A stretch of 64,000 nucleotides of DNA from contig NC_043009.1 of the NCBI RefSeq assembly GCF_006345805.1, positions 62,001-126,000 on the forward strand, in the 5' to 3' direction. Source of the DNA: Octopus sinensis (lineage: Eukaryota). A program made the translations under genes and the position numbers. Shown here piece after piece: positions 1 to 64,000 of the stretch. The notes under the pieces were generated by a model. The model was not told where the DNA came from and did not search any database. It saw only the letters and a program-made list of their open reading frames with translations. Each line of letters begins with the position of its first letter. The first letter of the stretch is position 1.

Positions 1-739
1 TGAGAAAAACAGCACCATGACGGAGTCCTTCACACTGCCAGAAATTTGGAAACGGCATGCTGTGCTGCTTCGCATTCGCAGCAGAAGCTTCAACACGAAG
101 TATTTGGGTGTCAATCTGAGGACAGTGCATGTGCTGTGAGTGATAAAAATGAAACAAACAGTTAACATCATGGTGTTTGGAGTGATCACTAGTGATGGCG
201 AGGTTATGCATCCATTCATCTTCCCACACGATCTCAAAGTCAGCACAGAGGCCTACATCAAGTGCTTGGAGGAGGTAGTGCTACTCTGGGTGAAGAGGGT
301 AGCTGCTGGAAGACCCTATGTCTGGCAACAGGACTCTGCACCATGCCACACAAGTAGGAGAACCCAGTCGTGGCTGTCAGACAACTTCTGCGACCATATC
401 ACATATCTGGTCACCTGACTCTCTAGACTGCAATGCGCTTTATTATGTGTGGGGCGCAGTTGAGCCAGAGAGTAACAAAACTCCTTGTAACACCAAAAAT
501 GAACTGAAAGCAAGGATTATGGCAGTATTTACAAATTTAAACAAGGTGGCCGTCCAGAAAAGTTGCAGGAGATTCCGAAGTCGTCTGGAGGCCATGGTTG
601 AAGCCAATGGGGATTTTTTAAGAATAAATTTAATCTTTTGTATTTCAAGATATTTTAATGGAATTTTGGTAAATATATCTTAAAATGAGGTGTCAATGTT
701 GCTTTCGCGTAATTTAGACGACAGTTTATTCACCGTACC

Positions 740-742
<3 letters not shown>
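1..742 (+). mobile_element. Tc1/mariner DD37D (maT-type) transposon remnant, 3' part with right TIR
   Basis: ORFs 140-418 and 318-683 give WQQDSAPCHTSRRTQSWL...WSPDSLDCNALYYVWG...RLEAMVEANGDF, matching maT/DD37D catalytic motifs, with a frameshift near 390 and the last Asp mutated to Tyr. The end ...caccgtaccctg (742) is followed by TA and a (TA)n run. Confidence 0.8.
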
Positions 743-814
<72 letters not shown>

Positions 815-1095
815 GACGAGATCTTTCAGTTTCCATCTACCAATTTACCCACAAGGCTTTGGTAAACCCGAGACTAAAGTAGAATATATGTAAGTATGCA
901 TGCATGTAAGTATGTATGTATGTATGTATGTATGTATGTATTATGTATGTATGTATGTATGTATTTATGTATGTATGTATTTATGTATGTATGTATGTAT
1001 TATGTATGTATTTATGTATGTATTTATGTATTATGTATGTATGTATGTATGTATGTATGTATGTATGTATGTATGTATGTATGTATGTATGTATG
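743..1095. repeat. (TA)n and (TATG)n microsatellites flanking a SINE fragment
   Basis: (TA)n at 743-803 and imperfect (TATG)n at about 893-1095; minus-strand fragment of SINE family A at about 811-885. Confidence 0.95.
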
Positions 1096-1378
1096 TGTGT
1101 TTACATTTGTTTGATAGATAAGTTCGTTCCTTTTGTTTTTCTAATTGACACCCAGAGTCATTCATATGAAAAGAGGTTAAATTTATTTAAATTTTAAAAA
1201 CGAGAAACAAAAGTTGTAAAGAAAGAAAAAAGCTACAAAAATAAAACATGACCATAAAAAAATTTGTTAAATAAATATTGGATTGAATTAAAGTAAAAGG
1301 AACTGTAAACAAAGGAACTATTTGCCATACATACATACATACATACATACATACATACATTATAAATATGTGCATGTA

Positions 1379-1551
1379 GGCGTAGGAGTGGCTGTGTGGT
1401 AAGTAGCTTGCTTACAAACCACATGGTTCCGGGTTCATTCCCACTGCGCGGCACCTTGGGCAAGTGTCTTCTACTATAGCCTCGGGCCGACCAAAGCCTT
1501 GTGAGTGGATTTGGTAGACGGAAACTGAAAGAAGCCTGTCGTATATATTCG

Positions 1552-1583
<32 letters not shown>

Positions 1584-1844
1584 TGTATGTATGTATGTAT
1601 GTATGTATGTATGTATGTATGTGTTTTGTGTATACATTTGTGTGTCTGTGTTTGTCCCCTCAACATCGCTTGGCAACCGATGCTGGTGTATTTACGTCCC
1701 CGTAACTTAGCGGTTCGGCAAAAAAGGCCGATAGAATAAGTACTAGGCTTACAAAGAGTAAGTCCTGGGGGCGATTTGCTCGACTAAAAGCGGTGCTCCT
1801 GCATGGCCACATTCAAATGACTGAAACAAGTTAAAGAGTAAAAG
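1379..1844 (+). mobile_element. tRNA-derived SINE, family A (full length, internal microsatellite)
   Basis: Head ggcgtaggagtggctgtgtggtaag (A-box-like) and ggttcattccc (B-box-like), a ccttgggcaagt motif, internal (TATG)n and a tail ending aaagagtaaaag. Other copies: 5807-6197(+), 23634-24049(-), 28520-28902(-), 35421-35592(+, internally deleted), 36585-36685(-), 48530-48640 and 49335-49443(+), 49852-50040(-), 53171-53326(-), 54650-54770(-), 55623-55830(-). Confidence 0.85.
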
Positions 1845-1937
1845 GGTAAATATATACACACATACATACACATACACACACGCACACACACACACATACA
1901 CACACACACGCACACACACCACACACACACACAGACA

Positions 1938-1975
<38 letters not shown>

Positions 1976-3148
1976 TACATCAAAATATCTGCGACCTCAA
2001 GGGGGGAGGATAAGACACCTATTCATCTTCAATTATCATAATTTTTTATTTTAAAATAAAACTAGACTTTTCTTAGGCTTAAATAATAGAAAAAGGCATG
2101 AGGAATTCAGAATAGTTGGTCGCATTGAACAAAAATTATTAGAAAAAAGTTATGAGGTGAAATGTAATGAAATTTATTGTCAATAAGTGAGGAAGTAAGA
2201 AGTAACGCCCCAAGCAAATGTTAAGAATATATTTATAAAATGAATGTTTACAACTTAACGCAGCGGTTTGACAGAAACGTTAGTGCGGAGTGTTTAGCGG
2301 TATTTCATGTATTTTCGTTCTGAGTTCAAATTCCACCGGGGTCGACTTTACCTGTGGTATATTCTTATTTTTTTAAAAATTAAATATTTAATAAAGTTAT
2401 TCTTAATATACTGTTGAATTAGGGTAAGTTTAACTTTTATTATTAATTTTCTCTTTCAGTTTTAATAAACTTGCTTTCTACTTTTTTTTGGCTTTTCCTT
2501 TTTAGTTACTTTCCTTTTTTTTAGTTAATTTAGTTAATTTTTTTAGTTAATCAACCTAGTTCATTAATGTGTTATATGCCTTAGATATGTGCATCTAAAT
2601 TTATTGGGGCATGAATATAGTCATTTTGGGCTGTGTCTCTATGGGCAGACCTTAAGGCATGTAGTAAGGCTGTCCAGAAAATTATTTAAAAGGGATTTTT
2701 CATAAATCAAATTTATATAAATGGGATGTAGGTAATTTTAACTTGTGTATATCTGATATGCTTTTATAATTACTGTTGTATTGAATAATTATTGATAGAT
2801 CTAGATTAGCAGCAGCCAGTGCTATTATCAACGACTCAAAATATAGGTTAACTAAGGTAAGACTGGTAACTGATGGTTTTGGGGTCTTGTTGTTTGTAAC
2901 TTTTGGTGAGCTATGGTGCAATCAACAAGATGGTAAAATTCCCTGCTATTAATTTGTGTGGATGAGTAATATCAAATAATTCAATCACAGCATATATTTA
3001 AATTAAACATAAAAAAATTGAAATATTATCATCACTTACATGGAAAAATTAAAATATTATCTTTCAGTATTTTATAAGTTAAAATCTTGAATTATTAATT
3101 GACACATGATTAATTATCTTATAACAGCAATGCTTGGAAAAATCGTGG

Positions 3149-3653
3149 ATTACATGGGAAATGCGTGCATGGAAAGTAATATTCTTAAGATTATAAACCT
3201 GGAAAAGTACAGGACAAGTTATTACACCTGGAAAAGTGTAGGACAATCTATTACTTCTAGTAAGAAACTTTTTGCTTAAAATATTGCAGCTAAAATTAAA
3301 ATTTGAATATTAAAAATTATTTTATTATAGTTTACAAATAACACTATTCTTATTTAAGTAGAATTTGACTAATTTACTATCTTAAATACAGAAAAAAGCG
3401 ACTAATTAGACAAACTTTCAAATTAGCTGAACAGTTTTGAACAATAAATTTAAAAGTTGCGAACTGTAAAGAGTGATAAATTAGAAGAACTGGCATTCTT
3501 TGCTGCAATATTTTAAGTAAAAAAGTTTCTTATTCTTTACTTTACTTGAAGCAATAGCTTGTCCTCTACTTTTCCAAGTGTAATAATTTGTCCTGTACTT
3601 TTCCAGGTTTATAATCTTAAGAATATTACTTTTCATGCTCGCATTTTCTCATG

Positions 3654-3657
<4 letters not shown>
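3149..3657. mobile_element. MITE with about 109-bp terminal inverted repeats
   Basis: 3149-3257 is the reverse complement of 3548-3657 at about 90% identity. Each arm has two ctggaaaagt..aggacaa-like repeats. Termini read ta|catg...catg|ta. Confidence 0.85.
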
Positions 3658-3713
<56 letters not shown>

Positions 3714-4349
3714 TCATAGATTGATCTAGGGCTAAACCAAAAACCATCGCAACGACGAAAACTATAAATGGGACAGCAAAAGCTGATAGCAGTAGCAGTG
3801 GACGTAAAAGCTGTTGGGTGCAAAAATAACATGAATTGCAAAACAATAATAACAGCAACAGTAGCAGAAGTAATAGCAGCAGCAGCAGCAGCAAAAGAAG
3901 GGGTTTTCAAAGGTAGCGTAAGGGCCAAAAGTAGGGATTACTCGACCTGATTGGTTTCAGTACTTAGTTTATTTTATCGAACCCAGAAGTATGACAAATA
4001 TGAACTCGGAAGAGTTTAAACTCAGAATGTAAAGCATCTTGATTAAATGTTGCATACCATTGTGGAGTGACTATTTACCGGTTCTACCAAGCCCCTGGCA
4101 TCCATGGCCAGCAACAATAGCGGAACCAAATATTGTTGCAAGACCTGTTAGAAAATGGCCCAGAAATCCCATTCAAATTACACCCCAACGTCAGTGAAAA
4201 AAATAAATAAATAAAGAGTTAACTGTTGGATAACGTGACTTTGGGCTCCCTGCACAAGAGTGGTACCGGTTGGAATATCTTTCAGATAGGTCTTGCTCAA
4301 ACTACTACTACTACTACTACTACCACTACTACTACTACTACTACTACTA

Positions 4350-4381
<32 letters not shown>

Positions 4382-5040
4382 TACTACTAATAATAATAAT
4401 AATAATAATAATAAGCCTTTCTACTAAAAGCACAAGGCTTGAAATTTTGGGGGCAGGGACTAGTCGATTACAACGACCCCAGTGTTTCATTGATACTTAA
4501 TTTATCAACCCCAAAAGGACGAAAGGTAAAGTCGACCTAATGAAATTTGAACTCAGAACGTAAAGATGTATGAAATGTCGCTAACCATTTTGTCCGGCGT
4601 GCCAACGATTCTGTTAGCTCGAATACTTGGTATATTTTTCAGCTAATGATCGATATTTGGTAATATGGAAGACTTCAGTGTTTCTTCTCAATAACAGTTC
4701 ATTAACGATTCAACTATCGACACATGATCAAAGTCGCTTAAGCCATGACCATCCCTCACTACTCTCTCTTTCTCTCTCTCCCTCTTTAGAACTACATTAT
4801 CGAATGTATTACTCTCTTTTTCAATACAGTAAGGCGTATATATTACCATGAAGGATTATTAGAAAGGCGTAGTAAAAAAAATAGTTGTGACACGCCCCCC
4901 GTGAAATAAAATCAAGAAACAAAAACAAAACATGGTAGATATTCCATATAGGAAAGTGGAAGTCTATCACATTTTGCGCAGACAAAATTAAAGCGTTTAT
5001 CCCTATGTCTGATGAGCGTGATAAAGTATAGTCCGCCTTT

Positions 5041-5534
5041 GAGTATAATACGCTGGGAATTTTTAGGGGGCTGTACTTCTGAAAAACCTAAACATGTGTA
5101 CAACACGCACCCCTTCTCTAAGTTGAGTCGTGCGTAATTAAGCCAGCAGCACCTAGTCGAACAAACACTTCCGTGCATGCGTAATACAATAATGGTGATG
5201 TTCTTAACTGTTATATAGGAATGTAAATATGTTTTCAAATTGTTTTTGTCACATGTTATTCTGTGTTCTGAATACTTTTATTTTAATAAATATTGCTTGC
5301 TGAAAGTTATAGATGATTCTTTTATGATTTCATTGCTTTCAGGCTTAGCTTAAGGTATTTTCGAGCCCGACATCACAAAATACGTCTGAATAAACATTGC
5401 CGGACAGCAAATAGAGACTTGGACATTGCTTAGAAAATAATTTTCATTTTTAACCTCGTATATAGTACGCACTAGGGATTTTGACCTTTAAATTTTGGGA
5501 AAAATATGCGGATTATACTCGAGGATTTACGGTA
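5041..5534. mobile_element. pogo/Tc2-like MITE, left TIR truncated
   Basis: The right end gcggattatactcgaggatttacggta (to 5534) is a pogo-type terminus; gagtataatacgc at 5041 matches its inner half in inverted orientation. Confidence 0.45.
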
Positions 5535-5806
5535 TGTGACGTGGCTGGCTCTTTCGAATAACAGCTTTTTATCTATCCGCAGGGTTTCAACACAGTTTTT
5601 GCCCACTTACATTCACTTAAAAAGCTTAATTCACTTACATTCAGTTAAAAAACACATAGATGCTATGCAGTGAGATCGAAGAGATCAAGATTGCGAAGCA
5701 AATCTCTTAATTTGGTCATCACTGCGTCTACATCAGTGGTTCTCAACCGGGGTCTATATAAGATCTTGTTAAAACTAGTGTGCAATAAATTTGTTGTTTC
5801 CACATA

Positions 5807-5970
5807 GGCGCAGGAGTTACTGTGTGGAAAGTAGCTTGCTTACCAACCACATGGTTCCGCGGTTTCAGATTCACTGCGTGGCACCTTGGGCAAGTGTCTT
5901 CTACTATAGCCTCGGGCCGACCAAAGCCTTGTGAGTGGATTAGGTAGACGGAAACTGAAAGAAGCCCGTC

Positions 5971-6024
<54 letters not shown>

Positions 6025-6197
6025 GTATGAATGTATGTATGTATGTGTGTGTGTCTGTATTTGTCTCCCCACCACCGCCTGACAACTGATGCTGGGGTGT
6101 TTATGTCCCCGTAACTTAGCGGTTCGGCAAAAGAGTTCTGGGGTTAATTCGTTTGGTGCTCCAGCATGGCCGCAGTCAAATGACTGAAATAAAAAAA
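5807..6197 (+). mobile_element. SINE family A copy
   Basis: Colinear with 1379-1844 but lacking part of the 3' half. Confidence 0.85.
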
Positions 6198-6988
6198 CTA
6201 CACAAAATTTTAAAGCTATTTTTAAATGCAAACCCTAATGATATTCAATTATAAAAATGTAATAAGAATTTTTAGCATTGAATGGTTATGAGGGTCCATC
6301 CCAGTAAAATAGGAATCAAAGGGAACTCTTAATAAAAATGGTTAGGGCCAATGGTCTACATCATGGTGAACGCAAAGAATCGGAGCTTATATTGCTCGAC
6401 GCCCTAACGATGCTACCGATATACCACCACTATTAATTGTTGCTAACATAATCACAAGTCTAGGAATTTAGATGAGGAGGTCAGTCGATTACATCGACCG
6501 CAGTACTTAACTATTGCTTTATTTTATCAACCCTGAAATGACAAAAGAAAATGTAACCTCACGGGAGTTGAACTCGGAACGTAAGAAGCCAGAAGAAATA
6601 TCGCAGAGCATGTATTTCATCATGACAAAAGACCAGCAGTTATTAGGGAAGGGTGTTAGTTGATACCCTCGATCCTAAGACGGTGGGCTGGCAGATTTGC
6701 TAATACGCCGGTCCTAGCGGCATTTTTCAACCCTGAAAATATTGCCTTCAAGAGACTATCGTCACATCCATGGAGAGACGTATCTCTAATTCGACGACCT
6801 TTACATTTATTACTCGACCTGCAAGAAATAACAGCAAAATTTAACATCTTGAATTAGGAAGTCTACCATGGGCAATGTGAATCCTGATTTACAAAACAAA
6901 AAAAGACAGACTGGTCCCAGCTGGACATCTTTGATCATAAATCTGTTCATAAACACAGACCTAGGGCTAATCAACAACAACAGCAATG

Positions 6989-7190
6989 TGAAGGGGCAAT
7001 AGCCCAGTGGTTAGGGCAGCTGACTGGCGGTCGTAAGAACGCAGTTTCGATTCACAGACCGGGCATTGTGAGTGTTTATTGAGCAAAAATACCTAAGCAC
7101 CACGAGGATCCACCGGTGGTGGTGCGGGTGAACCCCGCTGTACTCTTTCCCAACAACTTTCTTTCACTCTTTCTTCCTACTTCTGTCACA
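6989..7190 (+). mobile_element. tRNA-derived SINE, family C (Arg-tRNA-like head)
   Basis: Head with A box tagcccagtggttagg and B box gtttcgattc. Other copies: 9326-9400(-), 10361-10530(+), 26669-26965(+); degenerate copies near 25950-26110 and 28260-28390. Confidence 0.8.
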
Positions 7191-9768
7191 AAGCAGAGGA
7201 ACCATGGTGTAACCCACTATGGTGTGGTAAACTTTCAGACCCTAATCTAGATTGCGAATCCTCTGTACCATAGGATGGTTCAGTTCTCCAGCCGTTAAAA
7301 GCCACCGTTTACAGAATGAGGATAACAACGTAGCTTTCGCGCCCGTGCAACCGCCAGTCTATCGTGTGTGGTGGGTGGGTCTTCAAGTTGCCACACGCAT
7401 TCTTAGTAGTTTAGAGTGGGCTCGAATTAGAGATTATTGTTTGTGGCTAATGGAGTGAGTCCTGATTGGAAGAAGAAGAAGACAACGGCAATAACAATAC
7501 AATGCAAAGCTACGTTAATTCCAAGCAGCAGACTCTACTATGCAGCTGTATGTTGTCGTATAACAGTTAACCATTCAGTTGCACTGCTTAAATTTCTCAC
7601 ATTAAATTTTGGACATTTATTAAATAATGTAATAAATTAATTTCTGAATAATTTATTTTATAATATAGATTGACGTTTGCTGTAATGACAGCAGGAAATT
7701 CATTTTTAGAGTCATTTAAGAACATAAAAAAAACTTTTATATTTACTTTATTTATTTCTCAATAGTACAGTCTATTATGAAGCGTCGAAAAGTTTCGTCG
7801 CACTTCTGCATCTTGGCCACTGACGCAGCGTCATTGGATTACTTTTGTTTCTTTATTTTAACTTATGGCCACAAATTTGTCAGGAAGTGGGAATAGTTGA
7901 TGGAATTAATACTAGGATCTAGGCTCACCGGCTACGTTTTTTTTTTTTGCTAACTTGCGGAGTAAGAATGGTAAAGTTGAAACCGAATAGATTTGAATAT
8001 GAATGAACGAAAGTAAAATATTAGTTTCACTTAGGCCAATGACCTACTACTTGTGGTGACATTCGTAACTGTCTGTGTTGTCTGGGAAGCACTGAAAAAT
8101 TCATGGTTTTCGATTATTTGGTATATGTCAACTCGTTATTTGGTATATGTCAACTCATTGGTTATATATCCCCCAAGAGGATTTAAGCAAGCTAATGGAA
8201 GATCCGTTAAAATTGTACAGGAACTGAACGCAGTGGCTGGATCTCCGGGTGTCTTAAAATTCGGTCGGTTGTAATTTCAAAATAGGAGACAAAATGACCT
8301 AATTATACCTAGTGGTATAATTATTGAAGTGAACACTAAATACATTGCTTGTTTATATTTTAACCTATCCCACCGCAATTTGAAATATCAACATTGCAAA
8401 TATTGCAATGCAACTCGCAAATATAAAATTCTGACTTTGTAACAAGATCATAGATGTGTAGGAGTTACGTGTTGTAATGTATGCTAGTAAGTACGTAACC
8501 GTTCTCGGATAAATGAAAAAGTAAAGTCACCCCACGACAGTTTTTGAAAGCTCATATTATGTTGGACGAAACAAAATATTTTAAAATCCTATTGAACATC
8601 GTTTAACTTTTGTCAACATCTCGCAACCCTAGGCATGTAAGTGTAACAAATAAATGTGTTCAATCCTTATTTACTGGCATTTATAGATATTGTTACACAG
8701 TACTAATACAGTAATAGAATATCGAATTAATGATGGAAGTGCCAACTGCTGGTTGCTCGACCCGCAAGAAACTGGAGTCAAGTCTCCTTCAGATATCACC
8801 CTACCGCCTTGAAAAGAACCCCACTAGATTATGTAGTCTGGAGTACCGTACGTCTGAAAAAAAATGACGGAAATTGTCACGGCAGGAATTATTGAGTAAT
8901 AGGCCTGATTAATCACCAAACCAGATGATTTCTTATATTACACTAACTTACTAACTTTATTACATCATTTTCTCTTTCCTAGTCTTTCAGGTATATTTAA
9001 AAAGGGTGATTGTCTGAAACGTCAATATTTTTTCCATTCCTCCCCAGCATATTAAAATTCATTTTGCATTCTCGTTCCTCATTCTTGCTATTTTTCTACT
9101 TCATTTTTTTTTACTCATAACTTGCCCAATTTGAACAACATTGATTTAGCGCTAACGAATGTATGATTCTGAAGTTTTGATGTCCTTCAATCCTCAACAC
9201 AATACGATTAATAATATTTTGATGGTAACGTTATTGTTGTTTAACCCTAGATAACCTCTGACCGAGCTGATCTATTATTACCTTTGCCTATCAGGTCACT
9301 TCCCCAAACAGTATAACCACGACTTTGCCCGGTCTGTGAATCGAAACCGCGTTCTTACGACCGCGAGTCCGCTGCCCTAACCACTAGGCCATTGCGCCTT
9401 CACATTGCCGTTGTTGTTGATTAGCCCTAGGTCTGTGCTTATGAACAGATTTATGATCAAAGATATTCAGCCGGGACTATTCTGTCTTTTTTTTTTGTAA
9501 ATCAGGATTCACGTTGCCCATGGTAGACTTCCTTATTCAAGATGTTAAATTTTGCTGTTATTTCTTGCAGGTCGAGTAATAACTGTAAAGGACGTCAAAG
9601 AATTCCTGCCGTGACAATAAAACAGCTGAATCATTTAGTTTTTAAAATCGTAAGGTATGAAAAGAAGATTTGGTTGATAATTCTAGCAGGTCTAAGCGAT
9701 CAGATAACAACTCCCTGAATGGCTCGTTGTTTCAAGGGCTTATGGAATGGGTTGTAAAAAACATTATG

Positions 9769-9996
9769 TTTCTTTATTGCCGCAAGAGGCTAAACATAGA
9801 GGGGATGAACAAGGATAGACAAAGAGATTAAGTCGATTACAGCGACCCCAGTGCGTAACTGGTACTTAATTTATCGACCCCGAAAGGATGAAATGCAAAG
9901 TCGACCTCGGCGGAATTTGAACTCAGAACGTAACGGCAGACGAAATACGGCTACGCACTTCGCCCGGCATGCTAACGATTCTGCCAGCTCGCCACC
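9769..9996 (-). mobile_element. tRNA-derived SINE, family B (full length)
   Basis: The reverse strand reads ggtggcgagctggcagaatcgttagc...gagttcaaattccgccgaggtcgac...aataaagaaa. Near-identical copies: 15263-15495(+), 18130-18331(-), 27663-27891(+), 33935-34127(+). Older relatives lie near 2270, 3920, 4420, 6460, 17862, 22900-23450, 24210-24640, 33790, 38670, 47630, 53525 and 54830. Confidence 0.85.
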
Positions 9997-10360
9997 TATG
10001 GGTTGTCAAAAACATTATCACGCTTCATTTACTGCTTTATAATATGAGCTGACCATCTAAGTTTCGAATTCAGGGTTCGACTTAAGCTTCCTCGGCGTGG
10101 CGTGAGGGTCGGTAATACTAAAATATACTGAATATGCTCGCTACAAGTTAATGAAAGAGACTTACATGTAGTTGCTCGACCATCTAGAAACAGCAGCGAA
10201 ATCACTCTCAAATTACACCCCCAAGGCTTTAGGCGGATTGACTTATTGGGTAATGTAGATACATTGTTGCTGAAAATAAGTGGGAGTGATCACGGCTGGT
10301 ATGCATTTGGCCATAAGTCTGCTCAAAAAGCCTGGTCTGGAGCAAAACAACAGCAACAGT

Positions 10361-10530
10361 GGAGGCGCAGTGGTTAGGGCAGCGGACTCGCGGTCGGAAG
10401 ATCGCGGTTTCGATTCCCAGACCGGGCGTTGTGTGTGTTTATTGAGCGAAAACACCTAAAGCTCCACGAGGCTCCAGCTACTCTTTCGCCCCAACTTTCT
10501 CTCGCTCTTTCTTCCTGTTTCTTGTCTCCG
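10361..10530 (+). mobile_element. SINE family C copy
   Basis: ggaggcgcagtggttagggcagcggactcgcggtcggaagatcgcggtttcgattcccagaccgggcg head. Confidence 0.8.
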
Positions 10531-10930
10531 ACTTTCTACGCAAGCCTGAGATGCGCATTCATCCATCCGTCGGTGTCGGTGGTTGACCTGCTTTCTCTTC
10601 TGCGGGTCTTACGAATAGAAAAGGACCACGTTTCAGACTTCTCCCATCTTGCAAGCTCTGGGACGAAGATCGTTCGCTCAACAGTTCGCTCAACAGCAGC
10701 ATGTATTGACAATAGATTAAAGAGGAAATCAGATACATTCCTCTGCGCATTTCCTATTTTGATCCTCCTCCATTAGTTATTACTTGTGCGCTATCACCAT
10801 TCCACAGACTGTAATATCGCCAAAACCTTATCATTTCTCTCATGCTACTTAACACAAATTTCAGAACCACTTAGTCAATCTGTAGACTGATTCTAAGAGT
10901 GAGAAAAAAGATTAAAAAGGGGTTTCATAG

Positions 10931-10993
<63 letters not shown>

Positions 10994-11347
10994 TTTACGT
11001 ATATATATAGACAGAAAGAGAGAGAGAAAGAGAAAGAGAGAGAGTGGGGAGAGAGATGTTGGTGTTATTGCTTGGCAACCAACACCATTTACTTACCTTT
11101 CTTTCACTCTTACTGTCTTTTCTATTTTGTAGTTCTTTCTCTCACAACCCAATCTAATAAAGGCATCTAATAAGGGTAGTTTATATATATATATATATCA
11201 TATTGTGTGAAATTGATTTAGTTTTTCTAAATGGAATTTTTTTCCCTGTAAGTTAGGATTAATATTCCCTCAACTAATGATAATAATAATAATAATAATA
11301 ATAATAATGGTAGTGAAGTGAAAGCACGCTATAAAAAATAAGACTAA

Positions 11348-11380
<33 letters not shown>

Positions 11381-11412
11381 TAATAATAATAATAAATAAT
11401 AATAATAATAAT

Positions 11413-12460
11413 AACAACCCGAGGGAAGTCCCAAACTGAACAACCCGAGGGAAGTACGGCAACTATTGTTGCAAAGAAGGTGAAAATGATGGCAATGAAG
11501 AAAGCGCACGAGCAATTGGCTGATAGGTGGGAGGAGAAACCTCTGCACGGCAAATATGTGACCCGCAGCAAACAAGCTGATGTTGACCAGAAGCAAACCC
11601 ATCAGTGGCTACGGAGCTCAGGGCTAAAAGCATAGAGCGAAGGTTTCATCCTGGCTGCTCAAGATCAAAGCCTATTAACCCGGAACTACCAGGCCAATGT
11701 GATGAAAAATGGAGCAGACCCAAAATGCCGATTCTGCAACGACATGATTGAAACAGTGGATCACCTAATCTCTGGATGTAAAGTCTTAGCACCAGTGGAG
11801 TATAAATTAAGACATGACAGAGTTGGCCAATATCTCCACTGGCTAATAAGTCGGCATTACAATATCAAAACTGCCGACAAGTGGTATAATCACCACCCTG
11901 AGGCTGTAACTGAAGGAGAAAATGTAACCATTCTGTGGGACTTTCCAGTACATACAGACCGAACCATCAAGGCCAATAAACCAGATATTGTTGTGAAAGA
12001 CCAAAACAATAAAGTTTGCTTATTGATCGACATGAGCATCCCCTGTGATCATAATATCTCAGCGAAAGAGTTTGACAAGCTCAGAAAATATAAAGACCTA
12101 CTCATTGAAATTGAGAAAATGTGGCATCTCAAGGTGGTTACAATACCAGTGATCGTAGGAGCACTAGGAATGATCAAGAAGGGAACCGAAAATTATATGA
12201 GAATGATCCCTGGCTTACCATCCCTGCAAGAAGTGGAAAAGATTGTCTTAACTGGTACATCACACGTATTGAGAAGAGCATTGTCGATGTGAGAACTGTT
12301 GCTGCTCATGTATTTTAATTTAACTTTAAAAAAAAAAAAATGAACGAACTACTGAGTTTGGTTTAATGGCCTACCAATGTATGCTATGAGTTTCTTTGCC
12401 CTAGGAGTCGGGAAGACACTCGGCAAGAAATGGAAGCAAATTTGAAAGAAGAAAAAAAAG
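11413..12460 (+). mobile_element. 5'-truncated R4/Dong-like non-LTR retrotransposon (REL endonuclease end) inserted in (TAA)n
   Basis: The reading frame gives KPLHGKY..QWL..*SEGFILAAQDQSLLTRNY (one stop near 11633), the CCHC motif CRFC..ETVDHLISGC, RHDRVG, KPDIV...LLIDMSIP and KLRKYKDL. (TAA)n flanks both sides (11351-11412 and from 12461). Confidence 0.88.
11699..12292 (+). pseudogene. Zinc knuckle plus restriction-like (PD-D/ExK) endonuclease domain of an R4/Dong ORF
   Basis: 197-aa ORF with CCHC, RHD, PD..D and K.KY motifs; the RT domain is absent because of the 5' truncation. Confidence 0.85.
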
Positions 12461-12517
12461 TAATAATAATAATAATAATTATTATTATTATTGTTATTAT
12501 TATTATTATTATTATTA

Positions 12518-12591
<74 letters not shown>

Positions 12592-12595
12592 TATT

Positions 12596-12628
<33 letters not shown>

Positions 12629-13030
12629 ATCACACGGAAGTATGTTTTCGTCTTTTCTCCACTCTTTCACAAAGGCCAAGTAGGTTTGACATGTCAGATT
12701 CTGCTCTTCTCGTGGTAAACGTGCATATCGAAATCCCTCTCATATCGAACTCTCCTGTTTGACTAATTGTTATTGACTTGTAGAACCACCAGTTTTATTG
12801 GCTTCCAAACCCGATCTTGTCTATGATTGTATGAAATATTATGTGAATTTACACGTGGACGACACATTACTAAGGCGAGGAATTTGGGATAATCATTAAT
12901 GAGTCAAATAAAATGCTGTGCCCTTTACAGTATTTGATTCAGTTTTCAGCAAATCACGCTAAGACTGATTTTACCTTTCATTCATTCGGAGACGCTAAAA
13001 TAAAACACTAGTCTAATGCTTTCAGTGCTC

Positions 13031-13083
<53 letters not shown>

Positions 13084-13377
13084 TCCCCCTCTCTCTCAGT
13101 CTATCGGAATCGACTATTTTAAAGAAAGACAAGAAAGGAGCATTTGTATCGAGGTTCTACGAATCCTTTCATCATGGCTGTGTGAACTTGATAAGAAAAA
13201 AAGAAAAGAAAAGAGAACAGTCATACCGTTCCTACTGCTACTACTTCTACTGCCGGCGTGCACATACACACATTAAACTAAGAGCCAAAACAGCAACGCT
13301 ACAAGCAACAAACAAACGTGCATGATACAGATATGGATATCGAGAGAAAGAGATTGCAAAGACATCATCCTGCTTAC

Positions 13378-13445
13378 CTCCAGCCAGGAGTCTGATCTTT
13401 CGGCATTGGCCAAGCATCACTGCGTTTGTGAAACCACCACTTCAT
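13378..13445 (-). CDS. Candidate first coding exon of an unidentified minus-strand gene (MKWWFHKRSDAWPMPKDQTPGW, phase 2)
   Basis: ATG at 13445 on the minus strand, an open frame to a strong donor GAG|GTAAGC (intron GT at 13377-13376), in unique and relatively GC-rich sequence. No downstream exon was identified. Confidence 0.3.
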
Positions 13446-14959
13446 GACCAGCTGATTGGATAAGGTGCGCTGGACGATAAGCTCGAGGCAAAATTTTGGG
13501 TTGATGTGGTAGGACGTACATGATGCTGGTAGGCGCCGTTTGTTGACCACTCTTTACGGAGGCAGAAAACCAGACAGTTTGAGCCAACTACTAGTTTGGA
13601 CTGAGTGTTTGTGTATATTTTTTTTTATGCAATAGGATGGATATCGCCAAAGTAAACAAAAAAAGAAACATAATTCAAATCCTACATTTTAAAAAAAATA
13701 GAAAAAATATTTTAAAAAACGAACAAACGAAATTAAATGAACAGAAATTACTTTAGAGAACCGTGGGATAAGAAGATTGGTCGCAGCTGTTTAGGCGCAG
13801 ATGGTTTGGCATGACTGGGTGGTTGGCATTCAGACTGTTTCGGCGACAGTATCGTTTGGTGCTGGTAGCAAACTTACGCAGACATACACGCATGCGCGCA
13901 CAGAAATATACACATACTGATCACACAGATAGAAAGAGCGAATGAGTGAGTGAGAGGTGGAGAGAGAAAGCGAGAGAGAGAGAAAGAGAAAGAGAGAGAA
14001 GGAGAGAGAAAGAAAGAGAGAGAGAAACATTACAATTATAATTGAACACGACTGATATAAACGCTTTCTCTCTGCTCATACACATAAAGGAAACATGCTT
14101 ACACACATAAACATAGAGAGGGAGAGAGAGAGAGAGAAAAGAGGAAGAGGAGGGGAGAAACATTAAAACGAAGTATTAAAACGTCTAATGTCAAATAAGT
14201 CAGCGTCGAATCATCGATGCCAAATAAGCGATAGCAAAACGGTGGCAAAACTGCTATGTCAAGACATCCCATACCAAGAGAAACGAGTTTACTAGGGGGG
14301 TATCTCTTGTGGGTTGCGTGACCTCTTAGAAAGTGTAAGCAAATCTCCCTCACATCACGCCATACCACCATCAAAGAAGACGCGCTAGATAATGTGAATA
14401 AGGTTGTCCCGAGTTCTCTGTCGATAAGGATAAACAAAGACAGGTTGGCCATGACTGGAATACTTTTGATTAAGGTCTACTGAATTAGGGCTGAATCTGG
14501 TGCTAAACAATAACAAGCAGAGACACCGAAGCATTCACTTTCTCTGATGTTTTACTTTTCCTCCCACTCCACCTCTCTTCCCCTCCGCCTCCTTTATTAG
14601 GAGCCCTTGAGGACAGCTGCGTTCTGAATTTCAGAACAAAAGCCAGCTGCCTCAGATTGCAAACTAGACATTAAAACAGACGTCCTACTACGGCAACAAA
14701 AGCACATGTATACGTACTCACAATCATTGGGGAAAATAAAGATTTATTTATTGAGTAATATGCTAGTAAATGAAATAGTGAGATAATTAAAATCACAAAT
14801 AACAAAATAAATATCGTGAGAAAATTTAAAAAGAAAAATAAACGATCCACAAGTACAGGTGTGCACATTACCATCGTATTTCTGTAGAGAGATGCATAAG
14901 TATATGCACTAATTTGAATAAAGAAAGACTACAGCTACTATTACAGTTTACTTATATGC

Positions 14960-17086
14960 TACAGCCATAAATTAGTTCAAACTAGGTTAAATATGTAGCT
15001 GCGGTTAAGGTGTAGAACAGTATCTGTCAGTGTCACCAACGTCGTCATCAGGTTTCAGGTAAACCGATGATGGACCAGGAACGGGATTCTCAAGTGAAGT
15101 AGCATTACGAAAGAGGGCATTTTTAAAGACTTCTTCAAGTGTCATCTGTCTCATTAGCGTAAGTCCCTGATTAAGCAATGTCTCTTTAATTGAGTAAACT
15201 TCCCTAATATGTTGTTCGCCGATAAATGCACGTTGTTCAAGGCTAGATATTAACTGATCTAAGGCGGCGAGCTAACTGAATCGTTAGCACGCCGGGCGAA
15301 ATGCGTAGCCGTATTTCGTCTGCCGTTATGTTCTGAGTTCAAATTCCGCCGAGGTCGACTTTGCATTTCATCCTTTCGGGGTCGATAAATTAAGTACCAG
15401 TTACGTAGTGGGGTCGATGTAATCGACTTAATCTCTTTGTCTGTCCTTGTTTGTCCCCTCTATGTTTAGCCCCTTGTGGGCAATAAAGAAATAAAATATT
15501 AACTGATCACAAATTTTCACCATATCGTCCATAGGATTTTTTAAACTTTTGTTCTCTATGTTGTCATCAATACTGTCTTCATTCTTATTTGTATTTCATA
15601 CCATTTCAGCAATTTCCTTATCAGTCAAAGAATGCACAACAAGTGCATCGTTATCAATGTTTAGCATTTATTGACTTACTCTTGTTACTGTTGATTCATC
15701 AGCTTCATTCCAAGCATTCGCAACTGCGTAGGTAGCATCCTTAACAGCGAACTCTTTCAGACAGTCTTGCATTCTTACTCCTTTATTGACTGCATCAAGC
15801 ACACAGCTCATAAAATTATTTTTGTAGTTGTTCTTCATGGAGCGTTAAATTCCTGGGTCACAAGGTTGTAAAACAGATGTCATACTGGCAGGCAAGTAAA
15901 TGCCGAAAACATTAATTTTCACAAGAAGTTCGACAGGGGGATGTGCAGAGCAGTTGTCCAGGAAGAATAGAATTTTATAATTTTCTCCCAGTTCAGCTTA
16001 CTTGCAATGGTACAAAGTAATTATGGAACTAGTCACAAAATATTTCTTTGCTTACCCATGCTTTCTTGTTTGTTGACTACGCCTTTCAGACATCTCGGAT
16101 GTTGGATTTGTCCAAAGACTGCCAACTTCACCCTGTGTATACCTGCAGCATTAACACATCCAAGAGTGGTCAAACTTTCCTTAGCATCCTTAAAACCTGC
16201 TGGTGCTGTCTCATCTGCCGTTGTTAAGGTTTTTCATGAACGTAGCTGTTTCATCAGTATTGTAAATTTGTTCAGGAGAAAGGTTTTCATCAGATACGAT
16301 CTTGGCAAATTTATCTATGTAATTTTCCGCAACTTCATAATCAGCAGAAGCTTTTTCACTACAGATTTTCAGATATTTTACACCATGGTGCTTCTTAAAT
16401 TTCTGCAGCCAGTTTCTGAATATTGATACTCTCTTCAAATGCTGGATTCTTTATGATATATTCTAGCTTGTTTCGTGGCAAACAAACCATCCAGTGGCAT
16501 ATGTTCCCTTCGTTGTCGAATCCATTCTATCATCACACGGTCAAGATGTTCATTGTTTGCCCTATCTTGAGTTTTCCTATCTTCCATTAGTCATCCCTCA
16601 CTTCAAAACTTCAGCAATTTGTCTTTCTGTTTCTTTAATTCATACACAGTGCTGGTTCCCACATCAGATCCTTCGGTGAGCCGCCGCACAGACACACAAC
16701 GATCAAGTTTCTGTACTAACTCCACTTTCTGCATAACTGATAATGATAAATGTTTCCTTTTCTTATCCTCGCTGTTATCCATTGGGGTATCTGCAGTTCT
16801 TTTTGACATTTTCAGGGTAAATTATATACAAAGTCACAAGAAACAACACATAGACAGCAAACAACGAATGGACGTCTTCTCTCTACGAGTGCTGATCCAC
16901 ACCTAACGCTTGGTGGTAAGTGCTGACCAACCTGCAGAGCGTTACCACGTCATGCCTGAATGAGCCGGGTCACGTTGGTCAGCTGTTTGCGCACCAAATG
17001 ACCCCTGTTACGACGCACTCAGTCCTCCACAAAAAAGTTTGGGGTTTTCCGGATTTTAGATTTCTAGATAAAGGATTGTGTACCTG
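14960..17086 (-). mobile_element. pogo/Tigger (JRK/TIGD-like) DNA transposon, decayed, interrupted by a SINE
   Basis: Minus-strand pieces: HTH_psq MSKRTAD..KRKHLSLSVMQKVELVQKL; CENP-B-like WLQKFKKHHGV...EQIYNTDET; DDE_1 LFFLDNCSAHPP...LPASMTSVLQPCDPGI; C-terminus LEQRAFIGEQ...MRQMTLEEVFK (15100-15250). TIR ...aaggattgtgtacctg (17086) plus TA. The left TIR was not found. Confidence 0.85.
15263..15495 (+). mobile_element. SINE family B with 13-bp target-site duplication, inserted in the Tigger element
   Basis: TSD atattaactgatc at 15247-15259 and 15496-15508. Confidence 0.9.
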
Positions 17087-17099
17087 TATTGCATTGCGT

Positions 17100-17736
17100 C
17101 AGTTTGTTTCGTTATGGGGTGTGAGGCAGTCTTTTGTTGTATTAATGTCTGTATTGTGTTGGGTGTGTAATGAGAATTGTGTTCTTCTGTTGAGTATTTG
17201 TCCTGCTGGTGGTTGTTTATTTTATTAGATATTTATTATATAGAGTGTCTCATGTGTTTGTGGATTGTTTTATTTGGGCTGTAATATTAAATGGATAGTG
17301 TCTTGCGTAGGATGTGGGCTGTTCCTAGCAGAGCTAGTTTTTGGATAGTGTGTAGTGTTGAGGGTCTAGGTATACCTTCTACGTTTTTGTTCATGTGTTT
17401 TTTTTTATCATGCCCAACGCTCCAGTTACTAATTGCATTGTTTTCACCTTCATGCCCCACATCTTGAATGCTTCAATTTCGAGATCCTTGTACTTCCACA
17501 ATTTCTCAATTTCTTTTTCGCCAATATTTTGGTCAGAAGGGAATGCAATGTCTATCAGTAAGCAGGTGTTTTGTTTTCCAATCCTTAATTATTGTCTGAG
17601 ATTTAACTTTGATTTCTTTGTCAGTTTGAAGAGACATATCCCATATGATTGTAACCTGCTTGTCATATACCTTGTTTGCCACACGTTTATACCATTTATT
17701 GTCAGGTTTTATATTGTAGTATTGGCATATTGCCCA

Positions 17737-17745
<9 letters not shown>
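17100..17745 (-). mobile_element. Second, diverged R4/Dong-like fragment beside (TAA)n
   Basis: The minus strand gives KWYK..VTIIWDMSLQTDK...LLIDIAFPSDQNIGEKEIEKLWKYKDLEIE...GALGMIKK...GTAHILRKTLSI* with frameshifts. Its 5' side abuts (TCA)n/(TTA)n at about 17740-17860. Confidence 0.8.
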
Positions 17746-17774
<29 letters not shown>

Positions 17775-17775
17775 C

Positions 17776-17862
<87 letters not shown>

Positions 17863-18129
17863 GGCGTCGAACTGGCAGAGTCGTTAGTGCAGCAGAGAAA
17901 AACGCTATGTGTATTTTTTTTTACACTTTACGTTCTGAGCTGAAATTTCGCCGGGGGTCAAATTTGCCCGTCATCCTTTCGAAGTACAATTCAAGCACAA
18001 GGGACTGATGTAATCGACTACCCAACTGCTCATAAAACTGATAGCCTCATGGCAATACTTAAAACCACCATCAGAGAGAAAGAGAGCGTGAGAGAGAAAT
18101 GTATATTTGCATGCATGTATGTATGTATA

Positions 18130-18331
18130 TTTCTTTATTGTCCACAAAGAGCTAAATTTTTTTTAAGTCGATTATATCGACCCCAGTGCGTAACTGGTAC
18201 TTATTTAATCGACCCCGAAAGGATGAAAGGCAAAGTCGACCTCGGCGGAATTTGAACTCAGAACGTAACGGCAGACGAAATACGGCTACGCATTTCGCCC
18301 GGCGTGCTAACGTTTCTGCCAGCTCACCGCC
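18130..18331 (-). mobile_element. SINE family B copy
   Basis: Reverse complement of the 15263 copy with a partly deleted tail. Confidence 0.85.
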
Positions 18332-18689
18332 TTACCAGTGTATGTATGTATGTATGTATGTGCCCCACACAACGGACCTCCACAATCCAGGCTTCACTTG
18401 GAGCAACGGTTTATTTTCACTTTACAGACTAATACCCCGCACGGACTCCAAAAACACAGCCCCCTCCTCTAAGTGACTGCGTCTCCACCTCCCGCAACAA
18501 GCAACTTTATTTCTTATTTCTTCCTTCTTTTCTCTTTTTTCTTTTTTTCTTTTCTTTGTCTTTTTTTCATTTTCTTTCCTTACGTGCTATTACGTCTTTT
18601 ATTTTATTTTATTTTATTATTTTATTGTTTTATTTTTTTTGTTTATATTTTTTAAATTATTTTATTGTTTTTATAAATTATTGTTCTTA

Positions 18690-20100
18690 TACACAAACAC
18701 ATACACACACATACTCACGTATCCACGAACACACACATACCTCCAACACACCACACACATACAACATACATGCACATATACGCACACATATTTCCACACA
18801 CATACACACACGCATACATACACAAATACACCCCCACACCCCCCACGCGCACAAACACATATGCCCGTGCACGCACACACGTACACAAACGTACACACAC
18901 GCACAGGAATGCACAGAGACCTATCCCATCTAACCCCATGCACACACAGACACACATACCTTTAGACACACACACATAAACGTACACATAGCCACATACA
19001 CGCACCTACTCAAGCACACGCGCGTACACACAATAAAATGAACACAACCTGACACACATCTCCACGGTCACACATACGCACATACACATACACGCACGTA
19101 CATACGCACACAATACACGCACACACACACACATATACACGTACATACACACACACCAGCACAGATGCCCACATATACCTCCAACAAAAAATACTCATAC
19201 AGATACGCACACACTTATACACACATGGGCACAGACACACACGCACATACACGCACGTAAGCACACACACGCACATACACGCACGTAAGCACACACACGC
19301 ACACAAGCACACGCACGCACATTACGCCCAAACAACTCCAACCCCCCCCCACACACACACGCATACACAAATTCACATACACACCGATACATATGCATAC
19401 ACACAATATATGCGCACGCACACACGCACACGAATGCACACACCAAAAACTCACAACTCCACGGATACACGTATATACACCCATATACGCTTACACACAT
19501 ACATACAAACGCACACGTACACGCACACACAACTACACACACATACGACACGCACGCACATACATACACACACACACAAATGAACCCACACATACGTCCC
19601 ATACACACGGCACACAATTATACATACACGCACACAATGATACATACATGTATACACACATACGCAAGTACAAGCACACACTCACACATACACTAAGTAA
19701 AGCACAGTTATTCGCCACACGCCCAAACTCTACGCATACACACACGAACACATACATACACACACACTACAAACAAAACTCACACACGATACATATACAT
19801 ACATGCACACACACACATACTTCAAACTAGCAGTACCTACTACTGACCTGGGGTAAAGACAAAAATAGCCAATCCCAATTCCTTCTTCCTTGACCTTAAA
19901 CATTACTAAGCCCTACAACACGCAAAGATTAACAGCCACAACCACACACACACACATACACACACACACGCACACACACACACACACATGTTATCTTTGC
20001 ACACATACACACACGTGTTATCTTTGCACACATACACACATACACACGCACGCATACGCAGACCTTCGCGCACGCACATATCAACACTTACATACACATT
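18690..20100. repeat. Long imperfect (CA)n/(CACG)n low-complexity tract
   Basis: About 1.4 kb dominated by CA dinucleotides; it explains the many His/Thr and Cys/Val ORFs here. Confidence 0.9.
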
Positions 20101-20241
20101 CCTCCTCCTCTACCACTCTCCTGTCTTTGAAAGAACTTTTCTTCACCCATTTCCTTCCGGTCATTCAAAATGTGACGCCTGTGTACCGTTGGCGATCTTT
20201 TTTCCTCTGTCTTCCCTTCTCTGGATCTTTCTTTCTCCTAT

Positions 20242-20276
20242 GTTTCCGACGAAGAGCTCCGCTCGAAACGTTAAAC
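20242..20276 (+). ncRNA. Minimal type I hammerhead-ribozyme-like motif (Penelope-like-element type), core U4 mutated to C
   Basis: gttt CCGACGA a gagc-tcc-gctc GAAAC GT T aaac: stem I gttt/aaac, stem II gagc/gctc, palindromic loopless stem III ACGU. It lies in a 20100-20370 relic resembling a PLE terminal repeat. Confidence 0.6.
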
Positions 20277-20729
20277 CCTCCTTCTTTCCTTCTTTCCTGA
20301 GCGTCCAATAATAATTTGTTCCACGTCCTGGCGTTGTTGTGTTTTTTGTGCTTTCTTGTTCGGATTAACTCTCTCTCTCTCTCTGTATATATATATATAT
20401 ATACATATATTATATTAAATTAGAGATAAAACCACTATTAGCCAAATCAAATAGTGAAAATCATAAGCCAATCCATAGAAATAAAATTAATTAAAAAAAT
20501 ATAAAATATAAAATATAAAAAATATAAAATTGCAAATTAAAATATTTAAATTAATGTTAAAATTTTAAAAATTATTTAAATAATTTAAACTTATAAATTT
20601 TAAATATATATATATATACTTTTATTATTATTATTATTTTATTTTATTTTATTTATTTATTTATTTATTATTTTTTTAACTATATAACTATCAAAAAGTA
20701 TTAAAAGTTTAATATAAGAAAAAGAGTAA

Positions 20730-20826
20730 AAACACGACGATCGTTTCATGCCCGTAACCAATTCGAATAACAATAATTTAAATTCAATTAATAATTCGAA
20801 TTATGGTTACAGTCAATCTTCAGGTT
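20730..20826 (-). ncRNA. Hammerhead-like motif, left arm (intact core, GUC triplet)
   Basis: Minus strand: CUGAAGA (20823-20817), a hairpin of about 19 bp as stem II, GAAA (20747-20744), palindromic ACGAUCGU, then C. Stem I has only 2 immediate Watson-Crick pairs. Confidence 0.55.
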
Positions 20827-22053
20827 AATTGTAATATTTTAATAAATAATCAGAAATATTTAAACAATATTTTTAATAAATAAATAATATAATAATTTTA
20901 CTTATAAAAAACTCTATTATCAAACTAGAAACTTAACAATTATGATTATATAAAAACATTGATTATAATGTTAAATATTAATTTTAATTTTTAAGTATTA
21001 ATTTTTAAGGTAAGAAACCCACCAATAATCTAATATCAGTAATAGTCAATATCTAATTACATAAATATTTTACAAAAAAACTATTATATTATTAAAAACA
21101 TAAAATTTAAATAATATATAAATTATCAATGAAAATATATAAATGTATATAAATATTATAATTAAGATCTAAAATAATCTCTATAAATAAATATATATGC
21201 ACATGTAATAAAGACCTAATAAATTAATTTTTCATATCTAAAGATGAAATAGCTAATTTCAAAAATATAATTTCAAAAAGTTTATTCGTAAGAATTTACT
21301 TAGCGATAGATATGTTGTTTGATAGCAAGTATACGAGTTGTTTAAAGTTAGGTTTATGTATATACATGTATTAATAGCATTAATTGTAGTTTTACATTTC
21401 TTATAATTATTATTTTAACTTATATATTGTCTTTTTAAATTGATACTTGCTAGTTTTATTATTCCCATTGATAAATATATTTATAGTATTTATTCGATAC
21501 TATATAACTACGAATTGATTATTTCTTTAAGTATTTTAAATATAAGATTTCTGAAAGTTATTATTTAGCCAACGAGATATAAAGATAGTTAATTTGCTAT
21601 AGCGTTCGTTTTAGATTGTTTGTTTGTATTTTTGAAATTAGCTATTTCATCTTTAGATATGAAAAATTAATTTATTAGGTCTTTATTACATGTGCATATA
21701 TATTTATTTATAGAGATTATTTTAGATCTTAATTATGATATTTATATACATTTATATATTTTCATTGATAATTTATATATTATTTAAATTTTATATTTTT
21801 AATAATATAATAGTTTTTTTGTAAAATATTTATGTAATTAGATATTGACTATTACTGATATTAGATTATTGGTGGGTTTCTTACCTTAAAAATTAAAATT
21901 AATATTTAGCATTATAATCAATGTTTTTATATAATCATAATTGTTAAGTTTCTAGTTTGATAATAGAGTTTTTATAAGTAAAATTATTATATTATTTATT
22001 TATTAAAAATATTGTTTAAATATTTCTGATTATTTATTAAAATATTACAATTA

Positions 22054-22150
22054 ACCTGAAGACTGACTGTAGCCATAATTCGAATTATTAATTGAATTGA
22101 AATTATTGTTATTCGAATTGGTTACGGGCATGAAACGATCGTAATGTTTT
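22054..22150 (+). ncRNA. Hammerhead-like motif, right arm (GUA triplet)
   Basis: CTGAAGA 22056-22062, long stem II, GAAA 22132-22135, ACGATCGT 22135-22142, A at 22143; stem I poorly paired. Confidence 0.5.
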
Positions 22151-22537
22151 TACTCTTTATCTTATATTGAACTTTTAATACTTTTTGATAGTTATATAAT
22201 TTAATAAATAAATAAATAAATAAATAAAAAATAAATAAATAAATAAATAAATAAAATAAAATAAAATAATAATAATAAATATATATATATATTTAAAATT
22301 TATAAGTTTAAATTATTTAAATGATTTTTTAAATTTTAACTTTAATTTAAATATTTCAATTTGGAATTTTATATTTTTTAAAATTAATTTTATTTTTATG
22401 TATTGGCTTATGATTTTCACTTTGATTTGCCTAATAGTGGTTTTATCTCTAATTTAATATAATATATATTTATACTATAAAATTAGATCTAATCCTAAAT
22501 CTAATTTTTCCCTGTAAGTTTGGATTTACTCCCTAAT

Positions 22538-22621
<84 letters not shown>

Positions 22622-23633
22622 ATTATATATATATATGTGTGTGTGTAAGAAATACGTATATCATTGAAGAAAAATCGTAAAATATGTATGTCAGGTGACA
22701 TAAATAATAACGATGATGATGATAATGTACATACATAAGCACATGCGCATACACACGTGCACGTACATACACATAAGAAAATGTGAGATGCTTTTGTGCG
22801 CTGTGAAGAGAAGATATTTTGAGAAATTAAAGTAACTTTTTCTCTAAAACAGAAACAAAGAAAAACAAGCGCTTTAGATGAAGCGACTTTGTCAATTACT
22901 CTGACCTCATAGTTCAAGTGGCACTTTATTTTGACCTCGAAAGGATGAAAGACAATACTAACATTGGCAGGATGTAAAGAGTGGGAGGAAATGCTGCTAA
23001 ATATTATTGTCCGACGTTAAGGATTATGCCAACTTACCAACTTATTAATGGCCTCAAATTTTGGCATAAGGCCTGAAATTTGAAGAAAGCGGCAAATCAC
23101 TTTCGTCGACCAGTACTTGACTGTTATTTTATTCTATCGATCACGAATGAATGAAAAATAAATTTGACATCATCAGGAAATGAATCCCGAACATAAAAAG
23201 CTGGAGGAAATTCTCTAAGCATTTTGTTTGATGTGCCAACAATTCTGCTAGCTAAGTACGTTTTCTTAATGATTTCTGTGTTTGGTACAAAGCTAGTAAT
23301 TTTAGGGGAGGGCTCAGTACTTGACTGTTACTTTATTTTATCGACCCTGAAACGATGAGAGGCAAAGCTGACCTTAGTGGGCTTTGGATTCACGATGTAA
23401 AGAATTGGAACAAATGCTGCAAGGCATGTTTTCCAACGTTTTGGCAATTCTATGAATTAGGGGCATCAGATGAGGCGGACATTGTTAGAGCAGTTTACGA
23501 TTTGTATGAGGGGCTTGCATAAAAAGGTGAGGGCAGGAAAGGGAGAGGAAGGGAAAGGGAGAGAAAGGGAGAGAAAGGGAGAGAAAGGGAAAGGGAGAGA
23601 AAGGGAGAGGAAGGAGAACTGTAACAAAATGTA

Positions 23634-24049
23634 TTCTTTTATTCTTTTACTTGTTTCAGTCATTTGACTGTGGCCAGGCTGGAGCACCGCCTTTAGTCGA
23701 GCAAATCGACCCCAGGACTTATTCTTTGTAAGCCTAGTACTTATTCTATCGGTCTCTTTTGCCGAACCGCTAAGTTACGGGGACGTAAACACAACAGCAT
23801 CGGTTGTCAAGCGATGTTGGGGGGGGGGCAAACACAGACACACAAATACACACACACATATATATACATATATATATACATATATACGACAGGCTTCTTT
23901 CAGTTTCCGTCTACCAAATCCACTCACAAGGCTTTGGTCGACCCGAGGCTATAGTAGAAGACACTTGCCCAAGGTACCACGCAGTGGGACTGAACCCGAA
24001 ACCACGTGGTTCGTAAGCAAGCTACTTACCACACAGCCACTCCTACGCC
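23634..24049 (-). mobile_element. SINE family A, full length
   Basis: Reverse complement of 1379-1844 across its length. Confidence 0.88.
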
Positions 24050-24720
24050 TGTATAATTACATAATTTACAAAATACTAATCACATGGATGATGAAATGCA
24101 CCTGACGTAGGGAAGCCTCTGACTCGGGCAAATCAAGAAATCCCACAAATCCAGGTTACTGACCAAAGGATCACAAGGTTATCTATAGGCGCATAATGAT
24201 GATAACGGCTTCTTATTTAAGCGCAAGGCCTGCAATTTTGAGAGAAGGAGGTTTAGTCAATACTACCAACCAGGTATTTGACCAGAACTTTATTTTATCG
24301 ACCACGGAAGGATAAAAGGCCAAGTCAACCTTGGCGAAATTGATCGTAGAACGTAATGAATCGGAAGAAATACTCCAAAGCATTTTAAACAACATGCGAA
24401 CGATTCTGCCAGATCCCAGTTTTTAAACAATTGTTTCTGATTTAGACACAAAGCCAGTAATTTTTGAAGAGAGAAGAGAGACTTACTGGATACCATCCAC
24501 CTCCGTATTTGACTGATACTTTATTTTATCGACTCTAGATGAAAGGTAAAGTTGAACATGACCGGATTTGAGCTCAGAATGTAAAGAACCGGAGCAAATA
24601 CTTGAATGTGTTTTTCCAACACTCTAACTATTCTGGTAAGTTAATATGTTTATCTAATGGGATCGTAATTTTTCGTTTCCTTTCTTCTTCTCCTTCCCTT
24701 TTACTACACACGCACGCACA

Positions 24721-25607
24721 TACACACATAGATATACACACACCCACCATTATATATATACATGTACACGTACGCACGCACTTAATTACATACATATAGC
24801 ATATACACACATAGATATACACACACCCACCATTATATATATACACGTACGCATACGCACGCACTTAATTACATACATATAGCATATACACTCCAGGAGT
24901 CACAAGACTTGAAACACTGGCGTTAATGTTTGCAGTATGTTGACATATTGAATGTGGAGACGAAATAGATATGTACAAAAAAAGTGTCAAATAACAACTG
25001 AGTCGAATTATAATAACCTATGAAATATATTTTAAAATAATACTTTACAAATAAAGTTTATATTTCAGTTTTGAAATATGGATCGATTTACTTCTTACCA
25101 CTTCAGAACACATGTGGCCCATTAAGCAGAAGTATTTATTCCATTACCCATTTTCACTTCAAAAAAATTAGAGGAAGGAGTGTAGAATTTATCCGTCGAT
25201 TACGTAATCGACGGATAAATTCTACACTGGTAAGAAGTAAATCGATCCATATTTCAAAACTGAAATATAAACTTTATTTGTAAAGTATTATTTTAAAATA
25301 TATTTCATAGGTTATTATAATTCGACTCAGTTGTTAAATGACACTTTTTTTGTACATATTTATTTCGTCTCCACATTCAATATGTCAACATACTGCAAAC
25401 ATTAACGCCAGTGTTTCAAGTCTTGTGACTCCTGGAGTGTATATGCTATATGTATGTAATTAAGTGCGTGCGTATGCGTACGTGTATATATATAATGGTG
25501 GGTGTATGTATATCTATGTGTGTATATGCTATATGTATGTAATTAAGTGCGTGCGTACGTGTACGTGTATATATATAATGGTGGGTGTGTGTATATCTAT
25601 GTGTGTA
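24721..25607. repeat. Near-perfect long palindrome (inverted duplication)
   Basis: Arms 24721-25099 and 25229-25607 (379 bp each, about 5 mismatches seen), a perfect 50-bp palindrome at 25179-25228, and 79 extra bp (25100-25178) on the left side only. Confidence 0.95.
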
Positions 25608-26668
25608 AGTTGAAAATTACAGGTTGAGAACTGGGATGGATTTAATCGACTTAAGTCCTGCCCTGAAATTGCTGGCATTGTACCAACATTTGAAATCAAT
25701 ATTAGTAAAGACAGAAAAAAATGCTGGGTTATTCAACTAACATTTTGATATCAGGTCGCTCTTGAATGCTACGGGTAACATGTAACCCAGTACAACTTGT
25801 CGCATGGTCGAGCCATCAGAGACTAAAAGGGTATCCCCACTAAGCTTGCTAGGTGGGAAGGATGATTTATTTGACATCCTGAGGGACAAAAAGCAACCCA
25901 TTAAAAGACAGAGGAACACAAGAGAACCAATGATCATCTAATAATGCGTGAAAGCACGTGGCTTGTTTAGTTAGAGCGTTGTACTGACGGTCGTGAGATC
26001 ATGGTTTCGATCCCTAGATCGGCTGTGCGTTGTGTTCTTGATCAAAACACTCCATTTCACGTTACTCGAGTCCACTCAATGGCAAATGGGTAACCCTATG
26101 ACGGATTAACATATAAGGGTAGAGATGGCGAGACAGGAAAATTACGTGATTAACGGAGGTCACGCAAGTCACCTTTTTATATTCAGCGAACTCGTACTGT
26201 GAATCACCGACAGGTTGGGATTGGTTGTTTAACCAAGTCGAAGGAGAAATGAATGATGAATAGTTTGAACAATATACTCAGACGTCTGTTATGTGTGGTT
26301 CATTTCAAATGAATATCAACCAAACAATTAAGTGATTATTCTGAATAATTTTAATATTCACGTTGTTATAGCCCTAGACTCGCACGAAGACAAAATGAAA
26401 ATAAAAATAATTGAGCTCAGTTCTTTGAAGAAGAAAGTGTGTATTTAGATGTTGACCCACCTCTTACAGATTGCATAATGTGCTAGATGTGATGGCATTT
26501 TATGTGGATAGATAGAATCATTAATCGACACAACTTTGCATGTTATGTTGTCGGTAACATTCATGAAATTGTAATGAAGAGAAGTAGTTAGACCAGTATT
26601 GTTTCGACAATTCACAGATTTAGTGTCGTTGCAACTTGTATTTTTAACGGCGCATACAACATACGTGT

Positions 26669-26965
26669 GGAGGCATATGGCCTAGTCGTTAGAGCAGCAG
26701 ACTCACGGTAGAGGGATCGCGGGTTCGAATCTCAGCCCGGGCGGTGGGTGTGTTTATGAGCGAATCGCCTAAGCTCCACGTGGCTCCGGCAAAAGGTAAA
26801 GGCAAATTTCTGCTGACTCTTTCGCCACAACTTTCTCTCACTCTTTCCTCTTGCAGCTCACCTGCGACGGACCGGCGTCGTGTCCAGGTGGGGAACCTAT
26901 ACGCCAAGGAAACCGGGAAACCGGCCCTAATGTGCCAGGCGTGACTCGAGAAGGAACAAACAAAC
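26669..26965 (+). mobile_element. SINE family C head with a different, V-domain-like body
   Basis: tRNA-like head, then cctgcgacggaccggcgtcgtgtccagg (26861-26888) and an (AACA)n tail. Confidence 0.7.
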
Positions 26966-27662
26966 ATACAATACAATATACGTTATGTTCAAATGTTAAC
27001 ATCTAACGTCTGGCCTGTTCTAACAGTGTCTAACAATAATTCAGACATTTTTCAATAGGGCGAAAGCCCCGCATAAGTTTTGACGAGGGACATTTATGAA
27101 TGGCTTTCGAGATCTCCTAACAGAACCGTTCGTAATTTCTTCTGGAAGTATATCTAAAATAAAGTTACCAACATCTAGGAATTACGAACTGCATTCATCG
27201 ACGATTTTGCTAACTGATTTATATCTCAAAAATTATTAGTCAGTATCCAGAAAAAATTGCTAACCTGATTGGAGGTTTTATTTAAATATAGAAAAATTTG
27301 GAGGCTTTATTTAATAAAATCTATATTTCAATAAGAGCTGTTTTACATTAGTTTTTGTTAACATTTAATTTTGATAAACAAACATTAGGTTCAGGTTTAG
27401 AAAATATTTTCTTACGTCTGGCTTGGAGCATTTTTACATTATCAAGCTCAGTATATTTTGGTTCTTAATTCAAGTCATTGTTTTACTTAACTTTGGTTCT
27501 TTCCAAGCACTGACAAATAAATTAATAAATATGTAAATAAATAAATCATTTTTAACGATAGAACTTGAAGAAGATAAAGCTGTAAATAATAACATTTAAA
27601 GATTGGGTTTTAAAAAATCCTCAGATAGAAAAATAATCGAAGCTTCAACCGCTACCTTCGAC

Positions 27663-28075
27663 GGCAAGCTGGCAGAATCGTTAGCACGCCAAGCAAAATG
27701 CTTAGAGGTAATTTCGTCTGCCGTTACGTTCTGAGTTCAAATTCCGCCGAGGTCGACTTTGCCTTTCATCCTTTCGGGGTCGATAAATTAAGTACCAGTT
27801 ACGCACTGGGGTCGATATAATCGACTTAATCCGTCTGTCTGTCCTTGTTTGTCTCCTCTGTGTTTAGCCCCTTGTGGGTAGTAAAGAAATAGGTATCTCG
27901 TCTGTCTTCATGTTCTGAGTTCAAATTCAACCAACGCTGAATTTGCCTTTCATTCTTTCTGGTCGATAAAATAAAGCACTAGCTGAACATTGGGGTCGAT
28001 GTAATCGACTTACCCCGTCCCCGTTCCTCGAAATTGCCGGTCTTGTGCCAAAATTTGAAATCGTTATTTATAGCT
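27663..28075 (+). mobile_element. SINE family B nested in an older related SINE
   Basis: Family B body and tail end at 27891; the older relative resumes at ggtatctcgtctg, repeating ggtaatttcgtctg at about 27707. Confidence 0.7.
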
Positions 28076-28519
28076 CCTTCGAATTCCAACGCTAAAAATT
28101 ATTTATTTCACGCCCCGCCCTGACAGGCCTGTCTTGAGCCCGACCACTTCTAAAGCTTAATCCCATTTTCATAGCGTGTAAGTAACTGAAATTGCAAAAC
28201 TTTCCACCGGAACGGGACTCCAAGTCCGTTGATGGGTCAACTTCCCAGCTTTTGCTGGAACTCGTTATGCAGCTGAGTGAAGTGGAGCAACAGGAAATGA
28301 AGTGTTTTTCTCAAGAGCACAACTGCCTCGCCAGGTCCTGGGATCTAAACCCACGATCTTGAGTTCAACACTCCGACCATTGGTTCGATAAATTCTTCCT
28401 GTCAAGACTCGTCATGACATTGACGAGCGCGTAGAACATTGCTAAATCGTGAGCTGTGAAGGAGAATCTATTATTAACTGATTTGTTAAAATAGTTGAAA
28501 AAAAAAGGATTAAAATAAA

Positions 28520-28902
28520 TCTTTTATCTTTTACTTGTTTCAGTCAATTGACTGCGGCCATTCTGGGGCACTACCTTGATGAATTTTTAGTCGAATGAAT
28601 CGATCCCAGTGCTTATGTTTTTTTTTAAGCCTGGTACTTATTCTGTTGGATCTCTCTTGCTGAACCGCTAAGTTACGGGAACTCAAAAGCACCAACACCG
28701 ATTGTTAAGCGGTTGATGGGGGAACAAACACACACACACACGACGGGTTTCTTTTAGTTTTCATCTACCAAATTCACCCAAAAGGTTTTGCTCGGCCTGA
28801 GCTATAGTAGAAAACAGTTGCCTAAATTGCTACGCAGTGGGACTGAACCCGGAACTATATGGTTGGGAAGCAAGCTTCTTACTACACAGCCACACCTGCG
28901 CC
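28520..28902 (-). mobile_element. SINE family A, older full-length copy
   Basis: Colinear, diverged reverse complement of 1379-1844. Confidence 0.8.
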
Positions 28903-29322
28903 TAAATAGGAGGTGGAAAATATTAAACGAGCGAATATTTTTTACAGCTCTTTACATTCTGTGAAACTGGAATCGTATCATATTGGATATTTTTCAGATT
29001 AATAGAGGCAGCTATGGTTTTATAAGAATCACATACATCAAATATAAGTATATTATGAATTTGTATAAAAAGCAAAAATCTTAATCATAAATTGCTCACG
29101 AGAAAAAGAAATGCTTAAAGTTTTAATGATTTCATTAATGTTTCTAATTTAGAAATTACTTATGTAATTAAACTCAGAATTTAATTAGTTTACCCAAAAT
29201 GTCTGAAACGAAGCCGTAATGGCAATATGGCAAGGTGATGGTATCTTAATGAGACAGCATATAATTAACTAATTAACGTGTCAGTGGTATTCATTTAGAA
29301 TAAGAAAAACACACACACATCT

Positions 29323-29640
<318 letters not shown>

Positions 29641-29650
29641 TGCAGATATA

Positions 29651-29766
29651 CAGGGTGTGGCAAAATGATCTGATACATTTGTAGGTTTAATAAAAGCAAA
29701 ATAGAGAAAAGAATGAAAAACTGTTATTAAACCTACAAATGTGTCAAGTCATTTTGCCCCAGCCTG
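29651..29766. mobile_element. 116-bp Tc1/mariner-type MITE
   Basis: 43-bp TIRs (cagggtgtggcaaaatga.../...tcattttgccccagcctg, 5 mismatches) with TA on both sides (29649-29650, 29767-29768). Confidence 0.9.
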
Positions 29767-29777
29767 TATATATATGC

Positions 29778-29849
<72 letters not shown>

Positions 29850-30618
29850 ACTATCTATTTCGCTTCTCCAAGTAAGTTTTTATTTGAATAATCATGACGC
29901 GCACTCTTACTCTTTACTTCACCTTTCCTCCCTGCCTGTCTGTCTTCCTCTCTACTTGCCTCTCTCCTTCTAATTTTTCACCCTTTCTGGTTTCTTACCC
30001 CCCTCCATCTCTCCTCCTCCTCTCTCTGTTTTGTTGACCAGAGCGCTACTAAAAACTTTCTTTCAGCTCCGTACCTTCCACAAGCATAGGCCGACTTCCC
30101 TGTCTTTCCGCAAGCCGATTTTTCACATGCGTTCTAACTAATTTTTTCACCGTCTAGGCCTAAAAAAAGCCCTTTTTGTTTGTTCATTGTCCTGTTATTC
30201 CTTATTTGTACTGTTTTTTCTACTGTCTCTTCTTCATTTGTATTGCTTTTACGTCCTGTTCTTGTCACTCGTTTTACCCCTCTGCAAAAGAATCTTATTT
30301 AATTCCTTTTTCAGGAAGGACTGCTTCGGCCTGGCCGTGTTCTGTCCTTAACTTCGAAACACGCATTGAGCCGAACCAGGGACAGCTGATGAAGGGGAAT
30401 TTTCCTTGTATTGTTTGTCCTGTACTCTGTTTTTTCGTTGTTAAAGAAAGTCCGTTTCCTTGTTTGATTTTGTTTTCGTTTCTCGTTGTGTTATACGTTT
30501 ATTTGTGGTGTCCTGTACTCATATATATATGCTTTTATATATACATGTAGATGTAAGTATGTACATATATGTATGTATATATGAATATATTTTATTTATT
30601 TATTATATATATATATAT

Positions 30619-30815
30619 AAGTTGCGCACCACCCTGGTTTTTTTAAAAGAATACACCCTTATTGATTTCAAAAACACTTTATTGAAATTAATCGTAACAA
30701 ATGCTCAAATTGAGCTCCCTCTACAATAAAACATGCAGAAAAAATAAAATAAAATAAAATGCTTTAATTATTTTTAATGAAAACCAGAATGGTGCGCGAC
30801 TTCTGGGACACCCTG
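30619..30815. mobile_element. Tc1/mariner-type MITE with the outer left TIR lost
   Basis: aagttgcgcaccaccctggtttt is an inverted match to aaaaccagaatggtgcgcgactt; the right end ctgggacaccctg is followed by TA; the left terminus is replaced by (TA)n. Confidence 0.75.
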
Positions 30816-30833
30816 TATACATATATATATATA

Positions 30834-30884
<51 letters not shown>

Positions 30885-31325
30885 TATTATAAAAGGCAGA
30901 TTTTATCTGCCTCCCTTTGTATCTTATAGAAATCTACAATATAGGATTTCTTCAATTACAATTTACCTAGCATTTTTAAGAGCAGAATGCATCGGGTCGT
31001 GCCAGGTCCAGTTTTTAAAATTTCAACCCCAATTAAGCAAAATTTAGAGAAAACTCACAGTGTGGTGTCTAAGTCAAATGCTTTTCTTAGTGTGGCCTAC
31101 ACCACACGCACACGCACACACACAGTGTGCAACGAATAAAGTGAAAGTAATTCACTTTTGTAGTGAGTGACTCTTTCACTCTGCCACACTATCCTCTTTA
31201 CACACATAGACACGCAAATATATAAATAAAATTGTAAGCTAACGTGTGTGTGGTGCTGTGTGTGCGTGTTGTGTGGTGTGTGATGGTGTGTGTGTGTGTG
31301 TGCGTGCGTGAGGGTGTGTGACAGG

Positions 31326-32017
31326 AAAGTTTTTTAGGACGAATATAAGACCTATATCCAAGTAGCAGAAAGATCGCCCAAAAGTGTATATAGATATTTA
31401 AATGTATTTATATATTCATCTATACAGATGTATGTATAATTTGTGTGTATATTTCCATAGAGGTAACCTTTCACTCCATACAAAGTTTTTTAGGACGAAT
31501 ATAAGATCTAAAGTATATACAAGTAGCAGAAAGATCGCCCAAAAGTGTATATAGATATTAAATGTATTTATATATTCATCTATACACAGATGTATGTATA
31601 ATGTGTGTGTGTATATATTTCCATACACGTAACCATTCACTCCGCACAAAGTTTTTTAGGACGAAAATAAGATCTAAAGTTATCTCTAAGTAGCACAAAG
31701 ATCGCCCAAAAGTGTATATAGATATATAAATGTATTTGTATATTCATCTATGCACACATGTATGTATAACGTGTGTGTATATATTTCCATACACGTAACC
31801 ATTCACTCCATACAAAGTTTTTTAGGACGAAAATAAGATCTAAAGTTATCTCTAAGAAACAGAAAGATCGCCCAAAAGTGTATATAGATATTTAAGTGTA
31901 TTTATATATTCATCTATACACACATGTATGCTATACACACATGTATGTATAATGTGCGTGTATATATTTCCGTAGAGGTAACCATTCAATCCATACAAAG
32001 TTTTTTAGGACGAAAAT
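31326..32017 (+). repeat. Minisatellite of 156-183-bp units (4 copies plus a partial) inside the Helitron
   Basis: Units start with aaagttttttaggacg at 31326, 31482, 31648, 31814 and 31997. Confidence 0.92.
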
Positions 32018-32279
32018 ATTTATATATAAAAGAAAGGTTGTGTGTCTGTCTACTCCGATTTAGATTCCTAACTACTCCCACATTTTGCAATGCAGTTTAA
32101 CCAAAACTGGGTATCTTATAGTCGTGATTCATATCGAGCCCTTCTGGGTATTAGCGCGCGTCTACGATGAGTCTATGATTTTACAAATAATTTACCATCA
32201 TTTTTTTCCATTTTAATGCATATTTTTTTAAATAAACGGAAGTAACTCTCAAACTTCACACCAATATGCGTGCTCATAT

Positions 32280-32752
32280 GCGACGTAATATCACATCAGC
32301 AGCATTTCCTCACACCCTCCTTGCACTTGGCGAAGGCAAAATACCAGGGGATGAAAATGGTAATATTGCCATCGATTCCATTGTACCATTGTTAAGACGC
32401 CTTCTGATCTCAGAGATGCAGTGTTCCCAGATCTACAAGCTAATTATCAGAATATGGATTGGATTGGCAAAAAGGCTATACTGGCCCCGAGGAATAAAAC
32501 TGTTCACCATATTAATGATGAAATACTAAAACTCATTCCTGGGGAAGTCTATGTATATCAGTCTATCGATACAATCTGACCCAGAGGACGTCATCAACTA
32601 TCCAATAGAGGTACTCAATTCCTTTGAGCACCCGGACTACCACCACACTTTCTCAAACTTAAAGTTGGTGCCCCTATAATGCTCATCAGAACTTTGGTTC
32701 CCCCAAAACAATGCAATGGCACACGTTTGATCGTTAAGTCCTTATCTCCCAC
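32280..32752 (+). pseudogene. Helitron PIF1-type helicase fragment
   Basis: Across frameshifts: LLALGEGKIPGDENGNI...KAILAPRNK...INDEILKLIPGEVYVYQSIDTI...[50 protein letters not shown]. Confidence 0.88.
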
Positions 32753-33196
32753 CGTAAGCTTATATCAATATTTGCCTGAATAATCATCATAATTCAGTGC
32801 AATCATAAACAGTACTTTCAAGCAATTCAGCCCCGAGCAACGCCGGGCAATTCTGCTAGTATATATATAAAACAATACTGGGAGGATAAGGAACGGAACG
32901 AAGCGACGAATCGAAACGAACCCGACGCGAAGCGCTGTCAGACAATAGTGTAATAATAAATAAAATATATGCATACAACAAACATATATGTACGTACCAA
33001 CATCTACGTGTATATATACATGCATATATAAATATATATACGTGAGTACAGGACACCACAACTAGACGTAGAACTCAACGAGAAACGAAAACGGAAAAGC
33101 CATTTTTTTACAACAGAAAAACAGAGACGTGGAACTGGACGAGAAACGAAAACGGGAAAAAACATTTTTTTACAACAGAAAACCAGAGTACAGGAC

Positions 33197-33270
<74 letters not shown>

Positions 33271-33911
33271 GGAGAAAGAGTAAAGTTTTTTTGCCAACGT
33301 AAAGTGGAAGTCCTGATTAGGACGATGTTACTGACTTTTTTTAGCCCCAGGAAAACATCTTTTCCAGCTGGCTACCGACGCACAGCTGCATCCTTATACC
33401 TCGAACAAAGGAGCTAATCGTCCAAATCAGGATTGCTACTTTTACATTGGCAAATAGATTTTACTGTGTAATACTGTTACTACTTACTTCTCACTCAGAG
33501 ATTTAAAACAAATTGTTTTCTTCATTATACACACACACACATACATAGGAGAAAGGGTAGGAGAAAGAAATAAAGAGAGGGAGGGAGAAAGGAAAGGAGA
33601 GAAAGAAAGAGAATGAGAAGGAGGGGAGATAGTGTTGGGGAGAAAGAAGGAGGGAAGAAGAAAGGGAGGAAGGAAGTGAGGAAAAGAGGGAGGAGCGAAA
33701 GTGGGAGAGGGCGAAAAGAATTGGAGGGAGAGACGAAAGTATGTCCAGTTCAGCGTTTTTGCAGTTCCGCCACAGCGCAGCCTTCAGATGGTACTTCTTA
33801 TCGACTACGAAAGTAAGAAAAACAAAGTTGACTTCGGGAGGATTCGAACTCAATGCACTGCGAGCTAAAGCAAATACCGCAAAGCAATCAGTTCGACGCT
33901 CTAACGTCTCT

Positions 33912-34344
33912 ACCAATATGTACAGGGTAATTGGGGCGGCGAGCTGGCAGAAACATTAGCATGCAGGATAAAATGCTTCGTGGCATTTCATCTGAGTTCA
34001 AATTCAGCCGAGGTCGACTTTGCCTTTCATCCTTTCGGAGTCGATAAATTAAGTACCAGTTACGCACTGGGGTCTGTCCTTGTTTGTCCCCTCTATGTTT
34101 AGCCCCTTGTGGGCAATAAAGAAATAATAAACGTTAGCGCGCCGGCCGAAATGCTTAGCGGCATTTCGTCCATCTTTACGTTCTGAGTCCAAATTCTACC
34201 GAGCTCGACTTTGTTTTTCATTCTTTCGATGTCGATAAAATAAATGCCAGTTAGACACTGGAGCCGCTGTAATCGACTTAGCCCCCCTCTCCCGAAATTT
34301 CTGGCCTTCTGCCAAACTTTGCAACCAATATGTACAGAGTAATT
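33912..34344 (+). mobile_element. Two related SINEs in tandem or nested, bounded by 21-bp direct repeats
   Basis: accaatatgtacag(g/a)gtaatt at 33912-33932 and 34324-34344; family B at 33935-34127, then an older relative to 34323. Confidence 0.7.
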
Positions 34345-34988
34345 TAAAACGAATGTTACAGAAAAAAAAACCATATATGTGAGTGTAGTAATTAATATAT
34401 TTCAAAAGCACATATGTAACATGAAAGGTTAACTCTTCAAGTTTCTACTGAAATCTACAGTCATATTACATCTGTACTTTTGCAATATATCATATTCATT
34501 GTAGCACTCACATGTGTTTTCGTTTTTACCTTTCATTTTGAATTACCCTGTATTTCACACCAAGAAGTGAAATTAACGTATTTCTTTGCCCATAAATCGC
34601 ACATTTTTTTCATTAAAAAAATTAATCGAAAAATAACCTGGTGTCTTATCACTAAAATGTTAGGTTGTAGTGTGAAGTTTGATATATAGGTACAGTGTAC
34701 ATCAGAACCACAATCTCTATTACATCAGTAAACCTACAGCTGCAAATACGAATGTTCTACACATACATACATACATACGTTTCATACATACATACATACA
34801 TACATACATACATACATACATACATACATACATGCATACGTACATGTGTTTATACACACACACATGTATTTATATATACATACCTAAAGAAAAAATACAC
34901 ACACACACATATATATATATATATCGTCAATAAATCATGAATCCGACAGAAAAGCCTACTGTAAGTTATAGAGCAGAAGAGCATTTAG

Positions 34989-35203
34989 ATAAAGACAGTT
35001 ATGGCCGGTTTATAGGGTTACCCAGGGTTTTGTGTCCATAAAGCCTTAGCTTTAAAGCGTCTCATCAGACGCTAATGGTCGGAAACTTATAAGAGATGTT
35101 GTAGGCCACCGGCTTTTCGGGTCTGACTAGACGTTATAAAGCTAAGCTCTTTATAGATGCAAAATACTGGGTAATCCTATAAACCGGTTACAACTGTCTT
35201 TAT
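34989..35203. mobile_element. MITE-like hairpin element of about 215 bp
   Basis: 34989-35070 is an inverted match to 35121-35203 (about 80% identity); superfamily not determined. Confidence 0.75.
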
Positions 35204-35239
35204 TTATCTCTCTCTCTCTCTTTATATATATATATATAT

Positions 35240-35293
<54 letters not shown>

Positions 35294-35367
35294 TATATAT
35301 ATATGCGTGTGTGGTCTATGTATGTATGTATGTATGTATGTATATATACATATATATATATATACAT

Positions 35368-35422
<55 letters not shown>

Positions 35423-35670
35423 CGCAGGAGTGTTTACGTCCCCGTAACTTAGCGGTTCGGCAAAAGAGACCGATAGAATAAGTACTAGGCTTACAAAGAA
35501 TATGTAATGGGGTCGATTTGCTCGACTATAGACGGTGCTCCAGCATGGTCCCAGTCAAATGACTGAAACAAGTAAAAGAGCAAAGGACTAAAAGAGTAAA
35601 TATGTTAATATGTATATATGCTAATTTCACCGTCTGAAAAATAGGAAAACAATGAGTGCTAAAGAGTGAA

Positions 35671-35708
<38 letters not shown>

Positions 35709-35849
35709 GGAGAGAGGGAGGGAGAGAGAGAAACGTGGAGGATGGGGAAGGAGATGTAGCATAAAGGAATGCAAGATATGTGAATGAGTAATAGAAATAA
35801 AAGGAGTGTTGCGAGAAAAGAAAAAAAACACTACTAAATGCTAAACGTA

Positions 35850-36560
35850 CGGTTTATGTTCCACTTGAATGCCATCTTACCATTCTCTCCAGAAACATTA
35901 TGCGCTGAGAATTTATTACGTAGGTTATTTTGTTACCACAAACATACTACATGCGGTAGTGTACCATCTGCGCAAAACGAGAGACTGCTTTCCAAGCTAA
36001 GCTTTATAAGCCTCCTCTTTGGTCGGATGACATTTTAAAATTCTTGGTTAAACTAAGTTGTTCTTTTACCGCTTGGTGCTGCAACGAGCCGCTTTCATCC
36101 TAAGCATTGTACAGCCAAAGAAGAAACTGCCGAACAAAACCATTTCCATTCCGTCTCGACATCCTCAGTTTCTTCAGGAAGGGCTCCGAATTTGGATGCA
36201 CTTCTTCCCGCACCTTTGTTTCTGATCCTATCACACACAAGAACTTCCAACTTTATCTTGTAAATCGCACTGGAATTGTGAGTTTCGTGAGTTCTCCCCT
36301 GCTGTAGATGGTCTCAGGTCGCAGACAACTAGGTGATGATCAGTTGATAACACATCTCCTCTTTTTACTCGAACATCCAGCACAGAATCAAAGAGATGAT
36401 AACAAAAAATCCCTATACCAAAGAATCCCTTTACCCAAAGAGTACTTATAACAAAGAATCCCTATATCTGTGTTGGAAATTTATTAAAGTCTCTCCACTT
36501 TCAGGGTCGCTATTCATCCTAATGATAAAATGAGTAGGTTCCCGAATACAAGCAGCAGAA
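35850..36560 (-). pseudogene. Decayed RTE-clade LINE ORF2 fragment (end of the APE domain plus linker)
   Basis: The minus strand reads, with stops, SVLDVRVKRGDVLSTDHHLVVCDL...EETEDVETEWKWF..AV...KRLVAAPSGKRTT...EEAYKA, typical of RTE elements. Confidence 0.7.
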
Positions 36561-36723
36561 ATGTAATTCATCCGAAGGGGCTATAGTAGAAGACACTTGC
36601 TCAAGATTCCACGCTCTGGAACTGAACCCAGAACTATGTGGTTGGGAAGCAAACTAGCAAATATCTCATCACACAGCCACGCGTACATCTAACACTACTG
36701 ATGGGCAGCGATGAGATAATACA

Positions 36724-36755
<32 letters not shown>

Positions 36756-36799
36756 CACACATTCACACACATATATATGTATACATATATTTATACATA

Positions 36800-37830
36800 T
36801 TGGGTCATCCCATAAATAATGCGGCTTTTTCAACTGCATGAACTAAAATTCGGAGGGATAAATTACCTGCATCAAAGCAGGTAGTAATTTTACCTTGTCC
36901 TTATTCCTAGGGCAAATTTTGAAGGGTGCAGTTGGATTTTAACAGTTATTTTTTCAAAATCTATTATGGAAGTGACAAAGGAACATATTCGGCATATTTT
37001 GCTTTATAAGTTCAATAAAGGCAACAACGCAACGAAAAGTGTGAGGAATATTAATGCATTATATGGGGATCGGACAATAGGCGTAAACGAGTGTCAACGG
37101 TGGTCCCAGAAGTTCTGAGCCGAAATCTACAGCCTAGAAGACGAGCCCCGTCCTGGAAGATCTGTAGAGTTCGACAAGAACGTTTTGCAAACCCTAGTGG
37201 AACAAAATCCCATCGTAACTGTTGAGGAACTAGCAGAGAAGCTTGGATTTAGTCATTCAACCATTCATCGACACCTGCGTGCCATCGGAAAAGTCAGCAA
37301 ATTGGGTCAATGGGTTCCTCACAAACTTTCCGAGTCTAATCGCGCGCAGAGAGTGAATGTGTGCTATTCTTTGCTGTCACGTATCACCAATGAACCTTTT
37401 TTGGACCGAATAGTGACTGGTAACGAGAAATGGGTTCTCTATAAAAATGTCAAGCGCCGAAGACAATTTGTAGGGAAAGGAGAAACACCGGCACCCCAAG
37501 CTAAAGGTCTTCACCCACGTAAAGTGTTGTTATCTGTTTGGTGGGATATGAAAGGTTTAGTCCACTTTGAACTTTTAAACCCAAACCAAACGATAACAAA
37601 GGTGTTCTTCCATCAGGATAATGTTTGCCACCAACAGCAAAGATGACATTCCAAAGGCTGGAACAGTTTGAATGGGAAACGATGCCCCATCCACCATATT
37701 CGCCGAACATTGCCCCATCTAAGAGTCATTTATTCCGCAAGCTTCAAAATCACTTAGACGGAAAAAATATGAATTCTGTAGACGAGGTGAAAACAGTACT
37801 GGAAGTATATTTTCCGTCAAGGACAAGTGA
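36800..37830 (+). mobile_element. mariner (DD34D-type) transposon, internally deleted, right end missing
   Basis: TA|ttgggtcatcccataaataatgcgg TIR; ATG 36966 MEVTKEHIRHILLY..(stop)..LEDEPRPGR; WVPHKL, IVTGNEKW (Asp mutated to Asn), FHQDN, HPPYSPNIAPSK; central deletion near 37600. Confidence 0.9.
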
Positions 37831-37860
37831 ATATATGTAATATGTTTATGTACACACACA

Positions 37861-37931
<71 letters not shown>

Positions 37932-37935
37932 AATA

Positions 37936-38152
37936 TGAGGGGGTGAGGAAAAGTTCTTGGCTTTGGGTCACAGAAAATACACGATGATCAGTTAATTATA
38001 ATTCTATTCAACATATTCCCCTCTCAGATTCACATACTTATTACAGCAGTCTCTCAATTGTTCTAAGCCCTGTAAAAGAGATCGGAAAATTGGGCCTCCA
38101 ACCAGGCATTTTGCGATACTCTTAAAGCCAGGAACATTTCAGTACCCCCTCG
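37936..38152. mobile_element. 217-bp mariner-derived MITE
   Basis: TIRs of about 30 bp (tgagggggtgaggaaaagttcttggcttt / aaagccaggaacatttcagtaccccctcg) with TA each side; an internal fragment of the same family lies at about 55860-55966. Confidence 0.85.
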
Positions 38153-38517
38153 TATATATTACACCCCCCACACACATAGCACACTATGAACTTTAAGAGG
38201 TTTATGCGTTTTAGATGTATATGTGTATGTATGAGTATATGTGTGCATGTCGAGAAATTAAGTTCGTTTCGCAATAATGAAGTCTCAGGTTCAATACCAG
38301 TCCACAGATTTATTGGATGCATTATACTTATAATCCAAAGCTCCAGCCTTGTCGCTTATTTTATCATGCTGACACTGCCTGAGAATTACATTAAGAATAC
38401 ACATGCCCGTTGGAATAATCAACCACTTTAACGTTAATTTAGCGAATAAATAGTTCAGTTGATCGAACAACTGGAATAGTATGATCAAAACCGACGAACG
38501 ACCCATCATTATTGTCA

Positions 38518-38571
<54 letters not shown>

Positions 38572-39849
38572 TGTGTATGTATGTGTGTGTGTGTATGTGT
38601 ATGTGCGCGTGAAAATATATCACAATATATGAAATATACTTTCATCTAAAGGATCATTATCATTTGTAGCACTTAAGTCAAGGAGCTGGCCGAATTGTTA
38701 GCACGCCGGACAAAATGCTTAGTAACATTTCTATTACGTTCTATATTTAAAATCCACCGTAGTCGATTTGCCTTTCATCCTTTCGGAGTCGATAAAATAA
38801 GTACCAGTAATACACTGCGGTCAATGTAATTCACTAGCCCCCTCCCCCAAAATTTCAGACCTTGTGCCTATAGTAGAAGTGCTAAGTAATTTGGACATGT
38901 TTTTTTTAAAGAAAAGCATGATTCTGGGTTGATCTAAACATTACCAGTATAACTGGAGAGATAGAAAATTGTTTGGAAGCCCGTTAGGAGTAAGTCTTTG
39001 TTACACACCGTGCCACAATTATTCTGCTTTAGGATAAGGTTGAATGTACAAGTGTCTGCAGAATACTCAGCCATTTACGGTATAATTCATGTATTTGGTG
39101 ATTTTGTTGATGGCATTTTTGGAACACTTGTTCCCAAACTGATACGAGAACTATCGAAATATCAGACGGGTGTCTCTGTGCCTGCGTGTGTGTGAATAGT
39201 TTAAAAAAGCTGCAGTTCAAATTGTTACAAAAATAAAAGGAGAGATGGTCCAATTTGAAAGGAAGAGAGGCGAGAGAGAGGAGAAAGAGAGGAGAAAGAG
39301 AGAGAGAGAGATAAAGAGAGAGAGGAGAAAGAGACAAGAAAGAGAGAGAGAGGAGAAAGAGAAGGAAGGAGAAAGTAACAGGATAGAGAGAAGAAATAGA
39401 GAGCGATAAAAAATAGAAAAAGAAAGAGAGATGCAGGTGAAATAGAGAGAGTGGGGAAACAGAGAAAGAAAAACGAGGAACAGAGAGAAGGAGAGACAGA
39501 GACAGACCGAGCGAGCGAGAGAAGAGGGAGGGGGAGAGAGAGGTGAAAAAGTGAAAGAGACGGAGGGATATATGAGAATAGCTTAACAGTTATTAATCTA
39601 TGAAACTAATGGCGTCAACGGTTGGTTTTTGATGTTCATATCTCGAGATATATTTATAAATTTTGACTTCATTTAGCTAATGTGTTGCGGCCATGTTTGC
39701 AGTATCGCCATCTGCTGACGCATATCTTACAATAGAGATATAGGACGTACTTGCTCTTAGGAACAAACAGTGATATATTTATACACCAAGCTGTGTAGTA
39801 ACATCATATGTTAGTTTTGGATGAATAGCATATGCTAGTATGGATTTTG

Positions 39850-39900
<51 letters not shown>

Positions 39901-39905
39901 CACAT

Positions 39906-39942
<37 letters not shown>

Positions 39943-40084
39943 CACAGATAGCTAGATAGATAGATAGATATTTACATATACATATATATGTAAATATATA
40001 TGTATGCATATATATGAATATATATACATCTAACTAGACAGATTGATATAAGTATACATATATATTTATATGTGAAGCTAAAGC

Positions 40085-41110
40085 ACGCAGAGTAAAGCTG
40101 CTTGGCGCAGTTTGACCTTGAACTTTGTTTTGCATGCGCACTAGGTCTTAACGTTCTAGTTTACTTCCACTGTTTACAGCAGTGCTTGGAAGGTACGTGT
40201 GTAGCGTGTGATCGTCGTATTGACTATGACAGAGAAAGCTGTCATGGTGAGACCTGCTCCGAGGTTGCAGAAAGTGTATGGAGAGTTGCATACATTTCCA
40301 AGATGGCCTTTTCCAAGCTGCACAGGCTTCCAAGACGTTCCAAGATGGCCGAAAAAATGCCAATAGTAACGAACGTTCTGGGAGACATGCAATCAGCAGA
40401 ACTGAGAAAAACATCGCAAATGTGCGTGGAAATCGTCGAATCACAATCCGTGAGTTATCAGGTGTGCAGATTACTTACGGTTCAGTTCAATCCATTATCA
40501 CTGACGATTTTTGTATGAGATGTGTGCCTGCCAAGTTTGGGCCAAAACTGCTTTCAGTTGACCAAAAAGTCACTCGGGTTTCAGTTGCACAAGACCTCCT
40601 TGATTCCTTGTTATGTCGAGAACAATGAAAACGTTTTAAAAAGTTTGCGTAGGCCTCTGAGCAGGTATCGCCAAGCTTTTCGCAAAACTTGATGCAGATT
40701 CTCTGCTCAATGTTCTCTGTCGTAGTTAATGTAAGAATCAAACGCTACACACCTTCCTTCCAAGCAGTGCTGTAAACAGTGGAAGTGAGCGAGACAGGAA
40801 AATCCTTCCTCATGCTCTGTACTCTCCGACCTCGCACCATCAGACTTCCGCTTCTTTCCGACCATGAAGTCTTTTTTGAAGGGAAAGCACTTTTCAGATA
40901 ATGATGAACTTATTTCCGAAGTAAATTCTTGGTTCCAGACGCAGCCTACCGATCTATATAGACGATGTCGTCACCGCTGCATGAAGCAAAGGGAAAAGTG
41001 TGTCACCATTGGTGGTGGCCATGTAGAGAAGGACTAATAATTACGCCAAATTTCGTTTATCCCAGTCCTTGAGAAGTGAGTCAAGAGACATCTTTAATGA
41101 ATAGCCCTCG
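40085..41110 (+). mobile_element. Rearranged mariner transposon with an inverted internal segment
   Basis: Plus strand: DGR..ERSGR..RRITIREL..AKFGPKLL..QK (40330-40620) and LPHALYS..LAPSDF..EKCV..GG.HVEKD* (40800-41038). Minus strand: HTH EQRICIKFCEKLGDTCSEAY (40625-40790). Right TIR ...atagccctcg|TA at 41110. Confidence 0.85.
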
Positions 41111-41142
41111 TATATGTACACTCACACACATATTATATCGCG

Positions 41143-41216
<74 letters not shown>

Positions 41217-41217
<1 letters not shown>

Positions 41218-44200
41218 ACCTCAAAAAGGAGTGCAAGTCTGCCGCGAAACAACGACAACAACAACAACAACCGCAGGAAAAACCACAAAAGTCAGCATTA
41301 TTGCCCACACCACAGTATGGACGGCTAATCAAGAAGCTATATGCAGAAATGCATGAAAAGCAACAAAGAACGGACCAACCCAACCAAACAACACCACCAC
41401 CTGCGCCAAGAACAGAATCATCACCACCAACAACAACTAAACCAATTCCAACACCGAGAACAACAACGAAGAAGACAAGCACCAAGGATGTAGGAAAGAC
41501 AATCACTACACCAAACTCCCCAGCAACACCCCTCCTCCCCGCACACTACAACAATATCTACAACCGCACAAACAGACCCAGATGCTTTGCCCTTACCCCC
41601 TTCTGATTCGTCAGACTTTTCATCTAACGATGAAAGTTCGACAGAATGGCAAATAGCCACCGGGGGTAAAAGAAAAAGATTTAAAAACAAACAAACAAGA
41701 AAACGCAACCAAAGCAGGGAGATACCTGAACCCTGAAAGCTCCATACACAACCAAACAAGCACCAACACGACAAAAACACACACAATGCTATCAGCGATA
41801 GACACCAAAGACTCCAAACTAATGGAGTACATCACAGCTCACACAAACATCTGTGAAGATGACTTCAAAACTAACAACCATCCACGCACTACACCACCCA
41901 AACACATCAAAATACTACACATCACACAAACACAACACCACACACTCAAAGCCCTCTTCCCAAATGCGGTTGGGGGGTTCCAAAAATATCTTTCGAAAAA
42001 CTCTATAAAAACCTCCTCCAAGACACATCAAACGACGAGGAAGCCAAAACTTTCGACACTAGTAAGTAACTCTCTGTACCTTCCTTTTTGTGTTTTAAAG
42101 CACACACACCCCAATAGAATCATGGTCAAGATTTGTTGTGTGAATGCGCGTGGCTTGGGGTTTCCTTGGAAACAAGGATACCTCCTAAATGACATCAAGT
42201 CACACGATTTGGGAATCATAGCCATAAGTGAGACCAGACTCCACGAGCCACGGGCCCTAAAGTCCATGTTTGGCGGACAGTTTAACATTTATTTTGCTCC
42301 CTGTCTGCCGAGGATGGGCGGTAGTGGCACCGCGGTACTTTTTCACAAGAGCCTGGATCTCGAAGTCAAGACGATATTCGTAGACCCGGAGGGTAGACTA
42401 GTCGTTCTGGATGTCGACGGCAGCAATGGGTGCGCTTTTCGACTCGTATCAGTCTACGCACCGCCTTTAACAGGTCGGCCGGATTTCTTTCGACGTCTAG
42501 AAGTATTCCTGGGAACGTCTCGTCCTTTACTTTTAGTGGGGGATTAGAATGCTACCTTGGACACGCATCTAGACTATGTGGGGAGAGACAAAAACAGAAG
42601 GGGATGCAAATGCCTCAGAGACCTGCTCAGACGATTCCAACTGTCTGACAGGAACCGACTCGACCACCCAAATGCACCAACGTGGACATGGAGCAACCGC
42701 AGTGGGTCGTCGAGATCGTATCTAGATAGGATACTGTGTAGGACAGTAGACAGGGATAACTTAGGATGTCCACAATTCCACACAGTCAGCTACACGGATC
42801 ACAAATTCGTGACGTGTACGCTAGACTTAGATAAGGCACATAGACAGGGTCCTGGTTACTGGAAACAGAACGCATCTTTCCCGTCCAGACAGGTTTTCAG
42901 AGACAGAATCAACACGTTAGTAAAAAGGGCATTAACGGGAGCCATTGTTAACAACAAATGGTGGTTCGCCCTCAAGAGAGCAGTAAAAGCGGAAGCAATT
43001 AGATATAGCAAGGCACTAGCCGTAGATAGAAATAGAGTGGAGGGTGAGTTAGTTAAGAAGTTAGAAGTGGCAATAAGAAGCGGCATCACATCCGACGTTT
43101 TAGCGGCGAGGTTGGCCCTTGACCAACACTTCAACGCCAAACACGAAGGGTGTGCTGTCAGGGGTAGGATGCATGCTCTAAGGATGGAAGGTGTTGGAGC
43201 CGCGAGTGAGTCCCGGGTGGCGGAGGCGCAGCAGGGCAACAAAGCCACCATTCGGTCTCTGGTAGATGGACAAGGGCGTGAATTGGTCGAGCCAGCAAGA
43301 TGTGCGAGACATTTCAGCGGTACTTTACCCGACTGTACGAGACGAGTGGCGAGCGTGAACGCAGGGTGGACTTCAGTGCCTACCTGCACAGCCTACTACG
43401 ACTCTCGGCAAGAGAGGCAGAGTTCTGCGAAGGTGCCAACACGGCGGCGGATGTGCGGGACGCGATGGCAGAATGCTCGAGAGACAAATCACCGGGTTTG
43501 GATGGTCTGCCCTACGAGTTTTACAATTGTATGCCAGACTTGTTTGGAGACGTCTTGGCAGCGGTATACTGCAACTGGCAGCAAAACGGGAGCATACCCG
43601 GTTTTGTGAGTCGAGGAGCCGTAACGCTGCTGAAGAAAGATCCAAACAAGGGAAACATTATAGATAACTTTAGACCAATCACTCTGCTCAATACAGACCT
43701 GAAAATTTTGACCAAGGTGTTAGCCAAGAGGTTGGCGCTTGTCATCGAGAAACTGATCGACAAGGCACAAACGTGCGCCGTGCCGGGCCGGAGCATCCAT
43801 GACAACCTCCATCTGATGCGCTACATCATAGACAGAGTAGTTAAGGAACCTGGCATGGGTGGGGCCCTGATCAACTTGGATCAATCGAAAGCCTTCGATA
43901 GGGTAGACCATCGATACTTGGAGGCTGTCCTGAGAGCGGCTGGTTTCGGTCCCGTCTTCCGCGGCTGGATAGCTGCCTTGTACAGAGACATCCGTTCGGT
44001 AATTCGCGTAAATGGACATCTATCGAGACCTTTCGACATTGCACGTTCGGTCCGTCAGGGATGCCCTCTCTCGGCGCTTCTATACGTATTGACTCTCGAG
44101 CCACTACTGCGGAAGCTGACGACTCTGAGGGGCATCCCGCGAGAATTGGGATGCGGGACGAGCGTGTCTGCATACACGGACGACGTCACCGTCATAGTGT

Positions 44201-45904
44201 CAAGCCACGAGCACATCGAGCTGGTCGGCGAGAAACTGAAAGACTACGAAGCGGTGACAGGAGCAAAAATCAACCGGGGAAAAGTCAGTGGGCTTGCGGC
44301 TCGGCACCTGGAGAAGCAAACCCATGCCGTCCATCAGTACCTCCGTCGTGGGACGCTGGACGGACGGCCCGGTTGAGTTGCTCGGGGTCTGGTTCGGCCC
44401 GACCTCCAAATGGAGAAGAACTGGAACGAGATAACGAGTAGGGTGGTCACTCTCGCCCGGCAATGGGCCGAGAGGAAACTGTCCCTAAAAGGTCGGGCGG
44501 AGGTGGCGAACACGTACATCGCGTCCATCATCTACTACCGCCTGACCGTCGTACCTTGTCCCGACCCTACCATCACCAAACTAGAACGCATTCTCTTCCG
44601 CTTCTTGTGGAAAGGATGCGTCCCGATGGTCAGGCGATCCATTTGCTGTCAACACCCGTTAAAAGGAGGGCTGGGCATAGCGTGGTTGATGATGCGCAGA
44701 CGCGCTGAGACTGCGACATCTCCAGCTCTATGTAGACGACGGTGAACAGGTGTGGTCGCCGTTTGTGAGGCACGTGTTCCCGCAGCTCGTCTCCATGACC
44801 GAACTGCAGTCGTGGATCAAAAGGAGGCCGAAAAAGGGCGAATGGCACCGCGAGTGTCGCGTTGCTCTCAAGCAACTCTGCCGTCCCGGGTCGACTTTGA
44901 GTGACTTCATCACAACCAAAGCATTCTATAGGGGATTAGTGGAGGTGAGGTACGACGATGATCTTGGGGCAAACCTGGGCGTCGACGAGGAGTACCTGAC
45001 CCGCCTGTTTGAAACGACTTTCGGACCGGGACCTATGGACAACTTCCAGAGATCCCTGGCCTGGCAGTGCTACCGAGAAGCGCTACCCGTTCGGGATAAG
45101 CTCTATAGGCATGGCTTGAGAAACACGGGGCCGACCTGCCCGAGATGCGGGCAGAGCGACGAAACCGTTCTGCACGCAATCGTGCAGTGTCCAACAATCT
45201 CCGACCTGTGGGCTTATGTCGAACGACTGCTGTCACGTGTGGGACGTGTCGGTTTATCAGCCGAGTCTATCGTTAATATCGTCACGCCTCCTTCCTTCAA
45301 ACGTGAAGGAAGAGCTATTTTTTATCATACTTGTGACTATGGCGAAAGAATGTATCTGGTGGACGCACCTGAAAGGATTAGAGACAAACACTTTCCTCTC
45401 TGGTCAATCTCTCATCAACTTCTTCAAGTATCACTTGAAGAGGAAAGTGAGAGTAGAGAGGCAAGTGTTGTCTAGTGAATGTTTTAAAAAACAGATGGGT
45501 GAATGTAGCAAGGATGGCACGTATGAATGACGAAGCCACCTTGACTATGATCCTATGAACCCTAAAAATTAACACAGAGAGTTGCTTATTTGTAAAAAAA
45601 ATATAACATGTGACTTCATTGACCGAGGTTACCGTGGTCTTTTCCGTAGGCTTTTCTTTCCACGGGTAAACCTCACATGTCCTCCCCTTTACACTTTATA
45701 TTGACATTTCTGTGATAACGATCCCTATTGATCAATTTTTTCCTTTCACTCTTTTTACCTTTCCCCCTCTTTTTTTTGTCCTCTTTCTTTCCTTTTACGA
45801 TCCTTTCGATCGAAAACCAAACCCCCTTTTTTACCCCCAAAAGAAAAGCTCTACCTTGTAATTTGTCCTGTCTGTGTGCAGCCCTGTGTGACTAATAAAG
45901 AAAC
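41217..45904 (+). mobile_element. Tx1-like (L1-clade) LINE, 5'-truncated within ORF1, inserted in (ATCT)n
   Basis: Begins at HLKKEC (end of a CCHC knuckle). ORF2 from ATG 42122: APE (VNARGL, ISETRL, VYAP, GD*N, SYLDRI, TDH), RT (KSPGLDGLP, FRPITLLNTDLKI, DQSKAFDRV, QGCPLS, YTDD) and zf-RVT CPRC..ETVLHAIVQC. One stop (42545-42547) and several frameshifts. 3' UTR ends aataaagaaac; (ATCT)n on both sides. Confidence 0.92.
42122..45556 (+). pseudogene. Tx1-like ORF2 (endonuclease, reverse transcriptase, zinc finger), disrupted
   Basis: Assembled from track ORFs 41786-42547, 42557-43609, 43300-44376, 44410-44745, 44750-45475 and 45216-45530. Confidence 0.9.
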
Positions 45905-45905
45905 A

Positions 45906-45941
<36 letters not shown>

Positions 45942-45942
45942 A

Positions 45943-45998
<56 letters not shown>

Positions 45999-46100
45999 GT
46001 ATATCTATCTATCTATCTGTCTAGCTATCTGTCTGTCTATCGATCTATCTATCTATCTATCTATCTGTATATCTAATTATCTGTATATCTATCTATCTAT

Positions 46101-46749
46101 GAGCTATTTTCATCATCCTTGTGGCTAAGGCGAAAGAATGTATCTGGTGGACGCGTCTGAAAGGATTGGAGACAAACACTTTCCTCTCTGGTCAATCTCT
46201 CATCAACTTCTTCAAGTACCACTCGAAAAGGAAAGTGAGAGTAGAGAGGCAAGTTTTGTCTAGCGAATGTTTTAAAAACAGATGGGTGAATGTAGCAAGG
46301 ATGGCACGTATGAATGACGAAGTCACCTTGACTATGATTCTATATGAACCCAGAAATTGAAAACAGAGGGTTACCCACTTGCAAACAAATGTGGTAACAT
46401 ATAACAATATTGACCGAGGTTACCGTGGTCTTTTTCGTAGGCTTTTCTTCCCACGGATAAACCTTATCTGCTTCCCCCTTTTCACCGTACATCATGACAC
46501 TGATACACGATCCCTATTGATCGTTTTTTTTCCTCTTCCCCTTTTTCCTCTTTTTTCTTCTTTCTTTCTTTTTTCTTTTCTTTTGTTTCTTTTCCTTTTT
46601 TTCTTTTTTTTTCTCTTTTTTCTTTTTTCTCTTTTACGATCCCTTTTGATCGAAAACCTATGCCACTTTTTTTCCCATCCCCCAAAAGAAAAGCTCTACC
46701 TTGTAATTTGTCCCATCTGTGTGCAGCCCTGTGTGGCCAATAAAGAAAC
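46101..46749 (+). mobile_element. Second, heavily 5'-truncated copy of the same Tx1-like family, also in (ATCT)n
   Basis: Homologous to 45312-45904 with visible divergence, so an independent insertion. Same aataaagaaac end; (ATCT)n on both sides. Confidence 0.9.
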
Positions 46750-46753
46750 TTAA

Positions 46754-46827
<74 letters not shown>

Positions 46828-46928
46828 GTCTATCTATCTATCTATACACACACACTATGTAAATATAAAATATGAGAGCGGGAGAGTGAGAGTGGAGGAG
46901 GAGAGAAAGGCAGGGAGAAAGAGAGAGA

Positions 46929-46982
<54 letters not shown>

Positions 46983-47241
46983 GTTATAAGATTGCCGGTT
47001 GTGTATATCCGTCGCCATTGTAAGCCGACGGAAGTTGATTAGTTATTAGTGTTTAATTTGTAGTTTTGTAGTTGAAGGTTACTGACTGTGTGTTTTTGTG
47101 AGTGCAGTTTATCTGTGAATCAATATTTAATACGGTGTGTAGTAGGATGACGCATGATTGGTTGTTGGGTAGCATACCTTAGAATGTTTAATTATATATT
47201 TACATATACACATATGTGTGTGTAAGTGCATACATACATTT

Positions 47242-47297
<56 letters not shown>

Positions 47298-47320
47298 AAT
47301 AAACATACATATATACTTAC

Positions 47321-47399
<79 letters not shown>

Positions 47400-47460
47400 A
47401 ACTGGGTCGTTGCATTCTTGCATTGAAAGATAGTATGATAGTAACCGAATGGGAGATAGC

Positions 47461-47491
<31 letters not shown>

Positions 47492-47830
47492 AAAAAGAAA
47501 GAGTAAAAGAGGAGAGAATGTGTGAAAGAGGTTAATCGAATTAGCGAGGAGAGGGTGGCCCAAAGAGAGACAGGGAATTGGTGGGAAATTGCAGTGAGCT
47601 AAGAATAGAGAGAGGTGGGTAGAGTAGATCAAGTCCTCAAATATAGGTGCATGATCGATTATCTAGATCCTAGGACTTGATTGGTACTATACTTTATTGA
47701 CCCCAAAGGGATGAAAAGTTTATTTGGTGAGACTTGGGATCAGATCCCGATGAAAGGCAGTAACTAAATACAAACCCAAAGACAGCTTCGGTTGAGCAGA
47801 CCCAAGATTAAAAACGTTCGAGCTGTGACC

Positions 47831-47865
<35 letters not shown>

Positions 47866-47869
<4 letters not shown>

Positions 47870-49443
47870 GGACGACAATGTTCGACACACCCTTTGATTT
47901 GGACATGTTTTTGAGACAATAATATGTGGTTGAGGGATATTGGCTACTGTTCCTAACAGATCCAGCAATGACGTGGCGGTTTCGTCGTTGGCTCAGTTGC
48001 ATTTCTTTCTGATATAAAGTCTGTATAAAGCGGAAAAGTCACTGAGAACTGGTTAACCAGAAGATAGCTCGGTGTTTTCTACCAATCACATGATCAAGAC
48101 ACTTAATTTTCAATAGGCCAGTCCAACTAACTGTTGCTATGGTTATTTGTTTTCTTTAGTACAATGTCAGTTTTGACTGAGTAAACCTATGTTCGCAGGT
48201 AATCCAGCCGTGACCATACTGTCGTTTGAAGGAGAGCAAATCAAGCGACTATGTAGACAGTTAACGTTTGCTCGACTGCCTGTTGTTACCATTTAGTCCA
48301 AGGTAGTGGGTGTTTGCTGTAGTGCGTAAGGAGTAGCAGCATTGTTCACCAGTCAGCCGCACATTTTCATACATGGACAAGAGCACCACTAGTCCCCGAT
48401 TATTACACAGCCCTGACTTATGGCTCCCAGAAGTTAGAAGCGCACACCGACTGCCACACCACGGTATTTCACTTCGGTTAAAGAGGAAAATTAAATAGGG
48501 AGTATCAGCAATCTTGGAATGATTTGCTACGGGGTTCAGTTCCACCGCGTGGCACCTTGGGCAAGTGCCTTCTACTTTAGTCTCGGGATTACCAGACTTG
48601 TGAGTGTATTTGGTAGATGGCAACTGAAAGAAGCCCGTCGTATATATATATATAATATATATATATATATTCAGGACGACAATGTTCGACACACCCTTTG
48701 ATTTGGACATGTTTTTGAGACAATAATATGTGGTTGAGGATATTGGCTACTGTTCCTAACAGATCCAGCAATGACGTGGCGGTTTCGTCGTTGGCTCAGT
48801 TGCATTTCTTTCTGATATAAAGTCTGTATAAAGCGGAAAAGTCACTGAGAACTGGTTAACCAGAAGATAGCTCGGTGTTTTCTACCAATCACATGATCAA
48901 GACACTTAATTTTCAATAGGCCAGTCCAACTAACTGTTGCTATGGTTATTTGTTTTCTTTAGTACAATGTCAGTTTTGACTGAGTAAACCTATGTTCGCA
49001 GGTAATCCAGCCGTGACCATACTGTCGTTTGAAGGAGAGCAAATCAAGCGACTATGTAGACAGTTAACGTTTGCTCGACTGCCTGTTGTTACCATTTAGT
49101 CCAAGGTAGTGGGTGTTTGCTGTAGTGCGTAAGGAGTAGCAGCATTGTTCACCAGTCAGCCGCACATTTTCATACATGGACAAGAGCACCACTAGTCCCC
49201 GATTATTACACAGCCCTGACTTATGGCTCCCAGAAGTTAGAAGCGCACACCGACTGCCACACCACGGTATTTCACTTCGGTTAAAGAGGAAAATTAAATA
49301 GGGAGTATCAGCAATCTTGGAATGATTTGCTACGGGGTTCAGTTCCACCGCGTGGCACCTTGGGCAAGTGCCTTCTACTTTAGTCTCGGGATTACCAGAC
49401 TTGTGAGTGTATTTGGTAGATGGCAACTGAAAGAAGCCCGTCG
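47866..49443 (+). repeat. Near-identical tandem duplication of a 775-bp unit bounded by (TA)n
   Basis: Units 47866-48640 and 48670-49443; only a 1-bp indel seen (gaggg vs gagg); (TA)n at all three junctions. Confidence 0.95.
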
Positions 49444-50032
49444 TATATATATATAAGCTTCGTAGTGAAGTCTTTACTCTTGTCCTTGATGGCTTGAGAT
49501 AAAAATTGAACCGTCTTCATTTTGTATGAAGAATACCGAATGTCTTCGTGCACTACGTGCCTGATAAGAAAGTCAGACAGAAAACCCTCTGAGGCACAAG
49601 TCCAGGCAATGTTGTTTATAGCAGACCAGCAGTTGCCCATGCATACCAGCCTCCTTTCTCCATGCCACTGGTGTTACTCAAGAGAAAAGCAAAAGTTGAT
49701 ACAGTGTGGCACCTGTGACGTCGCAACTCATTCCCACAGCTGAGTGAACTGCAGCAACATGAACTAAAGTGTCTTGCTCAAGAACACAACACACAGCCTG
49801 GACTGGGAATTGAACTCACTGAGAGAATAAGAGCAAAACAAAAGGAACAACATACTCTTTATTCTTTTACTTGCTTCAGTCATTTGACTGCGGCCATGCT
49901 AGAGCACAGCCTTTAGTTGAGCAAATCTACCTCAGGACTTATTCTTTGTAAGCCTAGTACTTATTCTAAGTTACTGCTAAGTTACGGGGACGTAAGCACA
50001 CCAGCAGCGCTTGTCAGGTGATGTTGTGGGGA

Positions 50033-50070
<38 letters not shown>

Positions 50071-50077
50071 ATATATC

Positions 50078-50450
50078 TCTATATATAAAAATGAAATGCG
50101 TTTTTACCGCTTGGATCGCTTTCAATGCCACTACATCCCGTCCGATTCGCTCCAAAATTTACAGGGACATGTAGAATGAGGTGACGATGCCCGTGGGCTA
50201 CCTTATAAATCCATATCTTGAAAGGTGTGGTTGCTAGGGGCCATCTTCCTCACTCACGCTATTTCCTCCTTTCCCTCTCTTACTCCCCTTCATTTATAAC
50301 TTTGAGAAGTCCACTCCCATTATTTAATGTATTCCCCTTCAACTCCCTTTCACTTTCCCTTTATAAGTTCGTCAGACGGCTTTCTTTGATGTATCTGTCT
50401 GCATTCATAGGGAGAATTATCATCGCTACCAACAACACACAATCATGAGA
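50078..50450 (+). mobile_element. Probable Helitron 5' end fragment
   Basis: TCTATATATAAAAATG start after a TA run, similar to the ends at 30882 and 32019; no 3' CTAG end found. Confidence 0.45.
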
Positions 50451-50486
50451 ACACATATTATGAATCAGATATTCATTGCGTTCATT

Positions 50487-50530
<44 letters not shown>

Positions 50531-50826
50531 CGATATATAAATATGTATGTATATCTCTATATATACAAAGTGTATATATCTGTATTTATGTATATTAAAC
50601 TTTTTAATACTTTTTGATAGTTATATATATATTTTTAAACAAATTATAAATATAATTTAATAATTTTTATTTTAAATTTAAATAATTTAAATTTTTCAAT
50701 TTTATATATTTTCTATATCATATTTTTATTTTTATGTTTTTGTTTTTGTTTTTTTTGCCTATTAGTGGTTTTATCTCTAATTTAATTTATACATATATAT
50801 ATATATAATTTGTATATATAATGCGT

Positions 50827-50877
<51 letters not shown>

Positions 50878-50930
50878 ATGTGTGTATTATGTGGTCGGTC
50901 GGTTCAGCTGAAAATATGCACACCTATGAA

Positions 50931-52017
50931 CCCTTTCGTTACTATATTTCTAACCAAAATACACCCCTTATGTGTTTCAATTAATTTCTAACATAATCAT
51001 AAAGTTAGTCTGGTTTCATTAAACAACTATAACTTTTTTATTTATCAATATATTAATAGGATTTTGGGAATATAATTGAATGAAATGTTCTCAACCAATT
51101 CTATACTATAATTTTTGTCACAAAGTGACTCTAATTGCAGGTAGATACAGGTAAATTCAACAAAATATAAAATTATTAAAATTTTGTTCAAACATCGCTA
51201 TAGAAAATGGGTTATTAGCTAATATTCAATTGGGTATACAACAAAATTTTACGATAGAATTTGTTATTCTGTGTAACTTTCTGATACCCATAATAATATT
51301 TTTGGCAAAATAGTCTTAATTTCATTTAAGGTTGTGGGAAACCACTAACTATCCTTTCTTTCGCTTTGTTTACATTTAGCGTAACGGTTCGTTTCCGCCG
51401 TAATGATTTCAAATAGGCTCATTCGAAAAAGTAAAAAGAAATAGTCTAAGGCTTTACTCTCCTGGGAAAGTCTGTGGCTTGGTCCAGTTTCTTCAGAAAA
51501 ATCACCGAAAGAAAGAATTTTTTCAATTTTCACTCCATTTAGGTGCCAATTCATTTTCTTTATCGCTGTCGGAGCTCTCGGATTCACTGTTTTCACTTTC
51601 GGAAAATGAAACATCAGATTCATTATCAAATACCACGTGCTTTTTTTTTCAGTCATAGAGTTAGATTTATCAAGGTCTTCAGGTGAAAATCCTTCGAATT
51701 CTGACTCGCTGCTTGATATGATAAAATTCGTATCCATTTTTTGTCAGAATTACAAAGTTTGAAAACACAATAGGAACAAATTTTGGAAAAAAATCTCCCA
51801 AAATTCACGGAATTAAAATTACACTTCGATTCTTGTACAAAACTGTAGATGAACTGTTTACGAAGTATAATCACGTGTTTTCACGAATATAATAAAGAGA
51901 TTTGCTCTGATATTCTCATTTAAATATGAATAGGTAAATACGGGCGGGTTTGGGCGGTTTGGTCACATTAACCAAAATTTTTTTCGGGCGGCTTTGGGCG
52001 GTTTGGTAACGAAAGGG
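50931..52017 (-). mobile_element. Non-autonomous piggyBac element (1087 bp)
   Basis: 12-bp TIRs ccctttcgttac (50931-50942) and gtaacgaaaggg (52006-52017); TTAA on the right, TGAA on the left; subterminal repeat gggcgg(g/c)tttgggcggtttggt twice; minus ORF 51345-51737 with SESEFEGF..FSEETGP..LDYFFLLF..IITAETNRYA (piggyBac N-terminus). Confidence 0.88.
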
Positions 52018-52215
52018 TTAAAAGTGCTGGCAAGTTTGCATGACAACTATTTTTTTCCTCAAACGAAAGGCGTGACCTCTAGGACAAAATTCCTCATCTT
52101 ATAAAATGTGGCCCCAGTAGACCCGAATGAAATCGGGTTACATTAACCAAAAGGTGAAAAGGGGTATAAATGGGGCTGGAAGGGGATTAAAATTTAAAGG
52201 AGCGAGTGTTTAGGA

Positions 52216-52470
52216 ATTCTCTGTTACATCAAGCTAAAATATTTGCGCCAGCCTTTTAATCTTCAATGTGTTGCCGTTCATGATGAAGAAGTTTTGAATG
52301 CTTGCCATGGTGAGTCTACCGTCGTGAGAAAGAATCACTTCAAAACTTGGTGTTTACGAATTTTCTTTTACATCAAGTTCAAAATTTTACGCCAGCCGTT
52401 AAACTGTCAATACGTTGCTGTCCGTCGTTAAGAAATGCCAGTCATAGTGACTCTACTATCCTCAGATTCT
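52216..52470 (+). repeat. Diverged tandem repeat of about 140 bp (2 copies)
   Basis: ttacatcaag..gcgccagcc..gttgc..tgagtctac / tgactctac repeated at about 52216 and 52358. Confidence 0.6.
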
Positions 52471-52776
52471 ATCCCTTCAAACTTTGCTTTCCAATATTTT
52501 ATTATTTTTATTCAGCTCGCAAGTTCGTCTGTCCCTTTTAAATGTTAGCGTTTTGCTGTCTGCCTTGAAGCAGACCTTTCCGTTGCCACTGCCTGATATT
52601 TATGATTGATTTTTCTAAATATTTTATTTCTCAACTTACTCAAGATCTTTTGTTGTTTATAAATGGGAGAGAGATAGATAAAGATAGAGAGTAAGAGAAA
52701 GCGAGGGAGAGTCCGAGAGAAAAGAAAAGTAAGAGAGTGGGAAAGTGAGAAAGGAGAGAGAAACAAAGAGGGAGAA

Positions 52777-53085
52777 TCATCATCATCATCGCTTAACGTC
52801 CGTTTTCCGTGCTAGCATGGGTTGGACAGTTTGACCGGGGACTGGGAAGCCAGGAGGCTGCACCAGGCTCCAGTCTGATCTGGCAGTGTTTCTACAGGTG
52901 GATGACCTTCCTAACGCCAACCACTCTGTGAGTGTAGTGGGTGCTTTTTTCGTGCCGCCGGCACAGGTGCCAGGGGGCCACGCAGCGGCAACGATCGGTT
53001 GGTGCTTTTTACGTGCCACTGGCACAGAAGCCAGTCAAGGCGGCGCTGCAATCGGCCTCGTTCGGATGGTGCTTTTTACGTGCTG
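52777..53085 (-). mobile_element. Retroposon 3' end with an RTE-type tail ending in (GAT)n
   Basis: The minus strand ends ccaacccatgctagcacggaaaacggacgttaagcgatgatgatgat; internal motif ggtgcttttt..cgtgc three times. Confidence 0.6.
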
Positions 53086-54271
53086 AAAGGAAGCAACAGA
53101 AAGTAACAACCACACTCTTACCCGCGTGTAGAGCGTGTCACCTTCAGCTAGTATATATATATACATATTTACGACGGGCTTCTTTCAGTTTTCTGTCTAT
53201 CAAATTCACTCACAAGGCTTTGGTCAGCCCGAGGCTAAAGTAGAAGACACTTGCCCAAGGTGTCACGCAGTGGGACTGAACCTGGAACCATATGGTTGGT
53301 AAGCAAGCTACTTACCACACAGCCACATTCAAATTTTAACTAAGAGTCGATGTTAACCTTATTTTTTTTGTTTTGTTTAGTTGGAAAAGGAGACATATAT
53401 GGTTAAATTTGGATGGAAATATAAACGCACATTACAATGTCTTGGAGTTGTGTTTTTAATTAAGGCGCCGAGATTAATGCAATTCAGCATGTGAAAACAT
53501 TTAATGCTTATAACAAATTTGTAGAGGCGCCGAACAGCCAGAATCGTCAGACCGTCGGATAAAATACTTCGCAGTAAGTGCTCCAGTGCCTTGACGAGGT
53601 CAGCTGTGTCTTTCATCATTTTGGGGTTGATAAAGAAAGTAGCGTTTCAGGGCTTGACAGAATTACTAAAGTGTCAGACGAAGATACTTTGTAATATCTT
53701 TTCCGCTTCTTTGCGTTACGAGCTCAAATTCCCCATGTTACTGGGGGTCCCATCAATTGTAAGCATCAAAGATAAAAAGAATGAATGAAAGAAAGAAAGA
53801 GACTGCCTTTGAAACTCTAATAAACATGCAAGTGGAAATTCGCTACTAAGCGAGTGAAAAGTAGGAGAAATCTACAGAGGAAGAACTCCAGTCAGGCAAG
53901 TGCTTCGGTCCGTTCGTTCCTAACACTCTTAGAAAGCAGGGTCCACCTCGGTAAAGACCCCCGGATATCCTTCTGCTTCGGGTGATCTTATCGCTGGGCG
54001 TTTTCTTCTAAGTATGTGTTGGGGCTTGTAGTATTCCTTTTCAGCTCCAACATTCACTTTTCTTCGCTTATAGCTATATTGGCGTGTGTTCATAAAGACA
54101 CTGTGCATCCGAAGAATGCGCCAGAGCTTTTTCAATATATTTATATGCTTAAAACAACTACACCAGTTGTCCAACACTTCGCCCATGTAACATAAAGAGG
54201 CCGTAGGTTCACACCAATATTACGTTTTAGTTTGTAAATAACATAATGGCACTTGTATTCTCTCTATGCAG

Positions 54272-54331
54272 GATTGGCTATCGGTTCCTCCGGGAGAGAC
54301 TTTTACACCCTTCAATAGGGTCTATTTCCCG
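54272..54331 (+). CDS. Candidate 60-nt symmetric exon of an unidentified gene
   Basis: Acceptor ttgtattctctctatgcag| and donor ccg|gtgagt; open in two frames (DWLSVPPGETFTPFNRVYFP or IGYRFLRERLLHPSIGSIS). Confidence 0.3.
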
Positions 54332-56213
54332 GTGAGTTAGATATAAAACCTGCTGAAAGACGGAGGGTCGGTGACTAAACCGACCTCCTGTTACAGTAAG
54401 GCGGATGGAGGTACCGACTATATTACACTAACTATCCAATAATAAACACTGGAATTTAAAAACTCCAAAATTATATACATTCCGTGAAATATGCAACCAG
54501 TAATGGAGATAGCAGGGCCCTTATACTGTTTACGTTACATACATACATACATACATACGCACATACGTGCATGCATACACCAGGTGGTGATATTAAGTTA
54601 GACATGGCCTGGGCATATACTGGTGGAAACCTATCTAAGTTATATATATGAATGCATGGCTATTCGACTGGCTTTCATACAGCTTCCGTCTACCAAATTC
54701 ACTCACAAAACCTCGATCAGCTCCGGTTGCTATAGGAGAAGACATTTGGTCAAGAGGCTGCACCACGCATTGGATTTTCATTTTCCATTGGTACTGAGGG
54801 AAAAACCTCAACTCCAATAGCTAAACTCCAAGTTGTTCTCGGTAGGATTCGAACTCATAGCACAGAAGGCCTCAACGAATGCGACGAAGCATTATAACTG
54901 GCGCTCTAACGATTCTGCCAATTTGCTGTCTTGCTTTGCCTCGCAAATTTCCAAACTGGCTTTTAAAGATTATCGAAATTTTTGTTTACATATTAATTCT
55001 TCCCATTATTGATTTTTCCTTTTGCTTTGAGACAAAAGGAAAAAGAAATCTCATTTATTGGATAGGCCCCTGTATATTACTGATACTTATTTTATCGCTT
55101 CAAGTGCGATGAAAAAATGAAGTTGACCGCGATGATAATGGTGTTTCGAATATACAGTGATAACGGAACCAAATTCTGGAATACTTTTGCTTCGGCGCCC
55201 TACTGTATCTGGCAATTCATTTCAACATATAAATGTTTGATATACGAAATATTTACACGAACGGGAAAATATATTTATAAAGAATTTGAACTCACTGGCA
55301 TAAGGCTTTTCTGTTGCCCATGGCTCTATGGCTGTTTCGACCGAAATCCTTCACACATCTGCCTGCTTTTGACAACGTACAACTTCCTGACGTCGATGTC
55401 ACTGGAGAAAAGAAAAGAAAGATATAATTACTAGACAGGTATAACTGGTATCAAGTACTTAGACATCGACCCCTAAACAGTATCAGTTTGAAAAAGATTG
55501 ATTTTTAATTGGTGAATGATTTTAAATAGATTTTTAATAAATGAGTGATAGGACACATAACCACGCAGACCTTTTTAGAATGGTGACATACTAACACTAG
55601 TGGGGTAGTGTCTATCACTGTCATCTTGTCTTTTATCTTTTACTTCTTTCGGTCATTGGATGCGACCATGCTGGGGCACCAGGTTCAAGGTATTATCAAA
55701 CAAATCGACAGCAGTACTTAATTTTTAGTATGGTGATTATTCTATTGGACGTATTTGCTGAACTGCTATGTTACGTGGACGTAAACAAACAAACAGCGAT
55801 TGTCAGGCGATTGATGGGGGAGACAAAGACAAAGATACCCGCAGACATATGTACGTGGTGAGAAAATACAGGGGTATCAGTTAATTATGATTGTATTCAA
55901 CATATTCCCCTCTCAGATTCAAACACTTATTGCAGCGGTCTTTCAGTTTTTCTTATCCCTGTAAATGAAAAGAGTATGAGAAAGACGAAGAAACAGATAG
56001 ACAGGAAGAAAGGAACAGTGAATAGGACGATAACAGCTTATAGTCTCGGAATGACTAGGAAAAAGTTATGCCTTCCTCTCTGCCTGACTTTCTTCTTTCT
56101 TTTTCCTTCATTCTCTGCTTTCCTTCAGACTTCATTTCAATCTTTATTTCATTCTTTCTTTCCCTCTCGCTTTCATTCCCACATTTTTCTTCTTTATATA
56201 TACACACACACAC

Positions 56214-56465
56214 TGTGGTGTTTGGTGAAAGAGTGTGACGGATAGGGGAGAGCGGAAGTAGGGCTTGCAGGGCGCATGCGCCGCAGGAAGCGGAAGTGAC
56301 AGGCAGAACGCACGTGTGGATTTGACCAGTTGCGGCAGACACGACGAAGGCACCAGACGATCGAGTTGGCTAAAAGTGATCCGAGTTCATCTCCGACGAG
56401 GTAAGACCCAATTACATTTCCATTCTCCCCTTTTCTGTCGTACTCTTTTCACCGTTCACACTACA
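56214..56465 (+). repeat. 5' LTR (252 bp)
   Basis: Identical to the 3' LTR except one C/T (ctcccctttt vs ctcccttttt). Confidence 0.97.
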
Positions 56466-56477
56466 AGCTATTTCGGC
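56466..56477 (+). promoter_or_regulatory. Atypical primer-binding site complementary to nt 1-12 of tRNA-Phe(GAA)
   Basis: agctatttcggc is the reverse complement of GCCGAAAUAGCU and directly abuts the LTR CA; there is no TGG-type PBS. Confidence 0.75.
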
Positions 56478-56513
56478 AAATAAACACTCGGTTTTATAAA
56501 AATAGAAAAAATT

Positions 56514-57234
56514 ATGCAGAGTGCTCTGGTTTCGCGCGAACCTATAACGCCGTTTTGCGGCGACACTGATGTGGTCGCTTGGTTGAAGAGAGTGAAGTTG
56601 GTGGCGAAGCTCCATGGTATAGGTGACCTAGCGAGCTTCATGCCGTTGTATTTGGATGGCCCGGCGTTGGCGTTATATTTAGAGATGGAGGAGACGGACC
56701 AACTTAGCGCAGATAAAGTAGAAATCCGACTGATGGAGGCCTTTGCGGAAGGAATGTTCGAGACATACGCTCGCCTGGGTAGAATGAGATGGACTGGGCA
56801 ACAGGTGGACGTATTTGCCAATGAGCTTAGAAGACTGGCTAAATTAGCGGGTTATGAGGGAGAGTCGCTAGAACGGACGGTTAGGTTAGCGTTCGTGACC
56901 GGCTTTCCCGACATCATGTCGGTCGAGCTACAGAAGCTCCCGAACGTGCGTTCGATGCCGATGGCCGACATCATATCTCGGGCACGTGTACTGGTTTGGT
57001 GCAGCAGGATGACGTCGGTAGCAGCGACTGCAACGTCGAAAAGTGGCCCAGCTAGGAGCAGCGGAGAGGGGCTGAGGAAAGAACGTGTGCGACCGTTCAA
57101 AGGACAGTGTTTCCGGTGCCAAGCCTGAGGTGATTTGCTACCGGTGTCGAGAGCCAGGGCATGTAGCCAGCGAGTGTCTGCGGGGAAACGGGCCGCGGGA
57201 GACTACTGCGCCGGTAGTTGTCCCTTTGGATTAG
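56514..57234 (+). pseudogene. gag: Gag, frameshifted by a probable deletion in the first zinc knuckle
   Basis: ORF 56514-57128 ends CFRCQA*; an intact knuckle CYRCREPGHVASEC follows in another frame (57136-57177), ending at TAG 57232-57234. Confidence 0.85.
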
Positions 57235-57244
57235 TAGCGGCGCG
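57183..57244 (+). promoter_or_regulatory. -1 programmed ribosomal frameshift signal (G GGA AAC plus a predicted pseudoknot)
   Basis: The heptamer at 57183-57189 is in the gag frame and pol is in the -1 frame; 7-nt spacer; stem gggagactac/gtagttgtccc; loop tgcgccg is complementary to cggcgcg at 57238-57244. Confidence 0.8.
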
Positions 57245-60093
57245 TTTATCATCGCTACCTGTGGTCGACATTCTGGTGAAGGGGAAGATGTCGCGAGCCC
57301 TGGTGGACACGGGCTGTACAACGACCCTGATGACTACAGAAGTGGCAGAGACGTGGAGTGGAGGAAGCAGTGTTAGGGCAGTCGACGGAAGAGAAGTACA
57401 CTGCGAAGGAGTTACGGATGCGCAGATTGTGGTGCAGGGACTACAGCTGACGTGAGCAATTGTGGTTGGTCACTTAGTGGGCGAGATTGACGTGGTGATG
57501 GGGATGGATGCAATCACCCGCTTGGGAGGTGTTACCGTCAACGAGGCTGGCGTAACGTTTGGGTTAGCGGGGAAACCGTGTAGGGCGAGACCGTGCACCG
57601 ACGACAACCGTGAGGAAAAGGATGCGGCGCACACCATTGAAGACCAGGATTTTCGGGCTGTCTTTGATGGCAAGAGGTGGACAGTGGAGTGGCACTGGAA
57701 GGGAGATCCCCCGATGTTAAAGAATAAAGTGGGCTGCTATCAGCATACTCTAAAAGGAGATGCCAGAAGTGAGTTCGAGGGGGAGGTGGAGCGGTGGATT
57801 AAGGAGGGCATACTGATCCCTTGGGAAAAAGAAGAGAGCGGAGTTCTGCCACTGATGGCGGTGATACAGCCCACAAAGCATAAGGTCAGGCCAGTGCTTG
57901 ACTTCCGAGGGCTGAATGACCACGTGTCGTGTCATACAGGCGGCGAGGCCACGGATGTCTGCGGAGACACCTTGCGAGAGTGGAGGCAGACGACGGGGGC
58001 CTCCACGATTGTTGATTTGAAGTCGGCATACCTACAGGTGCATGTGGCTGAGAAATTATGGAAGTACCAGCTCGTCAGGTATAGGGGCCGGACGTACTGT
58101 CTGACCAGGTTGGGATTCGGGCTGAATTCAGCGCCGAAGATTATGGCAACAATTCTCAAGGCCATCCTGAGGAAGGTGGACAGAGTAAAAAGGGCCACCA
58201 ATTCATACATCGATGACATTCTGGTGGATGAAACCGTGATACCAGCAACGGAGGTCATAGGCCACCTGAAGAGTTTTGGACTGATCGCCAAGCCGCCAGA
58301 GGCTATGGAGGGAGGTGCTGCACTGGGCCTCAAGCTATGGAGAGACAAGGCTGGCGCCTTGGTGTTCCGGCGAGGGAATGAGGTCCCTGAACTGGGCGCC
58401 AGCATGAGTAGACGGGAATTGTTCTCTGTGTGTGGGAAGCTGGTGGGACACTACCCGATTGCAGGCTGGCTCCGGACAGCATGTAGCTTCATCAATAGAC
58501 GAGCCGAAGGAGTGAAGTGGAATGATAAAGTGGGGGAGAGGACGATCGACATGATGCAGGAAGTCTTGGTCAGAGTAGGAGCAGAGGACCCAGTGAGGAG
58601 CAGCTGGTATGTTCCCAAATCAAAGAGCGGGATCGTATGGTGTGACGCCAGTAGCATCGCAATAGGGGTTGTCTTGGAAGTGGGAGGTGTCACGGTGGAA
58701 GATGCAGCCTGGCTCAGGAAGATGGATGACTGCAATCATATCAACGTGGCGGAGTTGGATGCCGTGCTGAAGGGGGTGAACCTAGCCTTGAAGTGGGGGT
58801 TGCACACCATAGCAATCAGGACTGATTCGGCCACTGTGTTTGGTTGGGCGACAGCAGTCATCACCGATGAGCGGAGGGTGCGGACCAAAGGGGCTGCAGA
58901 GATGCTGGTAAAGCGTCGATTAGGAATACTGCGTGAACTAACCACTGAGTTCAATCTGAAGCTGAGCGTGATCTTTGTGCCTTCCGAGAAGAACAGGGCA
59001 GATGTCCTGACCAGGGTAAAGCGAGCCTGGTTGCAGGTGCCAGAGGATGCGAAGCAGGCTGTAGCTGCAGTATGCCGTCTGAGCGACTCGGAGTTACGGA
59101 GACTGCACACCATGCATCACATGGGTGTGGACAGGACATTGTTCCTAGCCAGAAAAGTTGATACCGACGTAACAAGACAGAGCGTGCAAAGAGTGGTTAG
59201 CAGTTGTGACAGGTGCCAGTCCATCGACCCTGCTCCGGTCGTGCATGAAGCGGGAAGTATTCCAGTGGACCAGGACTGGAAACGACTGGCGGTGGACATA
59301 ACACACTACCGGCAGGGGACATACCTCTCAAATGGTTGACTGCGGACCGGGGCGGTTGGCCATATGGAGGGAGATGAAGTCGGGGACCGCAGAAGAAATT
59401 GTGAAAGTGTTGAATGAGATATTCCTGGAACGAGGCCCCGTGGATGAACTGCTTCTGGACAACGGCACTACATTTCGCTCGGATGTGCTGAGAGAAATGC
59501 TTGATGAGTGGAAGGTCAACCGCTTCTTCAGGGCGGCATACCGGCCAAGTGGAAACGGGGTGGTGGAAAGGCATCATCGTACCATCAAGGCCATGGCAGA
59601 GAGGGGTCACATTTCACCAGTCGAGGCCGTGTTTTGGTACAATATGTTGCCCAGATCAGGACAGGCTGAGGAGTCGGTGCCACACAGGGCAATATTCAGG
59701 TACGAGTGGAGGCATCCGTGTACTACATCAATGCGACCCGGGGCAGAGGAAGAGCACGCCTTCGTGCAGGTCGGGGAGGAAGTCTGGGTAAAACCCCCAA
59801 ACGCACGGAGTACATCGCAATGGGGAAAGGGGACAATAACCTCTGTAAATTCAAAGAATAACATCTCGGTCGATGGTATGCCACGCCACGTTTTGGACAT
59901 ACGGAGGATTGTCCATGCCCCAGAGGATGGGACCAGCAGCAGTGGGCAAAACGAAAACAACAGACAGGATGACGAGGTCGGCAGCAACACACCAGGAACA
60001 AGTCCTAGGGTCGCACTGCGACCACTGAGGGAGCGGCACCCTCCTCCCTGGTTGGCTGATTATGAAACCAGTTTCAGGTGCGGGAGCGAGTGA
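57187..60093 (+). pseudogene. pol: Pol: aspartic protease, RT, RNase H, integrase (one stop, one frameshift)
   Basis: ALVDTGC; KVRPVLDFRGLN, VDLKSAYLQV, GFGLNSAP, YIDD; CDAS..HINVAEL..TDS; HHCC (H..HHMG..CDRC), AVDIT, LLDNG, GNGVVERHHRTIK. Premature TGA at 57453-57455; frameshift near 59330. Confidence 0.92.
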
Positions 60094-60129
60094 GGAAGCC
60101 GGTTCAGTGATCTGTAGATCTGGGGGGCG

Positions 60130-60381
60130 TGTGGTGTTTGGTGAAAGAGTGTGACGGATAGGGGAGAGCGGAAGTAGGGCTTGCAGGGCGCATGCGCCGC
60201 AGGAAGCGGAAGTGACAGGCAGAACGCACGTGTGGATTTGACCAGTTGCGGCAGACACGACGAAGGCACCAGACGATCGAGTTGGCTAAAAGTGATCCGA
60301 GTTCATCTCCGACGAGGTAAGACCCAATTACATTTCCATTCTCCCTTTTTCTGTCGTACTCTTTTCACCGTTCACACTACA
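60130..60381 (+). repeat. 3' LTR (252 bp)
   Basis: See the 5' LTR; preceded by tggggggcg. Confidence 0.97.
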
Positions 60382-60948
60382 CACACAAACAAATTTTCTC
60401 GAAACTTTTACGAACATCTAAATCTGTACTTAGAATAAAAAGAAATAAAATATATAAAGTTTTTGTTGTTGCTTAATGAAAGGCCGGTCCTAACTGAGTC
60501 AGACACATGATCAAAAGCAATACAGCTGTGACCATCCTATTATGCAAAGAAGAAATTTGGCTTCTACCACGTCGATCGACCACGTAGCATCACCCTCTAT
60601 ATTTGTTCTATTAACTTTTGTCGTTATTTATTGAAAAGCCACTCCTGAGTTAGACCTATGAACAAAGGCAGCTGTGAAAATCCCACGATGGAAATTTGAA
60701 TTCTATACAAAGTAAGATGACGACAATTTTAAAATGCGCACGCACACACACACATGCACACAAACGCTCGCACACAAACACACACACACACACACGCACA
60801 CAAAGGTGTTCTCACACGAACATGTTTGTTAAACTAGGAAAAAAAACGGAATGAGTGCTATAAAAACAGAATACATGTAACACAAAAGACCATGAACTTT
60901 ATACTATACAGAGCGTGAGAGACGGTGGGACAGCGAGAGAGAGAGTAT

Positions 60949-63900
60949 GTCTTTATTCACCATAAGGTTGAGAAAAAGAGGGGACAAAACAAACGTTGGG
61001 GTCAGGGTATCGAATGAGACGAAACGTATGAATAAACAAACAATTAAAATATATACAATTAAATGAGAATGAGTGAATAGCAAAAAATGAAGCGGAGGAC
61101 GCGGTCGACCCCATGAACCACATACTCACACTGAAGACTTTGCTTTCTCCGTTTTCACATTCTTGATTAAACAGGTTCTTTCACTCGCAACATACTTGCT
61201 ATAGACTTCGATCTTTTACGAAACGCACTTTGCGATAGGTATTTCTTCTCCAGCCTTATTTTCCGTTTCATGTGGAAAACAAAAAAGTCGATTAGCTCGA
61301 GACTGGAGATAAACATGCCTGTTGCAATTCCTTTTACTCTCGTCTTCCATACTACTTCTTTCGCCATAGCAACTACCGAGAGAAAACAGGCTCGCTCCTC
61401 CCTATTCAGGGAGGTCGGCGGAACTATCTTAATTATAGATTCGCTCGACAGTTGTACTCTTCTCGAATGCGACAGTAGGTGTTCGACATAAGCCCAGAGT
61501 TCAGTCACCTTGGGGCATTGCACAATTGCGTGCAGGACAGTTTCACTGTCCCTCTCACATCTTGCACAAACCAGCGAAGGTGCACACCCATGTCTAAAGA
61601 GCTTATCTCGAACCGGTAAAGCTCCTCTGTAACATTGCCAGGCCAGGGACTTTTGGTAATTATCCATAGGCCCCGGACCGAAAGTTCTTTGGAACAGGCT
61701 GGCCAGTTGATTTTCGTCGAAGCCCAGGGTTTCTCCCAAGACGTCATCACACTTAAACTCTACAAACCCTCTATAGAAGAACGAGGTAGTACCCCCGCCA
61801 CCGGCATTGCCCGACTGGGAGAGAAGCACGAGTGTCTGATGGCACTCTACATGCCACACGCCCAACCTCGGTCTACAGTTGATCCATGGGTTCAGTTCGT
61901 TAAACGATGTGAAGTGTGGAAATAACAGCTTGACGAACGGAGACCACACCTGCTCACCGTCCAGGTAAAGCCAGAAGTGCCTAAGCCTGAGCGCATGTCT
62001 GCGCATTTTTAGCCACGGCATCCCTAACCCACCCTTCAGCGGCTTTTGGTAGCAAATAGAGCGCCTTACAAGAGGTCTGCTGCCCCTCCACAAAAAGCGA
62101 AAGAGCATGCGTTCCAGTTTGTTCAGCCACGAATCGGGGCAAGGCACGACGGTCAGGCAGTAAGTGATTACAGAGGCGATAAACACCTCTGCAACCTCCG
62201 CCCTCCCTTTCAAGGACAGCTTCCGCTCAGACCATGTCTGAGTTAGGATAGCCACCTTTCTCGCCACCTCGCTCCAGTTCTTCTCTATCTGGAGATCTGG
62301 ACCTAACCAGATTCCAAGCATTTTCACCGGTCCTTCCGTCCAACGTCCTACGACGCTGTCGGAAGACATCGACTTGCCCCTCCAGGTGCCGAGTTGCAAG
62401 CCGACCGATTTATCCCGGTTGACTTTCGCTCCTGCCACCGCTTCGTAGTCCCTTAAGGCCTCACCCACCCACTGTAGGTGCTCGACTCGGGAAACGATGA
62501 CGGTGATGTCGTCCGCATACACCGAAGCTGACTTTCCGCACCCTAGATCTTGCGGAGTGCCTCTCATAGTTTCCAACCTCCTCAGCAACGGCTCGAGGGC
62601 CAAAACGTAGAGAAGCGGGGAGAGAGGACACCCTTGACGTACCGAACGTTCAATGCTGAACGGCTCCGAAAAGAAACCATTCACCCGAACCACCGATTCG
62701 ATGTTGCTGTATAAAGCGTTGATCCATCCGCGAAAGGTCGGGCCGAAGCCAGCCGCCGTGAGGACCGCCGCCAGATACAGATGGTCCACCCTATCGAACG
62801 CTTTCGATTGGTCCAAGTGGACCATAGCCCCACCCTTGCCAGGAATCCTATTTACCCTTTCTAAGGCATAGCGTAGAAAGTGGAGATTGTCGTGGATGGT
62901 CCTTCAAGGGATAGCACAAGTTTGCGGCTCGCCAACAAGTTCACCCACGACCCGCGCCAAACTTTTTGCTAAGACCTTGGCCAAAATCATCAACTCTGCG
63001 TTAAGCACAGTGATGGGCCGAAAATTATCAATTAAATCTGCCTTGTTTGGGTCCTTTCTTAACAGCGATACCTCCCCTCGGCTCACAGACTTAGGAATTC
63101 TCCCGTTCTGCTGCCAGTTGGTGTACACGCATGCAAGTAGGTGCCCAAACAAGTCTGGCATGCTACTATAGAGCTCGTAAGGCAGACCATCGAGTCCCGG
63201 CGATTTGTCCCCGCTGCAGTCTGCCAACACATCCTCGACTTCTTTGACTGTGATCGGCGCCTCACAAGATTCCGCGTCCGACCTCGATAGACGCGGCGAA
63301 CCGGCTAGGAAGTCTGCGAACTTCTCCCCGCGCTCCTCCCGAATAGCTGGGCGAAATGATCGTGAAACACCTTGCACATCTCCTCGGGTTCGTTTACTAA
63401 TCGACCATTTGGGCCCGTCAAAGATCGAATGGTTGAGTTGTTGCCACGCTGGCCCTCTACCACCCGGGGCCATCCGGCTGCGTTGATCCCTTCCTGTCTC
63501 ATTGCACGGATCTTAGCCCTGACAATGTACCCTTCATGTTTAGCTTTGAGATGTTGGTCGAGTGCCAACCTCACCGCTAACACTTTCGATGCACTGCCTG
63601 ACCTCATTGCCTCATCTATTGCCTTAACTAGTTCCTTTTCTACTTTGTTTCTAGCACTAGCTAAGTTCTTTGCTAAACCAAATTGACTCAAATTTGATGG
63701 CTCTTTTCAGGGCGTACCACCATTTGTTGTTGATAGTGGATCCGGTTAACGTCCTCATTACTAATTGTTTAATCCGATTACTATAGGCTTCACAGTCCAA
63801 TAGTGACTTCTTTAGCTTCCAGTAACCGGTACCTCGTCTACACATGCTATCTATGTCGAGCGTACAGGTCACTAATTTGTGATCGCTGTAGCTGACGATA

Positions 63901-64000
63901 TGGTGTTGTGGACAGCAAAGTATTTTCTTATCTTTCCTTCTAGTTATGATTCTATCTATGTAAGATCTGGACGACCCGTCGTTTCTTGCCCAGGTCCACG
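60949..64000 (-). mobile_element. Third Tx1-like LINE (related but distinct family), running off the window end
   Basis: Minus ORFs 63657-63872, 63305-63691, 62904-63473 and 61167-62825: GTGYWKL, KSPGLDGLPYE, DQSKAFDRV, QGCPLSP, YADD, CARC..ETVLHAIVQC. The 3' UTR ends aataaagac followed by a short (CT)n. Confidence 0.92.

Follow-up and report, generated by a model that had tools for sequence, protein, structure and literature searches.

A survey of plant LTR retrotransposons recognized three types of primer (PMC6317226), namely, the complete tRNA, a half tRNA produced by a cut in the anticodon stem, and the self-primer. At the canonical primer-binding sites (PBS) of retroviruses and LTR retroelements, the site starts with TGG, complements the 3' end of a tRNA and either abuts U5 or is separated from it by 2 nt; its length is 18 nt in HTLV-1 and other retroviruses (PMC11251516) versus 12 nt in the family described here. 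The half-tRNA elements of the Ty1/copia group, which include Drosophila copia, Ty5, Osser, and Bianca, have an LTR-edge site without TGG that pairs with the anticodon stem-loop of initiator Met tRNA, the primer being a 5' fragment of ~39 nt cut in the anticodon arm (PMC6317226). In Tf1, Tf2, and sushi elements, the primer is a very short piece (11 nt) of the element's own transcript that comprises its physical 5' end and is presumed to be released by RNase H from an RNA-RNA duplex, and the plus-strand copy runs off the 5' end of this primer. Retroviral primer sites are rewritten from their tRNA primers in each cycle, and some LTR retrotransposons have primer sites shorter than 18 nt.

The 64,000-nucleotide stretch of Octopus sinensis DNA analyzed here (the window) contains a single LTR retrotransposon of 4,168 bp on the + strand, with the order gag-PR-RT-RNase H-IN between its LTRs. 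It was recognized as such by a TG..CA LTR pair, a 5-bp duplication, and all five gag/pol domains (Pfam and motifs). The 5' LTR (56214 to 56465; 252 nt; TGTGG...CTACA) and the 3' LTR (60130 to 60381) are direct repeats, both on the + strand, that are identical at 251/252 positions, and they are bounded by two identical copies of the target-site duplication CACAC at 56209 to 56213 and 60382 to 60386; 5-bp duplications also flank four relatives (L001 to L003 and L074). The sequences following the two LTRs first differ at base 56466, and the edge of the LTR is therefore unambiguous. Directly at this edge lies the block that we consider a candidate PBS, AGCTATTTCGGC (56466 to 56477, + strand), followed by a short unconserved leader (56478 to 56513; information content of ~0 bits from position +13). 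The 48 nt from the LTR end to the gag ATG at 56514 contain no TGG.

All remaining features also lie on the + strand. The gag gene (56514 to 57128) encodes a CCHC knuckle, within which it is ended by an in-frame TGA at 57126. The aspartic protease (DTG; 57135 to 57455) is in the gag frame and is cut by an in-frame TGA at 57453; its Pfam matches to gag-asp_proteas and RVP are weak and below the cutoff. The RT (YIDD), DUF7047, RNase H, and integrase zinc domains follow at 57462 to 59339 (Pfam DUF7047, 1.7e-22, plus RVT_1, RVT_3, RNase_H, and Integrase_H2C2), and the integrase core and C terminus (59332 to 60093; Pfam rve) are read in the +1 frame, indicating a frameshift near 59332. The window copy is thus defective in gag, protease, and integrase. 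In its relatives Pol is one continuous open reading frame of ~950 amino acids, and copies with both gag and Pol intact exist. That the window copy has two TGAs and a frameshift despite LTRs that match at 251/252 positions could reflect a defective copy mobilized in trans, fast decay, or assembly errors. The 3' LTR is preceded at 60109 to 60129 by a small hairpin (GATCT/AGATC), a G-run polypurine tract (60122 to 60127), and a 2-nt spacer, CG. A scan for tRNA genes in the window and in 60 loci (L001 to L060) found none.

Other repeats are present in the window. Arrays with a 12-nt period and repeats of a unit of ~790 to 800 bp occupy 45319 to 46858, 29700 to 29879, and 47851 to 49037 and are unrelated to the element; 300-nt copies at 47935 and 48738 are 100% identical. 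Four dispersed repeat pairs of 81 to 94% identity (1430 to 1624 and 5860 to 6054, 15313 to 15493 and 27711 to 27891, 9828 to 9997 and 18163 to 18332, and 1682 to 1850 and 35424 to 35592) may derive from other mobile elements, either as LTRs or as fragments.

The block at the LTR edge is the exact complement (12/12) of nt 1 to 12 of metazoan tRNA-Phe(GAA). A published northern probe for the 5' part of Drosophila tRNA-Phe, GCTCTCCCAACTGAGCTATTTCGGC, has the 12-mer as its 3' end (PMC7038984), and a forward primer for human Phe(GAA), GCCGAAATAGCTCAGTTGGGAG, starts with the reverse complement of the 12-mer (PMC10505166); together these oligonucleotides establish that the 12-mer complements nt 1 to 12 of tRNA-Phe common to both species. 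The predicted RNA duplex of block and tRNA-Phe has 12 bp and a free energy of -18.7 kcal/mol. The 12-mer occurs once in the window, and within the open literature searched the only papers carrying the site sequence itself were those with tRNA-Phe northern probes. The first-pass annotation of this stretch had flagged the interval 56461 to 56480, which spans the final 5 bases of the LTR, the whole 12-mer, and the 3 bases after it, and had reported that the 12 nt adjoining the LTR lack TGG and complement nt 1 to 12 of tRNA-Phe. That observation is confirmed by the sequence and by the fly and human oligonucleotides. Its interpretation, that a short 5' tRNA fragment may serve as primer, is supported by the sequence comparisons below. 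The main ground for regarding the match as more than chance is that all relatives examined keep the block at this position.

A search with the RT-to-integrase open reading frame returned 916 homologs, mostly of ~950 amino acids and on contigs of 3.6 to 4.8 kb. Named hosts among them are Argonauta hians, Aplysia californica, Petrolisthes manimaculis, and Oratosquilla oratoria. We retrieved 80 loci encoding relatives and examined the block in ~45 related elements, which come from molluscs, crustaceans, and environmental samples, share 43 to 79% Pol identity, and have LTRs that cannot be aligned. The elements of this family are compact, at about 4.0 to 4.4 kb. A scan of IMG/VR returned no Pol relatives, and two protein searches returned no new named hosts for the crab element or for the clades carrying the CGC and CAC forms of the block described below.

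In every locus where the gag N terminus is present, the LTR end, ..ACA, is followed directly by AGCTAT-NNN-GGC, and in relatives for which both LTRs are available the block is flush with the LTR end. The gag ATG follows 0 to 104 nt after the block, often at 0 to 4 nt. The information profile stands at ~2 bits from -3 to +6 and from +9 to +12 and at ~0 upstream of -6 and from +13; the sites in this profile were picked by pattern, so its conservation is partly by construction, and this concern is largely removed by a separate survey that found gag through protein similarity. Each edge of the block falls on a physical boundary, one being the end of the LTR (U5) and the other the point at which nt 1 of a tRNA would end. 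The invariant bases are those that pair with G1, C2, and C3 and with A7, U8, A9, G10, C11, and U12 of the tRNA, the partners A7 to U12 being the start of the box A region, and the variable bases are only those that pair with nt 4 to 6 of the acceptor stem. The first-pass annotation had proposed following the site through the family and distant Pol homologs, where a variable or TGG-type site in sister copies was to count against it. We found a 12-nt block at the LTR edge throughout and a TGG-type site never, and variation among sister copies is confined to the positions pairing with tRNA nt 4 to 6.

Several features of individual relatives were recorded during this survey. In two loci (L013 and L026) and ~15 others, the gag ATG lies 0 to 4 nt after the 12-mer, making them almost leaderless, and any packaging signal in those loci must therefore sit in U5, R, or coding sequence. 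The LTRs of one Argonauta element (L001, 1970 to 1987) end in CAAG instead of CA and its complementarity to tRNA-Phe reaches nt 13, which would fit two primer-derived bases having been retained at the end of U5. Many metagenome contigs (L005, L007, L010, L012, L023, L025, L026, and others) are approximately one element long and circularly permuted, running from Pol through the LTR and the site to gag; these could be products of LTR collapse by the assembler, one-LTR circles, or tandem copies. In assembly ERZ25072293, a gene with the BEL/Pao gag domain DUF1759 (L077, 1 to 697) adjoins a family member.

Bases 7 to 9 of the block take six recurrent states, TTC (13 elements), CGC (12 elements), CAC (7 elements), CTA (6 elements), CCC (2 to 3 elements), and CCG (2 elements), and there are a few single odd copies besides. 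The partner of the TTC form is GCCGAAAUAGCU, found in tRNA-Phe, and that of the CCG form is GCCCGGAUAGCU, the 5' end of tRNA-Lys(UUU), a string that recurs in many tRNA-Lys3 papers. A tree of Pol showed that the states are interspersed and do not follow the phylogeny: CGC and CAC alternate in several clades, and one well-supported clade has CTA at three or more places. An element carrying TTC (L076) and the crab element carrying CTA (L002) are sisters on short branches (support 100/100), so that two bases switch between them, and no intermediates between TTC and CTA were seen among the surveyed elements. A single origin of the CTA elements was not rejected by the AU test (p 0.098, calculated before L075 to L079 were added), and the argument for convergence consequently draws on the host pattern and on the tree built later with better sampling. 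A convergent origin of the states is suggested, not proven, by these comparisons.

The host pattern is as follows. The mollusc elements, one from Aplysia and two different ones from Argonauta, are all TTC (3/3), and the malacostracan elements all have a non-Phe form (3/3), with those of Petrolisthes and Oratosquilla carrying CTA. Two distantly related elements from assembly ERZ25072293 are also both CTA. Where the host is named, the state thus appears to follow it, on a count of six named-host elements. States that are discrete, recurrent, and host linked and that change by multibase jumps are what would be expected if a trans-acting host RNA were copied into the site in each cycle.

In phage contigs, the 15-mer corresponding to CTA starts tRNA-Phe(GAA) genes in 9 of 10 cases, and genes for Phe, Thr, Ile, or Met tRNAs begin with the other variant strings. 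Strings of the variant form are therefore genuine tRNA 5' ends, an observation that is silent on eukaryotic hosts. The incomplete literature collection that we searched held no paper giving the CTA, CGC, CAC, or CCC strings as tRNA sequences, the one match to the CCC string being a chloroplast marker paper. As nt 1 to 12 of tRNA-Phe are the same in fly and human, a different tRNA-Phe in crustaceans would not be expected a priori, and the partner there may be another tRNA.

We hypothesize that the block is a PBS to which a host tRNA anneals through its first 12 nt, instead of its 3' end, and that a short 5' fragment of that tRNA primes the minus strand; we would put the probability of this reading at roughly 65%. 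The primer tRNA would be tRNA-Phe(GAA) in the window element and its mollusc relatives, and tRNAs of the pattern GCC-NNN-AUAGCU would serve the other members. From the pairing pattern we infer the identity of the primer, the cleavage of the tRNA, and the enzyme that cleaves it. The leader of the genomic RNA would invade the acceptor and D stems and pair with the 5' strand of the tRNA, which would then be cut after nt 10 to 12 in the D stem, most simply by the RNase H of the element acting at the end of the RNA-RNA duplex. The resulting fragment of 10 to 12 nt would prime minus-strand strong-stop DNA and so set the U5 edge of the block. Plus-strand strong-stop synthesis would copy the primer to its physical 5' end, which would set the other edge and regenerate the site in each cycle. 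Under this scheme, a tRNA starting with GCCGAAATAGCT is expected in mollusc hosts and one starting with GCCTAGATAGCT in crustacean hosts. Against this reading, the described tRF-5 classes are longer than a 12-nt primer that ends in the D stem.

The paired part may be 12 or 10 nt long. The 2-nt spacer between the G run and the 3' LTR means that the AG at the start of the block is possibly a trimmed U5 dinucleotide, in which case the paired part would be 10 and not 12 nt, and this 2-nt spacer before TGT resembles the 2-nt end trimming of retroviruses. The AG is invariant and the spacer on the left side variable, which favors pairing of AG with C11 and U12. A motif consisting of the hairpin GATC-N3-4-(A)GATC, a G run, usually two variable bases, and then TGT was present in at least 14 loci of distant clades (window, 60109 to 60129; L002, 6618; L003, 5415; L016, 4266; L017, 4162; L021, 5439; L025, 2190; L029, 3249; L036, 1605; L072 to L075; and L077). 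This conserved hairpin may help to define the plus-strand primer.

The half-tRNA elements resemble the family in using a 5' tRNA fragment at an LTR-edge site without TGG; however, the family site pairs with nt 1 to 12 and would require a cut in the D stem instead of the anticodon arm, the tRNA is of the Phe type and not initiator Met, and the gene order is PR-RT-RH-IN and not that of copia. With Tf1, Tf2, and sushi the family would share a very short primer (10 to 12 nt here), the physical 5' end of an RNA, the presumed release by RNase H from an RNA-RNA duplex, and a plus-strand copy that runs off the 5' end of the primer, whereas the primer of those elements is their own transcript and the family site has no complement in cis and a partner that matches host tRNA 5' ends. 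Tf1, in which RNase H frees an 11-nt 5' fragment, is by analogy the closest mechanistic counterpart, with a host tRNA probably taking the place of the transcript here. As in canonical tRNA 3'-end priming, the site lies at the edge of U5 and would be rewritten in each cycle, which would explain the discrete switches between tRNAs. The family also shares with canonical retroelements its 5-bp duplication and a polypurine tract (a G run) followed by a 2-nt spacer, whereas its site has neither TGG nor a complement of the tRNA-Phe 3' end.

Some of these established systems were searched for directly. A canonical tRNA 3'-end site was rejected, as the leader has no TGG and no tRNA-Phe 3'-end site with three or fewer mismatches in 14 was found near the LTR in 11 elements. 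A half-tRNA site was likewise rejected: complementarity is limited to nt 1 to 12, and nothing at the LTR edge matches nt 25 to 40 of tRNA-Phe. A second, bipartite complementarity to tRNA-Phe was sought and not found. The integrase does not precede RT, which excludes a copia-type gene order.

The similar primer length in Tf1 (11 nt) and the absence there, too, of a tRNA 3'-end site make it conceivable that the primer is cut from the element's own transcript after its 5' end has folded back onto the block. The first-pass annotation had found no complement within the LTR of the window element, and this holds, the best match within 400 nt upstream being 8/12, which is at chance level. Across 37 elements, complements of the element's own 12-mer within 400 nt upstream occur only at chance level (median p of 0.71), and among 35 elements the whole sense strand contains no complement with two or fewer mismatches. 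These results contradict self-priming, which we regard as very improbable. As an observation in its own right, the absence of internal complements when ~6 were expected across the 35 elements hints at avoidance of competitors for the site. Still more improbable is a chance resemblance in a decayed copy that has lost its real site. The two in-frame stops and the frameshift of the window copy could be read in that way; against it, the LTRs are identical at 251/252 positions and ~45 relatives have the block, among them copies whose gag and Pol are intact.

The two other explanations that we weighed accept that the block is functional and differ on what it binds. The string GCC-NNN-AUAGCU may belong to a different small RNA of the host, or to a tRNA-like transcript of Pol III (the RNA of a tRNA-derived SINE, for example), that serves as the primer, in which case the match to tRNA-Phe would be indirect. 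A tRNA partner has been assigned to just 2 of the 6 states (TTC and CCG), and the crustacean string differs from the 5' ends of fly and human tRNA-Phe and tRNA-Lys, as such a primer would allow. However, the constant AUAGCU at +7 to +12 and the limit of conservation at +1 are consistent with a tRNA 5' end, 12/12 matches to known tRNAs exist for two states, and we know of no fit of GCC-NNN-AUAGCU to the 5' or 3' ends of 5S, 5.8S, 7SL, U6, Y, or vault RNA; we consider this explanation unlikely. It is slightly less likely again that the block is a conserved cis signal beside U5 (for packaging, dimerization, or the binding of Gag or integrase) and that priming occurs by other means. The palindromic AGCU, the CGCG, CUAG, or CCGG held by some variants, and the partial pairing of the block in the predicted local fold (unpaired probability of 0.39) are compatible with such a signal. 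A cis signal, however, leaves the two-base switches between sisters and the association with hosts unexplained, and the variants TTC and CAC lack any extra palindrome. Its position, fixed relative to the LTR edge and variable relative to gag, is the hallmark of a primer site, and leaders that are often only 0 to 4 nt long offer no alternative one. Pairing of the block with the 5' end of a host tRNA remains the reading that we prefer.

The lineage was also compared with the known superfamilies of LTR elements. Ty3/gypsy, BEL/Pao, and retroviruses share its gene order, gag-PR-RT-RNase H-IN. In profile matches, the integrase is nearest to those of MMTV and HIV and the RT to that of HIV-2, and no Ty3 chain is among the best 60 PDB matches listed. 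The RNase H matches the Pfam families RVT_3 and RNase_H and not the gypsy-type RT_RNaseH and RT_RNaseH_2, and no BEL/Pao families (Peptidase_A17, DUF1758/DUF1759, or DUF5641) were found in the window proteins or in the Pfam lists of ~200 homologs. In contrast to the known superfamilies, the family has a compact Pol of ~950 amino acids with DUF7047 between RT and RNase H. Pfam and PDB profiles do not place the clade in any one of the superfamilies.

Neither topic nor sequence searches returned a description of a PBS complementary to a tRNA 5' end, in a library that is short of subscription-journal papers. The statement in the first-pass annotation that no described clade primes in this way agrees with this search of an incomplete library and with the three primer types of the plant survey (PMC6317226). 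On balance we lean, by a little over even odds, toward a fourth class of minus-strand primer, consisting of the 5'-terminal 10 to 12 nt of a host tRNA cut from the D stem by the RNase H of the element. This primer would be used by a widespread, unclassified, compact lineage whose hosts are molluscs, crustaceans, and many uncultured eukaryotes of aquatic and soil habitats; the lineage would switch between tRNAs and track the 5' ends of those of its hosts. With a site for the very 5' terminus of a tRNA, the three primer types listed in that survey (PMC6317226) would become four. If the proposal is correct, a nuclease step that cuts a tRNA in the D stem is implied. Searches by the standard annotation tools are directed at tRNA 3'-end sites, and this would explain reports of "no PBS" for such elements. 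Hosts are known to control retroelements through 3' tRNA fragments (one example is PMC7472051). If 5'-end priming is correct, such 3' fragments would not touch the elements described here, whereas 5' fragments could. The family is abundant, with hundreds of Pol clusters on contigs of ~4 kb, and it would thus offer many natural variants for the evolution of primer choice.
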